Shown here: positions 1 to 64,000 of the stretch, in pieces
Layout of the letters: every line of letters starts with the position of its first letter
How positions within the stretch are numbered: position 1 is the first letter of the stretch
Source of the DNA: Gemmatimonadales bacterium
GTDB lineage: Bacteria; Gemmatimonadota; Gemmatimonadetes; Gemmatimonadales; GWC2-71-9
Assembly (NCBI GenBank): GCA_036558125.1
Contig: DATBGE010000108.1
Location: 30,813 to 94,812, forward strand
DNA: 64,000 nucleotides
Reading direction: 5' to 3'
Made by a program: the position numbers and the translations under genes
The notes under the pieces: model-generated
Told to the model about the DNA's origin: nothing
Seen by the model: only the letters and a program-made list of their open reading frames with translations
Database searches by the model: none

Positions 1-953
1 ATCTCGACAACTTCGAGGAGGTCTGGCTCAACCCGTCGGGTCACCAGGATTCACTGTCGCTCAACCTGGTGATCCGTCCCGCCCCACCCCGGCTCGCGGC
101 GCTCGGTATTGACTATGACAGCGACATTGGTGGTCGTGCGTGGGTTGGACTGCTGGATCGTGGCGCCACGCTTCCCGGCATCGAAGGATCCGCGATCGTC
201 AACATCGACGAGCTGCGGCAAGGCATCAACGCGTCGCTCCGCCCCGCGGTCGTTGGGAGCCGTCTGGTGCGGCCGGTGCTCTCCGTCAAGATCGAAGGTG
301 AATCCGTCAGGCTGTACGACTCGAGCGGGGTGCGACAGGCCTCTGTCCGAGATCGGGAAGTCAGAGGATTTCTCGGCCTGGAACACGAGTTCGGGAGCCG
401 CGGCGTGTTCGGACTGGGAGGAGTGGCGTACGTCGGGGATGCGGACGTCCCCGAACCGTCGGGCGCCGGCTTGCAGACGTACTTCGCCTCGGGGCCGCGA
501 TACCGCTCCTCCGGAGCGTTCGGCGAGTTCACCTGGACATCGGGATACACTCGCCTTCATCTCGAGGCGAAGCAACGGTTCAAGATCGGTGCAATGAACC
601 TCATCCCCGAGCTGCAATACGGGATCGGAGACGCGCTGCCGCCCCATCTCACCCTCATGCTTGGTGGCTACGATGGGTTCCCCGGATTCCATATCGGAGA
701 GCGTCGCGGCGAATGCGTCCTGATGTTCCGCCTGACCGCTTATGAAAAGCTGATTGGTCCCTTCAGTCTCCGGCTCTCTGGGGCAACAGGGCAGGTGTCC
801 GAGCCGGACGGTGGGCTTCCCCAGGGGAATTGGCTCGCTGGCGGCAGGATCGGCCTGGGTCTCGACACTCCGATCGGCGACGTGCGGGTTGAATACGGCC
901 GGAACACCGAGGACCGGGACCAGTTCTTCGTCAGGATCGGTCAGCGCTACTAA
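1..953 (+). CDS. Omp85/surface-antigen (D15)-type outer-membrane beta-barrel protein, C-terminal part (5' end outside window)
   Basis: Frame 3 is open from the window edge into the listed 69..953 ORF. Beta-strand-like alternating pattern, LGGYDGFPGF motif, C-terminal aromatic end ...FFVRIGQRY. Confidence 0.6.
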   Translation, partial: LDNFEEVWLNPSGHQDSLSLNLVIRPAPPRLAALGIDYDSDIGGRAWVGLLDRGATLPGIEGSAIVNIDELRQGINASLRPAVVGSRLVRPVLSVKIEGESVRLYDSSGVRQASVRDREVRGFLGLEHEFGSRGVFGLGGVAYVGDADVPEPSGAGLQTYFASGPRYRSSGAFGEFTWTSGYTRLHLEAKQRFKIGAMNLIPELQYGIGDALPPHLTLMLGGYDGFPGFHIGERRGECVLMFRLTAYEKLIGPFSLRLSGATGQVSEPDGGLPQGNWLAGGRIGLGLDTPIGDVRVEYGRNTEDRDQFFVRIGQRY

Positions 954-966
954 GGCGCGGTTTCCC

Positions 967-1536
967 TCAGTCCTTCTTCCCCAGCAACTTCTTCTTGAAG
1001 TCCTCTCCAGGCCCCGGCTTCGGCCCGATCCATGAACGGAACAAGGCGTCGGCGAATTCTTTACCCTCCAGTGTTCCCTTCGCAGCTCCGTTGACCTCAA
1101 TCGAAGTGCCCTGCTCGGGCAGGTAGGTAAAGATCATTTGCTGGTTCTTGTCGATGTCGTCCATGTAGCTGCACAACGTCGTGAATTTCTCCTTCACATC
1201 CGGCGAAGCTTCGGGACTGTTGTTCTCGAGGCTCTCCTTCCAGGCGCCGCACATCTTTCCCTTGTCCACTCCGCGCAGGAAATGGAGGACGATCTGGCGT
1301 GGTTCGTCGGCGCCAAGAATCGCCTCGGCGTCCGAGGTCTTTGACGGAAGGTAGAGTCCCGCCACATAGACCTTGAATACCATCTTTTTGCGAAGCGCCA
1401 TGCCATTCAACACCAGATCGATCCCGTTCACCGTCACCGTTTCCGGCATGGTGACCCCGCTCAGGGTCTGAGTAGAATCGGCGGACGACGGCGTCGAGAC
1501 CGGCGCGGCGAGGAGAAGCGTCAAGAGCGTCAGCAT
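967..1536 (-). CDS. chalcone isomerase-like family protein, secreted
   Basis: 189 aa with an N-terminal signal peptide (MLTLLTLLLAAPVS). The VFKVYVAGLYLP segment and overall layout are typical of bacterial chalcone-isomerase-like proteins. Confidence 0.7.
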   Translation of the reverse strand: MLTLLTLLLAAPVSTPSSADSTQTLSGVTMPETVTVNGIDLVLNGMALRKKMVFKVYVAGLYLPSKTSDAEAILGADEPRQIVLHFLRGVDKGKMCGAWKESLENNSPEASPDVKEKFTTLCSYMDDIDKNQQMIFTYLPEQGTSIEVNGAAKGTLEGKEFADALFRSWIGPKPGPGEDFKKKLLGKKD

Positions 1537-1625
1537 GATTCGCCTCCGGCAGTGACAGGAATTGTCAGATGCACATTACCTGCGAAGTTCCGCCTCGCGC
1601 CACCGAAGTGCAATCCCCAGGTGTC

Positions 1626-2216
1626 TCATGGCAGTGCCAGCGCGACGCTGTCCGGCCGCAGTGCCATACGCCCACCCTCAGGGATTTCCACGTAGAGATC
1701 ACGTCCCGATGACGTAAGGGCGGGGTACTGGTCTCCTACCGAGGCCATCACCGGTTGCAGCAGCGATTCGGGTACCGGCACCCCATCAATCAGAACGTTT
1801 CTCAAGCGAAAGTGGACCGCCCGAGGCCCCGCCGTCTGGAGGTCGATCTCAGCCATCAACCGTGTCTCGGGCTTGAGGAACATCACAAGCGGGCCCAGAG
1901 AGGATCGTGCCTCGCCCGGAAGGTCGGCAAGCCGGCCGCCGAAGTGAATCAGTGCGGTATCGACCCTAACCCGATATTGGAAATCGGGTGGGATCCGGTT
2001 GACGCCGAGACGGGCCATGAGGTAGGCGGTGAAGTCTCCGCCACCCACCTGGGCCCGGTTGATCTGCTTGTCCACGAAGACTGAATCGACCAGGGCCGAG
2101 GCTCGGACGACTCCTTCGGGGGTAATGGTCTGCCAGCTGGAGTCTTGTCCCGCCAATGCGGCCGGGATCAGAAAGGACACTACCAGCAGGGTAAAGACTC
2201 GGTTCATCGTCGCCAT
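1626..2216 (-). CDS. hypothetical exported protein
   Basis: Inner ATG at 2216 (MATMNRVFTLLVVSFLIPAALAGQ) gives a clean signal peptide. The longer 2456 start adds an implausible Arg/Pro-rich extension. Confidence 0.55.
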   Translation of the reverse strand: MATMNRVFTLLVVSFLIPAALAGQDSSWQTITPEGVVRASALVDSVFVDKQINRAQVGGGDFTAYLMARLGVNRIPPDFQYRVRVDTALIHFGGRLADLPGEARSSLGPLVMFLKPETRLMAEIDLQTAGPRAVHFRLRNVLIDGVPVPESLLQPVMASVGDQYPALTSSGRDLYVEIPEGGRMALRPDSVALALP

Positions 2217-2838
2217 ATCAGAATTCTGCTCCGGACAACATATTCGGCGCAAACTTACAAATGGAGGTCCCGGATGGAGTGGTCCATCATTGGGATGAAT
2301 TTCCCCTCCGCTGGCCTGGGCGTCCTCCTGATGTATGTCTCGTCCCCGCCTGTTCGACAGCCTCACACCGCAGGTGGATCTTAAGACGGAGCTCCATCGG
2401 GGTAATGTCGCGGTTGCGATGCTGGGTTCCCTCTTCATCGCCATCGCGATCATCATCGGTGGAGCGCTGAATTGATGCGTGGCATGGTCTTCCTCGTTGC
2501 ATCACTTTCTTGCGTCCTTCCCTGCCCTGCCAACGCTCAGAGTTCGCGGAATTCCGATTTCGGGTTGATCGACGACGTCGAGTGGAACATCGCCGCGGGC
2601 ATCCTCTATGATCGGCGTCTGTGGCTGCAGTGGAGAGCGAGGTGCAGGATGACTCGACGAACGCTCATGGTCGGGCATTGTCGCGACTGCTCCCGACGTG
2701 CCACGATTGAATCTGGATCTGCTCGATCATCAAGGCCGGACCCGGGTTCGATCCCACCCCTTGCCCAGAGCCACCGGCCCCGAGACCACGCCTTCCAATT
2801 GAGTGCAGAATCGATCATCTGGCGAAACCGACTCTCAC

Positions 2839-2870
2839 GCTATATCGTACGACATATCGCAAGATATAGC
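2839..2870. promoter_or_regulatory. inverted repeat GCTATATC-N16-GATATAGC, candidate PadR operator
   Basis: Perfect 8-bp arms at 2839..2846 and 2863..2870, 34 bp upstream of the PadR start in a locally AT-rich patch. Confidence 0.35.
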
Positions 2871-2903
2871 GTGATTCCAAGGCATGAATTGGGCGAGGTG
2901 AGT

Positions 2904-3521
2904 ATGTCTAAGAACAGAAAAGACTGGGACTTCGACTTCCGGGAGCTGGATCCCGCCAACTGGGGAGGCTGGTGGCGGGGCGGCTGGCACCACGCGAGGC
3001 GACGGGGTCGGCACCAGATGTTCGAGTCCGGGGAGATGAAGTTCGTGATCCTGCGGCTCATTCGAGAAAAGCCGCGCCACGGGTACGAGATCATCAAGGC
3101 GCTGGAGGAGAAGTTCGCGGGGTGCTACACCCCGTCTGCCGGAACGGTCTACCCTACCCTTCAGCTACTCGAGGACCAGGGATACATCCGCGGAATCGAG
3201 GAAGACGGCAGGAAGGTCTACCACATCACGTCAGAAGGTGAGGCGCTCCTCGATTCCCGGCGTGACGAGGTGGACGAGATCTTCGAACGGGTTCGCGACA
3301 CCATTCGCGATGTGGCCGGAGGCGGGCTAGGGGAGGTCGGCGCGGCATTTGGCCGGCTGGCTTCGGTGACCTTCAGCCGGGCCTGGCGTCGCAGCGCGGA
3401 GGATCCCGCGGTGGCCCGGGTGGTCGAGGTACTGCGTCAGGCAACTGCGGATATCGAGCGGGCTTGGAGTTCGGGGACGGAACGGCCTGATCCGGAGGCA
3501 GGGGGAAAATCCAATGGCTGA
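2904..3521 (+). CDS. PadR family transcriptional regulator
   Basis: FVILRLIREKPRHGYEIIKALEE...GTVYPTLQLLEDQGYI...KVYHITSEG is the canonical PadR winged helix. ATG at 2904 is in frame with the 2472 ORF, whose upstream part does not look coding. Confidence 0.85.
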   Translation: MSKNRKDWDFDFRELDPANWGGWWRGGWHHARRRGRHQMFESGEMKFVILRLIREKPRHGYEIIKALEEKFAGCYTPSAGTVYPTLQLLEDQGYIRGIEEDGRKVYHITSEGEALLDSRRDEVDEIFERVRDTIRDVAGGGLGEVGAAFGRLASVTFSRAWRRSAEDPAVARVVEVLRQATADIERAWSSGTERPDPEAGGKSNG

Positions 3522-3771
3522 CTGGAACGCGATGCCCCCGTGGATCTGGTTAGTGATCGTGGCCATTCTGTTCTCCGGCTTTCGGCGCGGACGCTACCGC
3601 CCAAGGAGTGAGCCGCAGGTCGTTGAGCGGGAAGATCCCAGAGTGGACGACTTGCAGGCTCGGGTCGCTGAGCTGGAGAATCGGCTGGATTTCACCGAGA
3701 GGCTGCTCTCCAGCCGCCCGACGCCTGAGCACGAAGCGACCCTCTCCGAATCGGGACGGAGAGGGTCGTAG
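3514..3771 (+). CDS. small membrane protein (one N-terminal TM helix plus coiled-coil tail)
   Basis: 8-nt overlap with the PadR stop. PPWIWLVIVAILFSGF is a TM segment, followed by DDLQARVAELENRLDFTERLL. Confidence 0.5.
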   Translation: MADWNAMPPWIWLVIVAILFSGFRRGRYRPRSEPQVVEREDPRVDDLQARVAELENRLDFTERLLSSRPTPEHEATLSESGRRGS

Positions 3772-3789
3772 GTCTTTCGGAATATCGAA

Positions 3790-4362
3790 TCAGAGCAGGC
3801 CGGTCAAAGGCGCGGCGTAGCTCTCACTGCGAGTTTCCGGCTCGCCATAGCGGCCTTCGTGCGCGTGTTGCCGGTTCCATTCCTCACGGAGACAGAAGGG
3901 ATCGAGCCCGTGCGGCCGGTCCACCGCCAGCACTCCGTCGAGATGGTCGATTTCATGCTGCAGGAGTTCGGCGCGATCCTCCTCCAGGTCCACCGTGTGC
4001 CACTCGCCCTTCACATCCTGATATCGCACCTTGATGCGGTACGCCCGTGAGACCCGGACCAGCAGGTTGGGGAACGAAAAACAGTCATCCCAGACCGTGA
4101 AGTCCTCGTTTCCGACATCGACGATCTCCGGGTTGATCAGCGCCCAGGGCTTCTCCATCTCCACGAACACGATGCGAACTGGCGCCCCGATTTGCGGCGC
4201 GGCCAGCGCTCGACCATACCCGAACCGGGACTGAAAGTCCCGCAGGGTATCCCGAAGGTCGTCTATGATCACCCGAACCGCGGCAGACCCTGGCTTCGCG
4301 ATCGGCTCGCAACGAGTACGCAGAATCGGGTCGCCCAGCATTCGGATGCGGTGAATCGTCAT
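3790..4362 (-). CDS. def: peptide deformylase
   Basis: The three deformylase motifs are present: ALAAPQIG, DDCFSFP (EGCLS-like) and QHEIDHLDG. Confidence 0.9.
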   Translation of the reverse strand: MTIHRIRMLGDPILRTRCEPIAKPGSAAVRVIIDDLRDTLRDFQSRFGYGRALAAPQIGAPVRIVFVEMEKPWALINPEIVDVGNEDFTVWDDCFSFPNLLVRVSRAYRIKVRYQDVKGEWHTVDLEEDRAELLQHEIDHLDGVLAVDRPHGLDPFCLREEWNRQHAHEGRYGEPETRSESYAAPLTGLL

Positions 4363-4568
4363 GGTTGGCGCCGGTTGGCGTGTGGTCTGAGAAGCATGGT
4401 CTAATCTGCTATTCCAAACTCAAACCCACAATAACAAGAAAGGGTTACTTGGCTCGTATAGTAGTATGTATAGCAACAGCGTTAATAGCCCGTAATAAAT
4501 TCAGGGTAAGTCAATGACTAGATGCGCCAATCCCATTCGTGCCAAAATGTTGGCGTTTACTTTGACAA
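4363..4568. promoter_or_regulatory. AT-rich divergent promoter region (def / sufR)
   Basis: About 200 bp, visibly lower in GC than anything else in the window. Contains a TTGACA hexamer, TATAAT-like elements and the short palindrome AACAGCGTT. Confidence 0.4.
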
Positions 4569-5317
4569 ATGCCGACCAAGCAACTAGGATTCCCGCCTAT
4601 AATGACCTCCCAACCTCTGTACCCATCCGCGCATAGCCTCCTGCCAACCGCCTATCACGGGCCTCGTGGGGACCTGCTCCTCGAGTTGAAGCTGGCCGGC
4701 CAACTGACGGCTCGGGACTTGGCCACCAAGCTCGAGCTGTCACTGAACGCAGTGCGGCATCACCTGAAGGAGTTAGAGGGGGAAGGCCTGATCCGGCATC
4801 GCCGGGAACAGCGCGGAGTGGGCGCTCCTACTTTCGCCTATCATCTGACGACCGAGGGCGAGGGACTGTTCCCTCAACGACAGGTGGAGTTGCTGACCGA
4901 AGTCCTGGAACGCGTCGCGGCCCAGTCGGGCCGAGGGGCCATCGTGTCCGCCATGGAAACCCGTTTTGCCGACCTTGCCCGCCAACTGCAGACCGACCTG
5001 GAGGGTGCCTCGCCCTCGCGTCGCCGAGAAGTGGTGCTGCAAGCGCTGACGGATGGCGGCTTCATGGCTGAGTGGACCGAAGGGCTCGGCGAGTACAAGC
5101 TGACCGAGCATCACTGCGCCGTTCGCGCAGTGGCCGAGCGATTTCCGGAGATCTGCGAGGCGGAAGCGAAATTTCTGCATGAGGTGCTCGCGGCCGCAGT
5201 GGAACGTGAGTCCCACATTCTTCACGGCTGCACGGCCTGTGAATACAAGGTTCGCTTTCCCGAAACCGGGGAGTTGACCGACCTTACCTGGAACCATGAG
5301 TCGCACGAGGAGTCTGC

Positions 5318-5321
<4 letters not shown>
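4569..5321 (+). CDS. sufR: SufR-like iron-sulfur cluster biosynthesis transcriptional regulator (wHTH plus Cys-rich C-terminus)
   Basis: ArsR/DeoR-type wHTH ([30 protein letters not shown]). C-terminal C-x12-C-x24-C-x2-C. ATGA overlap with sufB. Start could instead be 4602 (MTSQ). Confidence 0.7.
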
Positions 5322-6754
<1,433 letters not shown>

Positions 6755-6792
6755 GGGCGGACAGCGTTTAGCGAACCCAAGGGAGATTTACG

Positions 6793-7548
6793 GTGCTACA
6801 GGTCAACAACCTCCACGCCCAGGCGGGAGAGAAGAAGATCCTCAACGGCATCACGCTGACGGTGAACCGGGGTGAGGTGCATGCGGTCATGGGCCCGAAC
6901 GGGTCCGGAAAGAGTACGCTGGCTCAAGTCCTGGCCGGTCATCCCGCGTACGAGGTCACCGAAGGCACGGTGACCTACGACGGGCAGGATCTGCTGGACA
7001 TGGAGCCTGAAGAGCGCGCGAGGGCAGGGGTCTTCCTCGCCTTCCAGTATCCGGTGGAGATACCCGGCGTTACCAACGCCTATTTTCTCCGGGCCGCCCT
7101 GAACGAGGTGCGGAAGGCCAGAGGTGAGGAAGAGCTCGATCCCATTGATTTCATGGATCTGGCCGAGGAGCGGCTCAAGCTCGTGGATTGGGGTCCGGAG
7201 ATTTTGGGCCGAATGGTCAACGCCGGGTTCTCGGGTGGTGAGAAGAAGCGCAACGAGATTCTCCAGATGGCGATCCTGGAACCGCGCCTCGCGATCCTCG
7301 ATGAGACCGACTCGGGACTCGACATCGATGCGTTGCGCGTCGTCGCGGCCGGCGTCAACCAGCTTCGTCGCCCGGACAACGCGACGGTCGTGGTGACCCA
7401 CTACCAGCGGTTGCTCAATTACATCGTGCCCGACGTGGTACACGTCCTCGCCGCCGGCCGCATCGTGAAGTCGGGAGGTAAGGAGCTGGCCCTCGAGCTG
7501 GAGGCCAAGGGGTACGACTGGTTGACGGGAGGGCCGAGGGCAGCGTGA
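6793..7548 (+). CDS. sufC: Fe-S cluster assembly ATPase SufC
   Basis: Walker A GPNGSGKST, signature FSGGEKKR, Walker B LAILDETDSGLD. GTG start. Confidence 0.95.
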   Translation: MLQVNNLHAQAGEKKILNGITLTVNRGEVHAVMGPNGSGKSTLAQVLAGHPAYEVTEGTVTYDGQDLLDMEPEERARAGVFLAFQYPVEIPGVTNAYFLRAALNEVRKARGEEELDPIDFMDLAEERLKLVDWGPEILGRMVNAGFSGGEKKRNEILQMAILEPRLAILDETDSGLDIDALRVVAAGVNQLRRPDNATVVVTHYQRLLNYIVPDVVHVLAAGRIVKSGGKELALELEAKGYDWLTGGPRAA

Positions 7549-8855
7549 CGACTTCGTACCTGACTGACTTCGACGCGATCGCCCGGAACGGGGGTAGCAA
7601 GGCTCCCTGGTTGACCGGCCTGCGCCGTTCGGCCATTGACCGTTTTGCGGCGCAGGGCTTCCCGGGGGCCCGGGAAGAGGACTGGCGCTTCAACAACCTC
7701 GGGCCCATCACGTCGCGCAGCTTTCCGTTGGCGCCGGTCGTGGCCGCTGCGCCGACCACCCGGGATGTGGCGCGGTTTCTTTACTCTATTCCCGGCGGAA
7801 GCGCGCTGGTGTTCCTCAACGGGCGGTTCTCTCCGGAGCTCTCGACACCGGCGCCCAACGTCGATGGAGTAACGGTCTCCAATCTGGCCGCGGCGCTGGG
7901 TACCCATGGCAAGGTGCTGGGAGACCACCTGGGCCGTTACGCCAAGATCGAAAAGAGCGGGTTCACGGCACTCAACACTGCCTTCGGTCACGATGGTGTC
8001 TTTGTCCACGTGAAGGCCGGTGCCGCGATGGCCGGTCCGGTCCATGCCGTGTTCGTCTCAGACGGCTCGACTGCCGGGGCCGCGGCATATCCCCGCAACT
8101 TCATTCTGCTCGAATCCGGAGCCACCGGTGCGGTGATTGAGAGCTACGTCGCTCTTCAAGGTGGGACCTACCTCGTGAACACGGTTACCGAGGCGGTGGT
8201 CGGGGAAGGGGCCCGGCTCGAACACACCAAGATCCAGCGGGAGAGTGAGCAGGCCTACCACGTAGGGACCACCCACGTCCATCAGGAACGGGACAGTCAC
8301 TCGACCAGCTTCTCGATCAGCCTGGGGGCCGCCATCTGCCGTAACAATCTTGACGTGGTCCTTAATGGGCCGGGCATCGAAGGTCAGTTGCTCGGCCTGT
8401 ACATGGGGCGCGGGCGTCAGGAGGTGGATAACCACACCTCCATTCTGCATGCCTCGCCCAACTGCTCGACCCGTGAGGTCTACAAGGGAATTTTGGACGG
8501 TACGGCGCACGCTATCTTCAACGGCAAGGTCTACGTCACTCCCGAAGCGCAGAAGACCGACGCCAAGCAGACCAATCGGAATCTTCTGTTGTCCGATCGG
8601 GCCAAGGTCGACACCAAGCCCCAGCTCGAAATCTTCGCCGATGATGTGAAGTGCACTCACGGCGCGACCGTCGGCAATCTCGATCCGCTGGCGGCCTTCT
8701 ATCTCAAGAGCCGCGGCATCGGGCCGCTGCTGGGACGGAAGATCCTGACCTACGCCTTCGCCGCTGAAATCCTCGAGGAACTACCCTATCCTGCTGTCCG
8801 TTCGGGACTGGAAGCTCTGGTGAACGCCCGGCTCGAGGAAGGCGTCGAGGCGTGA
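7545..8855 (+). CDS. sufD: Fe-S cluster assembly protein SufD
   Basis: 436 aa. SufB/D beta-helix C-terminal region (KPQLEIFADDVKCTHGAT). GTGA overlap with sufC. Confidence 0.9.
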   Translation: MTTSYLTDFDAIARNGGSKAPWLTGLRRSAIDRFAAQGFPGAREEDWRFNNLGPITSRSFPLAPVVAAAPTTRDVARFLYSIPGGSALVFLNGRFSPELSTPAPNVDGVTVSNLAAALGTHGKVLGDHLGRYAKIEKSGFTALNTAFGHDGVFVHVKAGAAMAGPVHAVFVSDGSTAGAAAYPRNFILLESGATGAVIESYVALQGGTYLVNTVTEAVVGEGARLEHTKIQRESEQAYHVGTTHVHQERDSHSTSFSISLGAAICRNNLDVVLNGPGIEGQLLGLYMGRGRQEVDNHTSILHASPNCSTREVYKGILDGTAHAIFNGKVYVTPEAQKTDAKQTNRNLLLSDRAKVDTKPQLEIFADDVKCTHGATVGNLDPLAAFYLKSRGIGPLLGRKILTYAFAAEILEELPYPAVRSGLEALVNARLEEGVEA

Positions 8856-10123
8856 CCGCCACCGCCCGGGTCCCCGGCAATGCTGGCCCAGGCCCAGCCC
8901 CAGCCCCGTTCGACGCGGAGAGGGCGAGGAAGGACTTCCCAGGGCTCGCCGCCCGGATCCGCGGGTATCCTCTGATCTATCTCGACAACGCGGCGACCAG
9001 CCAGCGTCCGCGGCAGGTCATTGAAGCCATCAGCACCTTCGAGCTGACCCACGCCGCGAACGTACACCGCGGCGTTCACACGCTGAGCCAGCAGGCCACG
9101 GCGGCGTACGACGAAGCTCGCGAAAAGGTGCGGGCTTTCATCAACGCTGGTAATGCTTCGGAGATCATCTTCACTTCGGGCACGACGGCATCGCTCAACC
9201 TTGTCGCCGGCAGCTATGGCCGGAGATTTCTCAAGCCGGGCGACGAGATCGTCGTTACCGAGATGGAGCACCACTCCAACCTGGTGCCTTGGCAGCTGAT
9301 CGCTGAACAGACCGGTGCGGTAGTCCGTGCCCTTCCCGTGAACGATCGTGGCGAGCTGGAGCGGCAAGCCTTCGACCAGCTGATCGGACCGCGGACCCGA
9401 ATTGTTGCGCTGGCGCATGTCAGCAACGTTATGGGGACCGTCAATCCGGTTCGGGAGATCGCCGACCGGGCGCACGCACAGGGTGCTGTGGTCGTGGTGG
9501 ACGGGGCCCAGGCAGTGCCCCACCTCCCGGTGGATGTGCAGCGATTGGGGTGCGACTTTTACGCCGCATCAGCCCACAAGATGTACGGCCCCACCGGAGT
9601 CGGCTTTCTCTACGGACGGCTCGATTTGCTGGAGAGGATGCCGCCGTGGCAGGGCGGTGGGGGCATGATCGAACGGGTCGCCTTGGAAGGCACCACCTTC
9701 GCTCCGCCGCCCGCGCGATTCGAGGCGGGGACCCCGCCGATCGCCCAGGCAGTGGGTCTGGGTGCGGCGATCGACTATTTCCGGACACTCGCGGGTGAGA
9801 GCCTGGCGCACCACGAGCAGGACCTCCTTGCTTACGCGACCACCCAGGTGGGGCAACTCCCAGGCGTCCGGCTTATTGGCACGGCCAATGACAGAGTGAG
9901 CGTCCTCTCCTTCCTGGTCGAAGGGGTGCATCCGCATGATGTCGGGACGGTCCTCGACGCCCGAGGTGTCGCGGTGCGCGCCGGGCACCACTGTGCTCAA
10001 CCCCTGATGCGGCGATTCGGCGTGCAGGGCACGGTCCGCGCTTCCTTCGGACTATACAATCGACGCGAGGAAGTGGACGTCCTGGTCGATGCACTGGGTG
10101 AGGTGCGGAAGGTGTTCGGATGA
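8852..10123 (+). CDS. sufS: cysteine desulfurase SufS (class V aminotransferase fold)
   Basis: PLP lysine context SAHKMYGPTG, catalytic-loop RAGHHCAQP, operon position. Confidence 0.9.
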   Translation: MTATARVPGNAGPGPAPAPFDAERARKDFPGLAARIRGYPLIYLDNAATSQRPRQVIEAISTFELTHAANVHRGVHTLSQQATAAYDEAREKVRAFINAGNASEIIFTSGTTASLNLVAGSYGRRFLKPGDEIVVTEMEHHSNLVPWQLIAEQTGAVVRALPVNDRGELERQAFDQLIGPRTRIVALAHVSNVMGTVNPVREIADRAHAQGAVVVVDGAQAVPHLPVDVQRLGCDFYAASAHKMYGPTGVGFLYGRLDLLERMPPWQGGGGMIERVALEGTTFAPPPARFEAGTPPIAQAVGLGAAIDYFRTLAGESLAHHEQDLLAYATTQVGQLPGVRLIGTANDRVSVLSFLVEGVHPHDVGTVLDARGVAVRAGHHCAQPLMRRFGVQGTVRASFGLYNRREEVDVLVDALGEVRKVFG

Positions 10124-10572
10124 ACGGCGATCTCAGCGAGCTGTACCAGAGCCTGATTCTGGACCACAACCGCGCGCCGAGGAACTTCCGGGTGCTGGAA
10201 GGGGCCAATCGCCACGCGGATGGGTACAACCCGCTCTGCGGAGACTCTCTCTCGGTGTGGCTCAAGCTCGAAGGAGACAAGATCGTCGACGCCAGCTTCC
10301 AAGGTTCCGGCTGCGCCATCTCCAAGGCCTCGGCCTCGCTGATGACGACAGTGGTCAAGGGCAAGACCAGAGAGGAAGCCGGCGAAATCTTCGCCAACTT
10401 CCAGCGAATGGTGACCGGTCAGCCCGGCGCTTCGGACGATTTGCCGCCCCGGTTGGCTGTTTTCGCAGGAGTGCGGGAATATCCTGCGCGGGTGAAATGT
10501 GCGAGTCTACCCTGGCACGCGATGAAGGCGGCGCTGGAGGGCAGTGAAACAGAACGAGTATCCACGGAGTAG
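10120..10572 (+). CDS. sufU: SUF-system NifU/IscU-like scaffold SufU
   Basis: YNPLCGD, GSGCAISKAS and the CASLPW Cys ligand pattern. ATGA overlap with sufS. Confidence 0.85.
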   Translation: MNGDLSELYQSLILDHNRAPRNFRVLEGANRHADGYNPLCGDSLSVWLKLEGDKIVDASFQGSGCAISKASASLMTTVVKGKTREEAGEIFANFQRMVTGQPGASDDLPPRLAVFAGVREYPARVKCASLPWHAMKAALEGSETERVSTE

Positions 10573-10611
10573 CGTCGCTTGAGAACGGTGCAATCATTCA
10601 AGGAGAGCAGA

Positions 10612-11043
10612 ATGCCGTATGATCCCCGGGTATCACAGCCGATGCGCGAGGAAATGGTGCGCATGGGCGCCCAGGAGCTGAAGACCGTCGCCGAGGTGGA
10701 CGCCGCGCTCGGAGACCAGCGCGGAACCACGCTCGTATTCGTCAATTCGGTGTGCGGGTGCGCCGCTGGAAGCGCCCGGCCCGGCCTTTCGCTGGCGCTG
10801 CGCCACGGAAACCGTCCGCAACGCGTGGTCACGGTATTTGCGGGGGTCGATCTGGATGCGGCCGCCAGGGCGCGGCAGTACTTCAGCGACTACGCTCCCA
10901 GCTCCCCTTCAATCGCTCTCTTCAGCGACGGCGAGGTGGTTCACTTCGTCCATCGTCACCAAATAGAGGGCCGAGGGCCGCAGGACATCGCCCGGGACCT
11001 GGTAGCCGCGTTCGATAAGTTCTGCGCAACCAGCTCGGTTTGA
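10612..11043 (+). CDS. bacilliredoxin-like protein (BrxA/BrxB, DUF1094 family)
   Basis: TLVFVNSVCGCAAG holds the CGC redox motif in a thioredoxin-like context. AGGAG lies 6 nt before the ATG at 10612. Confidence 0.75.
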   Translation: MPYDPRVSQPMREEMVRMGAQELKTVAEVDAALGDQRGTTLVFVNSVCGCAAGSARPGLSLALRHGNRPQRVVTVFAGVDLDAAARARQYFSDYAPSSPSIALFSDGEVVHFVHRHQIEGRGPQDIARDLVAAFDKFCATSSV

Positions 11044-11044
11044 C

Positions 11045-11323
11045 GTGAGCGGTCACGTCTTTCACCCCGGTCACTCGGAGTTGCACGGCATAACTGTCGT
11101 GCTGGAGACGACGGGGGATGTACTCTACGTCGGTCGCTATCACGAGGAAACCGACCGCGGCGTCTTGCTGCACGACGTGGCGGAGCATCGAATCGAGAAT
11201 GGCGGTTTACCCCGGGAGGAGTTCATGGCGCGCACGATCAAGTTCGGAGTGCGGCCTCAACACCGGCACCTGGTGGTGCCTCGGGAAGAAGTCGGAAGAA
11301 TTTCGAAACTGGCGGAATGGTAG
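11045..11323 (+). CDS. hypothetical small protein (possible Sm-like fold)
   Basis: GTG 1 nt after the previous stop. ITVVLETTGDVLYVGRYHEETDRGVLLHDV resembles an Sm1-type beta-strand pattern (weak, by eye). Confidence 0.5.
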   Translation: MSGHVFHPGHSELHGITVVLETTGDVLYVGRYHEETDRGVLLHDVAEHRIENGGLPREEFMARTIKFGVRPQHRHLVVPREEVGRISKLAEW

Positions 11324-11350
11324 GCAACGCCGGCCCAGCCTGACGCAGTA

Positions 11351-11380
11351 AGCCCTCCGCCAATCAGCCGGGGGGCTTTC
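11351..11380. terminator. hairpin between convergent genes
   Basis: AGCCCTCCG / CGGGGGGCT stem (one G-U) with a 9-nt loop, followed by TTTC. Sits between the stops at 11323 and 11386. Confidence 0.35.
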
Positions 11381-11385
11381 TACTA

Positions 11386-11601
11386 TCAGGGCCAGGCTTG
11401 CTCGCCATAGTGGTCGATCAGAGTGATGGCGTCTACGGGGCAGGCGCGAGCGGCGTCGAGGATGCGTTTATCCCTTGCTCCCTCCGGGTCGACCACGATG
11501 CAGAAGTCCTCATCATCCAGCGCAAACACCCCCGGCGCCATGGCAACGCACTCGCCGTTACTCTCGCAAAGCTCGCGGTTGATGATGATTTCGTAGGGCA
11601 T
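11386..11601 (-). CDS. ferredoxin (single-cluster type)
   Basis: MPYEIIINRELCESNGECVAMAPGVF...AARACPVDAI. Start taken at the ATG at 11601. Confidence 0.75.
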   Translation of the reverse strand: MPYEIIINRELCESNGECVAMAPGVFALDDEDFCIVVDPEGARDKRILDAARACPVDAITLIDHYGEQAWP

Positions 11602-11738
11602 TGGCTGGTCAGAAAGGCCGTTCGCCGTATGTGGGGGCAATTATAGGAAACAAGCTGGGAATCGGCCAGAGCCCGCCGAAACCACGAAGGACGGGCGGGC
11701 GTAGAAGTGGCGCCTCTTCAACCGCGGGCAGGCGAATC

Positions 11739-12695
11739 ATGGCTGAAGCCGTCGTTACAGTCGATCGGATCACCAAACGGTTCGCGGGGCACACTGCCGT
11801 GCGCGACCTGTCCTTGAGCATTCCTGCCGGCGGAATCTTCGGCCTGTTGGGTCCCAACGGGGCCGGGAAGAGTACCACCATCCGAATGATCCTCAATATC
11901 CTGGTCCCCGATTCCGGATCTGTCCGGCTATTCGGGGATCAGGTGGCCGCGCGCGATCTCTCGGCTCGGCTCGGGTACCTGCCGGAGGAGCGGGGACTTT
12001 ACCGGAAGATGCGGGTCCTCGACCAACTGGCCTTCCTGGGGGAAATCCGTGGCCTGCGGCGCCTCGACAGCGTGCGTCGCGCGCGCACCTGGCTCGAGCG
12101 CCTGGGCTTGGGGGATTGGACCCGGAAAAAGGTCGAAGACCTGTCCAAAGGCATGCAGCAGAAAGTCCAGTTCATCGGCTCGCTGCTACACGACCCGGAA
12201 CTGGTCGTCCTCGATGAGCCGTTCAGCGGGCTCGATCCCGTCAACAGCCAGATCATGAAGGACGTGGTGGTCGAAATCGCCCGCGAGGGTCGCACCGTGC
12301 TCTTCTCCACCCACATTATGGAGCAGGCGGAACGGATGTGCGACAGGGTGGCTATCATCGCCCGGGGCGAGAAGGTTCTCGACGGAGCACTCAGCGAGGT
12401 AAAGCACGACTTCGGCACCCGGCATGTCGCACTGGTGTTCACCAGGAACCAGGCCAGCGCCGCGAAGATCCTTCGAGATCCGACACTGGTCGCCCGGGCC
12501 GATGACTATGGCGGGTCGGCCGAGGTTGAACTCCCGAGCGACGGGAACCCCGACCGGCTACTCCGGGCCCTGGTCGAGGCGGATGTTGGGCTGAGCCGGT
12601 TCGAAATCGTCGAGCCGTCCCTGCAATCCATCTTCATTGCCAAGGTCGGGGCGGAGGCCGCTGTGGCACCGGCCCGGGAGGAAGTCCATGCGTAA
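11739..12695 (+). CDS. ABC transporter ATP-binding protein (ABC-2/NatA-like)
   Basis: Walker A GPNGAGKST, signature LSKGMQQK, Walker B LVVLDEPFSGLD. ATG at 11739 (MAEAVVTVDRITKRF). Confidence 0.9.
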   Translation: MAEAVVTVDRITKRFAGHTAVRDLSLSIPAGGIFGLLGPNGAGKSTTIRMILNILVPDSGSVRLFGDQVAARDLSARLGYLPEERGLYRKMRVLDQLAFLGEIRGLRRLDSVRRARTWLERLGLGDWTRKKVEDLSKGMQQKVQFIGSLLHDPELVVLDEPFSGLDPVNSQIMKDVVVEIAREGRTVLFSTHIMEQAERMCDRVAIIARGEKVLDGALSEVKHDFGTRHVALVFTRNQASAAKILRDPTLVARADDYGGSAEVELPSDGNPDRLLRALVEADVGLSRFEIVEPSLQSIFIAKVGAEAAVAPAREEVHA

Positions 12696-14004
12696 GTTCC
12701 TCGCCGTCGTGACCCGGGAATTCCGGGAGCGGGTGCGCACCCGGGCCTTCGTGATCAGCACCGTATTGATCCCACTCTTCTTTACGCTGATGATCGCGGG
12801 CCAGATCATCCTCTCCACCCGGGGCGCCGGGACCTGGCGGATCGCCGTCGTGGATGCGGCCCAAGGGTCGTTCGGCGCGCGGGTCGAAGCGGCGCTTCGG
12901 GAGGTCAAGGTTGGAAGCGGCGCCGTCGCTCCTCAGAAATATCAGGTGGAGCGCATCAGCATCGCACCCGGTCGAATCGATGCGGTGAAGGACTCCCTGA
13001 TTCCTCTGATCGGGAAACGGGAGGAGGTCCCGGGGAAACTCGACGGGTTTCTCCTGGTGACCGAGGACGGACTCGCGTCGGGGGAGATTCCCTACTTTGG
13101 CGGCAATGTCGGGAGTCTCAGCGAAATGGATAACCTGCAGACCTCGCTTCGTCCCGTGGTGCTCACCGAGAGACTGGTACGTGAAGGCGTCGAACCCGAC
13201 GCTGTGCAGCAGGCCTCGGGCGGGGTAGAACTGGTAACCTCGAAGATTACCGACGGGAAGCTTACCGGGGAATCAGGAGAATCCTCGTTCTTTCTGGTGT
13301 ATGTCATGACGTTGATGATGTACTTCGCGCTGCTGTTCTACGGTATTCAGGTCATGAGCTCGGTGCTCGAAGAAAAGACCTCGCGTATTGTCGAGGTCCT
13401 CGCTTCGAGCGTAACCCCCTTTCAGCTGATGCTCGGCAAAGTCGTCGGGGTCGCCTCGGTTGGATTGTTCCAGCTCGGGATATGGGCCATGGCGGGATTG
13501 TACCTGACCGCCAATGTCGCGCCAATTCTCTCTATCCTGCACATGTCGAGTGATGCGGCAAAAGGCGTACAGCTCCCCACGGTCACCTTGCCGTTGTTGC
13601 TGGTCTTTCTCCTCTTCTTCGTACTGGGCTTTTTCCTCTTCTCCTCGATGTATGCTGCCGTCGGGGCCATGTGCAACAGCCAGCAGGATGCCAATCAGAC
13701 CCAGCATCCCGTCACCATCGGGATTGTGCTCGGGCTGATGACGATGTTCCCGCTGATGAATGATCCCAATAGCTCCCTGGCTCGCACGCTCAGCCTGATA
13801 CCGTTCACTGCTCCCTTTGCGACCCCAATCCGGTATTCTGTTTCGCCTTTGCCACTGCTGGAGCTCGTTCTGTCCATTCTCTCGACCATCGCCGGTGTGC
13901 TGATCATGTGCTGGATCGCTTCCCGGATCTATCGCATCGGCATTCTGGCCTACGGTAAGCGGCCCGGACTGGCAGAGCTCTGGAGGTGGGTGAGGACGGC
14001 GTAG
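12688..14004 (+). CDS. ABC-2 family transporter permease (NatB-like)
   Basis: 8-nt overlap with the ATPase. N-terminal TM, large periplasmic loop, then about 5 C-terminal TM helices. Confidence 0.8.
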   Translation: MRKFLAVVTREFRERVRTRAFVISTVLIPLFFTLMIAGQIILSTRGAGTWRIAVVDAAQGSFGARVEAALREVKVGSGAVAPQKYQVERISIAPGRIDAVKDSLIPLIGKREEVPGKLDGFLLVTEDGLASGEIPYFGGNVGSLSEMDNLQTSLRPVVLTERLVREGVEPDAVQQASGGVELVTSKITDGKLTGESGESSFFLVYVMTLMMYFALLFYGIQVMSSVLEEKTSRIVEVLASSVTPFQLMLGKVVGVASVGLFQLGIWAMAGLYLTANVAPILSILHMSSDAAKGVQLPTVTLPLLLVFLLFFVLGFFLFSSMYAAVGAMCNSQQDANQTQHPVTIGIVLGLMTMFPLMNDPNSSLARTLSLIPFTAPFATPIRYSVSPLPLLELVLSILSTIAGVLIMCWIASRIYRIGILAYGKRPGLAELWRWVRTA

Positions 14005-14007
14005 GGG

Positions 14008-14055
14008 CGGGAGAACGGGAGAACGGGTGAACGGGTGAACGGGAGAACGGGTGAG
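14008..14055 (+). repeat. tandem octamer array, 6 x CGGG[A/T]GAA
   Basis: Read directly from sequence. Starts 3 nt after the TAG stop at 14002..14004. Gives six GGG tracts spaced by 5 nt. Confidence 0.95.
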
Positions 14056-14087
14056 GGGGCGACCAGAACGGTCGCCCCTACTATTTT
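14056..14087 (+). terminator. rho-independent terminator
   Basis: GGGGCGACC-agaac-GGTCGCCCC (9-bp perfect stem) followed by TACTATTTT. Confidence 0.6.
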
Positions 14088-14094
14088 GGGGCCC

Positions 14095-15972
14095 ATGGAG
14101 CACTTCGATGTGATCGTGATCGGCGGCGGGCACGCCGGTGCCGAGGCGGCTAACGCCGCGGCTCGCCGCGGAGCGCGAACCCTGCTGTTGACCCAGAGTC
14201 TCGAGAGCATCGGTCAGATGTCCTGCAATCCGGCTATCGGGGGGATTGCGAAGGGCACCCTCGTCCGCGAGGTGGATGCGCTGGGGGGGATTATGGGGCG
14301 GGCGACCGACCTCGCCGCGATTCAGTATCGAATGCTGAACCGGTCGAAGGGACCTGCGGTGTGGTCTCCCAGGGCGCAGTGCGATCGTGGTCTCTATCGC
14401 CGTGCAGTGCGATCTCTGCTGGAGGCTCAGCCGAATCTCGAATTTCTTCAGGGCACTGTCGCGGACCTAAAGGTTCAGCGCGGAAGGGTTAGCGGGGTGG
14501 TCACCCGAGAGGGCCGGCTCCTCGAGGCGCAGTGCGTGATCCTCACCGCCGGGACCTTCCTGCGAGGCAGGATCCACCTCGGCTTGGACACACAGATTCC
14601 AGCTGGCCGCGCGGGAGACGCGCCGGCGGTGGAGATTGCAGAAGCGCTTGCGAGAGAAGGACTTACAATAGAACGCTTCAAGACTGGGACCCCTCCGCGG
14701 ATTGATGGACGGAGCCTCGACCTTGGTCGCTTTCAGCGGCAGGACGGGGAGACCGAGCCCTACTGGTTCTCCTTCTTCGATCACCCGGGACGACTGCCCC
14801 AGCTCCCGTGTTATCTCGCGTGGGCAGGACCGGAACTCAAGCGCATTATCCAGGAGCACCTGCTCCAGTCGGCCCTATATGGCGGTGCCATCAGTGGGAG
14901 AGGCCCGCGCTACTGCCCATCGATCGAAGACAAGATCGTCAAGTTCCCCGATGCGGAGCGGCACCAGGTATTCCTCGAGCCAGAGGGACTGGAGACCTCG
15001 GAGCTATACGTGAACGGTCTCTCGACCTCGCTGCCTCCGCCGGTTCAAGAGAAGTTTCTGCGCTCGATCCCCGGACTCGAAGGGGTGCGCATGACCCGTC
15101 CCGGGTATGCGATCGAGTACGACTATTTCCCACCGACGCAACTCGACCCGACTCTCGAGGTGCGAGGGATCGGCGGACTCTTCTTCGCTGGGCAGATCAA
15201 CGGAACAACCGGCTACGAGGAGGCTGCCGCGCAGGGGATTGTCGCCGGAATCAATGCCGCCGGGACAGCGTTGGGGCTGGACTCCGTTATTCTGCGGCGT
15301 GACCAGGCCATGATCGGTGTCCTGATTGACGATCTGGTGAGCCGTGGGGTGGACGAACCCTACCGGATGTTCACCTCACGAGCGGAGTTTCGACTACTCC
15401 TACGCCAGGATAACGCCCTCAGGAGGCTATCCGAGCTCGGCAGAGGCTTGGGGCTCCTGACGGACGACGAGACGAAGGAGGCCACGACTCTTCTTGAGGA
15501 ACAGGAGAAAGCCCTCGCCTTTGCGATGGAAACGGCGCTTGCTCCACAGGCCGTTAACGATCTGCTGGCGGTGAATCAGTCGGCGCCCATTGAGGAGCCG
15601 GTGCGGCTGGCGACCTTGATCCGCCGCCCTGGTATTCATTACAGGGACCTTCTGAGGGGGGAGGTCGGGCTGGATTTCTCCGATTCTGCGCTCGAGTGGG
15701 CGGAGATCGAGTTGAAATACTCGGGTTATCTGGAGAGGGAGAGGGCCGGAGCGGTACGACTCGACCGTATGGAAGCGGTGGAGCTACCGTCCGACGCCCC
15801 GTACCGGAGCTTCAAGTCGCTTTCTTACGAATCCCGGGAAAAACTCAGCACTATCCGGCCGGGGACGCTGGCGCAGGCGGGCAGGATCCCTGGCGTCTCG
15901 CCGAGCGATCTCCAGAACCTGCTCATCGAACTCGCCAAGTGGCGCCGCAGCTCCGACCCCTGTTTCACGTGA
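14095..15972 (+). CDS. mnmG: tRNA uridine-5-carboxymethylaminomethyl(34) synthesis enzyme MnmG (GidA)
   Basis: FDVIVIGGGHAGAEAA FAD motif, GPRYCPSIEDK, FFAGQINGTTGYEEAAAQG. ATG at 14095. Confidence 0.95.
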   Translation: MEHFDVIVIGGGHAGAEAANAAARRGARTLLLTQSLESIGQMSCNPAIGGIAKGTLVREVDALGGIMGRATDLAAIQYRMLNRSKGPAVWSPRAQCDRGLYRRAVRSLLEAQPNLEFLQGTVADLKVQRGRVSGVVTREGRLLEAQCVILTAGTFLRGRIHLGLDTQIPAGRAGDAPAVEIAEALAREGLTIERFKTGTPPRIDGRSLDLGRFQRQDGETEPYWFSFFDHPGRLPQLPCYLAWAGPELKRIIQEHLLQSALYGGAISGRGPRYCPSIEDKIVKFPDAERHQVFLEPEGLETSELYVNGLSTSLPPPVQEKFLRSIPGLEGVRMTRPGYAIEYDYFPPTQLDPTLEVRGIGGLFFAGQINGTTGYEEAAAQGIVAGINAAGTALGLDSVILRRDQAMIGVLIDDLVSRGVDEPYRMFTSRAEFRLLLRQDNALRRLSELGRGLGLLTDDETKEATTLLEEQEKALAFAMETALAPQAVNDLLAVNQSAPIEEPVRLATLIRRPGIHYRDLLRGEVGLDFSDSALEWAEIELKYSGYLERERAGAVRLDRMEAVELPSDAPYRSFKSLSYESREKLSTIRPGTLAQAGRIPGVSPSDLQNLLIELAKWRRSSDPCFT

Positions 15973-15976
15973 AACT
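15961..15976. other. parS: parS centromere-like site (TGTTTCACGTGAAACT)
   Basis: 15/16 match to the TGTTNCACGTGAAACA consensus. Overlaps the mnmG stop codon. Confidence 0.85.
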
Positions 15977-16032
15977 CCCGCCCGATTAGGCGGAAAGCTC
16001 TAAGCCCAGCTCAAAACCGGCCCCAGTCTACC

Positions 16033-16048
16033 CGTTTCACGTGAAACG
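16033..16048. other. parS: parS centromere-like site (CGTTTCACGTGAAACG)
   Basis: Perfect 14-bp core palindrome GTTTCACGTGAAAC, 114 bp upstream of parA. Confidence 0.85.
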
Positions 16049-16161
16049 GAGCCCATTCCATTGCTGTTAGGGCATTTGGATCTATATTCTAACTGCCGCC
16101 GCAGTATTGTATTTCCGACAGATAAATGTAACTATCTGCAATCAAATCACTTACGAGATAA

Positions 16162-16974
16162 ATGGCAAGACTCATCGCGATCGCCAACCAGAAAGGCGGG
16201 GTGGGGAAGACGACCACCGCGGTGAATCTCGCTGCGTCCCTCGCCATCGCAGAGCGGAAGACTCTGCTCGTGGATGCCGATCCCCAGGGTAACGCGACGA
16301 GCGGGATGGGGATTCGCCGGGAAACCATTCGGTACGCCCTCTACGACGCCATCGTCGAGGGACGGCCGGCCGGAGACATCATCATCAATGATCCCGCGCT
16401 ACCCTACCTGGACATTCTGCCGGCGACACAGGATCTCGTCGGTGCCGAACTCGAGTTGGTGGATCGCCGGGAGCGCGAAACAGTCCTTCGCCGGGCACTC
16501 GCGCCGATCAAGGGCTCGTACGAATTCATTTTGATCGACTGCCCGCCTTCGTTGGGACTCATCACCCTCAACGTGCTGACCGCCGCCGACGGAGTCATCA
16601 TCCCGATTCAGTGTGAGTACTACGCGCTGGAGGGAATCTCGCAGTTGCTCAACACCATCAACCTGGTGCAACAGAATTTCAATCCCACTCTCGCGATCGA
16701 TGGTGTGCTGCTCACGATGTACGATTCTCGAATCAATCTCTGCCGCCAGGTGGCGGCCGATGCGAAGGAATACTTCGGCGCCAAGATGTTCCCGACGGTC
16801 ATCCCTCGTAACGTGCGACTGGCCGAGGCGCCGAGTTTCGGCAAACCGATCCTCATGTACGACATCCAATCGGTCGGCGCGAAGAGCTACCTCGCGACTG
16901 CGCAGGAACTGGTCCGCCGCACCGAAGCATTGTCACCGACGGAGAGTCCTGCACTGCGTGAGGTGAGCGAATGA
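16162..16974 (+). CDS. parA: chromosome partitioning ATPase ParA/Soj
   Basis: Deviant Walker A NQKGGVGKTT. Full-length ParA-like sequence. Confidence 0.9.
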   Translation: MARLIAIANQKGGVGKTTTAVNLAASLAIAERKTLLVDADPQGNATSGMGIRRETIRYALYDAIVEGRPAGDIIINDPALPYLDILPATQDLVGAELELVDRRERETVLRRALAPIKGSYEFILIDCPPSLGLITLNVLTAADGVIIPIQCEYYALEGISQLLNTINLVQQNFNPTLAIDGVLLTMYDSRINLCRQVAADAKEYFGAKMFPTVIPRNVRLAEAPSFGKPILMYDIQSVGAKSYLATAQELVRRTEALSPTESPALREVSE

Positions 16975-17846
16975 GCGAGACGAAGCGACTCGGCCGGGGG
17001 CTGGAAGCCCTGTTAGGACCGGTTGCTCGGCATCAGGCCGAGCCAGAGGGCGCGATGCAGGAACTGCCGGTCGATGCGATACGGCCCAATCCATATCAGC
17101 CGCGCATCAAGGTGGACGAGGCGGCGCTGCAGGAACTAGTCACGTCGATCCAGGCCTCGGGCCTCCTGCAGCCGGTGGTCGTACGGGCACATGCCGACGG
17201 GTATCAGCTCATTGCGGGAGAGCGTCGCTGGCGGGCGGTCCAACGGCTGGGCTGGCGGCGAATTCCCGCCGTGATCAGGGAAGCAGATGATCGCACACTT
17301 CTTACGCTTGCACTGGTCGAGAATCTGCAGCGCGACAATCTCTCTCCCGTCGAGACCGCCAGGAGTTACCAGCGTCTGATCGACGAATTCCAGGCTTCTC
17401 CAGCTGAAGTCGGAGAACTCGTAGGGAAAGACCGCTCCACCGTCGCCAACGCGCTCCGTCTGCTGCGGCTGCCGTCCGAGGTGCGGGAGATGCTCGAAGA
17501 CGGAAGGCTCTCGGAAGGCCACGCGAGGGCATTGCTCGGGGTGAGCGATACCACACACATGAGTCGCCTCGCGAAGGATGCTGCCGCGAATGGCTGGACG
17601 GTGCGCGACACCGAAAGCCGGGTGCGCGAGGGACGGACTCCCCGAAATTCTCGCCGGCCCACCGGACCTCAAGAGGCCTCGGCCGAGCATCGCCGGGTGG
17701 AAGATGCGTTGCGGAAACGACTCGGAACCGATGTTCGGGTGACCGCCCGGCGCAAAGGGAGAGGTCTCATCGCGCTCAGCTATTACTCGAACGACGATCT
17801 CGCCCGTCTGCTCGAACTGCTGCTGGGAAGACCCTTCGAGGGCTGA
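16971..17846 (+). CDS. parB: chromosome partitioning protein ParB/Spo0J
   Basis: RLGRGLEALL N-terminus, QPR...LIAGERRWRA ParB box, HTH region. ATGA overlap with parA. Confidence 0.9.
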   Translation: MSETKRLGRGLEALLGPVARHQAEPEGAMQELPVDAIRPNPYQPRIKVDEAALQELVTSIQASGLLQPVVVRAHADGYQLIAGERRWRAVQRLGWRRIPAVIREADDRTLLTLALVENLQRDNLSPVETARSYQRLIDEFQASPAEVGELVGKDRSTVANALRLLRLPSEVREMLEDGRLSEGHARALLGVSDTTHMSRLAKDAAANGWTVRDTESRVREGRTPRNSRRPTGPQEASAEHRRVEDALRKRLGTDVRVTARRKGRGLIALSYYSNDDLARLLELLLGRPFEG

Positions 17847-18638
17847 GTGCCTGCGCGCCGTTCTCTGACGATCATCCTCCAACCGGACGGCGCGCTCACC
17901 TCACGCACGATCCGGATTCCTCTCTGGGCCCTTCGCGCGCTCGCCATCGCCTGTGCAGTGGTCGGTACCGGCGTGATTCTCGCCGCGGCGTTCTATCTTC
18001 CCATCTTCCGCGCGGCCGCCAGGGTTCCCGGTCTGGAGAATGAGGTAGCCCGGCTGGAGACCGAGAACGGAAGGATCCGGGAGCTGGTCGCCGCTCTCGA
18101 TTCGGCGGAGCAGCGGTACTCCAAGATCCGTCAGATGCTGGGTGCCGACATCGTGCCCGACCCGGTTTCTCTATCGACGCCACTCCCGGTAGCGCCGGCT
18201 GTACGGGCCAGAATCCCGGAAACGCCAGTACGCTTCGAGACCGGAAGCAGCATCCCACGGCACTGGCCTCTCGATGATCCGGGATACGTTACTCGGGGGC
18301 AGGTCGGCACAGGTACCGTCGACGAGGCGCATCCCGGCCTTGACATTGCAGTACCGATGGGGACCATGGTGCGTGCGTCAGGCGGCGGGACCGTGCTGCG
18401 CACTGGGACGGATGCGGAGTACGGGACTTTCGTCCTCCTGCAACACCCCGAGGGGTACCAGTCCATGTACGGGCACCTGGACCGTGCTACGGTGCAAGCT
18501 GGACGGCCGGTGAGCGCCGGCGAGGTCATAGGGCTCTCCGGCAACAGCGGACGCTCCAGCGCACCTCACCTTCATTTCGAGATACGCCTCAACGGGCAGT
18601 CGCTCGATCCAACGACTTTGGTTAAGGAGGGAAGCTGA
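17847..18638 (+). CDS. M23 family metallopeptidase (LytM-like), membrane-anchored with coiled coil
   Basis: HPGLD (HxxxD) and PHLHFE (HxH) catalytic motifs are intact. N-terminal TM helix. Confidence 0.85.
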   Translation: MPARRSLTIILQPDGALTSRTIRIPLWALRALAIACAVVGTGVILAAAFYLPIFRAAARVPGLENEVARLETENGRIRELVAALDSAEQRYSKIRQMLGADIVPDPVSLSTPLPVAPAVRARIPETPVRFETGSSIPRHWPLDDPGYVTRGQVGTGTVDEAHPGLDIAVPMGTMVRASGGGTVLRTGTDAEYGTFVLLQHPEGYQSMYGHLDRATVQAGRPVSAGEVIGLSGNSGRSSAPHLHFEIRLNGQSLDPTTLVKEGS

Positions 18639-19096
18639 TGGCCATTTTCTCGGGGTCCTCGAGGCACGCATCCGACTCTACGGGCCGCCGTTACGAGAAT
18701 GCCGGCCTGACGATCATTGCTGCGGGCACCCTGGTAGTGGGTGACGTGGCAAGTGAGGGAGTGGTCAAGGTCGAGGGCGAGGTACGGGGCTCGGTTCGGG
18801 CCGCCGGACAGATCCTCATTGCGAAGGGTGGGGTCATCCACGGAGATGCCCTGACCCGCGAAGCTGTAATCGGGGGCGAAATCGAAGGTGCTGTACGGGC
18901 CGAAGAGCGAGTCGAAATCCAGAGCGGTGCAGTCGTGAACGGTGACATCATGACCCAGCGGATCCTGATCGCGGAGGGCGGCAAGGTGAACGGTCAGCTT
19001 TCGATGGCGGCCACTGATGTCCTGATGACGGATATCGGTCACGCTGGCGGTAGTGAAGCCGATAGAGCTCTCTCCAGTGATTCCCACAATCGTTGA
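18638..19096 (+). CDS. bactofilin family cytoskeletal protein
   Basis: Repetitive beta-helix pattern (VVGDVASEGVVKVEGEVRGSVRAAGQILIAKGGVIHGD...) typical of DUF583. Start overlaps the M23 stop. Confidence 0.85.
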   Translation: MAIFSGSSRHASDSTGRRYENAGLTIIAAGTLVVGDVASEGVVKVEGEVRGSVRAAGQILIAKGGVIHGDALTREAVIGGEIEGAVRAEERVEIQSGAVVNGDIMTQRILIAEGGKVNGQLSMAATDVLMTDIGHAGGSEADRALSSDSHNR

Positions 19097-19142
19097 TAAG
19101 TCCCTACTTTGTGTGGAAATCATTCCTGTTTCTTACTTTAGA

Positions 19143-20138
19143 GTGACACCTCGGACAAGACCCAGTAGTATCACTGCTGCGATTGTGTCGCTATTGTGGC
19201 TCGGCACCAGCATTTTTGGGGTAGGGTGTGCCGGGCCCAAGTCTGCCGGAGAATTTCGGGTTGGCTTGGTCACTCCTGGCTCCATTGATGACGCCGCCTG
19301 GAATTCCGGAGCCTACCGCGGCCTTCAGCAGATCCGCGATTCCCTCCACGTTCAAATCAGCCAAGTCGAAGCGAGAACCCCCTCCGAACAGGAGGAGGCG
19401 CTCCGCACCTATGCCGCCCAAGGGTTCAGCCTGGTCTTCGCGCACGGCTTCGAGTTCCAGGGCCTGGCTGAGCGGGTTTCGGCCCGATATCCCGAGACTG
19501 TCTTCATCGTGACCTCGGGCGAGCGGGTAAGCGGGAATGTTTCACCGCTCATTTTCCGGCTCTACGAGGCGAGCTACCTGGCGGGGATTGTGGCCGGTGG
19601 GATGACCAAGACCGGAAGCATCGGCTTTGTCGGCGGGATTGAGCTTCCCCCAATCAAGGAAGCGGAAAACGCCTGGGTTGCCGGCGCCAAGTCGATCAAG
19701 CCATCGGTGGTGAGCCGTTCCGCCTACCTCAACACCTTTGATGATGTTGCTGCGGGTCGTGAGGCGGCTATTGCCCTGATTCATGCCGGCGCCGACATGT
19801 TCCATCACAACGCCGACGCCGCGGCACTCGGGGTATTTCAGGCGGTGAAGGAATCACCGAACGCCTTCATCTTCGGCGCGAATGAGGATCAGCACGCCCT
19901 TGCTCCCGAGCGAGTCCTGGGATCCGCGGTCATCGACCTGCCCAGGGCGTTCCTGACCGTCGCCCGTGAAGTACACGGCGGGACCTTTAAGCCAAGAGTC
20001 GAGTCGTTCGGGCTCAAGAGTGGGGTGATCCGGTATGAACCCAACCCCGCACTTGAGGGAACGGTTCCTGCCGCCGTCACGCAGCGGCTCAGGGCGGCCA
20101 CCGACTCCATCATCGCGCGGGATTCGGTCGCGCCGTGA
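19143..20138 (+). CDS. BMP family (PnrA-like) ABC transporter substrate-binding lipoprotein
   Basis: The GTG at 19143 yields a lipobox (LGTSIFGVGCAG). The VGLVTPGSIDDAAWN motif is typical of basic membrane protein family binders. Start is uncertain (19053 is also possible). Confidence 0.8.
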   Translation: MTPRTRPSSITAAIVSLLWLGTSIFGVGCAGPKSAGEFRVGLVTPGSIDDAAWNSGAYRGLQQIRDSLHVQISQVEARTPSEQEEALRTYAAQGFSLVFAHGFEFQGLAERVSARYPETVFIVTSGERVSGNVSPLIFRLYEASYLAGIVAGGMTKTGSIGFVGGIELPPIKEAENAWVAGAKSIKPSVVSRSAYLNTFDDVAAGREAAIALIHAGADMFHHNADAAALGVFQAVKESPNAFIFGANEDQHALAPERVLGSAVIDLPRAFLTVAREVHGGTFKPRVESFGLKSGVIRYEPNPALEGTVPAAVTQRLRAATDSIIARDSVAP

Positions 20139-20905
20139 GCAGCGACGGGCGGCTTGCCGATCTCACCGGCTATCTCGATTCCTACCTCCGAATCCGGGAG
20201 ACTCCCGACGAACCCAACGCGCAGAATGGCCTCCAGGTAGAAAACAGTGGAGCGGTTCAGCGCATCGTTGCGGCGGTGGATGCCTCTCAGCAGACGATCG
20301 ACGGGACCGGGAATGGCAGTTTCCTCCTGGTGCACCACGGTTTGTTGTGGGACGGGAATCCCCGCATCACCGGCCGGCACTACCGCCGGCTCAAGGTCCT
20401 ACTCGATCGGGATATCGCCCTGTACGCGGCCCATATTCCACTCGACGTCCATCCGGAAGTGGGAAACAACACGCTGCTGGCCAGTGCACTTGGACTCCGC
20501 GACCTGAGCTGGTTTGGCAACTATCGAGGTATCGCCTTGGGCGTGGTTGGAAAAACATCACTTCCGTCACGCACATCCCTGCAGGCGGAGGTAGAGCGCG
20601 CCGTCGGCGCGACGAGTGGGTCAGCGCGTCTGATACCGGGCGGTCCAGAGCGACCGGTTCAGGTTGGGGTCGTGACTGGAAGCGGTGGGAACATGATGGC
20701 CGCCGCTCGCGAAGCTGGGTGCGACACGCTGGTCTCGGGTGAGGGTGCGGCCCACACCTATTTCGATGCGATGGAATGGGGCCTGAACGTGGTCTATGCA
20801 GGCCACTACGCGACCGAAACCCTTGGCGTACGAGCGCTGGCCGCACACGTTGCATCCCGATTCGGCTTGAGTTGGGAGTTTCACGACCATCCTACCGGAA
20901 TGTGA
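20135..20905 (+). CDS. Nif3-like dinuclear metal centre protein (YbgI/GTP cyclohydrolase 1 type 2 family)
   Basis: NGLQVEN, FLLVHHGLLW, AAHIPLD and GHYATE motifs. GTGA overlap with the upstream gene. Confidence 0.8.
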   Translation: MSSDGRLADLTGYLDSYLRIRETPDEPNAQNGLQVENSGAVQRIVAAVDASQQTIDGTGNGSFLLVHHGLLWDGNPRITGRHYRRLKVLLDRDIALYAAHIPLDVHPEVGNNTLLASALGLRDLSWFGNYRGIALGVVGKTSLPSRTSLQAEVERAVGATSGSARLIPGGPERPVQVGVVTGSGGNMMAAAREAGCDTLVSGEGAAHTYFDAMEWGLNVVYAGHYATETLGVRALAAHVASRFGLSWEFHDHPTGM

Positions 20906-20909
20906 GCGA

Positions 20910-22373
20910 ATGGCTCCGGTTCTCGAGCTTCGAGGAATAACCAAACACTTCGGCCCCGTGCTGGCTCTCCACGGGGCCGATTTCATTCTGGAAGAGGGGG
21001 AGATCCACGCCCTGCTCGGAGAGAATGGCGCAGGGAAATCCACCCTCATGGGGGTGGCGTTTGGCCTGGTCCGGCCGGATGCCGGTCAGATTCTGGTCCG
21101 GGGGACCGCGCAGCAGATCCGGGGGCCGCTCGATGCCCGCCGTCTGGGAATCGGGATGGTGCACCAGCATTTTACTTCGGTTCCCGCGCTCACGGTTGCA
21201 GAGAACATCGGATTGGCTGCGGGTTGGCCGGTCTCGCCCGGTCCCCTGTCTCGCCGGGTCCGAGACCTCGGTGAACAAACCGGACTCCCGATCGATCCGG
21301 CCATGCGAGCCGAGGACCTTCCGGCCGTGCTCAAGCAGCGGCTCGAGGTGCTCAAGGCGCTGGCGACCGACGCGCGAATTCTCCTGCTAGATGAACCCTC
21401 CTCCGTCCTGTCCCCCCCCGAAGCTGAAGCGCTTCTGACCCGCCTTCGAGACTTCCGGTCGAGAGGCATGTCGGCAGTGCTGATCACCCACAAGCTCGAT
21501 GAAGCCATCCGGATTGCGGACCGGATCACGGTTCTGAGGCGGGGAGAGGTGGTTCACACCGGTCCGGCTGGTGCCGAATCTGCACCCCGCCTCGCCGCGC
21601 TGATGATCGGCGATCCGGCGTGGGCTCCGCACCGGCTGAGCCAATCGGCTTCGACCAGCGAGGTCCGGGTGCGGGTTCAAGGGCTAGCCGTCGAGCGGTC
21701 GGGACCCAGCGGCGTTCCGCTTCGCGAGGCCACGTTCAGCGTGAGGTCGGGTGAGGTGGTCGGAATTGCCGCGGTTGAAGGCAATGGGCAGAGAGAGTTG
21801 TTACGCGCGGTTGCCGGGCTGCTCAGGCCATCACGGGGAGATCTCGCCGTCTCGACCCCGGTGTCGTTCGTGCCGGAGGATCGGACCAGCGAAGCGTTGA
21901 TCGGCGAATTCAGTCTGGCTGAAAACCTGGTGATGGCTGAGGGCGAGAGCGGTGCGTGGATCCGAGGGCCGTGGCTCGACTGGGGATCGGTTGAGCGCCG
22001 AACCCAGGAACTGCTTGGGGAGTTTTCCGTGCGGGCGCCAGGGCCGAGGACTCCCGCCGTCGCGCTCAGTGGTGGGAACCAGCAACGAATGGTTCTGGCG
22101 ATGGCGTTGGAGCGTCAACCGACGGTCCTCGTCGCAGAGAATCCTACTCGCGGGCTGGACATCAAGGCCACCGCGGAAATTCACGCGAGACTCCGAGAAG
22201 CCGCAAGGCAGGGAGTCGCTGTGCTTTTCCATTCCAGCGACCTCGATGAAGTGGTTGAGCTGGCGGACCGCGTTCTGGTGGTCAGGGAAGGTCAGGTGAT
22301 CGAGCTCTCGCCGGGGGCGACTCGTCAGGAGATCGGCGCACGGATGCTGGTCGGGGTGCCGGGTGCGAGTTGA
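20910..22373 (+). CDS. ABC transporter ATP-binding protein, duplicated ATPase (sugar/nucleoside type)
   Basis: Two nucleotide-binding domains: GENGAGKST / LLLDEPSS and LSGGNQQR / LVAENPTRGLD. Confidence 0.9.
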   Translation: MAPVLELRGITKHFGPVLALHGADFILEEGEIHALLGENGAGKSTLMGVAFGLVRPDAGQILVRGTAQQIRGPLDARRLGIGMVHQHFTSVPALTVAENIGLAAGWPVSPGPLSRRVRDLGEQTGLPIDPAMRAEDLPAVLKQRLEVLKALATDARILLLDEPSSVLSPPEAEALLTRLRDFRSRGMSAVLITHKLDEAIRIADRITVLRRGEVVHTGPAGAESAPRLAALMIGDPAWAPHRLSQSASTSEVRVRVQGLAVERSGPSGVPLREATFSVRSGEVVGIAAVEGNGQRELLRAVAGLLRPSRGDLAVSTPVSFVPEDRTSEALIGEFSLAENLVMAEGESGAWIRGPWLDWGSVERRTQELLGEFSVRAPGPRTPAVALSGGNQQRMVLAMALERQPTVLVAENPTRGLDIKATAEIHARLREAARQGVAVLFHSSDLDEVVELADRVLVVREGQVIELSPGATRQEIGARMLVGVPGAS

Positions 22374-23388
22374 GCGATTCCTGCCGCTGGTCGCCGCGGT
22401 CCTGGCCGGCATCGCGGTTCTCGCCGTCACGCTGCTGGCCACCGGCCATGATCCGATCATCGCGATGGGTGCCATGTGGCGCGGAGCATTCGGATCGTGG
22501 GATACCATTCTCTCGGCCGTGCTTCCCCGATCGATTCCCCTGATCATCATCGGACTTGGCATTGGCCTGGCCTTCAGGGCTGGGGCGCTGAACATCGGGG
22601 CTGAAGGTCAGTTCTATGCCGGCGCCATCGCCGCAACGTGGGCGGGTCTTCACCTCAACGGATGGCCGGCTCCGCTCGCGATCGCTGCCCTGCTGATCAC
22701 TTCGATCCTGGCCGGTGTCGTATGGGTCGCGGTGCCAGTGCTGTTACGCGTTCGCTTCGGCGTACTGGAAGTGATCAGCACTCTGCTACTGAATTTCGTA
22801 GCCGACGCACTGGTGAGCTGGATGGTGCAGGGACCCCTGCAGGAGGCCAAACGGATCTATCCTCAGAGCGATCCGATCGCTGTGAGCGCCCGGCTGCCGC
22901 AGGTCCCGGGAACTCGGCTGCACCTGGGGCTGCTGCTCGCTGTAGTTCTCGCCCTGGGGCTCTGGCTGATTTATCGGCGTACGCTGTGGGGCTTCCAACT
23001 TCGGGCCACCGGAGCGGGCCCCCTCGCAGCTCGTATCGCAGGACGGATCGACACCAACCGGATGATCGCGACAGCACTGCTGCTCTCAGGGGCAATTGCC
23101 GGTCTCGCCGGGGGGACGGAGGTGTCGGGCGTCTCGTACGCGCTGTTTCAGAGTCTTTCACCCGGGTACGGCTTCACCGGGATCGCCGTGGCGTTGCTGG
23201 CGCGCCTCGATCCTTTAGGCACACTCGCAACCGGACTGCTCTTCGGGGCGCTGGAAGCGGGCGCTGGAGGTCTTCAAAGGGAGGCCGGTGTCCCGGCTGT
23301 TCTGGTTTATCTGATCGAGGCAGTGATCATCATTGTCGTACTGTTGTCCGACGCCTTTGCGCGGCGTCGCAGTGACGGGAGGTTCTGA
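22363..23388 (+). CDS. ABC transporter permease (BMP/ribose-type)
   Basis: Polytopic hydrophobic protein. Overlaps the ATPase stop. Confidence 0.85.
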   Translation: MRVERFLPLVAAVLAGIAVLAVTLLATGHDPIIAMGAMWRGAFGSWDTILSAVLPRSIPLIIIGLGIGLAFRAGALNIGAEGQFYAGAIAATWAGLHLNGWPAPLAIAALLITSILAGVVWVAVPVLLRVRFGVLEVISTLLLNFVADALVSWMVQGPLQEAKRIYPQSDPIAVSARLPQVPGTRLHLGLLLAVVLALGLWLIYRRTLWGFQLRATGAGPLAARIAGRIDTNRMIATALLLSGAIAGLAGGTEVSGVSYALFQSLSPGYGFTGIAVALLARLDPLGTLATGLLFGALEAGAGGLQREAGVPAVLVYLIEAVIIIVVLLSDAFARRRSDGRF

Positions 23389-23391
23389 GAT

Positions 23392-24300
23392 ATGGACGCG
23401 GATCTTCTCGTCTCGTTCCTGACCAGCGCGGTCCGGGTCGCGACACCGCTGCTTCTCGCTGCGCTGGGAGAAACCCTGGCGGAGCGGGGCGGGGTAATCA
23501 ATCTCGGAATCGAAGGAGTCATGCTTGCCGGGGCACTCGCCGCCGCCATCGGCTCCACCGCTGGAGGTCCCTGGGCAGGTACATTCGCCTCCGCGGCGAC
23601 GGGAGCCCTGCTTTCACTCGGGTTTGGTCTCATCGCCGTGGCCGCCGGTGCTAACCAGATCATCACCGGCACAGCAGTCACGCTGGGTGCAGTGGGGGCA
23701 ACCGGTGCCGTCTATCGGGAGGTATACGGTTCCGGGGGCGTGGGACTCAGCCTGCCGACTTTCCGAGTGGTTCCCATACCAGGGCTGGATCGAATCCCCC
23801 TACTCGGCCCTGCATTGTTCGAACAGTCAATCCTATCCTACCTCGGATACGTTGCGGTGCCGGCGATCTGGTTCCTGTTGTTCCGGACCCGGTGGGGCCT
23901 GGCACTGAGGGCGGCGGGCGAGTCAGTGGAAGCTGCGACGGCCGCCGGGGTCCGTGTCAAGCGCGTCCGCATAATCGCTCTGACTCTGGGAGGCATGTTC
24001 GCCGGTATTGCCGGAGCCAGCCTGGTGCTTGCCCAGGTGGGAACGTTCGCGGAGAAGATGACGGCAGGGCGGGGGTTCATGGCAGTCGCCATCGTCGTGC
24101 TGGGTGGCTGGCGACCTGGCCGAGTGGCCTGGGCAGCGCTCTTCTTCGGAGGGGCGATGGCGCTCCAGTTTCTCTTCCAATCGATGCTGTTGAATGTACC
24201 GTACCAGCTTTTCCTGATGCTGCCATACCTGCTGACGCTCCTCGTGCTGGTAGGAGCCGTGGGAAGGGTCAGGTCTCCGGCTGAGCTGGGACGGGGATAG
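23392..24300 (+). CDS. ABC transporter permease (BMP/ribose-type)
   Basis: Polytopic membrane protein starting 4 nt after the previous permease. Confidence 0.85.
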   Translation: MDADLLVSFLTSAVRVATPLLLAALGETLAERGGVINLGIEGVMLAGALAAAIGSTAGGPWAGTFASAATGALLSLGFGLIAVAAGANQIITGTAVTLGAVGATGAVYREVYGSGGVGLSLPTFRVVPIPGLDRIPLLGPALFEQSILSYLGYVAVPAIWFLLFRTRWGLALRAAGESVEAATAAGVRVKRVRIIALTLGGMFAGIAGASLVLAQVGTFAEKMTAGRGFMAVAIVVLGGWRPGRVAWAALFFGGAMALQFLFQSMLLNVPYQLFLMLPYLLTLLVLVGAVGRVRSPAELGRG

Positions 24301-25042
24301 CCTTCGCAGACACTTTACCGCGTTCGGCTTCGATCAGGGCCCGGACCCGGTCCCGAAGATGCTTGATATCCTTGTGCGTCAGGCCGGTCGTTTCGATCGG
24401 ATCAAGCACCTTTACGACTGCATTCACTTTTCCTACCCGCCAGTCGTGTTTGCGGAGTGCGGTGCTGGTCCCCGAAACCACGAGGGGAAGAATGGGAACG
24501 CCGGCATCGATGGCGAGCCGGAACGCGCCGTCTTTGAAGGGGAGCATCTCGCCGGTGGCCGAGCGGGTCCCCTCCGGAAAAATCACAACCGACACTTTCT
24601 TCTTCAGCACTTCCTGGCAGCGCTGCATCGCCTTCACGGCACTCCGCGCGGTCCCGCGCTCGACTGGAATATCTCCCGCCAGATACATGTCCCAGCCGAT
24701 CACCGGTATCCGCATGAGCTCAACCTTGGAAAGCCACTTCATCTCCCAGGGGAGATGGCTGATGAGGAGGATGTCGGCGAAGGACTCGTGATTGGAGACG
24801 ACGACGTAGGGACGTCGGGGATCCGCAACCTTGACTCCCGCGATGCGGAAGCGCCAGTAGGGATTCAGCGTCGAGGTGATAACAGCAACCTGTCGGAAAA
24901 AGAGCCCGGTCCAGTAACGCCCCCGGTCAAAGGGACCGAGCACGAGGCGCATCAAGGCCAGGATCGGTAGCCAGATGAGGAGCGTCCCGCCTAGGACGGT
25001 CCAGGTCCAGATTGAGACGAGGGTGGTGATCAGGCCTTCCAC
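24269..25042 (-). CDS. 1-acyl-sn-glycerol-3-phosphate acyltransferase family protein
   Basis: NHESFAD (HX4D) and FPEGTRS motifs. GTG at 25042 overlaps the upstream TAG by 1 nt; the 25156 start would overlap the VOC gene by 115 nt. Confidence 0.8.
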   Translation of the reverse strand: MEGLITTLVSIWTWTVLGGTLLIWLPILALMRLVLGPFDRGRYWTGLFFRQVAVITSTLNPYWRFRIAGVKVADPRRPYVVVSNHESFADILLISHLPWEMKWLSKVELMRIPVIGWDMYLAGDIPVERGTARSAVKAMQRCQEVLKKKVSVVIFPEGTRSATGEMLPFKDGAFRLAIDAGVPILPLVVSGTSTALRKHDWRVGKVNAVVKVLDPIETTGLTHKDIKHLRDRVRALIEAERGKVSAKAIPVPAQPET

Positions 25043-25404
25043 TACTCGGGCACCGTTTCGTCCCAGAGGGCGAAGACATTCCCGTCCGGGTCGGCAATCA
25101 TCGCCATGACGCCGAAAGATTGCCGGGTTGGCTCCGTCACGAAGCGCACCCCGCACTCGTGCAATCGCTCGCAGTACTGCAGGAGCCCCGAGACGCGGAG
25201 GGTCACCCCCGTATGGCGGCCCACCAGCGCTCGCGCGTCGGGGTGAACTGCCGGATGAACGCCGAGGCGGGTCTCTCCTTCGCAGAATTCGGCGCCGAAG
25301 CTCCCCTCCTTGATAAGCGAGAGGCCGAGGTGATCCCGATAGAAGGTCCTGGCGCGGTCGATGTCGGTGACGAAGATGGCCACGCTATAGAGGGAGGGTG
25401 GCAT
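25042..25404 (-). CDS. VOC/glyoxalase family protein
   Basis: 120 aa. VAIFVTDIDRARTFYRDHLGL ... MIADPDGNVFAL is the typical glyoxalase-fold pattern. Confidence 0.75.
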   Translation of the reverse strand: MPPSLYSVAIFVTDIDRARTFYRDHLGLSLIKEGSFGAEFCEGETRLGVHPAVHPDARALVGRHTGVTLRVSGLLQYCERLHECGVRFVTEPTRQSFGVMAMIADPDGNVFALWDETVPE

Positions 25405-25407
25405 GTT

Positions 25408-26367
25408 CTATCGGGGTTTCAGAGAACTCCAGGCTGCACGCCAGTTGCGACGCATTCGCTCCAGCCCTGGTCGCTGAAGGGGCGTGTCCCCAAAGCTCGC
25501 CGCAAAGGCAGGCTCATCCAGCTCCTCAAAGAAGTCGGGCCCGGCCTCGTCGAGGGTTGTGCGCGGCCGGAACTCCGGCACGCTCGACTCAGTGGCAAAG
25601 CGGACATTCCAGGGACAGACCTCGTTGCAGATATCGCATCCGAAGGCCCAGCCTTCGAACCGGTCGATGAGCTCAGCCGGAATGGGCCCACGATGTTCGA
25701 TGGTGAGATACGAGATGCAGCGGGTCGCGTCGAGGACTCGCGGTGCCTCAAAGGCCTGAGTCGGGCAGGCCTCGAGGCACCTGGTACAGGATCCACAGTG
25801 GTCGGTTTCGAAAGGTGGATCAAGCTCAAGTTTTAGATCGGTAAGGATGGTACCGATGAACATCCAGGATCCCTGTCCCGGACGAATGAGCATCGTGTTC
25901 TTGCCGATCCAGCCCAACCCGGCTCGCTGGGCGAGTTCGCGTTCGGCTAAGGGTCCGGAGTCGGTGTAGGCGCGAGCGGTCTGCGCGCCATTCTGGCGGA
26001 GATAATCTGCCAAGAGCTCTAGCCGCTTGAGGGTGACGGTATGGTAGTCTGTGGCTCGGGCGTACCTGGCGATCTTGGGATGGCCGGTCTGGCCTTCGTC
26101 ACCGTAGTAGTAGCTATCTAGAACAACTACTGCCCGGTTCGCAGTTCTATCCGCTACCTGTGGATTCTTCCGCTTTTTCGCTTGACGGTGGAGGTAGCGC
26201 ATGTTCCCCGCCTTCCCGCTCGCCAGCCAATGGTCGAGCTCCTCACTATGGGGGAGGGGATCGAGCGAGGTGATGGCACAAGCCGAGAATCCCAGTCGAA
26301 TTGCCTCGGTCTTGACCAGGGTTGCGGGAAGGGTCGAAGCGGGTTGTGCGGACAATTCCGGTCTCAC
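25408..26367 (-). CDS. queG: tRNA epoxyqueuosine(34) reductase QueG
   Basis: CGSCTRCLEACPT and CDICNEVCPWN ferredoxin motifs. N-terminal QueG-like region. Confidence 0.9.
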   Translation of the reverse strand: MRPELSAQPASTLPATLVKTEAIRLGFSACAITSLDPLPHSEELDHWLASGKAGNMRYLHRQAKKRKNPQVADRTANRAVVVLDSYYYGDEGQTGHPKIARYARATDYHTVTLKRLELLADYLRQNGAQTARAYTDSGPLAERELAQRAGLGWIGKNTMLIRPGQGSWMFIGTILTDLKLELDPPFETDHCGSCTRCLEACPTQAFEAPRVLDATRCISYLTIEHRGPIPAELIDRFEGWAFGCDICNEVCPWNVRFATESSVPEFRPRTTLDEAGPDFFEELDEPAFAASFGDTPLQRPGLERMRRNWRAAWSSLKPR

Positions 26368-27626
26368 TGGGCTGCGCGCCGCGGGGGCTCCTCGTAGTTG
26401 CGACTGTCTTTGAACCGGATACGCGCCGTGCTTCCAGGAGTTATTTCTCCAATGGCTTCAATCCCTCGGTCGTATCCACGATCATAGGCGACCAGGGCGC
26501 GGCGCATGAACTCCATCTCCGCGGTAATCACGTACGCTTCCTGGCCGGGCCGCCCGTTGCCGTCTCTCCTCACCAACAATTGGTCCTTCGGGTAATTCTC
26601 CTTCAACTCGAAGAGCTTGGGGAAGCCACGCTTCAATTTGGGATCAAGCGTGAAATCCCGTGACTTGATCCCAGTCGCGTCCACCCAGTGGTCTACACTC
26701 TGCCCCGTGATGGTCCGCAGCCGATCATTCATGTTGTAGCCCAGCGTCACGTCGATCGCGAGGAGCTCGAAATCGACCATACCGGAATTGAACGTCATAA
26801 CGACCTCGGACGCCAGACGCCGAGCCAGCTCGAGCGGGTAGAGGTCGATGTTGCCACCGGTGAAGTAGTCGTTTCCCCGGCGCAGCGGCTTCATGAGAAA
26901 TGGATCACGGATGGAGATTGAGGCGGCCTCGCCGACCGAGAAGTCGGTGAACACCTTAGTGTCGAGCGCGACCGCGCTGTTGGGATAGGCTTGGGCGATC
27001 GGAGACTGGAATCCCTCGATCAGCTTCGCGATCTCGGGGTCGGTGAAATAGGTCTCGTGATAGAGCTTTCGTCCCCGGCGAGGAGTCTCTATCTCGTCCG
27101 GCGTGAAAGCCGCGGTCGCACCGACCACGACGATGTGGGGATCATCAGGCCTGCGGTCTGTGAAGGACTTATGCCAGAACGGAAGCGGGATCGAGTCGTC
27201 GTCGAAGAGCGCCAGGGAGAAAAGATCGGGGACCACGTCGCTGTTGGTCTGCCAACCGGTCTGATAGCGAGAGAGTTTCCGGATCAACCGCTCGATGTCC
27301 CGAAATCCGCCGCGCTTGAGCTTGAAGGCCCGGAAAGCCTCGAGCATTGTGGGCGACTGAAGCATGGCCAGCCGCTCCGTGCGGTCCGGGATTCCGTGGA
27401 TCATCGCGCCGACCACCGCAGCGCCACAGGTCGTGATGATGACGTCGGGTTTCCAGCCTCGATCCACTAACGCGTCGTAGACCCCGAACTCGTACATGAA
27501 TTTGAAACCGCCGCCGGTAAGGACCAGTGCCCGCTGAAACGGCCTGGGTGTCGGGACGGAAAGTCCGGGCTTCGCCTGAGCCGACAGGGTACCGCCGAGG
27601 CAAGACAAGGCAAGGCCTAGCCGCAT
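26364..27626 (-). CDS. patatin-like fold protein, divergent (canonical Ser/Asp dyad positions substituted), secreted
   Basis: LVLTGGGFKFMYEFGVYDAL...PDVIITTCGAAVVGA aligns to the patatin GGGxxG...GTSAGA region, but with Cys in place of the Ser nucleophile. Signal peptide from the ATG at 27626. Confidence 0.6.
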   Translation of the reverse strand: MRLGLALSCLGGTLSAQAKPGLSVPTPRPFQRALVLTGGGFKFMYEFGVYDALVDRGWKPDVIITTCGAAVVGAMIHGIPDRTERLAMLQSPTMLEAFRAFKLKRGGFRDIERLIRKLSRYQTGWQTNSDVVPDLFSLALFDDDSIPLPFWHKSFTDRRPDDPHIVVVGATAAFTPDEIETPRRGRKLYHETYFTDPEIAKLIEGFQSPIAQAYPNSAVALDTKVFTDFSVGEAASISIRDPFLMKPLRRGNDYFTGGNIDLYPLELARRLASEVVMTFNSGMVDFELLAIDVTLGYNMNDRLRTITGQSVDHWVDATGIKSRDFTLDPKLKRGFPKLFELKENYPKDQLLVRRDGNGRPGQEAYVITAEMEFMRRALVAYDRGYDRGIEAIGEITPGSTARIRFKDSRNYEEPPRRAAQ

Positions 27627-27646
27627 CAACAGCCGGGTCGTGCGGT

Positions 27647-28936
27647 TCACAGGTCGCTCGAGCGTGGAGGAGGAAGTTGTTGTAGCGGTACCCAGGCACC
27701 GGTGATGAGTCGTGCTCCGCTCTGGTAAGTGAAGTAGGCCCAGGCCCACTGGAAGAGCACGATGACGCGATTACGAAACCCAATCAGATAGAAGATGTGA
27801 ACGAAGATCCAGATGAGCCACGCGAAAAACCCGCCGAACCGGAAGCGTCCCAGATCGGCGACGGCGCGCCCCCGACCGATGACGGCGAGCTGGCCCTTGT
27901 CCCAGTAGGAAAAGGGCACACGGGGACGACCGGCGAGGTCGCCCTGAATGGCCCGAGCTGCGTACTGGCCCATCTGAATGGCAACGGGGGAGATTGCGGG
28001 CAGAGTCTGGTCTCCCTGGTGAACGTAAGCCGCCGCATCACCGAGCACGAAGATTTCGGGGTGACCCGGTGCGGTGCAGTCCGGTTCAACCAGGACTCGG
28101 CCCTGGCGATCGAGTGGGACGTCGAGCGATTTCAGCAGCGGGCTCGCGACATTGCCGGCCGCCCAGACCACGGTTCCCGTCGGAATTGTCCATCCAGCAG
28201 CAGAGACGAAGCCGGGACGGACGTCCGTGACCATCATCGACTCCCGCACTTCGACTCCGAGCCGCCGCAACTGGTCTTTGGCGCGCTGGCTCAACTCGGG
28301 AGGGTAGGTCGGCAGAATTCGAGGCCCACCCTCCAACAACATCACGGTCGCTTCTCGTGGATCGATCCGGCGGAAGTCGCGCTTCAGCGCATAAGACCGG
28401 ATCTCGGCCAGAGCGCCGGCAACTTCCACGCCGGTGGCGCCGCCCCCGATGACGACGAAGGTGAGATGGGCGTGGCGGCGAACTGAATCCGGTTCCCGCT
28501 CGGCCCGCTCGAACGCGAGGAGGATGCGGCGGCGAATTTCGTCCGCATCCTCGAGGCTCTTGAGGCCGGGGGCCAGAATCTCCCAATCGTCGTGGCCGAA
28601 ATACGAGTGTCGGGCTCCGGCCGCAAGTATCAGGTAGTCGTAGTTAAGAATACTACTATCGTCGATGGTAACCTCGCGCTTCCCGGGACGGACTTCGGTG
28701 ACCTCGCCTAAGAGAACCTGGGTATTGGCCTGATGGCGGAGGACCGATCGTATAGGGGACGCGATGTCCGACTCGGAGAGGCCCGCAGTCGCGACCTGGT
28801 ACAGCATCGGCTGGAAGAGGTGGTGATTGTGCCGGTCCACCACCGTTATGCGGACCGGCGCACGCCCCAGACCTTTAGCGGCGTAGAGCCCGGCGAAGCC
28901 CGCACCCACGATCACCACATGGGGCGGGGGCGTCAC
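27647..28936 (-). CDS. ndh: type II NADH dehydrogenase (NDH-2) family FAD/NAD(P)-oxidoreductase
   Basis: VVIVGAGFAGL and VVIGGGATGVE dinucleotide folds, GDAA motif, C-terminal membrane-anchoring helices. Confidence 0.85.
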   Translation of the reverse strand: MTPPPHVVIVGAGFAGLYAAKGLGRAPVRITVVDRHNHHLFQPMLYQVATAGLSESDIASPIRSVLRHQANTQVLLGEVTEVRPGKREVTIDDSSILNYDYLILAAGARHSYFGHDDWEILAPGLKSLEDADEIRRRILLAFERAEREPDSVRRHAHLTFVVIGGGATGVEVAGALAEIRSYALKRDFRRIDPREATVMLLEGGPRILPTYPPELSQRAKDQLRRLGVEVRESMMVTDVRPGFVSAAGWTIPTGTVVWAAGNVASPLLKSLDVPLDRQGRVLVEPDCTAPGHPEIFVLGDAAAYVHQGDQTLPAISPVAIQMGQYAARAIQGDLAGRPRVPFSYWDKGQLAVIGRGRAVADLGRFRFGGFFAWLIWIFVHIFYLIGFRNRVIVLFQWAWAYFTYQSGARLITGAWVPLQQLPPPRSSDL

Positions 28937-29199
28937 AGCTTCAAGATCTCGCGGCGCCAGCGAGCGAACCTGATCACGTCTTCAGCAGGAGGAACGCGCC
29001 GTTCCTCGCCATAGGCGGTATGCATGCGCCACTCGAGATAGGTTCGATCGGGAACAGGAAGGAAGGGCGGTGAGGCCCACCAGCTGCGGCGCCGGAAGGC
29101 CCAGGTGAGCGTCAGCAGGTCCCACGCGATCCGCGGATTGAGCACTGCGCGACCGGCCAGCCGCGGAAGGAGGGACCACCAGGAATCCGGCGCCGCCAT
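28933..29199 (-). CDS. hypothetical Trp/Arg-rich small protein
   Basis: ATGA overlap with ndh. No recognisable motif. Confidence 0.4.
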   Translation of the reverse strand: MAAPDSWWSLLPRLAGRAVLNPRIAWDLLTLTWAFRRRSWWASPPFLPVPDRTYLEWRMHTAYGEERRVPPAEDVIRFARWRREILKL

Positions 29200-29258
29200 G
29201 GACGAAAAGATACATCGTGCCGGGCGAATCACCGAGCCCGCAGATATATTCCCCGCCC

Positions 29259-30410
29259 ATGTCCGTAGCCGCGGCCCCTGCGCACGCGCTGCTGCGATAC
29301 CGGGAGGAGTTTCCGGTGTTCGGCCACGCGAAATACCTGAACAGCTGTTCGCTGGGCGCCCTCTCGAAGCGTTCCCGCCTGCGGGTCAACGAGTACCTCG
29401 ATCTCTGGGAACAGCGGGGCGCTTCGGCGTGGTACGATCAGTGGCTGCCGGCGCTCGAGGTGCTCCGCGGCGAATACGCCTGGGTGGTGGGCGCCAGGGC
29501 GGAGGATATTTCGCTTCATCCCTCCGTGTCGTCGGTGCTCGGCGTCGTGGCCGAATCGCTCGAATATCGTGACCGGCCCAAGGTGGTGGTGACGAGCCTC
29601 GACTTCCCCACGGTCGCATATCAGTGGCTCGCCAAGCGGCAGGAGGGGATCGAGGTCGTCGTGGTAGACAGTCCCGACGGCACTCACGTCCCCCTCGAGC
29701 TGATCGAGCGAGCCGTCGATGATCGCACTGCCCTGGTGGCGACGAGCCATGTCTTCTTCACCAGCGGCGCCATTCAGGACATCGCCGCGGTCGCGGAGAT
29801 CGCCCACCGGCGGGGAGCGCTGGTCCTGATCGACGGTTATCAGGGAGCGGGCCAGCTGCCGGTTGATGTCCAAACGGCGAATGCCGATTTCTACTGTTCA
29901 GGCGGACTCAAATGGCTTCTGGGTGGTTCCGGCATCGCGTTCCTGTATGCGCGCCCTGAACTCACGAGCCGCCTGACCCCGCGGGTGACCGGGTGGTTTG
30001 CCCACGGCGATCCGTTCCGGTTCGATGTCCGGCAGTTCGAGCGCCGCCCCGGCGCCAGAGGCTTTGACATCGGGACTCCGAGCGTGGCCGCGGTCTATGC
30101 CCAGCTTGGGGGACTGGAAGTGCTGAGGGAGATCGGCCTGCCCGCGATTCGCGAAGTGACGCAGTCCTTGACCGAAGACCTGATCAACGAAGCGCGGAGT
30201 CGAGGCTTCCCGCTCCGGGTCGCGGCCCGTGCGGAGGAGCGGAGTGGGATCGTGATGTTTCCGCGCAGGACAGCCCAGGAAGACGTGCGTCGGCTCGCGT
30301 CTCAGGGATTCATCGTGGATTCGCGGCCCGGTCATGTCAGGGTCTCGCCCTACTTCTACAACACGCCCGAAGATCACCGGGCTCTGCTCGAGTGCCTGCC
30401 CCGTGAGTAA
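29259..30410 (+). CDS. aminotransferase class V-fold PLP-dependent enzyme
   Basis: Fold-type I layout with SGGLKWLLGG (PLP Lys). ATG at 29259. Confidence 0.8.
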   Translation: MSVAAAPAHALLRYREEFPVFGHAKYLNSCSLGALSKRSRLRVNEYLDLWEQRGASAWYDQWLPALEVLRGEYAWVVGARAEDISLHPSVSSVLGVVAESLEYRDRPKVVVTSLDFPTVAYQWLAKRQEGIEVVVVDSPDGTHVPLELIERAVDDRTALVATSHVFFTSGAIQDIAAVAEIAHRRGALVLIDGYQGAGQLPVDVQTANADFYCSGGLKWLLGGSGIAFLYARPELTSRLTPRVTGWFAHGDPFRFDVRQFERRPGARGFDIGTPSVAAVYAQLGGLEVLREIGLPAIREVTQSLTEDLINEARSRGFPLRVAARAEERSGIVMFPRRTAQEDVRRLASQGFIVDSRPGHVRVSPYFYNTPEDHRALLECLPRE

Positions 30411-30429
30411 ACCGCTCGATCCCCGCCTG

Positions 30430-31155
30430 ATGCACCGCGATCGACCCCGAGGACCTACCGCCGACGAGGAAATCCTCGAGAGCGCGCAGCTCCAGGAACG
30501 GCCCGACGCGCTCCGGAAGACCGATCCCTGGCGCGTGCTGCGGATCATGGGAGAGTTCGTCGAGGGCTTCGAAAAACTGGGCGACGTTCAAGACGCCGTG
30601 GCGATCTTCGGATCGGCCCGCACATCGCCGAGCGATCCCCACTATGCGGCCGCAGTGGAAACTGCCCGGCTCCTGGCCGAGGCCGGGTTCCCGATTATCA
30701 CCGGCGGCGGGCCGGGAATCATGGAGGCCGCGAACAAGGGAGCGGTCGAGGGAGATGGGCTTTCGATCGGCTGCAACATCGAGCTGCCCCACGAGCAGGG
30801 TACCAACCAGTACGTCCGTCGCAGCATGTACTTCCGCTTCTTCTTCGTGCGGAAGATGATGTTTGCGAAGTACTCCATGGCCTTTCTGGTCTTCCCGGGG
30901 GGATTTGGCACCCTCGATGAGTTATTCGAGGCCCTGACGCTGATCCAGACCGGAAAGGTCAGCAGCTTTCCGGTCGTGCTGTTCGGCTCGGCCTATTGGG
31001 AAGGTTTGATAGCGTGGCTCCGCTCTCCCATGACCGTGCAGGGCAAGATCGATCAGAACGACCTCGCCCTGCTTCATGTGACCGATGATCCGCGCGAAGT
31101 GGTCCGCATCATCGCCGCGGCGAAGGCAAACGGTACGACCAATCGTGTGGGATAA
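30430..31155 (+). CDS. LOG family / TIGR00730 Rossmann-fold nucleotide-binding protein
   Basis: GGGPGIMEAANKGA and PGGFGTLDELFE motifs. The start could instead be the GTG at 30403. Confidence 0.85.
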   Translation: MHRDRPRGPTADEEILESAQLQERPDALRKTDPWRVLRIMGEFVEGFEKLGDVQDAVAIFGSARTSPSDPHYAAAVETARLLAEAGFPIITGGGPGIMEAANKGAVEGDGLSIGCNIELPHEQGTNQYVRRSMYFRFFFVRKMMFAKYSMAFLVFPGGFGTLDELFEALTLIQTGKVSSFPVVLFGSAYWEGLIAWLRSPMTVQGKIDQNDLALLHVTDDPREVVRIIAAAKANGTTNRVG

Positions 31156-31158
31156 GCG

Positions 31159-32286
31159 ATGACCCGACCCAGCGCCCAGTACCTGCGTGGCCGCCGGATC
31201 AATCCGACCGGAATCACGGGCCATGAATCCGTGGCCGACCTTATCGATAACGCGTTCTTCGCTTACAACGCGGGCCGGCTCCGCGAAGGCTGTCTCCTGT
31301 TCATCCAGCGCATGCTGGAGCCTGAGGTGACGGTGGCGATGAGCCTTACCGGTGCCATGACCCCGGCAGGGCTCGGGATGAGCAGCCTCATCCCGCTGAT
31401 GGAGGCCGGCTTCGTGGACTGGATCATCTCCACGGGCGCCAATCTCTATCACGATGCGCATTTCGCGCTGGGTCTCGCGATGCATCAAGGGACCCCCCAC
31501 GCCGATGATGTGGAGCTCCGCGACAAAGGCGTCGTGCGGATCTACGACATCTTCTTCGACTACTCGGTGCTTCTCTCCACTGACGCCTTCGTGCGTGAAG
31601 TCTCGGCCCGGCCGGAGTTCCAGCGCTCCCTGAGCACGGCGGAGTATCACTACCTCCTGGGCGGGTACCTCCGGGAGAGGGAGAAAGCGCTTGGCCTGCA
31701 GCGACGGTCGGTGCTTTCGACGGCCTACGCGCTGGAGGTGCCGATCTATACCAGCTCGCCGGGGGACAGCTCGATCGGAATGAATGTCGCGGAGCAAGCC
31801 CTGGCCGGCAGCCAGCTTCGTTTCGACGTGAGCGCCGATGTGAACGAAACGGCAGCGATCGTCCTCCACGCGAAGCGCACCGGCGGCAAGAGCGGAGCGC
31901 TGATTGTGGGCGGCGGGAGTCCCAAGAATTTCCTACTTCAGACCGAGCCACAGATTCAGGAAGTACTCGGGATCGATGAGAAGGGGCACGACTTCTTCCT
32001 GCAACTGACCGATGCGCGGCCCGATACCGGAGGACTATCCGGTGCCACTCCGGCCGAGGCGGTGAGTTGGGGAAAAATCGATCCGACGATGCTGCCGGGG
32101 ACTGTCGTCTGCTATCTCGACAACTCGGTCGCGCTACCGCTCCTCACCAGCTACGCTCTCGCCCGGCACGAGCCCCGTCCTCCGAAGCGGCTGTACGCGA
32201 AGCGAGAGGAGATGATGGATCGGCTCACCCGCGAGTACCAGGCCGCCCTCCAGTTCCGGGACCAGCGGGCCGAGGAAGCTAAGTGA
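31159..32286 (+). CDS. deoxyhypusine synthase family protein
   Basis: GGGSPKNF and EAVSWGKI (catalytic Lys context) motifs. Confidence 0.85.
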
Positions 32287-32645
32287 CTCCGGCGTCGGTC
32301 CCCATGGCGATGGGAATACCGCGGGACGAATCGGCGGATCATGGAACCTCGCGAGTGCTGATTGGGACTGGGGTGGAATACGGGTCCCGCCCTGGGAAGA
32401 GTCACCGGGATCAGCCAGACCAACCTCCAAGGTTGGTGCCAGTCAGGGTGGCAGGTACCTGGAGCCGTCGGGCGGGGCCGCCAAGTCCGAATGGCATAAC
32501 TGCAAGCTAATGCGGCACTTACAGTACCTTCTTTCAGCCAGCCGGGGATCGTGTAGGTGGCTGGCTTGAGGCACATTGGCACGCTTCACCGATTTGAGGT
32601 CCGGGATGGCGATGGGGGGCACAAGTCCTGCACCTTTACGGGACT

Positions 32646-34244
32646 ATGTCCCAAGACGCAGCGGACTTTGCCTTTCTCTTCCCGATCCTTCACAGCCGCA
32701 ACCGGGTCCCGGACCTGGAGGCGCTGCGGACCTGGTATGAGGCCGTCTCCGATGCGCTCCAGTTCGAACTCCCGCACGATCTCTTCGCTCTGTGGGTCTA
32801 CTCACCGAGCGGAGAGCCGTCGCTCATCGCACCGGAGGAGCTCGCTGCGGACGATTTGAAAGTTCCGCATCCCGATCCATTTCTCGATCCACACGAGCTG
32901 GCCCGGATCGAAGACCGGGTGCAGTCTGCCCGCTATGGCTCGGTGGTTTGTCGCCCGATTCGCCATGGCCCTAATGACGTCGGACTCATGTTGATCGCTG
33001 GCTTCAGGCCCGATCTCTACGGGATGCGGGAAGTCGCGGTAGTCGAATCGGCCGCGGAGGCCATGGCGCCGATGCTGGCGCGCTACTCCCGGGCGGGTCA
33101 CCCTTCCGAGCCAGTCGAAGATGCGGTTGCGTCCGATGCTTCGAGTGACGCTGAGGTCCAAGCTACCAAGCTTCCCGCGGCGACGGTTTCCCTGAGCGCG
33201 GAGGAGCAGGAGGCCCATGAGCTCAACGCACTCTACAGCGCCCTCGCGGAAGCCACCACGGGCGCCGGCACGCCTAGAGATTTCATGCTCGGGGTCTCCT
33301 TCGCGATCCAGCACGTGCTCCCACATGACGGCATCGAGCTGATCATCGGGCACTCGCCGGAGGACCAGCACTACCGGCTTGGCCTTCACGGTCACGGACC
33401 GCTTTGGGCCGATCCCAGCCTGGTTCTCTCACCTGAAGCGTTTGATCCGAATCGTCTGTTCGGCGGTGTCAGCCAGGTTCTGGTCCGCGATGGGGCATCG
33501 GATGCCCGGGGCCCGATGCCGCAGTTGGCGCATGTGCTCGGGGGTGAGGAAAGGGCCCGGTCGCTGATCGGGGTGCAGCTGCGAGTCGTGGAACGGCCGG
33601 CCGGTTATCTGCTTCTCGGTAGCGCGGGGCCGGGACTTTACGAGGAGAGCGACCTGATGTTGCTCGACACGATCGGAGCGCTGATCGCGCCCCGGGTCGA
33701 TGTCTTCGTGATGGACTGGCAGCACCAGGTGCTGCGGGGCCAGTTCGACATGCTCCGTCACATCCCCATGCATCTGAGCCGCATCGCCGAGGAGCTGGCG
33801 ACGACACCGCTGCTCGGCGAAGCCACGAGGCGGTTCGTGAAATCCGCTTCGGAACTCCTGCCGATCAACGCGATCGAGTTCGCGGTGAGGCTATCCAACG
33901 AGGGCCGGGTGGCTGTGGTCAAGCCGGGCCAGGCAACTCCGCTGGCGGACCTTCCGCAGGAACCGATCGAGGGGACCGGCGTCGCGCGGGTAGTGCGAGG
34001 AGAGATTCCCTACCTGGTGAGCTCGCAGGAGTCCCCACCACTGTCGGTACTGGTGGTGCCGCTTCGGGTAGGCGGAACGATCATCGGCGCCATGGCGATG
34101 ACCTCTCCGGGGACGACTTTCGGCCGCACCGATCTCGCGGTCGCTCAGCAGCTTGCCGACCTGGTGGCGCCCCACTTCGAGGTCGCGCGCCGCGTGGCGA
34201 GCACTCCGCTATTCGTCCCCGGGTGGAAGCGGTCGACGTTCTGA
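32646..34244 (+). CDS. hypothetical protein (possibly tandem GAF-like domains)
   Basis: Long ORF with coding-like composition. No catalytic motif recognised. Confidence 0.6.
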   Translation: MSQDAADFAFLFPILHSRNRVPDLEALRTWYEAVSDALQFELPHDLFALWVYSPSGEPSLIAPEELAADDLKVPHPDPFLDPHELARIEDRVQSARYGSVVCRPIRHGPNDVGLMLIAGFRPDLYGMREVAVVESAAEAMAPMLARYSRAGHPSEPVEDAVASDASSDAEVQATKLPAATVSLSAEEQEAHELNALYSALAEATTGAGTPRDFMLGVSFAIQHVLPHDGIELIIGHSPEDQHYRLGLHGHGPLWADPSLVLSPEAFDPNRLFGGVSQVLVRDGASDARGPMPQLAHVLGGEERARSLIGVQLRVVERPAGYLLLGSAGPGLYEESDLMLLDTIGALIAPRVDVFVMDWQHQVLRGQFDMLRHIPMHLSRIAEELATTPLLGEATRRFVKSASELLPINAIEFAVRLSNEGRVAVVKPGQATPLADLPQEPIEGTGVARVVRGEIPYLVSSQESPPLSVLVVPLRVGGTIIGAMAMTSPGTTFGRTDLAVAQQLADLVAPHFEVARRVASTPLFVPGWKRSTF

Positions 34245-35198
34245 TTGAAACTGTGGTTGCTTCCCAGGAGGCTTCCCGGGTGTAGGTTGCCTTGTGTGTT
34301 TCACTCTCTCCTCGTCGCTCTTGCCCTCGTAGCCGCGCCCACGACTGTCGCGCAGGACACGACCGCCGGACCTCTCGACTGGTCGGCCGAAGATTCCACC
34401 CGAGTCAGGTTCGTCACGGCGCACGGTACGGCCCAGCGACATCACCAACTGGTGATTTGGGCTCCGACCGACTCGGTGGATGCGGGGTGGCTCGCCGCCT
34501 TCGGCGACACTCTGGACAAGGGTCTCCGCGATTTGCGGGCTCTGGTGGGTGGGCCGTATTCCTGGCAGCGGATCGGCAACCGCCCGGTGGTGTTCTTCTT
34601 CAGTCCAGGGCGCTTCGTTTCCCACGCGACGGGACGGGATACCGTCTTCATTTCCCTCAACCGGATCCGTCGAGGAGAGGCGCCATTCCTTCACGAAGCG
34701 TCGCACGAGCTGTTGACTCCCCGAGGACCGTTTTTCGCCGACGAGTACCCGGACGGCGGAGAACAGGAACGACGAGCTGCGCAGTTCCCTCAATGGCTCA
34801 GCGAAGGCCTTCCAGACTATCTCGCCCAGTCAGTGGCGAAGGCGACCGGATTCCCCGAGGGCGACGTGTTCGAGGTCGGGGGACTGGACAAAGTCGACAG
34901 CAGCTGTGCCGTCCGCCTCGCGAACAGCGCGCGGCGCGACGAGATTCTGACCAAGATCGGGGGCCAGGGGCGACTCGGTGCCTTATTTACCGAGGATCGT
35001 GAAGTCGTGGCCCCCACGTACTACGCCTGCAGCCAGTCGTTCACCAAGTACCTGGTGGATCGTATCGGGGTGAAAGCCGTCCTAGGACTGTTTCCCGAGA
35101 TTCCGGCCGGGACGTGGAACGGGAAGGTGGAACAGCTTGCTGGCGAGCCAATCGCTGCACTTCGGCGGAAGTGGATGGACCAGCTTGGTATTCGATGA
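34245..35198 (+). CDS. hypothetical secreted protein with HExxH motif (putative zinc metallopeptidase)
   Basis: Signal peptide (SLLVALALVAAPTTVAQD) and FLHEASHELL. TTG start is uncertain. Confidence 0.55.
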   Translation: MKLWLLPRRLPGCRLPCVFHSLLVALALVAAPTTVAQDTTAGPLDWSAEDSTRVRFVTAHGTAQRHHQLVIWAPTDSVDAGWLAAFGDTLDKGLRDLRALVGGPYSWQRIGNRPVVFFFSPGRFVSHATGRDTVFISLNRIRRGEAPFLHEASHELLTPRGPFFADEYPDGGEQERRAAQFPQWLSEGLPDYLAQSVAKATGFPEGDVFEVGGLDKVDSSCAVRLANSARRDEILTKIGGQGRLGALFTEDREVVAPTYYACSQSFTKYLVDRIGVKAVLGLFPEIPAGTWNGKVEQLAGEPIAALRRKWMDQLGIR

Positions 35199-35208
35199 GA
35201 GGCCTCTG

Positions 35209-35676
35209 ATGCCATCGCGTATCGCACTGAGTCTCGTCGGGCTCACCCTGGCTTGTTCAGCAGGGCGGCCGAACCCTTCGGACCCCAAGGTCCGTCAGGA
35301 GGTCGTCGCCGCGATGGACCACTACACCGCTCTGATCAAGTTGGTAGCCTCGGATTCAATCGCCGCGATGTACACCGAAGACGGTGAGCTGCTCGAAGCG
35401 GGAATGGCTCCGCTCGTCGGGCCCAAAGCGATCAGGGAGTTTCTGGCCCAATTCGATGGCAAGGTGGTGGTTGATTCGGCATCCACGGCCAGCGATGATG
35501 TCGAGGTGTTCGGAACCACGGCCTATCAGTGGGGTTCGTTCTCCCAGGTTGCGAGGGTGCAGGACCAGCCACCGGCCAAGTTTGGAGGCCGGTACGTCGC
35601 ACGCTGGCGCCGGACACCAGAAGGGCAGTGGAAGCTCACTCGGCTGCTGATGCAGCCGGCGCCGTCTGCTCAGTAA
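35209..35676 (+). CDS. SnoaL-like/DUF4440 (NTF2 superfamily) lipoprotein
   Basis: ATG at 35209 gives the lipobox LTLACSAG. NTF2-like cone pattern ending in GQWKLTRLLMQP. Confidence 0.6.
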   Translation: MPSRIALSLVGLTLACSAGRPNPSDPKVRQEVVAAMDHYTALIKLVASDSIAAMYTEDGELLEAGMAPLVGPKAIREFLAQFDGKVVVDSASTASDDVEVFGTTAYQWGSFSQVARVQDQPPAKFGGRYVARWRRTPEGQWKLTRLLMQPAPSAQ

Positions 35677-35685
35677 CTCCTCTGA

Positions 35686-37542
35686 ATGGCCACCGCGGCT
35701 CGACGAGAAGTGGTGATCGGCTCCATGATCAATGGACGGGGAAGACTGACCCGGGTGGTTTCTCCCGCGCTCGCGGCGCTCCGGATGTACCGAGGGACCG
35801 CGCTGTTACTGGCGGCGACCGGAGTCGTGATCCTCATCGCGCTGCTTCCGGTGACCTCGCTCTGGATTCCTGGCGCCAACAGTACGCGGCTCTCCTTCTC
35901 CAGCGTGCGAGGAGCCGATCTCGGCCTGCCATGGAATCCGGATGCCCGGCCACCGGTCGCGGGACAATTGGCCGCTCTCACCCAGTTGTTCCGGCTTCTC
36001 ATGGGGACCGCTGCAGCTGCGGTTGCCGCGGCCGCGCTCACCATGCTGACGCTCTCCGCCGCACGCGCTTCGGAGCGGGCGCCGGAACTTGCAGTCAGGC
36101 GCTCGGTGGGCGCCTCGCGCCGAGGCGTGCTTGCCTCTGCCTTCCTCGAGGCTGGATTGGTGGCCGCGGCCGTGCTCGTCCTTGGTGGCGCCGCTGGTGG
36201 CGTTGCGGCCAGGCTTGCTGCCCGGGGATGGCCTGGTCTACTGAGTCCCGGCGGGCCGACGATGATTCCGCTCAGTCTTTCGCTCGTCTGCGCTGCGTTG
36301 GTGCTTGCCGGAATTCTTCCTCTGGTGTTTGCCCGTCGCACCCGTCTTACCCAAGTAGAAGCACAACCGCTACCCCTGCTGGTGCCGGCGATCCAACTGG
36401 GAATCAGTCTTACCGTGCTCACCGCCGGCGTGCTGGTGGCCAGACACGCGAGCAGCATGCTGAATTCGGCGGCTCTCGAGCGTCGTGACGGGGAGGTGTA
36501 CCAGGTTGCCGTACCGAGTGCATCACCGAGTGAGCAAGCGTCGCATTTCGAAGCCTTGCTTCAGAAACTCTCGAGCGACTCCCAGCATGCCGTGATCAGC
36601 CTCAGCAGCCCGGGAACCATCGCCGGTCTGGGCACCGTGGCGGGAATCACAACCGACTGCGGGCTTTGCTCGTTTGGCGGCCTCATGGTGCCGTGGCACC
36701 AGGTACTGGCGACTCACGAAATGGTGAGCGCCGATACCTTCCGCGCCCTCGGCGTCAAGATGGTTGCCGGTCGGAGCATTGGTTCCGAAGACCGCTGGGA
36801 CGCACCACGGGTCGCCGTCGTCAATCGGGCCCTCGCGGCGCGCCACTTTCAGCACGGCGAGGCGATCGGACGGCAGTTGATGGTGGGCCTCAAGCGATCG
36901 GAATGGTACACAGTGGTGGGCATCGTGGATGATCCACCGCCGGCGGGTTTTGGAGCGGCGCTGCAACCTGAATACACCGTCTACTTAAGCGTTCTGCAGC
37001 ACCCGGTTCCCCAGATTGACCTGCTCGTTCGTGACTCGGTGAACCCGGGTGGCGCCGGCGCCGTCGCTTCAGTGATTCAGGACGAACTGGGAGTTCCATC
37101 CGGCAGTATCGCGAGCCAGAAGGAGTCGGAGTTGCTCGCCGCCGAGGCCCGACCGCTCCGCTGGTTCGGCCGATGGTTCGGGGTAGAGGGATGGATCGCG
37201 CTCATAATCGCATTGACCGGCACCTATGCCTTGATGCGGCTCTGGGTGCGCTCGCTGCACGGCGAGTTGGGATTGCGCCGGGCAGTCGGCGCTCGACGCC
37301 GGAGCGTGATTGGCTACGTGGTTGTGCGGGCGGTACTGGTCAGCCTGGTTGGAGCCGGGACTGGGATGTGGTTCGGTCCAACCCTCTGGAACATGCTCTC
37401 GGGTCTGCTGCCTGGACTGCCGGTGTGGGACTGGAAGCTTGTCCTGCAATTCACGGCACTGCTCACCGTGGCGACAGTGGTCGGCGCATTGGAGCCGGCG
37501 CTGCGAGTCATCACAGCGAAACCCTCGGAGCTGCTGGCCTGA
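35686..37542 (+). CDS. FtsX/MacB-type ABC transporter permease, orphan (no adjacent ATPase)
   Basis: N-terminal TM, a large periplasmic domain, and a C-terminal FtsX 3-TM bundle. A second partial FtsX-like block lies in the N-terminal half. Confidence 0.75.
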   Translation: MATAARREVVIGSMINGRGRLTRVVSPALAALRMYRGTALLLAATGVVILIALLPVTSLWIPGANSTRLSFSSVRGADLGLPWNPDARPPVAGQLAALTQLFRLLMGTAAAAVAAAALTMLTLSAARASERAPELAVRRSVGASRRGVLASAFLEAGLVAAAVLVLGGAAGGVAARLAARGWPGLLSPGGPTMIPLSLSLVCAALVLAGILPLVFARRTRLTQVEAQPLPLLVPAIQLGISLTVLTAGVLVARHASSMLNSAALERRDGEVYQVAVPSASPSEQASHFEALLQKLSSDSQHAVISLSSPGTIAGLGTVAGITTDCGLCSFGGLMVPWHQVLATHEMVSADTFRALGVKMVAGRSIGSEDRWDAPRVAVVNRALAARHFQHGEAIGRQLMVGLKRSEWYTVVGIVDDPPPAGFGAALQPEYTVYLSVLQHPVPQIDLLVRDSVNPGGAGAVASVIQDELGVPSGSIASQKESELLAAEARPLRWFGRWFGVEGWIALIIALTGTYALMRLWVRSLHGELGLRRAVGARRRSVIGYVVVRAVLVSLVGAGTGMWFGPTLWNMLSGLLPGLPVWDWKLVLQFTALLTVATVVGALEPALRVITAKPSELLA

Positions 37543-37550
37543 CTCGTCGG

Positions 37551-38141
37551 CTAGGGAACCTGCTCACTGTTCAAGGCCAGGAGCCGCGCGCCCGCCTCGC
37601 CGATTTCGAGAGTAGAGACTCGTAGCCGATCGGCTGGGAACTCGAACGCTTTGTCGAGTGGAACCTCGAGCACATGGCAGAGGATTGCTCTGATGCTTCC
37701 CGCGTGGGCGACGACCACGACTTCTTCGGCCGGGTTGGTGAGGCACCGAGCGTACCAGTCACGGACCCGATCTGAAAGAACGCTGAACGACTCACCGCCG
37801 GGGACTCTTTCGGTTACCCAGCTTTCCATCCAGCGCTTGAGGCGCGCGTCGTCCCCGCGCTCGAGCGCATTCCAGAAGCGCCCATCCCATTCTCCGAAGT
37901 TCATTTCTCGAAGCCGGGCATCGATCGTCGGCGTAACGCCCCAACGTCGGCCGAGCGGATCGGCCGTCTCCCGAGCGCGACGGAGATCGCTGGACCAGAT
38001 ACACCCAGGAGCTCTCGGCCACGCCGCGACAAGTCGGCCGACGTGCTCGATGCCTTCGGGAGACAATGGAGCGTCGGTATGGCCCATCGCTCGCCCGTCG
38101 GCGTCGAGGGCGGGGCCGTGCCGCACCAGGTGAAGCTTCAA
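37551..38141 (-). CDS. histidine phosphatase family protein (PGAM/CobC-like)
   Basis: LVRHG catalytic RHG motif at the N-terminus and a downstream VVAHAG. Confidence 0.8.
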   Translation of the reverse strand: MKLHLVRHGPALDADGRAMGHTDAPLSPEGIEHVGRLVAAWPRAPGCIWSSDLRRARETADPLGRRWGVTPTIDARLREMNFGEWDGRFWNALERGDDARLKRWMESWVTERVPGGESFSVLSDRVRDWYARCLTNPAEEVVVVAHAGSIRAILCHVLEVPLDKAFEFPADRLRVSTLEIGEAGARLLALNSEQVP

Positions 38142-38995
38142 GCCGTGCTTTCGGTGGCGCTGCGCTGGCCCACGCCGGGATGTACCGGATTAGAGCCGCC
38201 CGACTCGCGAGCCCAGCGGAAGAAGATCACCCCGAAGGCAAACCAGAGTGGAAGGTCGCCGATGATCTTCATGGTGAGTCCCGCGATTTGCTGATCGGAA
38301 TGGGCGGGGAGGTCCATCGCGCGGGGTGCCAGTTCGTACACGCCGTAGAGCGGGTAATCGGCGAAGGTGAGGAAAGCCGCCGGGAGAATCGGCGGCAGGG
38401 TGGCTGCGAAGAGATATCCCATCTTCAAAGGGCGGGTAAGGCGGCCGATCGGCGGGGGCGCCATGATTGCCCACCAGAGCACGATTCCACCGAGGAACCA
38501 TGCCAGGTCGATGGCGAAGGCGCCGAGCTGCGAACCCATCAGTCCGTCTACCACATCCGGAATGTGAGTGCCGATCAGGATCGCGTTGAAAACCGCGAGA
38601 GCGATGAGTGGTCGGGCCAGAATCCGTAAGACCGGCCCCACGCGCGGCGACCGGGAGCCGCTGAGCATGGCCTCACTCGGAATGCCGGCCAGGAGCAGAG
38701 GCGGGGCGATGAGGCTCAGGAGGATGTAGCTGACGGTGTGGAAGCTGACCAGGTAGCCGGTCCCCAACGGACCAATTGGCCAGTCGAGTGCGAGCCAGAC
38801 GGTGAGGAGGCCGGCCGCAAAGAAATAGGCGGCTCGGCGGCTCGGCGGCTCGGCGGCTCGGCTTCGCAGGTCGGGGCCTCGGCGGATAACCAGGAAATAC
38901 AGAACGGCAAGAAGCGCGACGAACAGCCACACGCCGGGATAGGCCTTCCAGGCCCAGGTCCATGGCTGCCCGGTTGCCGAGCACCACCAGGTCAT
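38138..38995 (-). CDS. ctaG: cytochrome c oxidase assembly protein (caa3 CtaG family)
   Basis: Polytopic membrane protein with the FHTVSYILLSLIAPPLLLAGIP and VLWWAIMAPPP patterns typical of this family. Confidence 0.7.
   Translation of the reverse strand: MTWWCSATGQPWTWAWKAYPGVWLFVALLAVLYFLVIRRGPDLRSRAAEPPSRRAAYFFAAGLLTVWLALDWPIGPLGTGYLVSFHTVSYILLSLIAPPLLLAGIPSEAMLSGSRSPRVGPVLRILARPLIALAVFNAILIGTHIPDVVDGLMGSQLGAFAIDLAWFLGGIVLWWAIMAPPPIGRLTRPLKMGYLFAATLPPILPAAFLTFADYPLYGVYELAPRAMDLPAHSDQQIAGLTMKIIGDLPLWFAFGVIFFRWARESGGSNPVHPGVGQRSATESTA
38828..38862. repeat. tandem octamer GGCGGCTC x4 (plus a partial unit) inside the ctaG-like CDS
   Basis: Read directly from sequence. Encodes SRAAEPPSRRAA in the first loop of the protein. 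Confidence 0.9.
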
Positions 38996-39441
38996 TGGTT
39001 GTAGGCCCTGACGGGGAGTTCCAGGGTGACCGTGCCGGCTCGACTGAAGACGAGAGTTACCGGCATCCGCTCACCGGGTTTGGGAAGCCGGCTGAGTTGC
39101 TCGAGCATCAGATGGGTGCCACCAGGCTTGAGTGTCACTTCTTCGCCGGGAGGAATGGGAAGCCGTTCGATCCTCGCCATCCCGGCGGCTCCTTCAGACT
39201 GCATCGTTCCGTGAATCATCGCCGACTTCGCGATGGAGGACTGGACCGACACGAGCGTATCAGGCTTGTCGCTGGTGTTGCGGATCGTGAAGTAGGCGGC
39301 ACCCGACTCCTGCGTGATCGGGGAATACGCGAACCCGCCGGTGATGCGGATGTTCCCGAACTCGGCCTTGAGGGTTGGCGGTGCCGCCTTGCCGCAGCTC
39401 CAGCCAAAGAAGAGCAATCCGGCAAATAGGCCCCGAATCAC
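38992..39441 (-). CDS. copper chaperone PCu(A)C
   Basis: SAMIHGTMQSE...GGTHLMLEQL matches the H(M)x10Mx21HxM-type Cu(I) motif. GTGA overlap with the Sco stop. Lipobox FFGWSCG. Confidence 0.8.
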   Translation of the reverse strand: MIRGLFAGLLFFGWSCGKAAPPTLKAEFGNIRITGGFAYSPITQESGAAYFTIRNTSDKPDTLVSVQSSIAKSAMIHGTMQSEGAAGMARIERLPIPPGEEVTLKPGGTHLMLEQLSRLPKPGERMPVTLVFSRAGTVTLELPVRAYNQ

Positions 39442-40064
39442 GCCGGGCCTACCATCTTCGCGAGAAGTTCCAGGTCTTTGGCCCAATCGGCCTGGCGCAC
39501 GCCGAACGGATAGACCACGTGAGCCGAATCATCCGGCGTGAAGGCAAGAACGAGGGCAGCGTGACCCACGCTGTACCCCGTGTCGGCCGGCGTCAGCTGC
39601 GGCTCTCGTGATGCCTCGCCGAGCTTGAGCCCGCGCTGGATCGCGTTGACTTCGGCGAGGCTACCGCGCAGCCCGACGAATCCGGGATCGAACTTATTCA
39701 GCCACGCGCGGATCACCTCGGGGGTATCGCGGTCGGGATCGGTGGTGACAAACACGACTTCCACCTTCCGCTGGACCTCGGGGCCAAGGGTTTGGAGTGC
39801 CGCGGCGATATTCGCGAGATGCACAGGGCAGACGTCGGGGCAATGGGTGTAACCGAAGAAGAGCAGGGTAATCTTGCCCTCGGTCTGCTGGCGGAAGTTG
39901 AACGGTGATCCGTCGGTCGCGGTCAGGGTGAAGTCAGGTTTGGGAATCGCCTGGCCGAGTGTGGGTCCCGCAAGGCCTGACGGGTTGAAGGCCGCGGGTT
40001 TCCGGTCGCAGCCGATGAGTGCGAGGACCAGCACGACCGAACGAAGGGCTCTTGCGGTAGTCAT
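39438..40064 (-). CDS. SCO family copper chaperone/thiol-disulfide oxidoreductase
   Basis: FGYTHCPDVCP CxxxC motif and a conserved downstream His (GHAALV). Confidence 0.9.
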   Translation of the reverse strand: MTTARALRSVVLVLALIGCDRKPAAFNPSGLAGPTLGQAIPKPDFTLTATDGSPFNFRQQTEGKITLLFFGYTHCPDVCPVHLANIAAALQTLGPEVQRKVEVVFVTTDPDRDTPEVIRAWLNKFDPGFVGLRGSLAEVNAIQRGLKLGEASREPQLTPADTGYSVGHAALVLAFTPDDSAHVVYPFGVRQADWAKDLELLAKMVGPA

Positions 40065-41014
40065 AGTGTGGGGGCCGGCAGAGAGACGAGGACCGCGGTG
40101 GCGACAAGTATCAGCGCCGCCAAGGTCAGCTCGATGGCCGCGGAGCCGCGAAAAGCGGAAGCGCCTTGGGCGGAATCGAGCCGGGGTGAAAGGGATTTCC
40201 AGTGATAGGCGCCGAGAGCCGCGGTGGCACTGAGCAGCACGATCTTGATCAGCAGCGTCTTCCCATACGTACTACCCCAGAAGGCTTCCAGGCTTCCCAC
40301 GTACGCCACCCCGAGCACCACGCCCGCTCCGACAACAAGCGCGGCACCGGTGAGGGCGAGGGGCGAGAACGCCCGCACCATGCGAGCCAGGAGTGCGGTG
40401 CCTTCAAAGGCTCCGCCTTCCCGCACGCCGCGAAACCCCGCCACGAAGAGCACGAAGAGAGTGCCGATCCATACTCCGGCGCCGAGCAGGTGCAGACCGT
40501 GAAGCGAGACACCGGCGAGCCGGCCCCAGGGATTCTCCATTGCGTGTCCGGTGAGCGGCGATGCAAAAGCAACCATCAACGATGCCAGAATGGCCTCGGG
40601 TGAGATGCGAGTTCCATTGTTCCGCGAGCGCCAGCGAGCCAGCCCAAGCAGGACTGCCGCGAGAATGGCCGACCCGATCTGAATCGTCCAACCGCGACCC
40701 CATGTTGTCCCGGCAACGATGGCATGGATCCCATCCGCCGTTGTGGGTTCGGCCGGTTCGAGGAAGGCCCTTGCCTGTCCGTAAAGCCGAAGCAAATGGG
40801 CGCCGATCAGTACGATCGGCGCCGCAAGGACCAGCCGCCAGATTGTCTCGCGGGCTGCGTCGAGGGCTAGGTTACTCCGACCGCCTGGTTCCGAGAATCT
40901 CCCGAGCAACCCGACGCAGACGCTGCCACCGATCGTGACCAGCGTCGCGGTGTAGGCGATCCAGCGGGCCAGGGCGTAGAGGTCGAGTGGAAGTGCGGCG
41001 ACCTGATGATCCAC
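40061..41014 (-). CDS. copD: CopD family copper resistance/import membrane protein
   Basis: About 8 TM helices and the LHGLHLLGAGVWIG motif. The GTG at 41014 avoids a 65-nt overlap with copC. Confidence 0.7.
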   Translation of the reverse strand: MDHQVAALPLDLYALARWIAYTATLVTIGGSVCVGLLGRFSEPGGRSNLALDAARETIWRLVLAAPIVLIGAHLLRLYGQARAFLEPAEPTTADGIHAIVAGTTWGRGWTIQIGSAILAAVLLGLARWRSRNNGTRISPEAILASLMVAFASPLTGHAMENPWGRLAGVSLHGLHLLGAGVWIGTLFVLFVAGFRGVREGGAFEGTALLARMVRAFSPLALTGAALVVGAGVVLGVAYVGSLEAFWGSTYGKTLLIKIVLLSATAALGAYHWKSLSPRLDSAQGASAFRGSAAIELTLAALILVATAVLVSLPAPTL

Positions 41015-41015
41015 G

Positions 41016-41402
41016 TCAATTACTGGCGCCGGTCGGAGCGGAGTAAGTGAACTTGTAGGACCCGCGTACCGGGTGGCCATCTGCGGAACCAGTTTTCCAA
41101 ATCACGATGTATCCACCGGGGGCGAGGCTCACCGGGATGGTACCGGCGACACTCAAGCTGTCGTCGGTCTTCCCAAGCGTGATCCGGGCAACCGGTGCGC
41201 TATCGCTGGAGAGCAGCGCGGCGGAGGACAACGCCACCTCGGGCCGCTCGTTGAACCACAGGCGAACCTGCTTGGGGGCCTCCGTGATCGTGCCATCCAC
41301 GGCGGGCTCGGCCTTCACCAGGTGAGTGTGGATGGCGGCTGCGCCCGATGCGGTAAGGGCGAGGACGGAGAGTAAAATCAGAGTGATACGACGTCCCGAC
41401 AT
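41016..41402 (-). CDS. copC: CopC domain periplasmic copper-binding protein
   Basis: Signal peptide, then a mature N-terminal HTHLVKAEPAVDG... (His at the mature N-terminus) and an Ig-like beta pattern. Confidence 0.8.
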   Translation of the reverse strand: MSGRRITLILLSVLALTASGAAAIHTHLVKAEPAVDGTITEAPKQVRLWFNERPEVALSSAALLSSDSAPVARITLGKTDDSLSVAGTIPVSLAPGGYIVIWKTGSADGHPVRGSYKFTYSAPTGASN

Positions 41403-41453
41403 CGGGGGTCTCCTTGGTGAAAAGGTAAGGCGCTCAATTTAGCCGGGTGGGAC

Positions 41454-41471
41454 GGGGCACAGGAGTGCCCC
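41454..41471 (-). terminator. intra-operon hairpin GGGGCAC-nnnn-GTGCCCC
   Basis: 7-bp perfect GC-rich stem between the TBDR stop (41489) and the copC start (41402). No U-tract, so it may be an attenuator or processing site rather than a terminator. Confidence 0.35.
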
Positions 41472-41488
41472 GCTCCGCAGCCGCGACC

Positions 41489-43795
41489 TCAGACTCCAAA
41501 CGTCAGCCGGAACTGGACACTGCGCGGCCGGCCCACGGATGGTCCGCTGAAGAAGGCTCCTTTCAGCAGGTACTTGTGATCGAAGATGTTGTCGACAAAT
41601 AGCTCCGGGTGAAGGACAACGGTCCCAATGGGGAAGTTGTAGCCGGCACTCGCGTTCAAGATGAAACTGGGCGAGACCTTGATCGACCGGTTGAAGTCGA
41701 ACAAGCCGGTTCCATATGTGGAGTCCGGATCGTTTCCGTTGGTGAGGCCGCTGCCGTAGATACCGGTGGTGCTCAGATACAGCCTCCGGCTGGAATAGTT
41801 GATGCTGGCGACGCCGGACAGACGCTGATCGTGGTCCAAATCGAACACCGGGACGCTCACATCAACGGGGAAGAACCCGCCGGTGATCGGACTGGTGCCG
41901 TACCCGTGGTTCAACGCCAGGTTGAGGTAGCCGGAGACCGGACCGCCGGGGCGAACTTCGAGCACGGTCTCGAGGCCAGTCACCCTGACGGTATTGAGGT
42001 TGACCGAGGTCACGATCGCAGAGCCGGGCACCGTGTTGTCGTCGATCCCCGGATCACTGTCCTTCCGGTATGCGGCGAACTTCGCGACCACACCGATGGG
42101 AAAACGGTGGACCAGCCCCACCTCGTAGAAGTTGTCGCGCTCCGGGAGGGTCGGTGTCGTGGCCACACCGCCGCTCGACGAGCTGGTGATGGCCCGAAGG
42201 TCCTCGACGTTGGTCGGGATGAACTGGCGTCCATAATAGGCGTACATCGTGGTCGCCGTACTCGGGAAGAAGTTGATGCGAATGCGCGGGCTCAGTTGGT
42301 TCTGGTTCCCGGCGAATGGAGCGTTGTGGTTGTCGAAGCGGAGCCCCGGACGAATCTCCCATCGCTCGGATGGCGAGATGGCGGCCTGGACATATACCCC
42401 GATGTCGCTGCCATTCAAATCCGAGTTGCTTGCGGGCCCCGGTTGGCCGGACGCGTCCCGGGTCTCGAAGTCCTCGTGACCCCGGGTCACTGAAGCGAGG
42501 GCTCCCGTCTTGAATTCGAGGCCGTGGTGCGGGCGCAGCGTGTAGTCAAGCTTCAAGCCCGCGGTGTTGAAGTTCCGATCCTCGCTCAGGTTGTACGGTG
42601 TCGTGTCGGGGAAGAAGATGAACTGTGGCGTGTCGTTCGGTCCGGGGGTGAAGGTCAGGCTCCCGTGCCGGTAGAGCGCGCCGAGGAACAGCTCGTCGGG
42701 GGGCCTGGTGGCGTCGCCCTTCCCGAACAGATGTTGCCAGCCCAGGTTGACGAAGCCATTCACGTCTTCCTGGTTGTCATCCGAGATCACTCCGCCGGTT
42801 GAGTCGAACGGCACCTCGAACCTGGTGCGGGACCAGTTGCCATTGAGATTGATGACGTTCCCGCGGCCAGGCGTGTACTGCACCTTGCCGAAGCCGAAGA
42901 GGTCTTCGCCGTGGTTGTGGAAGTTGACCCCGCCCGTGTTGCCTGCCGTATCGAAGACCACGGGCTCCTGCCGCATGTCGGTCTCGGACCTCTGCCCGGA
43001 GCCGAAAAATCCCCAGCGCCCGCTGTTTCCGCTGGCCGTGAACCCCTGGCCATTAGTCGAGAACGATCCACCGTAAGCGGACCCGGTGACATGCAGTCCA
43101 CCGGCCGGAATTCGCGTGCTGACATTCACAATCGCTGCGTTCTTGCCGCCGTACTCCGCGTCCCAGCCTCCGGTCACAAAGTTCATTTCGTTTACCACCG
43201 CCGGGTCGAAGAGCTCATTCAGGCTCCCTGAAACACCCGAGGGAACCGGCACGCCGTCCACGTAGTAAGTGTACTCCGCGTGCTGCCCACGGATGTGCAC
43301 TTCTCCGGTGGGTGCCCGCGCCGCACCTGCGATGGACTGCTGCAGAATTTGCGAAGTGGTGGTCGTCGGAGCCCCGTGGAACTCGTCCTGCTTGTACACT
43401 TGGTCTCCGGATCGGGTATCCACAGCGACAGGGAGCTGAGCCGCAACCGACAGTTCCTGCAACTGCACGGGCGACGGGACCATGCGAACATCGAGCGTGG
43501 TATTCGGTTGGGCACCGCCGATCTTGACCTGAGTCAGCACCGGGTGAAAGCCGATGAACCGAATCTCGGCATCGTACTGCCCGTCGGAAAGATTGTGGAT
43601 CGTGAAACGGCCGAACGCGTCGGCGGAGGTGCGCACGACCACGCGATTCGACTGGGAAAGAATGATGTCAGCCCCGGCCAGGGGGTGGCCGGACGCACTA
43701 TCGGTAACCGTGCCGGTGAGATCGCCATTCACGGTGGGAGGGGCCGCGCCGAGCAGCGCGGCGGCCAGCATGAGCGAGAACATTCGAGCCTCCAC
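41489..43795 (-). CDS. TonB-dependent receptor with N-terminal carboxypeptidase-regulatory-like domain
   Basis: Signal peptide, a CarbopepD_reg-like segment (GTVTDSASGHPLAGADIILS), a plug (GEVHIRGQHAEYTYYVDGVPV) and a long beta-barrel ending in QFRLTFGV. Confidence 0.85.
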   Translation of the reverse strand: MEARMFSLMLAAALLGAAPPTVNGDLTGTVTDSASGHPLAGADIILSQSNRVVVRTSADAFGRFTIHNLSDGQYDAEIRFIGFHPVLTQVKIGGAQPNTTLDVRMVPSPVQLQELSVAAQLPVAVDTRSGDQVYKQDEFHGAPTTTTSQILQQSIAGAARAPTGEVHIRGQHAEYTYYVDGVPVPSGVSGSLNELFDPAVVNEMNFVTGGWDAEYGGKNAAIVNVSTRIPAGGLHVTGSAYGGSFSTNGQGFTASGNSGRWGFFGSGQRSETDMRQEPVVFDTAGNTGGVNFHNHGEDLFGFGKVQYTPGRGNVINLNGNWSRTRFEVPFDSTGGVISDDNQEDVNGFVNLGWQHLFGKGDATRPPDELFLGALYRHGSLTFTPGPNDTPQFIFFPDTTPYNLSEDRNFNTAGLKLDYTLRPHHGLEFKTGALASVTRGHEDFETRDASGQPGPASNSDLNGSDIGVYVQAAISPSERWEIRPGLRFDNHNAPFAGNQNQLSPRIRINFFPSTATTMYAYYGRQFIPTNVEDLRAITSSSSGGVATTPTLPERDNFYEVGLVHRFPIGVVAKFAAYRKDSDPGIDDNTVPGSAIVTSVNLNTVRVTGLETVLEVRPGGPVSGYLNLALNHGYGTSPITGGFFPVDVSVPVFDLDHDQRLSGVASINYSSRRLYLSTTGIYGSGLTNGNDPDSTYGTGLFDFNRSIKVSPSFILNASAGYNFPIGTVVLHPELFVDNIFDHKYLLKGAFFSGPSVGRPRSVQFRLTFGV

Positions 43796-43804
43796 TACGA
43801 GGGA

Positions 43805-44212
43805 TCACGCCACACTGGAGCAGTGCGACGGAGAGTTCTTGAACCGACGGATCAGTTGGAGATCAGGCGGTGTCGGTGGAGGGGCTCGTGAGAGCTGAAG
43901 CGTTCCGGGAGGTGCGGAGGGTGGTGGAACGGAGGCGCGGGTCGGAAGGGCCGTCGCCTGCGGAGCATTGTCCGGCAATGTCGGTGCGCCGACCGCTGCA
44001 GGACCTTGAGTGGACTCGAACGCCTGAGTCAGCGCGCACTCGAGAGCATGTTCGACACCGCCCCGCGGCCTCTCCCAGCGGACCGGCCCTGCCTCGGCGG
44101 GCCGGGGGCCGTGAAAAACGATGCCGTCGACGAGCGGAAGGACGATGCCGCTCACCACCAGGCCGGTGGCGAGCAGCAGGGCTTGCATTCGGACCGCGAG
44201 CGATCGCTTCAT
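43805..44212 (-). CDS. small membrane-anchored His/Cys-motif protein, paralog 1 (leader gene of the Cu module)
   Basis: Aligns by eye with the 47647..47991 and 51539..51880 products: TM helix + LPLVDGIVFHG, VEHALEC, SRAPP. Start at the ATG at 44212 is chosen from the alignment. Confidence 0.55.
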   Translation of the reverse strand: MKRSLAVRMQALLLATGLVVSGIVLPLVDGIVFHGPRPAEAGPVRWERPRGGVEHALECALTQAFESTQGPAAVGAPTLPDNAPQATALPTRASVPPPSAPPGTLQLSRAPPPTPPDLQLIRRFKNSPSHCSSVA

Positions 44213-44410
44213 CTCTCTATGCCGCACCCCGTCGCCCTGCGAGCTTTAGTGAACGCCTTGCCCCGAAGGCCGTCCGGGGCTGGAGGCCAAACCCACAGAC
44301 GATCACCGGACCGGTTGGCAGGTCCCGCCGCAACGATGCCCAGAGTCCCGCGGATACGTGATTCATCGACTGAGTTAGGCAAGCTCGGCTGGCTCTCGTG
44401 GAGGGGAGTG

Positions 44411-44453
44411 GGTGGTGGGGTCGACGGATCGAGTCCGCCTGACCCCCACCACC
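44411..44453 (-). terminator. long GC-rich hairpin downstream of the lipoprotein gene
   Basis: GGTGGTGGGGTC ... GACCCCCACCACC (one bulge) with an inner CGGA/TCCG stem, 15 nt after the stop at 44468. No U-tract. Confidence 0.35.
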
Positions 44454-44467
44454 AGACTCGTTGGAGG

Positions 44468-45124
44468 TTACTGCACCGACACAGGGAAGTTCACCGCCAG
44501 GTCGGTATCGAAGGTGGTGCCCAAGCCGTTGCCCTTCGCCTGCTCGAAGTGATGCAGCTGAACATTCAGGGTCGTGCTCGCTGTTGTTGGCGCTGCTGCA
44601 TCGACAGTAACCGTGTAGGTGGTACCGAGCGTTTGGGGAGGGGCCTGAGTGTCGGTGTTGAGGTTGTCGATGGTGATCATCCTGGTCGGGTCGGCCGGCG
44701 GGATGTTGATGCTATCCGGGGCTGCCAGGGGGTCCGCAGTAATGGTGTAGAAGAAGCGATGGAAGTTCGCCTCGTTGACCACTTCATTAGTGATGTTGAC
44801 GATGTTGTTGGGATCGATGTCGTTCAACAGCGTGATCGTCCCGTTGTATACGGTGCCCTTGGTCAGGGCAAGCGTTGCCGAAGGCGGCTGCGGAGGATCG
44901 GGAAGCTGGGTGCCGTCGGGGTCGATGATCTCGGAGGTGACCGCAGCGCCGCCGCCCACAGGAGTCAGTGTGATGATCACATGGGAGATGTTCTCGGGAT
45001 CGCCCGCGCCTGCGGGGGGTGAGGAAGGGTCGTCTCCACAAGCGCTCCCGAGGATCCCTGCGACAAACACCAGCGCAATGGTTGAGGGACGGAAGTGCCG
45101 GAGAGAGGTTTGCGATGACGGCAT
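44468..45124 (-). CDS. TBDR-associated lipoprotein of unknown function
   Basis: Lipobox GILGSACG. Conserved-looking blocks ISHVIITLTPVGGG, NFHRFFYT and LNVQLHHFEQAKGNG. Lies immediately downstream of a TBDR. Confidence 0.6.
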   Translation of the reverse strand: MPSSQTSLRHFRPSTIALVFVAGILGSACGDDPSSPPAGAGDPENISHVIITLTPVGGGAAVTSEIIDPDGTQLPDPPQPPSATLALTKGTVYNGTITLLNDIDPNNIVNITNEVVNEANFHRFFYTITADPLAAPDSINIPPADPTRMITIDNLNTDTQAPPQTLGTTYTVTVDAAAPTTASTTLNVQLHHFEQAKGNGLGTTFDTDLAVNFPVSVQ

Positions 45125-45160
45125 ATGAGCGCTCCTGTCGGTTGAAGGTGTGCTGCGGTT

Positions 45161-47530
45161 CTATTGGGTGGCTAGCGGCGCGGAGTCGCCGAATGGCACG
45201 GCAAGACGGAGCACGATGTCGCGTCCCGGATCGTTTACGAAGAGCCGGTAGCGACTCAGGTAATCCCGGTATCTCACGTTGAGCAGATTCCGGACGGCGA
45301 GGCTTGCAGTGAGGGGTTGTCCAGCGAGATGAACGGCGCCGACCCCAACCTCGGCGTTAAGCAAGACGTATCCGTCGGTGGGCAGCTTGTAGATTGTGAC
45401 CGGCGGTACCTGGTCCTGCTCACGGACCAGGGTCGCTCCCAGCTCGAGGTAGGGATCCTTTACCGAGCCACTGCTGTGCCCGTAAAGCCGGATATTGGTG
45501 ATGATCCGGTCGGCTGGCATGTCGTACAGCGGATCGCCAGTGCCGCGATCGATCCCGCGCACCAGCGTCCCGCTGACGTAAAAGCTCCACCACCAGTCGG
45601 GGGAGAAGAGCGCCGAGGCCTCGACCCCGCGCAGTCTTGCGTTGGTGTGGTCGTAGCGGTAGCCGGGGTAAGTGCCCCGTACGGTTGAGACGTCACCGAA
45701 GGGGCGCAGGAAGATGTAATCGTTGATCCGGTTCTGATATGCGCTCACTTCGAATCGCAGCGATCGGCTGATGTGCCGCAGGGTCATGTCTACATTCAGG
45801 CCGTCCTCCCTCTGAATGGTGGAATCCCCAAGTTCGTACTGTGCCGTGCCGTGATGCACCCCGGCGCTGTGTAATTCCGCCACATTGGGGGCCCGCCAGG
45901 TCCGTCCGATACTCCCGGCAAGCGACCATCCCTGTCCCAGCTGGAATGCGCTGCTGAGCGATCCCGAGAAACCGTCCCATGTCCGCTCGTCGTCGGGGCT
46001 GATCACCACGGGGTCGCCGTACTGGTAAGCATGCTGCCAGCGGTGGTCATAGCGGAGCCCGGCGGTCAGCGTCCAGCGCTGACTGAGGCTGACCTGCTCC
46101 AGGCCATAGACGCCGCCGGCATAGAGTCGGTATTGAGGAATGAGGAACGAGCGGCCGGGAGACAGGTTTCCCTGCCGCATCCCGCTCAGCCCGAAGGTTC
46201 CCGCGAACCGGCCCATGGGGGCGTGGTGGAGCCGCAGGTCGAGGGTGTGGGTGTAGAGTTCGAGCCCGAAGGCCGGTCGGGTCGACCCGCTGGCGAAGCC
46301 GATACCGTCGTACTCGCTGCGGGTGTTGTGCTGATAGCTGTAGTTCAGCTCCAGTCGGAACTTGGGTGGGAGCACCAGTTCGGTGCGCCACGACAGGAGA
46401 TCGTGCTTTACGGTCTGATAGGGGCGCCCGATTGTGTAGGAAAAGCTGTCACTCGTGAGCGGATCTTTCATCGCCCGGTCGAGGTCGGCCTTGGTGGTCA
46501 CGTGAGCCCCGAGATACATCCCCAGGTCGGTGCCGAAGTGGGAGAAGATCAACTGGCTGGTCCCCCAGGAACGGCTCAGCCCGATTGCCGCGCTGGCGTC
46601 CTTCTCTTCAAAACCGGTATTCGGGAGGTAGTAGTCGGGCGTCTGGGCGTCTCCCGCGCGGCGCAGGGTTCCTTGCACCCGCCAGCCGAGCCGTCCGAGT
46701 ACGGGAAGCCCCAGGGAAGACCCCTCCAGCAACAGGGAGCCCGCGCCCTGATGGTTGTTGCTGAAGACGTTGGTCGAGAAGAGCCCGCCGAAATGCCCGG
46801 TTTGCGGTAGCGGCCTTGGCAGCACCCGCACTACTCCGCCGAGGGCGTCGGAGCCATAAAGAACCGTTCCACTCCCGCGGATCACTTCGACCTCGTTCGC
46901 TGCGAAAGCGTCGATCTCCGGGGCGTGTTCCTCGCCCCACTGCTGCCCTTCCTGCGGCACGTCCCCGTTCATGACCCGCACCCGCTGGGAGTGCAGCCCT
47001 CGAACGACGGGCTTCGCAATGCTTGGCCCGTACTGAATCACCGTGACTCCCGGGAGCTCTTTCAGCGTTTCACCGATGGTCTGGCCGCGGTCACGGGCGA
47101 CCTCCGCCGCCGACATGACCGCTATAGCCTGCTCGTTGTGCAGGGCGGTGGAATCGCCTCTTTCGCCACTGACGACGATGGTGTCCAGCTCGATCGGCCG
47201 AACACCGAGCAGGAGGTCTACGGTCAGGCTTCCGCGGGTGAGATCCACTCGCTGCGCCAGCGGGGCGTAGCCGATCGCCCGCACCGTCAGCAACAGGACC
47301 TCGGAAGGCAACCCGCTGATCTGGTACCGGCCTTCCTGGTCGGTCGCGACGCTTCGATTGAGGTCAGGCACGGCCACCACTGCTCCGGGAACAGGGCGCC
47401 GTGAGGCGGAATCCCGTACCCAGCCCGAGACCTGTACTGTTGTCGGCGTTTCCTGCGCCCCCGCTGCAACCGGAACGGTTGCGACGAGCGCGAGCAGGAA
47501 GGCGGCAGCCACGCCGCTTCTATGATTCAT
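45161..47530 (-). CDS. TonB-dependent receptor with N-terminal carboxypeptidase-regulatory-like domain
   Basis: ATG at 47530 gives a signal peptide. Plug region DTIVVSGER...ETLKELPGVTV, followed by a long barrel. Confidence 0.85.
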   Translation of the reverse strand: MNHRSGVAAAFLLALVATVPVAAGAQETPTTVQVSGWVRDSASRRPVPGAVVAVPDLNRSVATDQEGRYQISGLPSEVLLLTVRAIGYAPLAQRVDLTRGSLTVDLLLGVRPIELDTIVVSGERGDSTALHNEQAIAVMSAAEVARDRGQTIGETLKELPGVTVIQYGPSIAKPVVRGLHSQRVRVMNGDVPQEGQQWGEEHAPEIDAFAANEVEVIRGSGTVLYGSDALGGVVRVLPRPLPQTGHFGGLFSTNVFSNNHQGAGSLLLEGSSLGLPVLGRLGWRVQGTLRRAGDAQTPDYYLPNTGFEEKDASAAIGLSRSWGTSQLIFSHFGTDLGMYLGAHVTTKADLDRAMKDPLTSDSFSYTIGRPYQTVKHDLLSWRTELVLPPKFRLELNYSYQHNTRSEYDGIGFASGSTRPAFGLELYTHTLDLRLHHAPMGRFAGTFGLSGMRQGNLSPGRSFLIPQYRLYAGGVYGLEQVSLSQRWTLTAGLRYDHRWQHAYQYGDPVVISPDDERTWDGFSGSLSSAFQLGQGWSLAGSIGRTWRAPNVAELHSAGVHHGTAQYELGDSTIQREDGLNVDMTLRHISRSLRFEVSAYQNRINDYIFLRPFGDVSTVRGTYPGYRYDHTNARLRGVEASALFSPDWWWSFYVSGTLVRGIDRGTGDPLYDMPADRIITNIRLYGHSSGSVKDPYLELGATLVREQDQVPPVTIYKLPTDGYVLLNAEVGVGAVHLAGQPLTASLAVRNLLNVRYRDYLSRYRLFVNDPGRDIVLRLAVPFGDSAPLATQ

Positions 47531-47646
47531 CCTGGCCTCCGCAATGCATCCGGCAGCGCTAGCTGCTGGGTGCATCGCAACGCCCCGGTCAACCCGGGAA
47601 CGTCAAGGAACTGCGATTTCTATTTCGCGAGAGTGAGGAGAACAGC

Positions 47647-47991
47647 TCAGAGCGAGGCGGGAGGAGCGCGGGAGTGGCACTGCGATTGGGGTTGGTGGAC
47701 CAATAAGACTGGAGTGGCGAGCGGGCGGGTCCGTACTGCAGAGAGGAGCAGCCCGGCTATCTGCGTGGGGATCGCGGGAGTGCAGCGGCCGACATTCCGT
47801 GCCAGCGATAGAGCACAGACAGCCCCGTGGCCGACATCTCGGCCGGGTGCCGACAGGGTCTCGCCCTGTGGTTGGGAAACTCCGGGCTTGGAATGGAAGG
47901 CCAGGGCATCGAACACCGGCAAGCCGAAGCCGCCGCCCACCAGGGCAGCGAACAGGACCAGTGCCTTAAGCCGGACCCAATGCCGATTCAT
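47647..47991 (-). CDS. small membrane-anchored His/Cys-motif protein, paralog 2 (leader gene of the TBDR-lipoprotein module)
   Basis: TM helix + LPVFDALAFHS, VGHGAVC, C-terminal SRAPPASL. Confidence 0.55.
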   Translation of the reverse strand: MNRHWVRLKALVLFAALVGGGFGLPVFDALAFHSKPGVSQPQGETLSAPGRDVGHGAVCALSLARNVGRCTPAIPTQIAGLLLSAVRTRPLATPVLLVHQPQSQCHSRAPPASL

Positions 47992-48126
47992 GAGCCTAAA
48001 CTAGCACGGGCACAACAGAAAGCGAAAGCCTGCTTGGGCCTGTCGACTGGCGAGGGTCATTTCTCACCATCGTCCTGTCGGGGGAACGCCGAGCGCCGCC
48101 GTTCCAATCCATCCGATGGCAATGGG

Positions 48127-48978
48127 TTACGCATTGGAGTCTATCCCGAGCTCGACTCCCAATACCTTGCGAGCGGCATATGCAACCAGGAGCAGCAGTC
48201 CGAACACGCAGACCACGACGGGCCCGGTAGGGAGGTCATACTGGAACGAGAGCCAAAGCCCGCCGGCCGAGCAGAGGACCCCGGCAACCCAGGACAGAGC
48301 TGACAGGGGACCGGTACGACGGGTGAACTGGAATGCGATGGCAGCCGGGACCACCAGGAATGAAAAAACCAGCAGGACCCCGACGATTGGGACCGAGAAA
48401 GTGATCACCAGCCCGAAGGAGAGGTAGAACAGGAAGTCCCAGAACTTGAGGTTCCAACCATTGGCGAGCGCTATTTCGGGTTCGAAGGATATGGTGAGGA
48501 ACCTGCGCCGCAGGATCCAGTGAAACAGCCCGACGAGGACGTAGACCAAAGCCAGCCGACCGATCGCGGGCCAGCCAACCCACAAGAGACTGCCCACCAG
48601 AATGTCCTTGATGGCTTCCCCGCCCCTTGGTGAGCGATCCGCCACGAGGATGCCGGCCGCCGAGGCGACGACAAACACGATTCCGATGATCGCCTCCTGG
48701 GGCACCCGCCCATGTCGGCCGGTGCGAGTCAGGGCGAACAGCGCGGCACCCAGAGTCGTGAAGCCGAGCGCGGAGGCAAAACTGCGGGTCGAATCGGGAT
48801 CTGCACCGGCGAAGATGGCGATGGTCGATCCCAACGCGGCCATCTGCGCCAGCGAGAGATCTACGAAAATGACCTCGCGGGCGATCACATGGAGACCGAG
48901 GTAGGAATGGATCGCCACGATCACCATGCAGGCTACCAGCGGAGCAAGCCACAGGCTGTGTACCAGCTGGTCGATCAT
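48127..48978 (-). CDS. metal ABC transporter permease (ZnuB/TroC-like)
   Basis: ATG at 48978 (MIDQLVHSLWLAPLVA...) overlaps the SBP stop (TGATG). About 8 TM helices typical of the ABC-3 family. The upstream part of the 49302 ORF is a shadow of the SBP gene. Confidence 0.85.
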   Translation of the reverse strand: MIDQLVHSLWLAPLVACMVIVAIHSYLGLHVIAREVIFVDLSLAQMAALGSTIAIFAGADPDSTRSFASALGFTTLGAALFALTRTGRHGRVPQEAIIGIVFVVASAAGILVADRSPRGGEAIKDILVGSLLWVGWPAIGRLALVYVLVGLFHWILRRRFLTISFEPEIALANGWNLKFWDFLFYLSFGLVITFSVPIVGVLLVFSFLVVPAAIAFQFTRRTGPLSALSWVAGVLCSAGGLWLSFQYDLPTGPVVVCVFGLLLLVAYAARKVLGVELGIDSNA

Positions 48979-50102
48979 CAGGCGCCTCCTCCTGTGAAGC
49001 CCGCGGCGAGACTGGAGATCCAGGTATTCATGAGATCGAAGTAGGTCTCGACACCCGGGGCCCCATGGGTGTTCTCCGGAACGATCACTGCCTTCGCGCC
49101 GGTCTTGGCTGCCACCTCTCCGATTTGGTTGCGATTGAAATAGTTGGACGCAAAGAGCACCGGAATCTTCCGCTCCTTCATCAGCGCGATCACTTCTTCC
49201 ACGTGCTTCGGCGTCGGTGGGATCCCCGGCTTCGCTTCGATGAAGGTGGCGCAGACCACCTTGAACCGGTTGCTGAAATAGGCCCATTCCTTGTGGTAGC
49301 ATGCCATTTCCCGTCCGCGGAAGACCTCACCCTGCTTGAGCCACCCTCCCAGATGATCGGAGAGCGGCTTGCCTTGGTATTTCGTGCGACCGATGAAGTC
49401 GAACAGCTTGTCGGTCTTGAGCAGGTCGAACGCGGTCGCGGGAGTGAGAATGCCGACCAGCTCCTGCCCCATGGTGGCCTCGAGAATCCGCTTCTCGAAG
49501 TCCTTTTCGCGATCCGTGAAGTAACTGGCATCTCCCGGGGAGACCCGGGTCAGACCGGTCATGATATTCCGCGCGATGATGATCGCGTTCAGTGGATCGG
49601 TGTGAATGTGGGGATTGCCGTCGGCGTGAATATCTCCCTGCGCCCGATTCAGACTGGTGGGGACCTCCAGCAGCGTGATGCCGGTATAGGCGGTGACGTA
49701 CCCGGGCCCGCCCTCGGACACCTTCCGGTTGTTGGCTCGGTCGAGCAGCGCCGGGACCCAAAGCTCCAAATCGAGTCCGGTCGTCACGAACAGATCCGCG
49801 TCGCGCAGGACCGCCACGAAGCTCGGCTTGGGCTGCACGAAGTGAGGATCCTCGTCGCCCTGGGCGATCGAAGTTATCGTGCCGCGATCGCCAGCAATCT
49901 CCCGCGCGATCGCCCCATAGGTCGTCAGGCTGGTGACGATCTTGAGCGGTGCGGTCCTTAAGGACTCCCTCGCTCCCGACTCGCGCTGTCGCGCTCCTGA
50001 GGGTCGCTCGGTCGCGACTCGGCGGCTCGGCGGCTCGGCGGCATGATGACTGGGCGGCTCGGCGAACAGCCCGGAAGCGATGGTGAGGAGAGCGAGAATC
50101 AT
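48978..50102 (-). CDS. metal ABC transporter substrate-binding protein (ZnuA/TroA cluster-9 family)
   Basis: LKIVTSLTTYGAIAREI...DPHFVQPKPS...DIHADGNPHIHTDP His-rich metal-site pattern. Confidence 0.85.
   Translation of the reverse strand: MILALLTIASGLFAEPPSHHAAEPPSRRVATERPSGARQRESGARESLRTAPLKIVTSLTTYGAIAREIAGDRGTITSIAQGDEDPHFVQPKPSFVAVLRDADLFVTTGLDLELWVPALLDRANNRKVSEGGPGYVTAYTGITLLEVPTSLNRAQGDIHADGNPHIHTDPLNAIIIARNIMTGLTRVSPGDASYFTDREKDFEKRILEATMGQELVGILTPATAFDLLKTDKLFDFIGRTKYQGKPLSDHLGGWLKQGEVFRGREMACYHKEWAYFSNRFKVVCATFIEAKPGIPPTPKHVEEVIALMKERKIPVLFASNYFNRNQIGEVAAKTGAKAVIVPENTHGAPGVETYFDLMNTWISSLAAGFTGGGA
50021..50064. repeat. octamer GGCGGCTC copies (2.5 tandem plus 1.5 more after a 12-nt gap) inside the SBP CDS
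   Basis: Read directly from sequence. Encodes AEPPSHHAAEPPSRR just after the signal peptide. Same unit as in ctaG. Confidence 0.9.
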
Positions 50103-51464
50103 TTAGTAGGTCTCGTGCTTGTGGGGGCCCATGGCGAACACCGCCTGGAGCAGAACCCGGTTGTCGGTGCCGTTGACGCTGTCGTGGTGGTGCTGGCCTT
50201 CCAGTCGGAGATACACGAACTCACTCTCCCACCAGGTGATGGCAGGTGTTATTCCCCATTCATTCGTATCGGGACCCCGCGGTGTTTCGACGTAGTCGTA
50301 CCGGGCGCCCAGGATCCAGCGCTGGCTGACCCGGAATGCCGCGTCGACAAAGGCGCCGTAGCGGGTCTGGGCCAGGCCCGCCTCTTTCGAGTGGAACTGG
50401 TAGCCTTCGGCTCTCAGGGTGAGATCCTGCCGGGTCCCGGCGTTGGGCGGACGCCAGGTCAGCCGGGCATCCAGGCCCAGCACTCGGCTGGTGAGAGCGC
50501 TGTCGGAATTGTCTCCCCCGAGTGCGGTGAAGCCGATCTGGCCGTAGGTGCTGCGGCTCAGCTGCCAGAAGTTCTGCAGCCGGCCCAGAAGGGTGGTGTG
50601 CCGGTCGGTCCCGAAGAGCGGATCGCTCTCGACCGACGTCGCCTGGGCCCAGATCTCGTGAGTGCCGTGCACCAGCGAAACGGGGAGCGTGGTGTAAAGG
50701 GAGAGTCCTACACCCGACAGGCCGTCGTCGCCGAAAAACCGGCGATAGACCAGGGGGTACTCAGACTCGGGAAGGGCGTGGAGGTGCCAGCGATTGAGAT
50801 CACCGACCTGCTGCCGATAGAGTCCTACGTCGGCTCGAATCCGCCCGGGAAGACCGGTCCAGTAGAGATAGCCTTCCTCTACGCCGACCTCTTCATTCTC
50901 GAAGGTCAGGAAGACCTTTGCGGTCGAGTAGGGGTCCAAGGTGGACTGGAGGCCTACCTCAAATTCGCGAGCCTGCGCGTCGAAATGTTCAGACCCATCC
51001 TGCCCGACCAGGCGGATGTCGCCTGTGGCGCTGATCTCCGGATTCAGGGCTGAGCCGCTGCGCTGGCGCCCGACAAATTCGGTGCGACCGGCCGCCGCAG
51101 TGTCAACCGGCGCCCCAACCGGCCGGCCGGCGGCAGAGTCAGCCGCGGCGCGCAATGCTGCCAGATCGTCGCCAGCCGTGTCCGGTGCGGCTCCCAGGCA
51201 TCGCTGGGCAACCAGCTTCTCCACTCGCTGATTCAGCCGATCGAGCGCAGTGGCCAGGCTGTCCGCAGCCGGCTCACCGGTCGGATGAGCAGGCAGTCGA
51301 ACCGCTGGCCCCGCGGGGCAAAGGCCCGCTTCCAGAGTATCCAGTCGCGCATTCAACGCGTGGACTGCACTCAGGGCGGAATCGGGTACCTGTGCGCTGG
51401 CGATCTGTCCACCGGTGAACAGGAGGACGAACAGGAGGACCGCACAGTGGGAGCGGTCTGTCAT
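50103..51464 (-). CDS. putative outer-membrane beta-barrel porin with N-terminal coiled-coil region
   Basis: Signal peptide from the ATG at 51464, heptad-like segments (LNARLDTLEAG, LDRLNQRVEKL), an NPEISATGD motif, alternating beta pattern and a terminal aromatic (...HKHETY). Confidence 0.6.
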   Translation of the reverse strand: MTDRSHCAVLLFVLLFTGGQIASAQVPDSALSAVHALNARLDTLEAGLCPAGPAVRLPAHPTGEPAADSLATALDRLNQRVEKLVAQRCLGAAPDTAGDDLAALRAAADSAAGRPVGAPVDTAAAGRTEFVGRQRSGSALNPEISATGDIRLVGQDGSEHFDAQAREFEVGLQSTLDPYSTAKVFLTFENEEVGVEEGYLYWTGLPGRIRADVGLYRQQVGDLNRWHLHALPESEYPLVYRRFFGDDGLSGVGLSLYTTLPVSLVHGTHEIWAQATSVESDPLFGTDRHTTLLGRLQNFWQLSRSTYGQIGFTALGGDNSDSALTSRVLGLDARLTWRPPNAGTRQDLTLRAEGYQFHSKEAGLAQTRYGAFVDAAFRVSQRWILGARYDYVETPRGPDTNEWGITPAITWWESEFVYLRLEGQHHHDSVNGTDNRVLLQAVFAMGPHKHETY

Positions 51465-51538
51465 AGAACTCCAGAGCAAAGCCCGGCTGAGGAAGGCCGT
51501 GACCGGACTGGTTAATCAGTTGTCGAGAGCTGAGCTGA

Positions 51539-51880
51539 TCAGGCGAGATACGACGGCGGTGCTCGAGGAAGGACTGAAGTGTGAACTGGCGCGGAGAGCA
51601 GGTGAGGATTGTTGCGTGCGATGATCGCGACTCCGACGGGCATCTCGGCGTGGGTCTGCGGAGAGCTCGCTACGAGCACACGACCGCCTCGAAGTTGATC
51701 GGCCTGCGGACATTGGACTGCATGGCCGCCGCTGCTCGTCGCTTCGAGCCGGACCTCGAGCGCCGTGGCCGCACCCCGTCCGTGGAACATCACGGCGTCG
51801 GCCCCCGGGAGGATGACTCCTCCGAAGAGGCCCACCAGTAAGAGCGCGAGCGCCGGCAGGCGACGACGGAAGGAATGCAT
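51539..51880 (-). CDS. small membrane-anchored His/Cys-motif protein, paralog 3 (leader gene of the porin-ZnuAB module)
   Basis: TM helix + LPGADAVMFHG, GGHAVQC, C-terminal PRAPPSYLA. Confidence 0.55.
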   Translation of the reverse strand: MHSFRRRLPALALLLVGLFGGVILPGADAVMFHGRGAATALEVRLEATSSGGHAVQCPQADQLRGGRVLVASSPQTHAEMPVGVAIIARNNPHLLSAPVHTSVLPRAPPSYLA

Positions 51881-51921
51881 CGGGATCGAACCTAGAAGGG
51901 TGGCGGGATCGCGTCTAGTCG

Positions 51922-51958
51922 AAAAAACGGAAAGGGCGGCTTGACCGACGCCGTTTTT
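51922..51958. terminator. terminator-shaped hairpin with flanking A6/T5 tracts
   Basis: AAAAACGG ... CCGTTTTT outer stem with an inner GGCG/CGCC pairing. It lies in a divergent intergenic region, so its role is unclear. Confidence 0.3.
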
Positions 51959-51970
51959 CTCGTATCTTCA

Positions 51971-51982
51971 ATGTATATACAT
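51971..51982. promoter_or_regulatory. perfect palindrome ATGTATATACAT, candidate mazEF operator / -10 region
   Basis: 12-bp perfect palindrome 14 bp upstream of the mazE ATG. Confidence 0.35.
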
Positions 51983-51995
51983 CAGAGTTAATCAG

Positions 51996-52235
51996 ATGCG
52001 AGTTCGTATCTCGAAATGGGGTAATAGCTTGGGAATCAGGATCCCGAAGGCGTTCACCCTGGAAACGGGTTTGGCCGACGGGTCAGAGGTTGATATCAGT
52101 GTCTCTGGCGGTCGCATCGTCCTGACTCCGCTGGGCCGGGAGTATGGGCTCGAGGAACTGGCCGATCAGATCACGCCAGAAAATCGGCACGGTGAAACCG
52201 ACTGGGGAAAGCCGGTCGGGCGTGAGGTCGTGTGA
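51996..52235 (+). CDS. mazE: AbrB/MazE/SpoVT family antitoxin
   Basis: The MRVRISKWGNSLGIRIPKAF swapped-hairpin N-terminus is diagnostic. Confidence 0.8.
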   Translation: MRVRISKWGNSLGIRIPKAFTLETGLADGSEVDISVSGGRIVLTPLGREYGLEELADQITPENRHGETDWGKPVGREVV

Positions 52236-52549
52236 CGCCAGATCGGGGCGACGTGGTCTGGGTGACGGTCGAACCCGAAAACCACGGGCAGAAGGCGCGA
52301 CGTGCTGCGCTCGTTGTCTCACCCGCGCACTATAACGGCCGGGCTCGGCTGGCTCTCATGTGTGCGATCGCCCCATCGGCAAAGGGCTATCCCTTCGAGG
52401 TGCCCTTGCCTGAGAATCTCCCGGTGAGCGGCGTGGTCCTGGCCGATCATCTGCGTAGCGCCGATTGGGAGGCGCGACAGGCGGAGCTGGCATGCAGGGT
52501 CCCGGCGGGGGTAGTGGCGGAGGTGCTGGCGAAATTGAAGCCGTTGTAA
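52232..52549 (+). CDS. mazF: MazF/PemK family type II toxin (endoribonuclease)
   Basis: PDRGDVVWV...ALVVSP...CAIAPSAKGYPFEV pattern. GTGA overlap with mazE. Confidence 0.8.
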   Translation: MTPDRGDVVWVTVEPENHGQKARRAALVVSPAHYNGRARLALMCAIAPSAKGYPFEVPLPENLPVSGVVLADHLRSADWEARQAELACRVPAGVVAEVLAKLKPL

Positions 52550-52552
52550 AAA

Positions 52553-52622
52553 TGGCGGGATGGCGGGATGGCGGGATGGCGGAATGGCGGAATGGCGGAA
52601 TGACGAGAGACGAGAGACGAGG
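52553..52622 (+). repeat. compound tandem array: 3 x TGGCGGGA, 3 x TGGCGGAA, 3 x GACGAG[AG]
   Basis: Read directly from sequence. Starts 4 nt after the mazF TAA stop. Confidence 0.95.
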
Positions 52623-52651
52623 AGATTGCTGATGTTCAGGAGTGAGGCCCG

Positions 52652-53197
52652 ATGAGCATTCCGATAGTGACGCTGAATCCTTCGCTACCCAAGTGCCCGC
52701 TCTCGTTCGAGGTGAACGGAGAGACGGTGCACTGTCTCATTCCTCCTCAGAAGACCCTCCTCGAAGTCCTCCGGGAGGACCTGCAGCTCACCGGTACCAA
52801 ACACGGCTGCGAGCTCGGCGAATGCGGGACCTGCAGCGTCCTGGTCGACGGGGTTCCCATCCTTTCCTGTCTCGAGCTGGGACTCGCCTGCGAGAATCGG
52901 TCGGTCACGACGGTGGAAGGTCTCGCGGCGGGCGCCGTGCTTCATCCGTTACAACAGGCGTTCGCCGAACTGGGTGCGGCTCAGTGTGGTTACTGCACTC
53001 CGGGGATCCTGCTCACGGCCAGGGCGCTTCTCGAGGAGAACCCGTCTCCGGCGCGACCAGAAATCGTCGCCGCGCTGGGCGGCAATCTCTGCCGGTGTAC
53101 CGGATACGTGAAGATCTACGAGGCCGTGGAGCTGGCGGCCGCGCGCATGCGGGGCGAAGCGGCTGAACCGGCGCGGGAGAGTCTGTATGGCCGCTAA
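52652..53197 (+). CDS. (2Fe-2S)-binding small subunit of a xanthine dehydrogenase/CO dehydrogenase family molybdoenzyme
   Basis: Plant-type CELGECGTCSV and a second CGYCTPG...CRCTGY cluster motif. Confidence 0.9.
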   Translation: MSIPIVTLNPSLPKCPLSFEVNGETVHCLIPPQKTLLEVLREDLQLTGTKHGCELGECGTCSVLVDGVPILSCLELGLACENRSVTTVEGLAAGAVLHPLQQAFAELGAAQCGYCTPGILLTARALLEENPSPARPEIVAALGGNLCRCTGYVKIYEAVELAAARMRGEAAEPARESLYGR

Positions 53198-55634
53198 CCG
53201 GAACGGCGGGCAGGACGAGAGAGACTTCCAGGTCGTAGGGACACCGCGGCCCCGAATCGATGGTGTGGCCAAGGTGACGGGGCAGACCCGTTTTGCCGAT
53301 GATCTGATCCTGCCGCGGATGCTCTGGTGCAAGCTGTTGCGGAGCCCTCATCCGCACGCCCGAATCGTGAAGGTCGACACGTCCCGCGCTGTAGCGTTGC
53401 CCGGCGTCCACGCCGTGGTGACGGGCGCCGACTTCCCCATTCCCTTCGGCGTGCTTCCGGTCAGCCAGGACGAGCATGCGCTCTGTCCTGATATCGCGCG
53501 CTTCATCGGCGACCCAGTTGCCGCGGTGGCGGCGCGGGACGAAGACCTCGCGGCGGAAGCCTGCCGGCTGATTGACGTCACCTACGAGTCCCTCACCCCG
53601 ATCGGGTCAGTTGAAGACGCCGCCGCAACTCCGGCTCCGCAGCTTCACGAGTACGCCGACAGCGGCAACCTCCACAAACAGGTCCACCTCGAGTTCGGCG
53701 ACCTGGAAGGTGGCTTCGCGAGCGCCGACCTGATCCGTGAGGATTTCTTCTTCTACGAAGGCAACACCCACCTTCCGATGGAGCAGCACGCCGCCGTCGC
53801 GGACTACTCGGCGGCCGGGAAAGTGACCGTCTGGAGCTCGACGCAGTGTCCGCACTATGTGCACCGGGCCCTGGCAAAAGTGCTGGAGTTGCCGCCCAGC
53901 AGGATTCGGGTGATTGCGACTCCGAATGGCGGAGGCTTCGGCGGGAAGAGCGATCCGTTCAATCACGAGATCGTGGTCGCCAGGCTGGCCATGATGACCG
54001 GCCGCCCAGTCAAGATCTGCCTCACCCGGGAAGAAGTCTTCTACTGCCATCGGGGGCGGCACCCGGTCCTCATGAAGATCCGGACCGGGGTAACGAAGGA
54101 AGGCGCCATTACCGCGATGGATTTCGAATCCTATCTGGATGGCGGTGCCTACGGGTCTTACGGCGTCGCCAGTACCTACTACACCGGGGCTCTGCAGACC
54201 GTCACCTACGATATCCCCGCCTACCGGTTCAAGGGTGCCCGGGCATTTACCAACAAGCCGCCCTGCGGGCCCAAGCGGGGTCACGGGACGCCGCAACCGC
54301 GCTTCGCGCTCGAGGTTCAGCTCGACAAGATCGCGGAAGCGCTGCAGCTCGACCCCGCGGAGCTGCGGCTCAAGCACCTGGTGAAGCCGAACACGATCAC
54401 TGCGAACTGGCTCCGCGTCGGCTCTATCGGACTAGGCGAGTGCATCGAGAAAGTCGTCGCCGGCTCACGGTGGAAAGAGCGGTACGGCAAGCTGCCGTAT
54501 GGCCGCGGCATCGGGCTCGCTTGCTCCTCCTATATCACCGGCGCGGGTGTCGCGATCTACTGGAACGAGATGCCCCACTCCGGGGTGCAGATCAAATGCG
54601 ATCGGGGGGGCGGAGTAACGGTCTTCTGCGGGTCCACCGAAATCGGCCAAGGCTCGGACACGGTGCTGGCTTTGATCGTCGCGGAGATCCTGGGCATTGA
54701 GCCGGCGGACATCGCGGTCGTCACCGCCGATACCGATCTCACGCCGGTTGATCTGGGCAGCTATTCGTCGAGGGTCACGCTGATGACGGGCCAGGCGGCG
54801 ATTCAAGCGGCCGAGCGGGCGCGGGTCCAGATCGCGGAGGCGGTCGCCGCGAAGCTGAGCGCGACTCCCGAGCGCATCGTATTCGCCAAGGGCAGGGTGT
54901 TCGACGTACAGAATCCCGAACCGGGCCTCAGTTTCGCCGAGGCGGTGGTGGTGGCGGAGTCCCGCTTCGGGACGATCGGTTCAGTCGGGAGCTACGCGCC
55001 TCCCAAGCCGGCCGGGAAATACCGTGGTGCCGGTGTCGGGCCGTCGGCGGCGTACAGCTATTCGGCGGCCGTCGCTGAAGTCGAAGTGGATCCCGAAACC
55101 GGCATCGTGCGGGTTCCCACGATCTGGATCGCCCACGATATCGGTCGCAGTATCAATCCGGCGCTGGTCATGGGCCAGGTGGAGGGCAGCGTCTACATGG
55201 GTCTGGGCGAGGCGCTGATGGAGGAGATGGTGTACCGCGAGAACCGTAACGTGGTACACAAATTCCCCTCGATGCTGGAATACAAGAGCCCCACCACCTG
55301 GGAAATGCCCGAGGTGATCACCTATCTGGTCGAGGGGCCGGATTCGAACGGCCCGTTCGGAGCAAAGGAAGCAGGACAGGGCCCGTTGCTGCCGATCATG
55401 CCCGCGGTGGCCAACGCGATCTACGATGCCGTCGGCGTCCGGGTCGATGAAGTGCCGATGAGCCCGCCCAAGGTGTACAAAGCGCTGCAGGCCAAGGCCA
55501 AGGGAGCCGACCCGCGTTTCGGACCCAGCGCGACTCCCCAGATCACATGGCCGGAGCCAGTCTGCGTGCGCACCCCGGCCGAAGGTGGCGATGGCAAGGC
55601 TACGCCGCGTCCCAGGGCGGTCCCCACGGCCTGA
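53187..55634 (+). CDS. molybdopterin-binding large subunit (xanthine dehydrogenase family)
   Basis: 815 aa with the GGGFGGK and GSTEIGQG motifs typical of the MoCo subunit. Confidence 0.9.
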   Translation: MAANRNGGQDERDFQVVGTPRPRIDGVAKVTGQTRFADDLILPRMLWCKLLRSPHPHARIVKVDTSRAVALPGVHAVVTGADFPIPFGVLPVSQDEHALCPDIARFIGDPVAAVAARDEDLAAEACRLIDVTYESLTPIGSVEDAAATPAPQLHEYADSGNLHKQVHLEFGDLEGGFASADLIREDFFFYEGNTHLPMEQHAAVADYSAAGKVTVWSSTQCPHYVHRALAKVLELPPSRIRVIATPNGGGFGGKSDPFNHEIVVARLAMMTGRPVKICLTREEVFYCHRGRHPVLMKIRTGVTKEGAITAMDFESYLDGGAYGSYGVASTYYTGALQTVTYDIPAYRFKGARAFTNKPPCGPKRGHGTPQPRFALEVQLDKIAEALQLDPAELRLKHLVKPNTITANWLRVGSIGLGECIEKVVAGSRWKERYGKLPYGRGIGLACSSYITGAGVAIYWNEMPHSGVQIKCDRGGGVTVFCGSTEIGQGSDTVLALIVAEILGIEPADIAVVTADTDLTPVDLGSYSSRVTLMTGQAAIQAAERARVQIAEAVAAKLSATPERIVFAKGRVFDVQNPEPGLSFAEAVVVAESRFGTIGSVGSYAPPKPAGKYRGAGVGPSAAYSYSAAVAEVEVDPETGIVRVPTIWIAHDIGRSINPALVMGQVEGSVYMGLGEALMEEMVYRENRNVVHKFPSMLEYKSPTTWEMPEVITYLVEGPDSNGPFGAKEAGQGPLLPIMPAVANAIYDAVGVRVDEVPMSPPKVYKALQAKAKGADPRFGPSATPQITWPEPVCVRTPAEGGDGKATPRPRAVPTA

Positions 55635-55636
55635 CG

Positions 55637-56662
55637 ATGCTGCGCCTCCCGGCCTTCGCGCCCAGCTTCCCGACTTCGGTGGACGACGCGGTACGCATCA
55701 AGACCGCTCACGGCCTGGATGCGTCTTATGTCGCCGGAGGTACGGACCTCTATCCCAATATGAAGCGGCTGCAACAGACACCGCGTCATGTCATCGACAT
55801 TCGTCGCGTGCCGGAGCTGAGTCTGCTGGATCGGGGGACTGAAGGGCAGTTGAGAATTGGATCGGCGGTGACGCTGACTCGGCTGATTCACCATCCGTTG
55901 GTACGGCAGGAGTGGTCAGTCCTGTCTCGTGCGGCAGCCACGATCTCGACACCCATCCTGCAGAACATGGGAACCGTCGGCGGCAATCTGCTGCTCGACA
56001 CCCGCTGCAATTACTACGACCAGACCTATGAGTGGCGGCGGGCGATCGACTTCTGCATGAAGAAGGACGGGAAGATCTGCTGGGTGGCTCCTTCGAGTCC
56101 GCGTTGCTGGGCGGTGCAGTCGAGCGATCTCGCGCCGGTGATGGTGGCACTCGGCGCCAGTGTAGTGCTGATGGGACCCAAGGGAAGCCGTACCATCCCG
56201 GCTGCTTCGCTCTACCGGAACGACGGCATCGAATATCTCACCAAGCAGCCCGACGAGCTGTTAGTTCGAATTGAGGTGCCCGCGCTCCGGACCTCTCGCG
56301 CGGATTACCAAAAGCTGCGGCGCCGCGGGGCCTTCGATTTTCCGGTGCTGGGAGTGGCCGCGTGGGCAGATCTCGACCCGCAGGGCGTGGTTCGTGCGGC
56401 GCGGGTCGTGGTTGGTGCGGTAGGGTCCTGGCCCATGGAGAGCGAGGACGCGGCGAAGGTGCTTGTCGGGCAGCCGCTCGCCGACGAATCCATCACTGCG
56501 GCCGCAACTGCGGCGGCCCGGAGAGCCAAGCCGCTCGACAATACCGACTTCACAATCGGCTGGCGCAAGGACATGGTGCCGGTCTACGTGCGAAGGGCGC
56601 TGGTCAGTCTCCTGCGACCCTCGTCCCCGTCCGGTGCAGCGGGCCTTCCACCGGCAGGATGA
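55637..56662 (+). CDS. FAD-binding medium subunit with a four-Cys insertion (4-hydroxybenzoyl-CoA reductase beta-like)
   Basis: AGGTDLYPNMK FAD motif and GTVGGNL, followed by the inserted C-x15-C-x7-C-x8-C loop. ATG at 55637. Confidence 0.85.
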   Translation: MLRLPAFAPSFPTSVDDAVRIKTAHGLDASYVAGGTDLYPNMKRLQQTPRHVIDIRRVPELSLLDRGTEGQLRIGSAVTLTRLIHHPLVRQEWSVLSRAAATISTPILQNMGTVGGNLLLDTRCNYYDQTYEWRRAIDFCMKKDGKICWVAPSSPRCWAVQSSDLAPVMVALGASVVLMGPKGSRTIPAASLYRNDGIEYLTKQPDELLVRIEVPALRTSRADYQKLRRRGAFDFPVLGVAAWADLDPQGVVRAARVVVGAVGSWPMESEDAAKVLVGQPLADESITAAATAAARRAKPLDNTDFTIGWRKDMVPVYVRRALVSLLRPSSPSGAAGLPPAG

Positions 56663-58178
56663 ACCACATGGTAGTCCCCCGCCCGTAAACCGACTCGGCG
56701 CCGATCGTGCCGCCGTGCATCTCGACAAATTTCTTCGACAGCGCCAATCCCAGTCCCGTGCCTTGCTGAGACCGGCTGTGTGACGTATCCACCTGACTGA
56801 ATTCGTGGAACAGTTTCGGCATGTCCTCGGGCTTGATCCCCGTTCCGGTATCGCTCACTGACACCCACACCGCCTCCCGGGATACCAGGCGGGGTTTCTC
56901 GTCGTACTCGGTGGAGATGGGGAGAGGGGCGCGGGTTGAGACGGCGGAGATGCTGACGCTGCCCCGCTCCGGAGTGAACTTGGATGCGTTGGAAAGGAGG
57001 TTGAAGAGGATCTGTCTGACCCTCGTGCCATCGGCGATGATAGTGGCAGGTGCGGAACCGGCTTCCACCCGGACTTCCTGTTCCTTGCTGGTGCGGAGCG
57101 GCGCGGTGTCCGTCACCACTCCCTGGATGGCCGCGTGCAGATCGGTCGGTGCCAGGTTCAGCGTCATCCGGCCGGCTTCGATCTTGGAAAGATCCAACAC
57201 CGAGTTGATCAGGCCGAGCAGATGCTTCCCGTTGCGGAGAATGGAGGCGAGGAATTCCCGCTGCAGCTCGTTGACCGACCCCATCTCCTCGGTCAGCATC
57301 AGATCGGAGAAACCGTTGATAGCGTTGAGCGGGGTGCGGAGCTCGTGAGACATGTTCGCGAGGAACTGGCTCTTCAGGTCGGTTGATCGCTGCAGCTCCC
57401 GGTTCTTGTCCTCCAAAGCCTTCTGGTTGCGGCGGGTCTCGTCCAGCATCTGGGCGCGATCCACCCCGACGACGACTTGATCTCCCAGTGTCTTCAGAAG
57501 TTCCAGGTCGTTCTCGCCGAAAGGACGGCCGTCGCGGCGGTTGTGAACGCTCACGGTCCCGATCGCGAGCCCGCTGGATCGCAACGGGACGATCGCCGCC
57601 GTCTTCATCCGGGAGGTCAACCCCTCGACGTTGTAACTCCTCGGATCGGCCTGCATATCCTCGCTCAGAAGCGGCTCATCATGGGTCACGACCCAGCCGG
57701 TCAATGAATGGTCCACCGGAATCAGAATGCCGGTGGCCCCCTCCAGGAACCCGTCGGTCGCCACTGCCTTGAGAAAGCGCCCCTCCTCGACGACGAGCGT
57801 GATCACGCTGCCTTCGGCTTCCAGGAGCTGGGTGGTCGCCTTGGCGATTTCGCGGAACAGGTAGTTGACGTCGCTCGCGCCGAGCAGGGTGGCGGCGAGG
57901 TGGCGCAGGCCCTCGAGCTCGCGATTGCGCGCGGCCGCGCGGTCCAGCGCGAGCTGCAGGCGACGGCGCTGCTCCAGGGCAATCCGTCGCCCGCGTCTCA
58001 GCGCTATGAGCGCCAGGACACTTGCCACGAGGCAGAGAAGAAAGCCGGTCCACTGCTGACGGTAGATGAAGTAGACCCCGACCCATCCTATGATCACGGC
58101 TGCGGCGGTGATCGGTCGGGTGCTGTAGAGGCGCTGCCAGAGGGACTTGGGGGAAGTCGGCCCCCCAGGGAGGGTCAT
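56604..58178 (-). CDS. GAF domain-containing sensor histidine kinase
   Basis: Two N-terminal TM helices, a GAF-like region, H-box SHELRTPLNAI, and N/G boxes (LLSNASKFT, DTGTGI, GTGLGL). Confidence 0.85.
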   Translation of the reverse strand: MTLPGGPTSPKSLWQRLYSTRPITAAAVIIGWVGVYFIYRQQWTGFLLCLVASVLALIALRRGRRIALEQRRRLQLALDRAAARNRELEGLRHLAATLLGASDVNYLFREIAKATTQLLEAEGSVITLVVEEGRFLKAVATDGFLEGATGILIPVDHSLTGWVVTHDEPLLSEDMQADPRSYNVEGLTSRMKTAAIVPLRSSGLAIGTVSVHNRRDGRPFGENDLELLKTLGDQVVVGVDRAQMLDETRRNQKALEDKNRELQRSTDLKSQFLANMSHELRTPLNAINGFSDLMLTEEMGSVNELQREFLASILRNGKHLLGLINSVLDLSKIEAGRMTLNLAPTDLHAAIQGVVTDTAPLRTSKEQEVRVEAGSAPATIIADGTRVRQILFNLLSNASKFTPERGSVSISAVSTRAPLPISTEYDEKPRLVSREAVWVSVSDTGTGIKPEDMPKLFHEFSQVDTSHSRSQQGTGLGLALSKKFVEMHGGTIGAESVYGRGTTMWFILPVEGPLHRTGTRVAGD

Positions 58179-58182
58179 GCGT

Positions 58183-58386
58183 TCACTCCGTCAGCAGCTC
58201 GGTGAACCGAGTCTCGCCGGTGATGAGCATCCTTTTCAAGTAAGGCCGGCAGAGTCCGCAACCGTCACCACACCCCGTCTCCCGCATGACATCGTCCAGA
58301 GTCCAACCGTGCTCTCTCGCCAGGGGAAGCAGCCGGGCGAAAGGCATTTGGCGGCAGATGCAGGTGGTGATGAGGATGTGGGACAT
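58183..58386 (-). CDS. BFD-like [2Fe-2S]-binding domain protein
   Basis: 67 aa from the ATG at 58386. CxC...CGxGCGxC pattern (TTCICRQ...ETGCGDGCGLC). The upstream part of the 58515 ORF is the heptamer array. Confidence 0.7.
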   Translation of the reverse strand: MSHILITTCICRQMPFARLLPLAREHGWTLDDVMRETGCGDGCGLCRPYLKRMLITGETRFTELLTE

Positions 58387-58390
58387 GGTC

Positions 58391-58509
58391 GAGAGTCTGG
58401 AGTCTGGAGTCGGAAGTCTGGAGTCTAGAGTCTGGAGTCTAAGGTCATGAATCGCTGATGACTCCAGACTCTCGACTCCAGACTTCCGCCTCTCGAATCC
58501 AGACTTCCT
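58391..58509. repeat. inverted heptamer arrays: 8 x [TG]GGAGTC-like, 14-nt spacer, 7 x GACTCC[AG]-like
   Basis: Read directly from sequence. The reverse complement of the right arm matches the left arm at 26 of 27 positions over GGAAGTCTGGAGTC[T/G]AGAGTCTGGAGT. Confidence 0.95.
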
Positions 58510-58514
58510 CCCCA

Positions 58515-59216
58515 CTACGGATTCGTCGGCCTGATATCCAGCTCCGACACCAAGGCCCGTTCCGGGAGAGCCAGGGCCGCGAGCACCGTCTCAGCCACGT
58601 CCTCAGGCTGCAGGATGCGGTCGATGTTGGGTGAGAGCATCCCCTGGGTTCGAATCAGCGGGGTATCGACCGAACCGGGACAGATGGTGATGACACGAAC
58701 GTTGTCCTTTCGGACCTCCAGCATCAGCGATTTCGCAAAGCCGAGTACCGCGTGCTTGGAGGCGCTGTAGGCGGACCCACCGACAAATCCGTTGCGGCCG
58801 GCCAGGCTCGCAATATTGACGATGGCACCCTGCTTTCGAGTGCGCATGGCGGGCAGCACCTCACGGGTCACCAGGTACAGGCTCCGCAGGTTGGTCGCCA
58901 TCGTCGTATCCCAGTCGTCCAGCGTCAGCTCTTCGAACCGCTTGAGGGGAGCGACGCCGGCATTGTTCACCAGGACATCGATGGCTCCGAGTTCCTTGAC
59001 CAGCATTGAGACGGCGGTCTTCACGTCGGCTTCGACGCCGACGTCAGCCGGGTGAACAGCGGCGGTGACACCCGCCTCTTCCAGTCCATCCTTGAGAGCG
59101 CGGAGCCGTGAAGGGGTTCTGGCGCAGGCTCCGATCTTGTAGCCTGCCTTCCCGAGGCGGAAACAAATCGCGCGACCAATTCCTTCGGTGGCGCCGGTGA
59201 TGAGTGCGGTGGGCAT
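58515..59216 (-). CDS. SDR family oxidoreductase
   Basis: TGATEGIG cofactor motif, NNAG, YSASK catalytic tetrad. Confidence 0.9.
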   Translation of the reverse strand: MPTALITGATEGIGRAICFRLGKAGYKIGACARTPSRLRALKDGLEEAGVTAAVHPADVGVEADVKTAVSMLVKELGAIDVLVNNAGVAPLKRFEELTLDDWDTTMATNLRSLYLVTREVLPAMRTRKQGAIVNIASLAGRNGFVGGSAYSASKHAVLGFAKSLMLEVRKDNVRVITICPGSVDTPLIRTQGMLSPNIDRILQPEDVAETVLAALALPERALVSELDIRPTNP

Positions 59217-59233
59217 GGTGAAATCTAGTAATA

Positions 59234-59309
59234 GTACCGCGTACCGCGTACCGCGTACCGAGTAAAGGCCGTTGGCTGTTCACCCAACTCGGTACTCGGT
59301 ACTAGGTAC
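59234..59309. repeat. inverted heptamer arrays: 4 x GTACCG[CA], 27-nt spacer, 3 x T[CA]GGTAC
   Basis: Read directly from sequence. Fills most of the 102-bp divergent region between the SDR and ABC exporter starts. Confidence 0.95.
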
Positions 59310-59318
59310 TTTTCATAC

Positions 59319-61217
59319 ATGACGTTCCCCGGTGGTCCCGCCAGTCTCCGGCCCCGCCGCCCGCCCAAGCTCATCCAGGAAGCACCGACTTGGCGGGAAC
59401 GGATGCGGGCTACTCGCCACCTGCCTGAATTTTTCCGGCTGGTCTGGGAGACCAATCGCGGTTACAGCGTTCTCATCGTGCTGCTCCGCGCACTCCGGGC
59501 GGCGATTCCGATCGCCACTCTCTGGATCGGGAAGCTCATCATCGATGAAGTAGTGCGGCTATTGGGCGAGCCGGGAGCCGCGGCGTCAGGCCTCGAGGCC
59601 TACAGGCATCTGCTGCTGCTCGTGGCCGTCGAGTTCGGCATCGCAACCGTGGGCGAACTCCTGGCGCGGGCATCCTCCCTGCTGGAGAGCCTGCTGGGCG
59701 ACCTGTTCGCCAATCGCACCAGCGTTCAATTGATGCAGCACGCGGCGTCCCTCGATCTCCAGCAGCTGGAAGATGCCGAGGTCTACGACAAGCTGGAGCG
59801 GGCTCGGCGGCAGACGGTGGGACGGATCGGGCTCTTCACGGGAATTCTCGCCAGCCTGCAGGATTTGATCACGATGGTCTCGCTGGCGATTGCGATCACG
59901 GTCTACGTTCCCTGGTTGCTGTTGCTCCTTGCCTTGGCGGTCCTCCCCTCCTTTCTGGGCGAAACACGCTACGCCGCACTCGGCTACTCGCTGCTGTTCT
60001 CCTGGACTCAGGAGCGGCGCCAGCTCGATTACCTGCGGTACATCGGTGCGAGCGATGTCTCCGCCAAAGAAGTGAAACTGTTCGGCCTCTCCGATTACCT
60101 GGTGGGACAGTATGCCCAGCTCTCGGACGAGTTCTACGAAGCCAACCGCGATCTCGCGATTCGACGCGCGGTGGTTTCCTCCCTGCTCGCTCTGGTCGGG
60201 TCGGTCGGGTACTACGGCGCCTATGTCGCCATCATCTATCTCACAGTAACCCGCCATCAGTCGCCCGCCGGTCCCTTTACCCTGGGCGTCCTGACTTTCC
60301 TGGCCGCCTCCTTCCGGCAAAGCCGAGACCTGATCCAGCGCTTTCTGTTGTCCCTGGCCCAGCTGTTCGAGCAGGCGCTCTACCTCGAGGATCTGTTCAC
60401 CTTCTTCGATCTGCAGCCGCGGATCTCCAGCACGCCCGGTGCGGCGGTGGTGCCGACGCCCATTCGGGAGGGTTTTCAGTTCGAGAATGTCGGGTTCCGC
60501 TACCCTGGCGCTGAACGGTGGGCGGTCCGGGGGCTCGACTTCGTGCTCAAGCCGGGCGAGCGGCTGGCCTTGGTGGGAGAGAACGGTGCGGGCAAGACCA
60601 CGCTCGCCAAACTCCTCGCTCGACTCTACGACCCCAGCGAAGGACGCATCCTGCTAGATGGTCGAGATCTGCGGGAATACGACATCGAGAGCCTGCGCCG
60701 CAATGTCGGCGTGATTTTCCAGGATTTTGTGCGCTACGACTTTCCCATCAGGGAGAATATCGCTGTGGGCGACATCGGCCGGCGGGACGACCAACCGGCG
60801 CTCGAGGTGGCGGCGAGCCGAAGTCTGGCCGACAGCGTGATCGCCCGCTTCAAGGAAGGCTATGAGCAATTACTGGGGAAGCGGTTTGAGGGTGGGGCCG
60901 ATCTCTCGGGGGGCGAATGGCAGAAACTGGCTCTGGCCCGGGCCTACCTGCGAGATGCCCAGCTCCTGATTCTCGACGAGCCCACCGCCGCCCTCGATGC
61001 GCGCGCCGAGTACCAGGTCTTCCTCCGCTTTTCCGAGCTGACCCACGGGCGCATGGCGGTGCTGATCAGCCACCGTTTCAGCACGGTTCGCATGGCCGAC
61101 CGTATTCTGGTGCTCAAGGAGGGTGAGCTGGTGGAGCAGGGGACCCACGCGGAGCTGCTGGACAACAAGGGACTTTACTCGGAGTTGTTCGGGCTGCAGG
61201 CGGCGGGGTATAGGTAG
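59319..61217 (+). CDS. ABC transporter ATP-binding protein/permease (fused exporter, MsbA-like)
   Basis: Six-TM N-terminal domain. GENGAGKTT, LSGGEWQK, LLILDEPTAALD. Confidence 0.9.
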   Translation: MTFPGGPASLRPRRPPKLIQEAPTWRERMRATRHLPEFFRLVWETNRGYSVLIVLLRALRAAIPIATLWIGKLIIDEVVRLLGEPGAAASGLEAYRHLLLLVAVEFGIATVGELLARASSLLESLLGDLFANRTSVQLMQHAASLDLQQLEDAEVYDKLERARRQTVGRIGLFTGILASLQDLITMVSLAIAITVYVPWLLLLLALAVLPSFLGETRYAALGYSLLFSWTQERRQLDYLRYIGASDVSAKEVKLFGLSDYLVGQYAQLSDEFYEANRDLAIRRAVVSSLLALVGSVGYYGAYVAIIYLTVTRHQSPAGPFTLGVLTFLAASFRQSRDLIQRFLLSLAQLFEQALYLEDLFTFFDLQPRISSTPGAAVVPTPIREGFQFENVGFRYPGAERWAVRGLDFVLKPGERLALVGENGAGKTTLAKLLARLYDPSEGRILLDGRDLREYDIESLRRNVGVIFQDFVRYDFPIRENIAVGDIGRRDDQPALEVAASRSLADSVIARFKEGYEQLLGKRFEGGADLSGGEWQKLALARAYLRDAQLLILDEPTAALDARAEYQVFLRFSELTHGRMAVLISHRFSTVRMADRILVLKEGELVEQGTHAELLDNKGLYSELFGLQAAGYR

Positions 61218-61297
61218 CGGGAGACGGGAGACGGGAGACGGGAGGACGGGGGAACGGGGGAACGGGGAACGGGGAACAGGGAACAGGGAACAGGGAA
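61218..61297 (+). repeat. drifting tandem 7-8-mer array: CGGGAGA x3, CGGGAGGA, CGGGGGAA x2, CGGGGAA x2, CAGGGAA x3
   Basis: Read directly from sequence. Begins at the nucleotide after the TAG stop (61215..61217). Confidence 0.95.
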
Positions 61298-61314
61298 ATT
61301 TGCAGGTCGTGACG

Positions 61315-61692
61315 TCAGCCTTCATCGAGCGTACTACGAAGTGATCGCTTAGAGCCACCGGCCCGCATCGTTAGAAAGGCCACTCGGTAAGCCAGTTTCC
61401 TGATGACAATTGCCTCATCCGGACGAAGCCAGCCCTGAGCCTCGCCGAGGATGGCGAGCCGGTGTAACGACCCGAAACGATCCCATGCGCCCTCCCGTCC
61501 ACTCCGACGACGAAGGCGCATCAGAGTAGCTCTCAGGGCGCCCTCGGGCAGGCGGGACACTGCGTCCTCCAAGGCACGGTCCAGGGCATCCAGATAAGCA
61601 GGGAGGATTCTCTCGGCGACGAAGTGCATGGTGGCCAGCATAGGAGGAAGCTGGGAATGGCGTACCACCATTTCTTGACGGGCTGGTATCAA
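61315..61692 (-). CDS. hypothetical protein (helical, Arg/Leu/Ala-rich)
   Basis: 125-aa ORF bracketed by two repeat arrays. No motif recognised. Confidence 0.4.
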   Translation of the reverse strand: MIPARQEMVVRHSQLPPMLATMHFVAERILPAYLDALDRALEDAVSRLPEGALRATLMRLRRRSGREGAWDRFGSLHRLAILGEAQGWLRPDEAIVIRKLAYRVAFLTMRAGGSKRSLRSTLDEG

Positions 61693-61704
61693 TTCGACGC
61701 GAGG

Positions 61705-61808
61705 GGGTCTAGGGTCTAAGGTCGTGAGTCACAAGCCGGTGAAGGACGGGACTCGGCCCGAGACTCAAGACCTTCGACCCGAGACCTTCGACCTCAGACC
61801 TTAGACCC
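61705..61808. repeat. inverted heptamer arrays: 4 x [GA]GGTC-type units, 27-nt spacer, 7 x nnGACC[TC] units
   Basis: Read directly from sequence. GGGTCTAAGGTC in the left arm is the exact reverse complement of the right-arm end. Ends 3 nt before a TTGACA hexamer. Confidence 0.9.
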
Positions 61809-61873
61809 TATTTGACAACTCCCCGCCGCGTCCGCAGTATCCCCTTTCCACAAGCAGAAGGAGGCCCAGACCT

Positions 61874-63925
61874 ATGAAGGTCTATGGCTCGAACGCCATC
61901 CGAAACGTGGCCTTCGTGGGCCACGGGGCGAGCGGCAAGACCACCCTGGTTGATGCGCTCGCCTTCGTCTCCGGCTCCAGCCGGCGCCACGGTTCGGTCA
62001 AAGACGGTACCACGCTCACCGACTACACCCCCGACGAAATCGAACGCAAGCACTCCATCGGCCTCAGCGTTGCCTATGCCGAGTGGATGGATGTGAAGCT
62101 GAACCTCATCGATACTCCCGGATACCTGGACTTCTTCGGCGAGGCGGTCACCGGATTACACACGGCGGATTCGGCCGTCGTGGTTATCAGCGCGACCGGT
62201 GGCGTCGAAGTCGGAACCGAGAAGGTCTGGGAAGTGTGCGACCGGCTGCACCTGCCCCGGATCATCTTCGTGTCCCAGATGGACAAGGAGCACGCCAATT
62301 TCGAGCGGGTCTTCCAGGACATCAAAGAGCACCTCTCCCCCAAGGTCGTCCCGGTCGAGATCCCGCTGGGCGAAGGTCCGCAGTTCCGCGGGGTGGTCAA
62401 CCTCTTTTCGGGGAAGACCCACATCTACAAGAAGGGCACCAAGACCGGCGAGTACGACGAATCACCGCTTCCCGATGAATACAAGGAGCAATTCTCCCGC
62501 TACGACCAGCAGCTGACCGAGGCTGTCGCCTCCAGCGACGATAACCTGCTGGAGCGGTATCTGGGCGGAGAGGAAATCCCGAGGGAAGAAGTGCTCGGTG
62601 CCATGAAGCAGGCGATGCTTCGGGGTGAAATCGTCCCGCTCTTCTGCGGAAGCGCGGAGTTGACCTATGGTACCCGCGCGCTGCTCAACAAGATGGTGGA
62701 GCTGCTGCCGTCGCCCAACGAGATTCCGGCGCCGGCCGAGGCGCCGCTGATCGGACATGTCTTCAAGACTATCTCCGAACCGCACGTCGGTGATGTCTCC
62801 CTCTTCCGGATCTATACCGGCACCATCAAGAACGGCGACGAGGTCTGGAACGCCGAGCACAGTGTGGCTGAGAAGCTCAATCACCTGTCAGTGCAACAGG
62901 GCAAGGAACGGTTCGAGGTTCCCGAGTTGGCCGCGGGAGACATCGGATCGGTGGCCAAGCTCCGCGACACTCACACCAACGACACGTTCTGCCGCCGGGA
63001 GTCTGCGTTACAGTTGCCTCCAATCCCGTTCCCCGAGGCACTGGCGACCTCCGCCGTCGTCGTGAAGATGCGGGGCGAAGAGGACAAGCTCGCCGCGGGA
63101 CTCCACAAGCTCCACGAGGAGGATCCGACCTTCCACTTCGAGTACAGCTCGGAGCTGGGGCAGACCCTGGTTCACGGGATGGGCGAACGTCATTTCGAGA
63201 TTCTACTGGGCCGGCTGCAACGGAAGTTTGGGGTTCACGCCGAGCTGGCTCGTCCCCGGGTGGCGTATCGCGAGACGCTGAAGGGGAAGGGCGAAGGTCA
63301 GGGCAAGCACAAGAAACAGAGCGGTGGGCGGGGACAATACGGTGACTGCTGGGTGCGGTTCTCCCCGCTTCCCCGGGGCTCCGGCTACAAGTTCATCGAC
63401 AGCATCGTGGGTGGGGTCATTCCCAACCGCTACATCCCGGCGGTGGATCGTGGAATCCAGGAGTCGGCGGTACGCGGCGTTGTGGCCGGCTATCCGATGG
63501 TGGATTTCCAGGCCGAGTGCTTCGACGGCTCGTACCACGACGTCGATTCCAACGAAATGTCGTTCAAGATGGCGGGGATCCTCGCCTTCAGGAACGTCGC
63601 CCCCAAGTGCCGGCCGGTGCTGCTGGAACCACTGATGGAGGTAACGGTCTGGACCCCCGGAGAAATCCTGGGTGATGTGATGGGTGATCTCAGCTCACGG
63701 CGCGGTCAGATCCTGGGGACCGACACCGAGGGGCGGCTCACCCGGATCAAGGCGATCGTGCCCGAAGCGGAGCTTTACAAATACGCCACGACTCTGCACT
63801 CGATTACCCACGGTCGTGGCACCTTCCATTTCGACCACCACGGATACGCCGAGGCTCCGCCCGAAATCTCGGCCAAGGTGGCGGCGGAGAACAAGAGGGA
63901 TGGGAAGGAGAATGGGGACGAGTGA
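61874..63925 (+). CDS. elongation factor G paralog (EF-G II-like) with degenerate G motifs
   Basis: Five-domain EF-G length and sequence. GAAGGAGG RBS 10 nt upstream. G1 GHGASGKTT, G3 DTPGYLDF, G4 position SQMD. Confidence 0.9.
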   Translation: MKVYGSNAIRNVAFVGHGASGKTTLVDALAFVSGSSRRHGSVKDGTTLTDYTPDEIERKHSIGLSVAYAEWMDVKLNLIDTPGYLDFFGEAVTGLHTADSAVVVISATGGVEVGTEKVWEVCDRLHLPRIIFVSQMDKEHANFERVFQDIKEHLSPKVVPVEIPLGEGPQFRGVVNLFSGKTHIYKKGTKTGEYDESPLPDEYKEQFSRYDQQLTEAVASSDDNLLERYLGGEEIPREEVLGAMKQAMLRGEIVPLFCGSAELTYGTRALLNKMVELLPSPNEIPAPAEAPLIGHVFKTISEPHVGDVSLFRIYTGTIKNGDEVWNAEHSVAEKLNHLSVQQGKERFEVPELAAGDIGSVAKLRDTHTNDTFCRRESALQLPPIPFPEALATSAVVVKMRGEEDKLAAGLHKLHEEDPTFHFEYSSELGQTLVHGMGERHFEILLGRLQRKFGVHAELARPRVAYRETLKGKGEGQGKHKKQSGGRGQYGDCWVRFSPLPRGSGYKFIDSIVGGVIPNRYIPAVDRGIQESAVRGVVAGYPMVDFQAECFDGSYHDVDSNEMSFKMAGILAFRNVAPKCRPVLLEPLMEVTVWTPGEILGDVMGDLSSRRGQILGTDTEGRLTRIKAIVPEAELYKYATTLHSITHGRGTFHFDHHGYAEAPPEISAKVAAENKRDGKENGDE

Positions 63926-63926
63926 A

Positions 63927-64000
63927 ACGGGAGACAGGAGACGGGAGACGGGAGATGGGAGACGGGAGACGGTGAACGGTGAACGGTGAACGGTGAACGG
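63927..64000 (+). repeat. tandem heptamer array: ACGGGAG-type x6, then ACGGTGA x4+, running off the window
   Basis: Read directly from sequence. Starts 1 nt after the TGA stop (63923..63925). Confidence 0.95.

What the first reader, a model, noticed from the sequence alone, without database searches (positions are those of the whole stretch)
58391..58509. 119-nt hairpin built from inverted heptamer arrays between the SDR and BFD-like genes
Eight [TG]GGAGTC-type heptamers, a 14-nt spacer and seven GACTCC[AG]-type heptamers are present. Over GGAAGTCTGGAGTCnAGAGTCTGGAGT the two arms are complementary at 26 of 27 positions. The structure could form a very long RNA hairpin or a DNA cruciform between two co-directional genes, and it creates a spurious N-terminal extension of the BFD-like ORF. 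The unit sequence is unrelated to the G-rich arrays, but the architecture (heptad periodicity in inverted blocks) recurs at 59234 and 61705.
Basis: seen in the sequence. Interest (0 to 1): 0.6.

Follow-up and report, generated by a model that had tools for sequence, protein, structure and literature searches.

The report
Heptamer-repeat hairpin between two genes
The 119-base hairpin is real, but it is one of about 170 fast-evolving hairpins built from 7-base repeats that fill the gaps after genes in this soil bacterium (order Gemmatimonadales); the same design encloses a family of small "intervening-sequence" genes, and its function is still unproven.

Summary
Window 58391-58508 holds eight NNGAGTC-type heptamers, a 13-nt spacer and seven GACTCNN-type heptamers. 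The arms are 46 nt long and 89% complementary. The RNA fold is -83 kcal/mol (z = -8).

The element fills the spacer between the SDR stop codon and the BFD-like start codon, on the minus strand. It is not a one-off. The genome has 793 period-7 arrays with more than 100 unit types, and 171 of them form inverted hairpins. Arrays start a median of 3 nt after stop codons and are depleted in divergent spacers.

All four congeners carry a hairpin at the same site, with different units (GAGTC-type or GATGGTC-type) and different copy numbers (up to 27.7). Other genera have a spacer of about 30 nt and no repeat.

I found no U-tract, no strand bias and no G:U-over-A:C bias, so this is not an intrinsic terminator and shows no RNA-specific signature.

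The same architecture encloses 10 of the genome's 12 PF05635 (23S-rRNA-IVS-protein, Avd-like) genes. One of them uses the same GAGTCTG unit. At one orthologous site a cassette and an ORF-less hairpin alternate between species. RNase III, which excises such stems elsewhere, is absent from the whole class.

My best reading is an ORF-less, IVS-like hairpin made by slippage that is largely neutral. No RNA data were available.

The parts
58460..58508 (-). 5' arm in the mRNA sense (minus strand): seven heptamers (plus strand GACTCCA GACTCTC GACTCCA GACTTCC GCCTCTC GAATCCA GACTTCC). It begins 6 nt after the SDR stop codon.
58447..58459 (-). 13-nt spacer or loop (ATGAATCGCTGAT on the plus strand). With the degenerate innermost unit the unpaired or weakly paired centre is about 20 nt.
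58391..58446 (-). 3' arm in the mRNA sense: eight heptamers (plus strand GAGAGTC TGGAGTC TGGAGTC GGAAGTC TGGAGTC TAGAGTC TGGAGTC TAAGGTC). It ends 4 nt before the BFD-like ATG. In the fold, the A and U of that AUG pair with the U and G next to or within the SDR stop codon.
58515..59216 (-). Upstream gene: short-chain dehydrogenase/reductase. Its stop codon TAG is at 58517-58515.
   Evidence: adh_short 1.1e-61
58183..58386 (-). Downstream gene: 67-aa BFD-like [2Fe-2S] domain protein. Its true start is ATG 58386. The ORF extension to 58515 is read-through of the repeat.
56604..58178 (-). GAF histidine kinase, starting 4 nt after the BFD-like stop. SDR, BFD and HK look like one operon.
59234..59310 (.). 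Second hairpin of the class: GTACCGC x4.4 / ACTCGGT x3.4, in the divergent SDR/ABC-exporter spacer. Congeners hold AGTACCG-type or AGGAGTA-type hairpins here.
61705..61808 (.). Third hairpin of the class: GGGTCTA x2.7 / AGACCTT x5.7, upstream of the EF-G paralogue. The site is occupied in congeners by GGTC-type units.
61218..61297 (+). Direct (solo) G-rich heptamer/octamer array (CGGGAGA to GGGGAAC) starting at the first base after the ABC-exporter stop codon.
63927..64000 (+). Direct array ACGGGAG x6.6 then ACGGTGA x4.6, starting 2 nt after the EF-G paralogue stop. It runs off the window.

Best explanation
The element is an ORF-less member of a lineage-specific class of heptamer-array hairpins.

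Shown: it is built from two inverted tandem arrays of a 7-nt unit. About 170 such hairpins and about 270 solo arrays, with more than 100 different units, sit in this genome. They lie almost always in spacers directly after stop codons. The same architecture forms the arms around the genome's PF05635 (23S-rRNA-IVS-protein, Avd-like) genes.

Inferred: the arrays grow and shrink by replication slippage. The two arms are kept complementary by a DNA-level process, most likely intrastrand template switching of the kind that corrects quasipalindromes. The element persists because a self-complementary insert placed between a stop codon and the next start codon folds out of the transcript and leaves the stop and start juxtaposed, so it does little harm.

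On this reading it is a structurally silent, selfish or neutral insertion in the SDR-BFD-HK operon. It is not a dedicated terminator or processing signal. As a side effect, the -83 kcal/mol stem probably hinders 3'-to-5' exonucleases and independent initiation at the BFD-like AUG.
For: Class membership:
- 982 TRF rows have period 7, against 170 with period 6 and 378 with period 8.
- After merging there are 793 non-redundant arrays, 77% fully intergenic, in 509 clusters of which 171 are inverted.
- 158 of 251 adjacent array pairs have units within 1 mismatch of each other's reverse complement, against 3.8% of random pairs.

Placement:
- In co-directional spacers the arrays lie a median of 3 nt from the upstream stop and 29 nt from the next start.
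- They occupy 106 of 392 convergent, 288 of 2698 tandem and 38 of 388 divergent spacers.

Slippage and turnover at this very site:
- G002 and G003 have shorter GAGTC-type hairpins.
- G001 and G004 have GATGGTC/GACCATC hairpins, and in G004 one arm has 27.7 copies against 3.6 in the other.
- All five genomes fold strongly (z -4.5 to -10.4).
- Three other genera have a spacer of about 30 nt with no repeat.
- The four other array sites in the last 6 kb of the window are also occupied in every congener, often with different units.

DNA-level, strand-symmetric character:
- Stem mismatches on the sense strand are G:T 66 against A:C 81 (p = 0.25).
- Solo arrays are G-rich on the sense strand 63 times and C-rich 66 times.
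- There is no T-tract excess after the stems.
- Copies sharing the GAGTCTG unit have unrelated loops and flanks.
- MutS and MutL are intact.

Link to IVS-type cassettes:
- 10 of 12 PF05635 genes in this genome are enclosed by complementary 7/8-mer arrays. One is C126, with GAGTCTG x5.4 / GACTCCA x3.7.
- All 11 assessable loci in 10 relatives are also enclosed.
- At the C126 site, G002, G003, G004 and G011 carry the gene, while G001 has an ORF-less hairpin in a 123-nt gap.
- Protein similarity tracks arm-unit similarity (Mantel p = 0.002).

Fold-out geometry: in the minimum-free-energy fold, the last base of the SDR stop codon and the A and U of the BFD AUG pair at the foot of the stem.
Against: Persistent occupation of the same five spacers in all congeners, and the sharp fall in arm divergence beyond one mismatch, could equally reflect selection for a stem. 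That would mean a function.

Template switching as the homogenising mechanism is inferred from established knowledge of quasipalindromes and was not tested here. A test for mirrored unit order in the two arms was negative for the class, so the arms are not simple inverted copies of one another.

Nothing explains why the period is 7, or why free arrays proliferate only in this genus. Relatives with 5-8 cassettes have almost none.

My gene calls come from a home-made codon-usage finder that misses short genes, so the distances to stops and starts are approximate.
Confidence: 0.55

Rival explanations
1. The hairpin is a selected RNA element of the operon. It would act as a 3'-exonuclease barrier that stabilises the upstream SDR segment, and/or as a stem that sequesters the BFD-like start codon and so sets the SDR:BFD expression ratio. 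This is the role REP/BIME stem-loops play in E. coli operons.
For: The element starts 6 nt after the stop and ends 4 nt before the AUG, which is partly paired. A hairpin is kept at this site in all five congeners although the sequence changed on both arms. The class lies next to stop codons, is enriched in convergent spacers and depleted in divergent spacers. Arms rarely diverge beyond one mismatch per unit.
Against: G:U pairs are not preferred over A:C on the sense strand (66 against 81). Solo arrays show no orientation bias (63 against 66). Arm lengths are wildly unequal in G004 (27.7 against 3.6 copies). The hairpin at 59234 sits in a divergent promoter spacer, where a 3'-end role is impossible. 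Genera without the element manage with a 30-nt spacer.
Confidence: 0.25
2. The hairpin is a DNA-level site: a hairpin or cruciform, or a repeat array recognised by a protein. An obvious candidate is the Avd-like PF05635 pentamers encoded inside sister hairpins. Such a site could organise DNA, prime copying, or mobilise cassettes by recombination between arrays of the same unit.
For: All statistics are strand-symmetric. The ssDNA fold is strong (-46 kcal/mol, z -8.7). PF05635 genes are nearly always enclosed by such arrays. Paralogue similarity tracks unit similarity. One cassette in this genome has the same GAGTCTG unit as this element. PF05635 resembles the DGR accessory protein Avd (PMC10053308).
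Against: There are more than 100 unit types against 12 PF05635 genes. Units drift between congeners at fixed sites. Relatives with 5-8 PF05635 genes have almost no free arrays. Long spacers disfavour cruciform extrusion (established knowledge). There is no binding evidence of any kind.
Confidence: 0.12
3. The hairpin is an RNase III processing site that splits the polycistronic mRNA, in the way the stems of 23S rRNA intervening sequences are cut.
For: A 46-bp near-perfect stem is an ideal RNase III substrate. The Coxiella IVS stem contains tandem GACAGAT heptamers and is cut by RNase III in vitro (PMC4990558).
Against: No RNase III gene was found. TIGR02191, PF14622 and PF00636 find nothing in this genome or in 30 relatives. 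tblastn with E. coli Rnc and a signature-motif scan find nothing. In a draw across the phylum, 0 of 46 genomes of the same class have the gene, against 14 of 15 in other classes.
Confidence: 0.03
4. The hairpin is a Rho-independent (intrinsic) terminator of the SDR gene.
For: It is a stable stem directly after a stop codon.
Against: No U-tract follows the stem: the 3' flank is CGACCAUGUCCCAC. The consensus scan finds none. The class shows no T-enrichment after stems on the sense side. The downstream BFD-like and HK genes have no evident promoter of their own.
Confidence: 0.03

Closest known systems
Inverted GGGAATC heptamer repeat pairs of Xanthomonas campestris/citri (Rehm et al. 2015, PMC4692102)
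   Same: Both are tandem 7-nt arrays, and many occur as convergent pairs able to form stem-loops (70 of 186 in Xcc). About 90% are intergenic, lie closer to the upstream ORF, and are under-represented between divergent genes. They sit at the same sites in related species, with extensive length and sequence variation. The function is unknown.
   Different: Xanthomonas uses one G-rich unit family that can form G-quadruplexes. This genome uses more than 100 units, and the GAGTCTG unit here cannot form a G4. The link to PF05635 genes is not made in that paper.
ORF-bearing intervening sequences of 23S rRNA (Coxiella burnetii IVS with S23p; also Leptospira), PMC4990558
   Same: Both have a long stem formed by terminal inverted repeats that contain tandem heptamers of variable copy number. 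The PF05635/S23p gene family sits in the loop. In this genome 10 of 12 such genes have the same design, one with the same unit.
   Different: This element lies between protein-coding genes, not in 23S rRNA. It carries no ORF. The organism's class lacks RNase III, the enzyme that excises IVSs.
REP/BIME/REPIN elements of enterobacteria and pseudomonads (established knowledge)
   Same: Both comprise hundreds of imperfect palindromes in spacers at gene 3' ends, between co-directional or convergent genes and inside operons. Both can act as mRNA 3' stabilisers.
   Different: REPs have a conserved sequence and are spread by RAYT transposases. Here the loops and flanks are unrelated, the units are many, and the stems are internally periodic and length-variable.
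STRR heptanucleotide repeats of heterocystous cyanobacteria, TAACTGA repeats of Beggiatoaceae (PMC4679880) and heptanucleotide elements of Geobacter metallireducens (PMC2700814)
   Same: All are abundant intergenic 7-nt tandem arrays with a patchy phylogenetic distribution and an unproven function.
   Different: Those are mostly direct arrays of one or a few units, often upstream of start codons. Here the arrays lie next to stop codons, are frequently inverted, and have many units.
Quasipalindrome template-switch correction (established knowledge from E. coli mutagenesis studies)
   Same: It gives a mechanism by which imperfect inverted repeats are converted towards perfect complementarity without selection. 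This fits the co-variation of the two arms between species.
   Different: It is known as a point-mutation mechanism in short quasipalindromes. Its action on tandem-array arms is my inference.

Membership tests
Heptameric SSR arrays / inverted heptamer pairs (Rehm et al. 2015 type) | Head-to-tail repeats with a 7-nt unit | tested here: met
   TRF reports period 7, 6.9 and 6.6 copies; units read by eye
Heptameric SSR arrays / inverted heptamer pairs (Rehm et al. 2015 type) | Two arrays of complementary units in convergent orientation close together | tested here: met
   46-nt arms, 89% complementary, 20 nt apart; 171 such clusters in the genome
Heptameric SSR arrays / inverted heptamer pairs (Rehm et al. 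2015 type) | Intergenic, nearer the upstream ORF, under-represented between divergent genes | tested here: met
   77% intergenic; median 3 nt to the stop against 29 nt to the start; occupies 38 of 388 divergent against 106 of 392 convergent spacers
Heptameric SSR arrays / inverted heptamer pairs (Rehm et al. 2015 type) | Same site in close relatives, with length and sequence variation | tested here: met
   Five congeners compared at five sites
Heptameric SSR arrays / inverted heptamer pairs (Rehm et al. 2015 type) | G-rich unit able to form a G-quadruplex | tested here: not met
   The GAGTCTG unit has no G-tracts. Other arrays in the window (61218, 63927) are G-rich.
23S rRNA intervening sequence (IVS) | Inserted in helix 25 or 45 of the 23S rRNA gene | tested here: not met
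   Lies between the SDR and BFD-like protein genes; no rRNA match in Rfam over 56000-64000
23S rRNA intervening sequence (IVS) | Terminal inverted repeats forming a long stem that contains tandem heptamers | tested here: met
   the Coxiella stem has GACAGAT x2-3
23S rRNA intervening sequence (IVS) | Carries an S23p/PF05635 ORF in the loop | tested here: not met
   The loop is 13-20 nt. Sister elements do carry one: 10 of 12 PF05635 genes in the genome are enclosed by arrays.
23S rRNA intervening sequence (IVS) | Excised by RNase III | tested here: not met
   No RNase III gene in this genome or in 46 genomes of its class; present in 14 of 15 genomes of other classes of the phylum. Cleavage itself could not be assayed.
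Intrinsic (Rho-independent) terminator | Short GC-rich stem followed by a U-tract | tested here: not met
   No site in 57900-59500; no T-excess after stems in the class
REP/REPIN | Conserved palindromic sequence family shared by all copies | tested here: not met
   Copies with the same unit share only the arrays; loops and flanks are unrelated; more than 100 unit types
REP/REPIN | Associated RAYT (IS200/IS605-like) transposase in the genome | not tested
   Not searched
Any curated RNA family (Rfam 15) | Match at or above the family's gathering score | tested here: not met
   Only generic miRNA-precursor hairpin matches, far below threshold

The most novel reading that the evidence does not exclude
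Heptamer-array hairpins such as this one would be the ORF-less, non-autonomous form of a cross-phylum class of IVS-type cassettes. In these cassettes, self-renewing inverted heptamer arrays act as the terminal repeats of a small Avd-like (PF05635) gene.

On this reading the arms duplicate together with the gene, and empty hairpins and cassettes replace each other at the same sites. The classical 23S rRNA intervening sequences, the Xanthomonas heptamer pairs and the cyanobacterial STRRs would all be facets of one system.

The system thrives here in a bacterial class that has lost RNase III. Excision by that enzyme is therefore not what makes the inserts tolerable. What makes them tolerable would be their fold-out geometry, possibly aided by the encoded pentameric protein.
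Probability: 0.3. Interest if true: 0.75.

Novelty: new member of a known kind. Interest (0 to 1): 0.42.

Why it matters
Taken alone, the hairpin is an ordinary member of a repeat class that has been known, but unexplained, since the STRR and Xanthomonas work. Three results from this genome make the class easier to study.

1. Site occupancy is conserved across a genus while the unit, the copy number and both arms turn over together. This gives a natural series for asking whether structure or mechanism keeps the arms complementary.
2. The same arms enclose nearly every PF05635 (Avd-like, "23S rRNA IVS protein") gene. At one site a cassette and an empty hairpin are alternative states. This ties an orphan protein family to an orphan repeat class.
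3. The whole class of bacteria lacks RNase III. That removes the textbook explanation for how such stems are handled and makes these organisms a clean test bed.

For annotation, such arrays create false ORF extensions (as with the BFD-like gene here) and break short-read assemblies.

Tried and rejected
1. Rfam search with permissive thresholds found only sub-threshold miRNA-like hairpin noise.
2. Consensus scans found no promoter or terminator.
3. G:U against A:C asymmetry on the sense strand, as a signature of RNA-level selection, showed none.
4. Solo arrays show no strand bias relative to transcription, and there is no U-tract after stems.
5. Loss of mismatch repair as a cause is rejected: MutS and MutL are intact.
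6. A mobile element with a conserved core is rejected: loops and flanks of copies with the same unit are unrelated.
7. A unit vocabulary shared across phyla is not supported. The GAGTCTG 19-mer occurs in more than 119 loci from Acidobacteriota, Planctomycetota, Cyanobacteria and others, and those loci are rich in period-7 arrays. But only 47 of 270 of their other arrays use a unit that is also found here, so the shared unit looks convergent.
8. Mirrored higher-order unit order between the arms (an inverted-duplication signature) is not general. The test had low power. This element gave z about 2.5, p about 0.06.
9. RNase III processing is rejected because the enzyme is absent from the class.
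10. PF05635 copy number as a predictor of free-array density gave only a weak result: Spearman 0.52, p = 0.04, uncorrected for phylogeny. Genomes with 5-8 copies have almost no free arrays.
11. The orphan ORF 61315-61692 as a divergent PF05635 protein has no support.
12. Other genes enclosed by inverted arrays 150-1500 nt apart are miscellaneous small ORFs with no second cargo family.

Full report
THE OBSERVATION

The sequence at window 58391-58508 reads as eight heptamers (GAGAGTC, TGGAGTC x2, GGAAGTC, TGGAGTC, TAGAGTC, TGGAGTC, TAAGGTC), then a 13-nt spacer, then seven inverted heptamers (GACTCCA, GACTCTC, GACTCCA, GACTTCC, GCCTCTC, GAATCCA, GACTTCC). The spacer is 13 nt rather than 14, and the last base of the stated range (58509) lies outside the array.

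- TRF finds period 7 with 6.9 and 6.6 copies.
- The repeat finder gives 46-nt arms that are 89% complementary, plus several alternative registers shifted by multiples of 7.
- As RNA the region folds to -83.1 kcal/mol on the minus strand and -85.6 on the plus strand. The z-scores are about -8, and none of 200 shuffles is as stable.
- As single-stranded DNA it folds to -46.3 kcal/mol, z = -8.7.
- No curated RNA family matches.

CONTEXT

The genes lie on the minus strand. An SDR (58515-59216, adh_short 1e-61) is followed by a 67-aa BFD-like [2Fe-2S] protein (58183-58386, just at Pfam's cut-off) and, 4 nt later, by a GAF histidine kinase.

In the mRNA sense the hairpin begins 6 nt after the SDR stop and ends 4 nt before the BFD-like ATG. 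In the predicted fold the last base of the UAG stop and the A and U of the AUG pair at the foot of the stem.

The 110-aa ORF that runs through the repeat is an artefact. Heptamer arrays cycle through all three frames, and this unit has no stop codon in any of them.

The taxon is a Gemmatimonadales bacterium. A named MAG of that order is 83.9% identical over 6.3 kb to a contig of this genome.

A GENOME-WIDE CLASS

The whole genome is 3.98 Mb in 231 contigs with 64% G+C. It gives 982 TRF rows at period 7, against 170 at period 6 and 378 at period 8, with about 120 canonical unit types.

After merging, there are 793 arrays of at least three copies in 509 clusters: 171 inverted pairs, 266 solo arrays and 72 other multiples. 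Of 251 adjacent array pairs, 158 have units within one mismatch of each other's reverse complement, against 3.8% for random pairs. The count falls sharply at two mismatches.

I called genes with a simple codon-usage finder (3709 genes; it misses some short genes). With those calls:

- 77% of arrays are fully intergenic.
- In co-directional spacers the element lies a median of 3 nt from the upstream stop and 29 nt from the next start.
- Arrays occupy 27% of convergent spacers, 11% of tandem spacers and 10% of divergent spacers, although divergent spacers hold far more DNA.

The window element fits this pattern exactly.

EVOLUTION AT THIS SITE

Four congeners (81-84% identical in the flanking genes) all carry a hairpin in the same spacer.

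- G002 and G003 have shorter GAGTC-type arms.
- G001 and G004 have GATGGTC/GACCATC arms, and G004 has 27.7 copies on one arm and 3.6 on the other.
- All five genomes fold strongly (z -4.5 to -10.4).
- The units are one or two substitutions apart (AGTCGAT against GGTCGAT). Both arms changed together, and G001 still shows mixed units.
- In G001 and G004 the BFD start codon is a TTG supplied by a variant repeat unit.
- Three other genera of the family have the two genes about 30 nt apart with no repeat.

The other four array sites in the last 6 kb of the window are also occupied in every congener, frequently by different units.

Sampling 40-100 kb from each of 18 relatives shows that free arrays are dense only in this genus (10-37 per 100 kb). 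They are moderate in G011 and G020 (9-10 per 100 kb) and between 0 and about 6 per 100 kb in the other relatives sampled. That is only partly right, because the distribution is patchy.

TESTS OF HOW IT WORKS

Terminator. No U-tract follows the stem, and the consensus scan finds nothing. Across 117 hairpins in co-directional spacers, T-richness after the stem is the same on the sense and antisense sides.

Selected RNA stem. Mismatches should then be biased to G:U on the sense strand. They are not: G:T 66 against A:C 81, p = 0.25. Solo arrays are G-rich on the sense strand 63 times and C-rich 66 times.

Mismatch-repair loss. MutS and MutL are intact.

Mobile element with a conserved core. Fifteen loci with GAGTC-type arrays share only the arrays, not the loops or flanks. 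Single arrays grade from one unit into another.

So everything measurable is strand-symmetric, as expected for a DNA-level process, while placement is governed by what genes tolerate.

THE LINK TO INTERVENING-SEQUENCE CASSETTES

Notes from earlier agents on other genomes claimed that PF05635 genes sit inside inverted heptamer arrays. PF05635 is the "23S rRNA intervening sequence protein", a four-helix bundle resembling the DGR protein Avd (PMC10053308). I tested the claim here.

- The genome has 12 such genes, and 10 are enclosed by complementary 7- or 8-mer arrays. One of them, contig C126, has GAGTCTG x5.4 on one side and GACTCCA x3.7 on the other. That is the unit of the window element.
- All 11 assessable loci in ten relatives from three families are enclosed in the same way.
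- At the C126 site, G002, G003, G004 and G011 (a different genus) carry the gene. G001 has instead a 123-nt gap filled by an ORF-less hairpin: AGTAAGG x3, an 18-nt loop, then CCTCACT/CCTTACT x9. Cassette and empty hairpin are therefore alternative states of one site, and parsimony favours loss of the ORF in G001.
- Across 20 cassettes, protein similarity tracks arm-unit similarity (Mantel p = 0.002). Two paralogues that are 73% identical have the identical unit AACGGGG, and two that are 60% identical have units one base apart. So the arms duplicate with the gene.
- The paralogues are old, with a median identity of 36%.
- PF05635 copy number predicts free-array density only weakly (Spearman 0.52, p = 0.04, not corrected for phylogeny). 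Genomes with 5-8 cassettes can have almost no free arrays.

In Coxiella the 23S rRNA IVS has a 28-bp stem that contains GACAGAT heptamers of variable number, and RNase III cuts it (PMC4990558). I found no paper that connects PF05635 with heptamer arrays outside rRNA.

RNASE III IS ABSENT

Given the IVS analogy, I expected the stem to be an RNase III site. The evidence is against it.

- Three models (TIGR02191, PF14622, PF00636) find no RNase III in this genome or in 30 relatives.
- In a phylum-wide draw, 0 of 46 genomes of the same class have the gene, including closed genomes that are 100% complete. In contrast 14 of 15 genomes of other classes have it, at E = 1e-62 to 1e-67.

The loss is therefore real and class-wide, and RNase III cleavage cannot be the mechanism here.

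BEST EXPLANATION

The element is an ORF-less, IVS-like heptamer-array hairpin.

Shown: it belongs to the class. It lies next to a stop codon. It persists at this site across the genus while the unit and copy number turn over. Its statistics are strand-symmetric. It shares its architecture, and in one case its unit, with PF05635 cassettes.

Inferred: the arrays expand and contract by slippage. The arms are homogenised by intrastrand template switching. The element is tolerated because a self-complementary insert folds out and leaves the stop and start codons adjacent. Side effects on mRNA decay and on BFD initiation are likely but incidental.

I give this reading 0.55. The main rival is a selected RNA stabiliser or translational attenuator, at 0.25. 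It is kept alive by the conserved occupancy of the sites and by the tight limit on arm divergence.

KNOWN OR NEW

Inverted heptamer pairs with the same placement rules and the same between-species variability were described in Xanthomonas, with function unresolved (PMC4692102). Related arrays are known in cyanobacteria, Beggiatoaceae and Geobacter. This element is therefore a new member of a known kind.

What goes beyond the literature I could search is the tie to PF05635 cassettes (first raised by earlier agents in this scan and confirmed here) and the class-wide absence of RNase III.

LIMITS

Gene calls are approximate. Array densities in relatives rest on samples of 12-100 kb. The correlation and Mantel tests are not corrected for phylogeny.

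Noticed in passing
whole genome G000 and relatives (no window coordinates): RNase III (rnc) appears to be lost from the entire class holding this genome. It is found in 0 of 46 genomes of the class, including closed ones, against 14 of 15 genomes of other classes of the same phylum. Three HMMs, tblastn and a motif scan agree. I found no paper on this.
   Followed up: yes
G000 contigs C126:481-1036, C133:266-897, C55:3258-3779, C203:19348-19908, C31:27598-28044, C25:23180-23756, C60:5845-6375, C13:21662-22193, C36:495-1027, C143:1744-2131: Ten of the genome's twelve PF05635 (23S rRNA IVS protein, Avd-like) genes are each enclosed by a pair of complementary 7- or 8-mer arrays. Each cassette has its own unit, and each fills the spacer between two ordinary genes.
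   Followed up: yes
L171 2002-2125 (G001:C264) versus L162 481-1036 (G000:C126): At the same orthologous spacer, four genomes hold a PF05635 cassette with GAGTC-type arms, while G001 holds an ORF-less hairpin with AGTAAGG/CCTTACT arms and an 18-nt loop.
   Followed up: yes
L131 439-707 (G004:C1, orthologue of window 58391-58508): One arm has expanded to 27.7 copies of GATGGTC while the other has 3.6. The BFD-like start codon there (and in G001) is a TTG created by a variant repeat unit (CCATTGACC).
   Followed up: partly
window 61315-61692 (minus strand): A 125-aa orphan helical ORF lies between a G-rich direct array and an inverted array. It has no Pfam match even at E = 10 and no real similarity to a PF05635 protein of this genome (BLASTP E = 0.06).
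   Followed up: partly
G000 contigs C7:1865-1935, C104:2115-2170, C7:20790-20850: Single arrays grade through several units (GACCTTA to GACCATC to GACTCTC to GACTCCA). This shows stepwise mutation followed by local spreading within one array.
   Followed up: no
L146, L147, L201-L203 and L164 (G020, another family of the order): This genome's free arrays use essentially one unit family (GGGATAG/CCCTAGC). The arms of its PF05635 cassette (TAGGGGC/CCCCTAG) are of that same family. This resembles the single-unit situation in Xanthomonas.
   Followed up: partly
L011-L129 (genome-contig hits): The 19-mer GAGTCTGGAGTCTGGAGTC occurs in more than 119 loci from Pyrinomonadaceae and other Acidobacteriota, Planctomycetota, Cyanobacteria, Chitinophagaceae, Dehalococcoidia and others, often as plus/minus pairs within 100 nt. 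Those loci are rich in period-7 arrays (501 of 1079 TRF rows) but use mostly different units.
   Followed up: partly
G000 contig ends (e.g. C159:52-124, C20:85-131, C28:1-23, C220:93-131): Many contigs begin or end in heptamer arrays, so these repeats probably cause much of the fragmentation of this 231-contig assembly.
   Followed up: no
window 38828-38885, 50014-50065, 52551-52602, 14008-14054: Period-8 arrays (GGCGGCTC, GCGGCTCG, AATGGCGG, CGGGAGAA) also occur. One PF05635 cassette (C25) is enclosed by GGCGGCTC-type octamers, so the class is not strictly heptameric.
   Followed up: no
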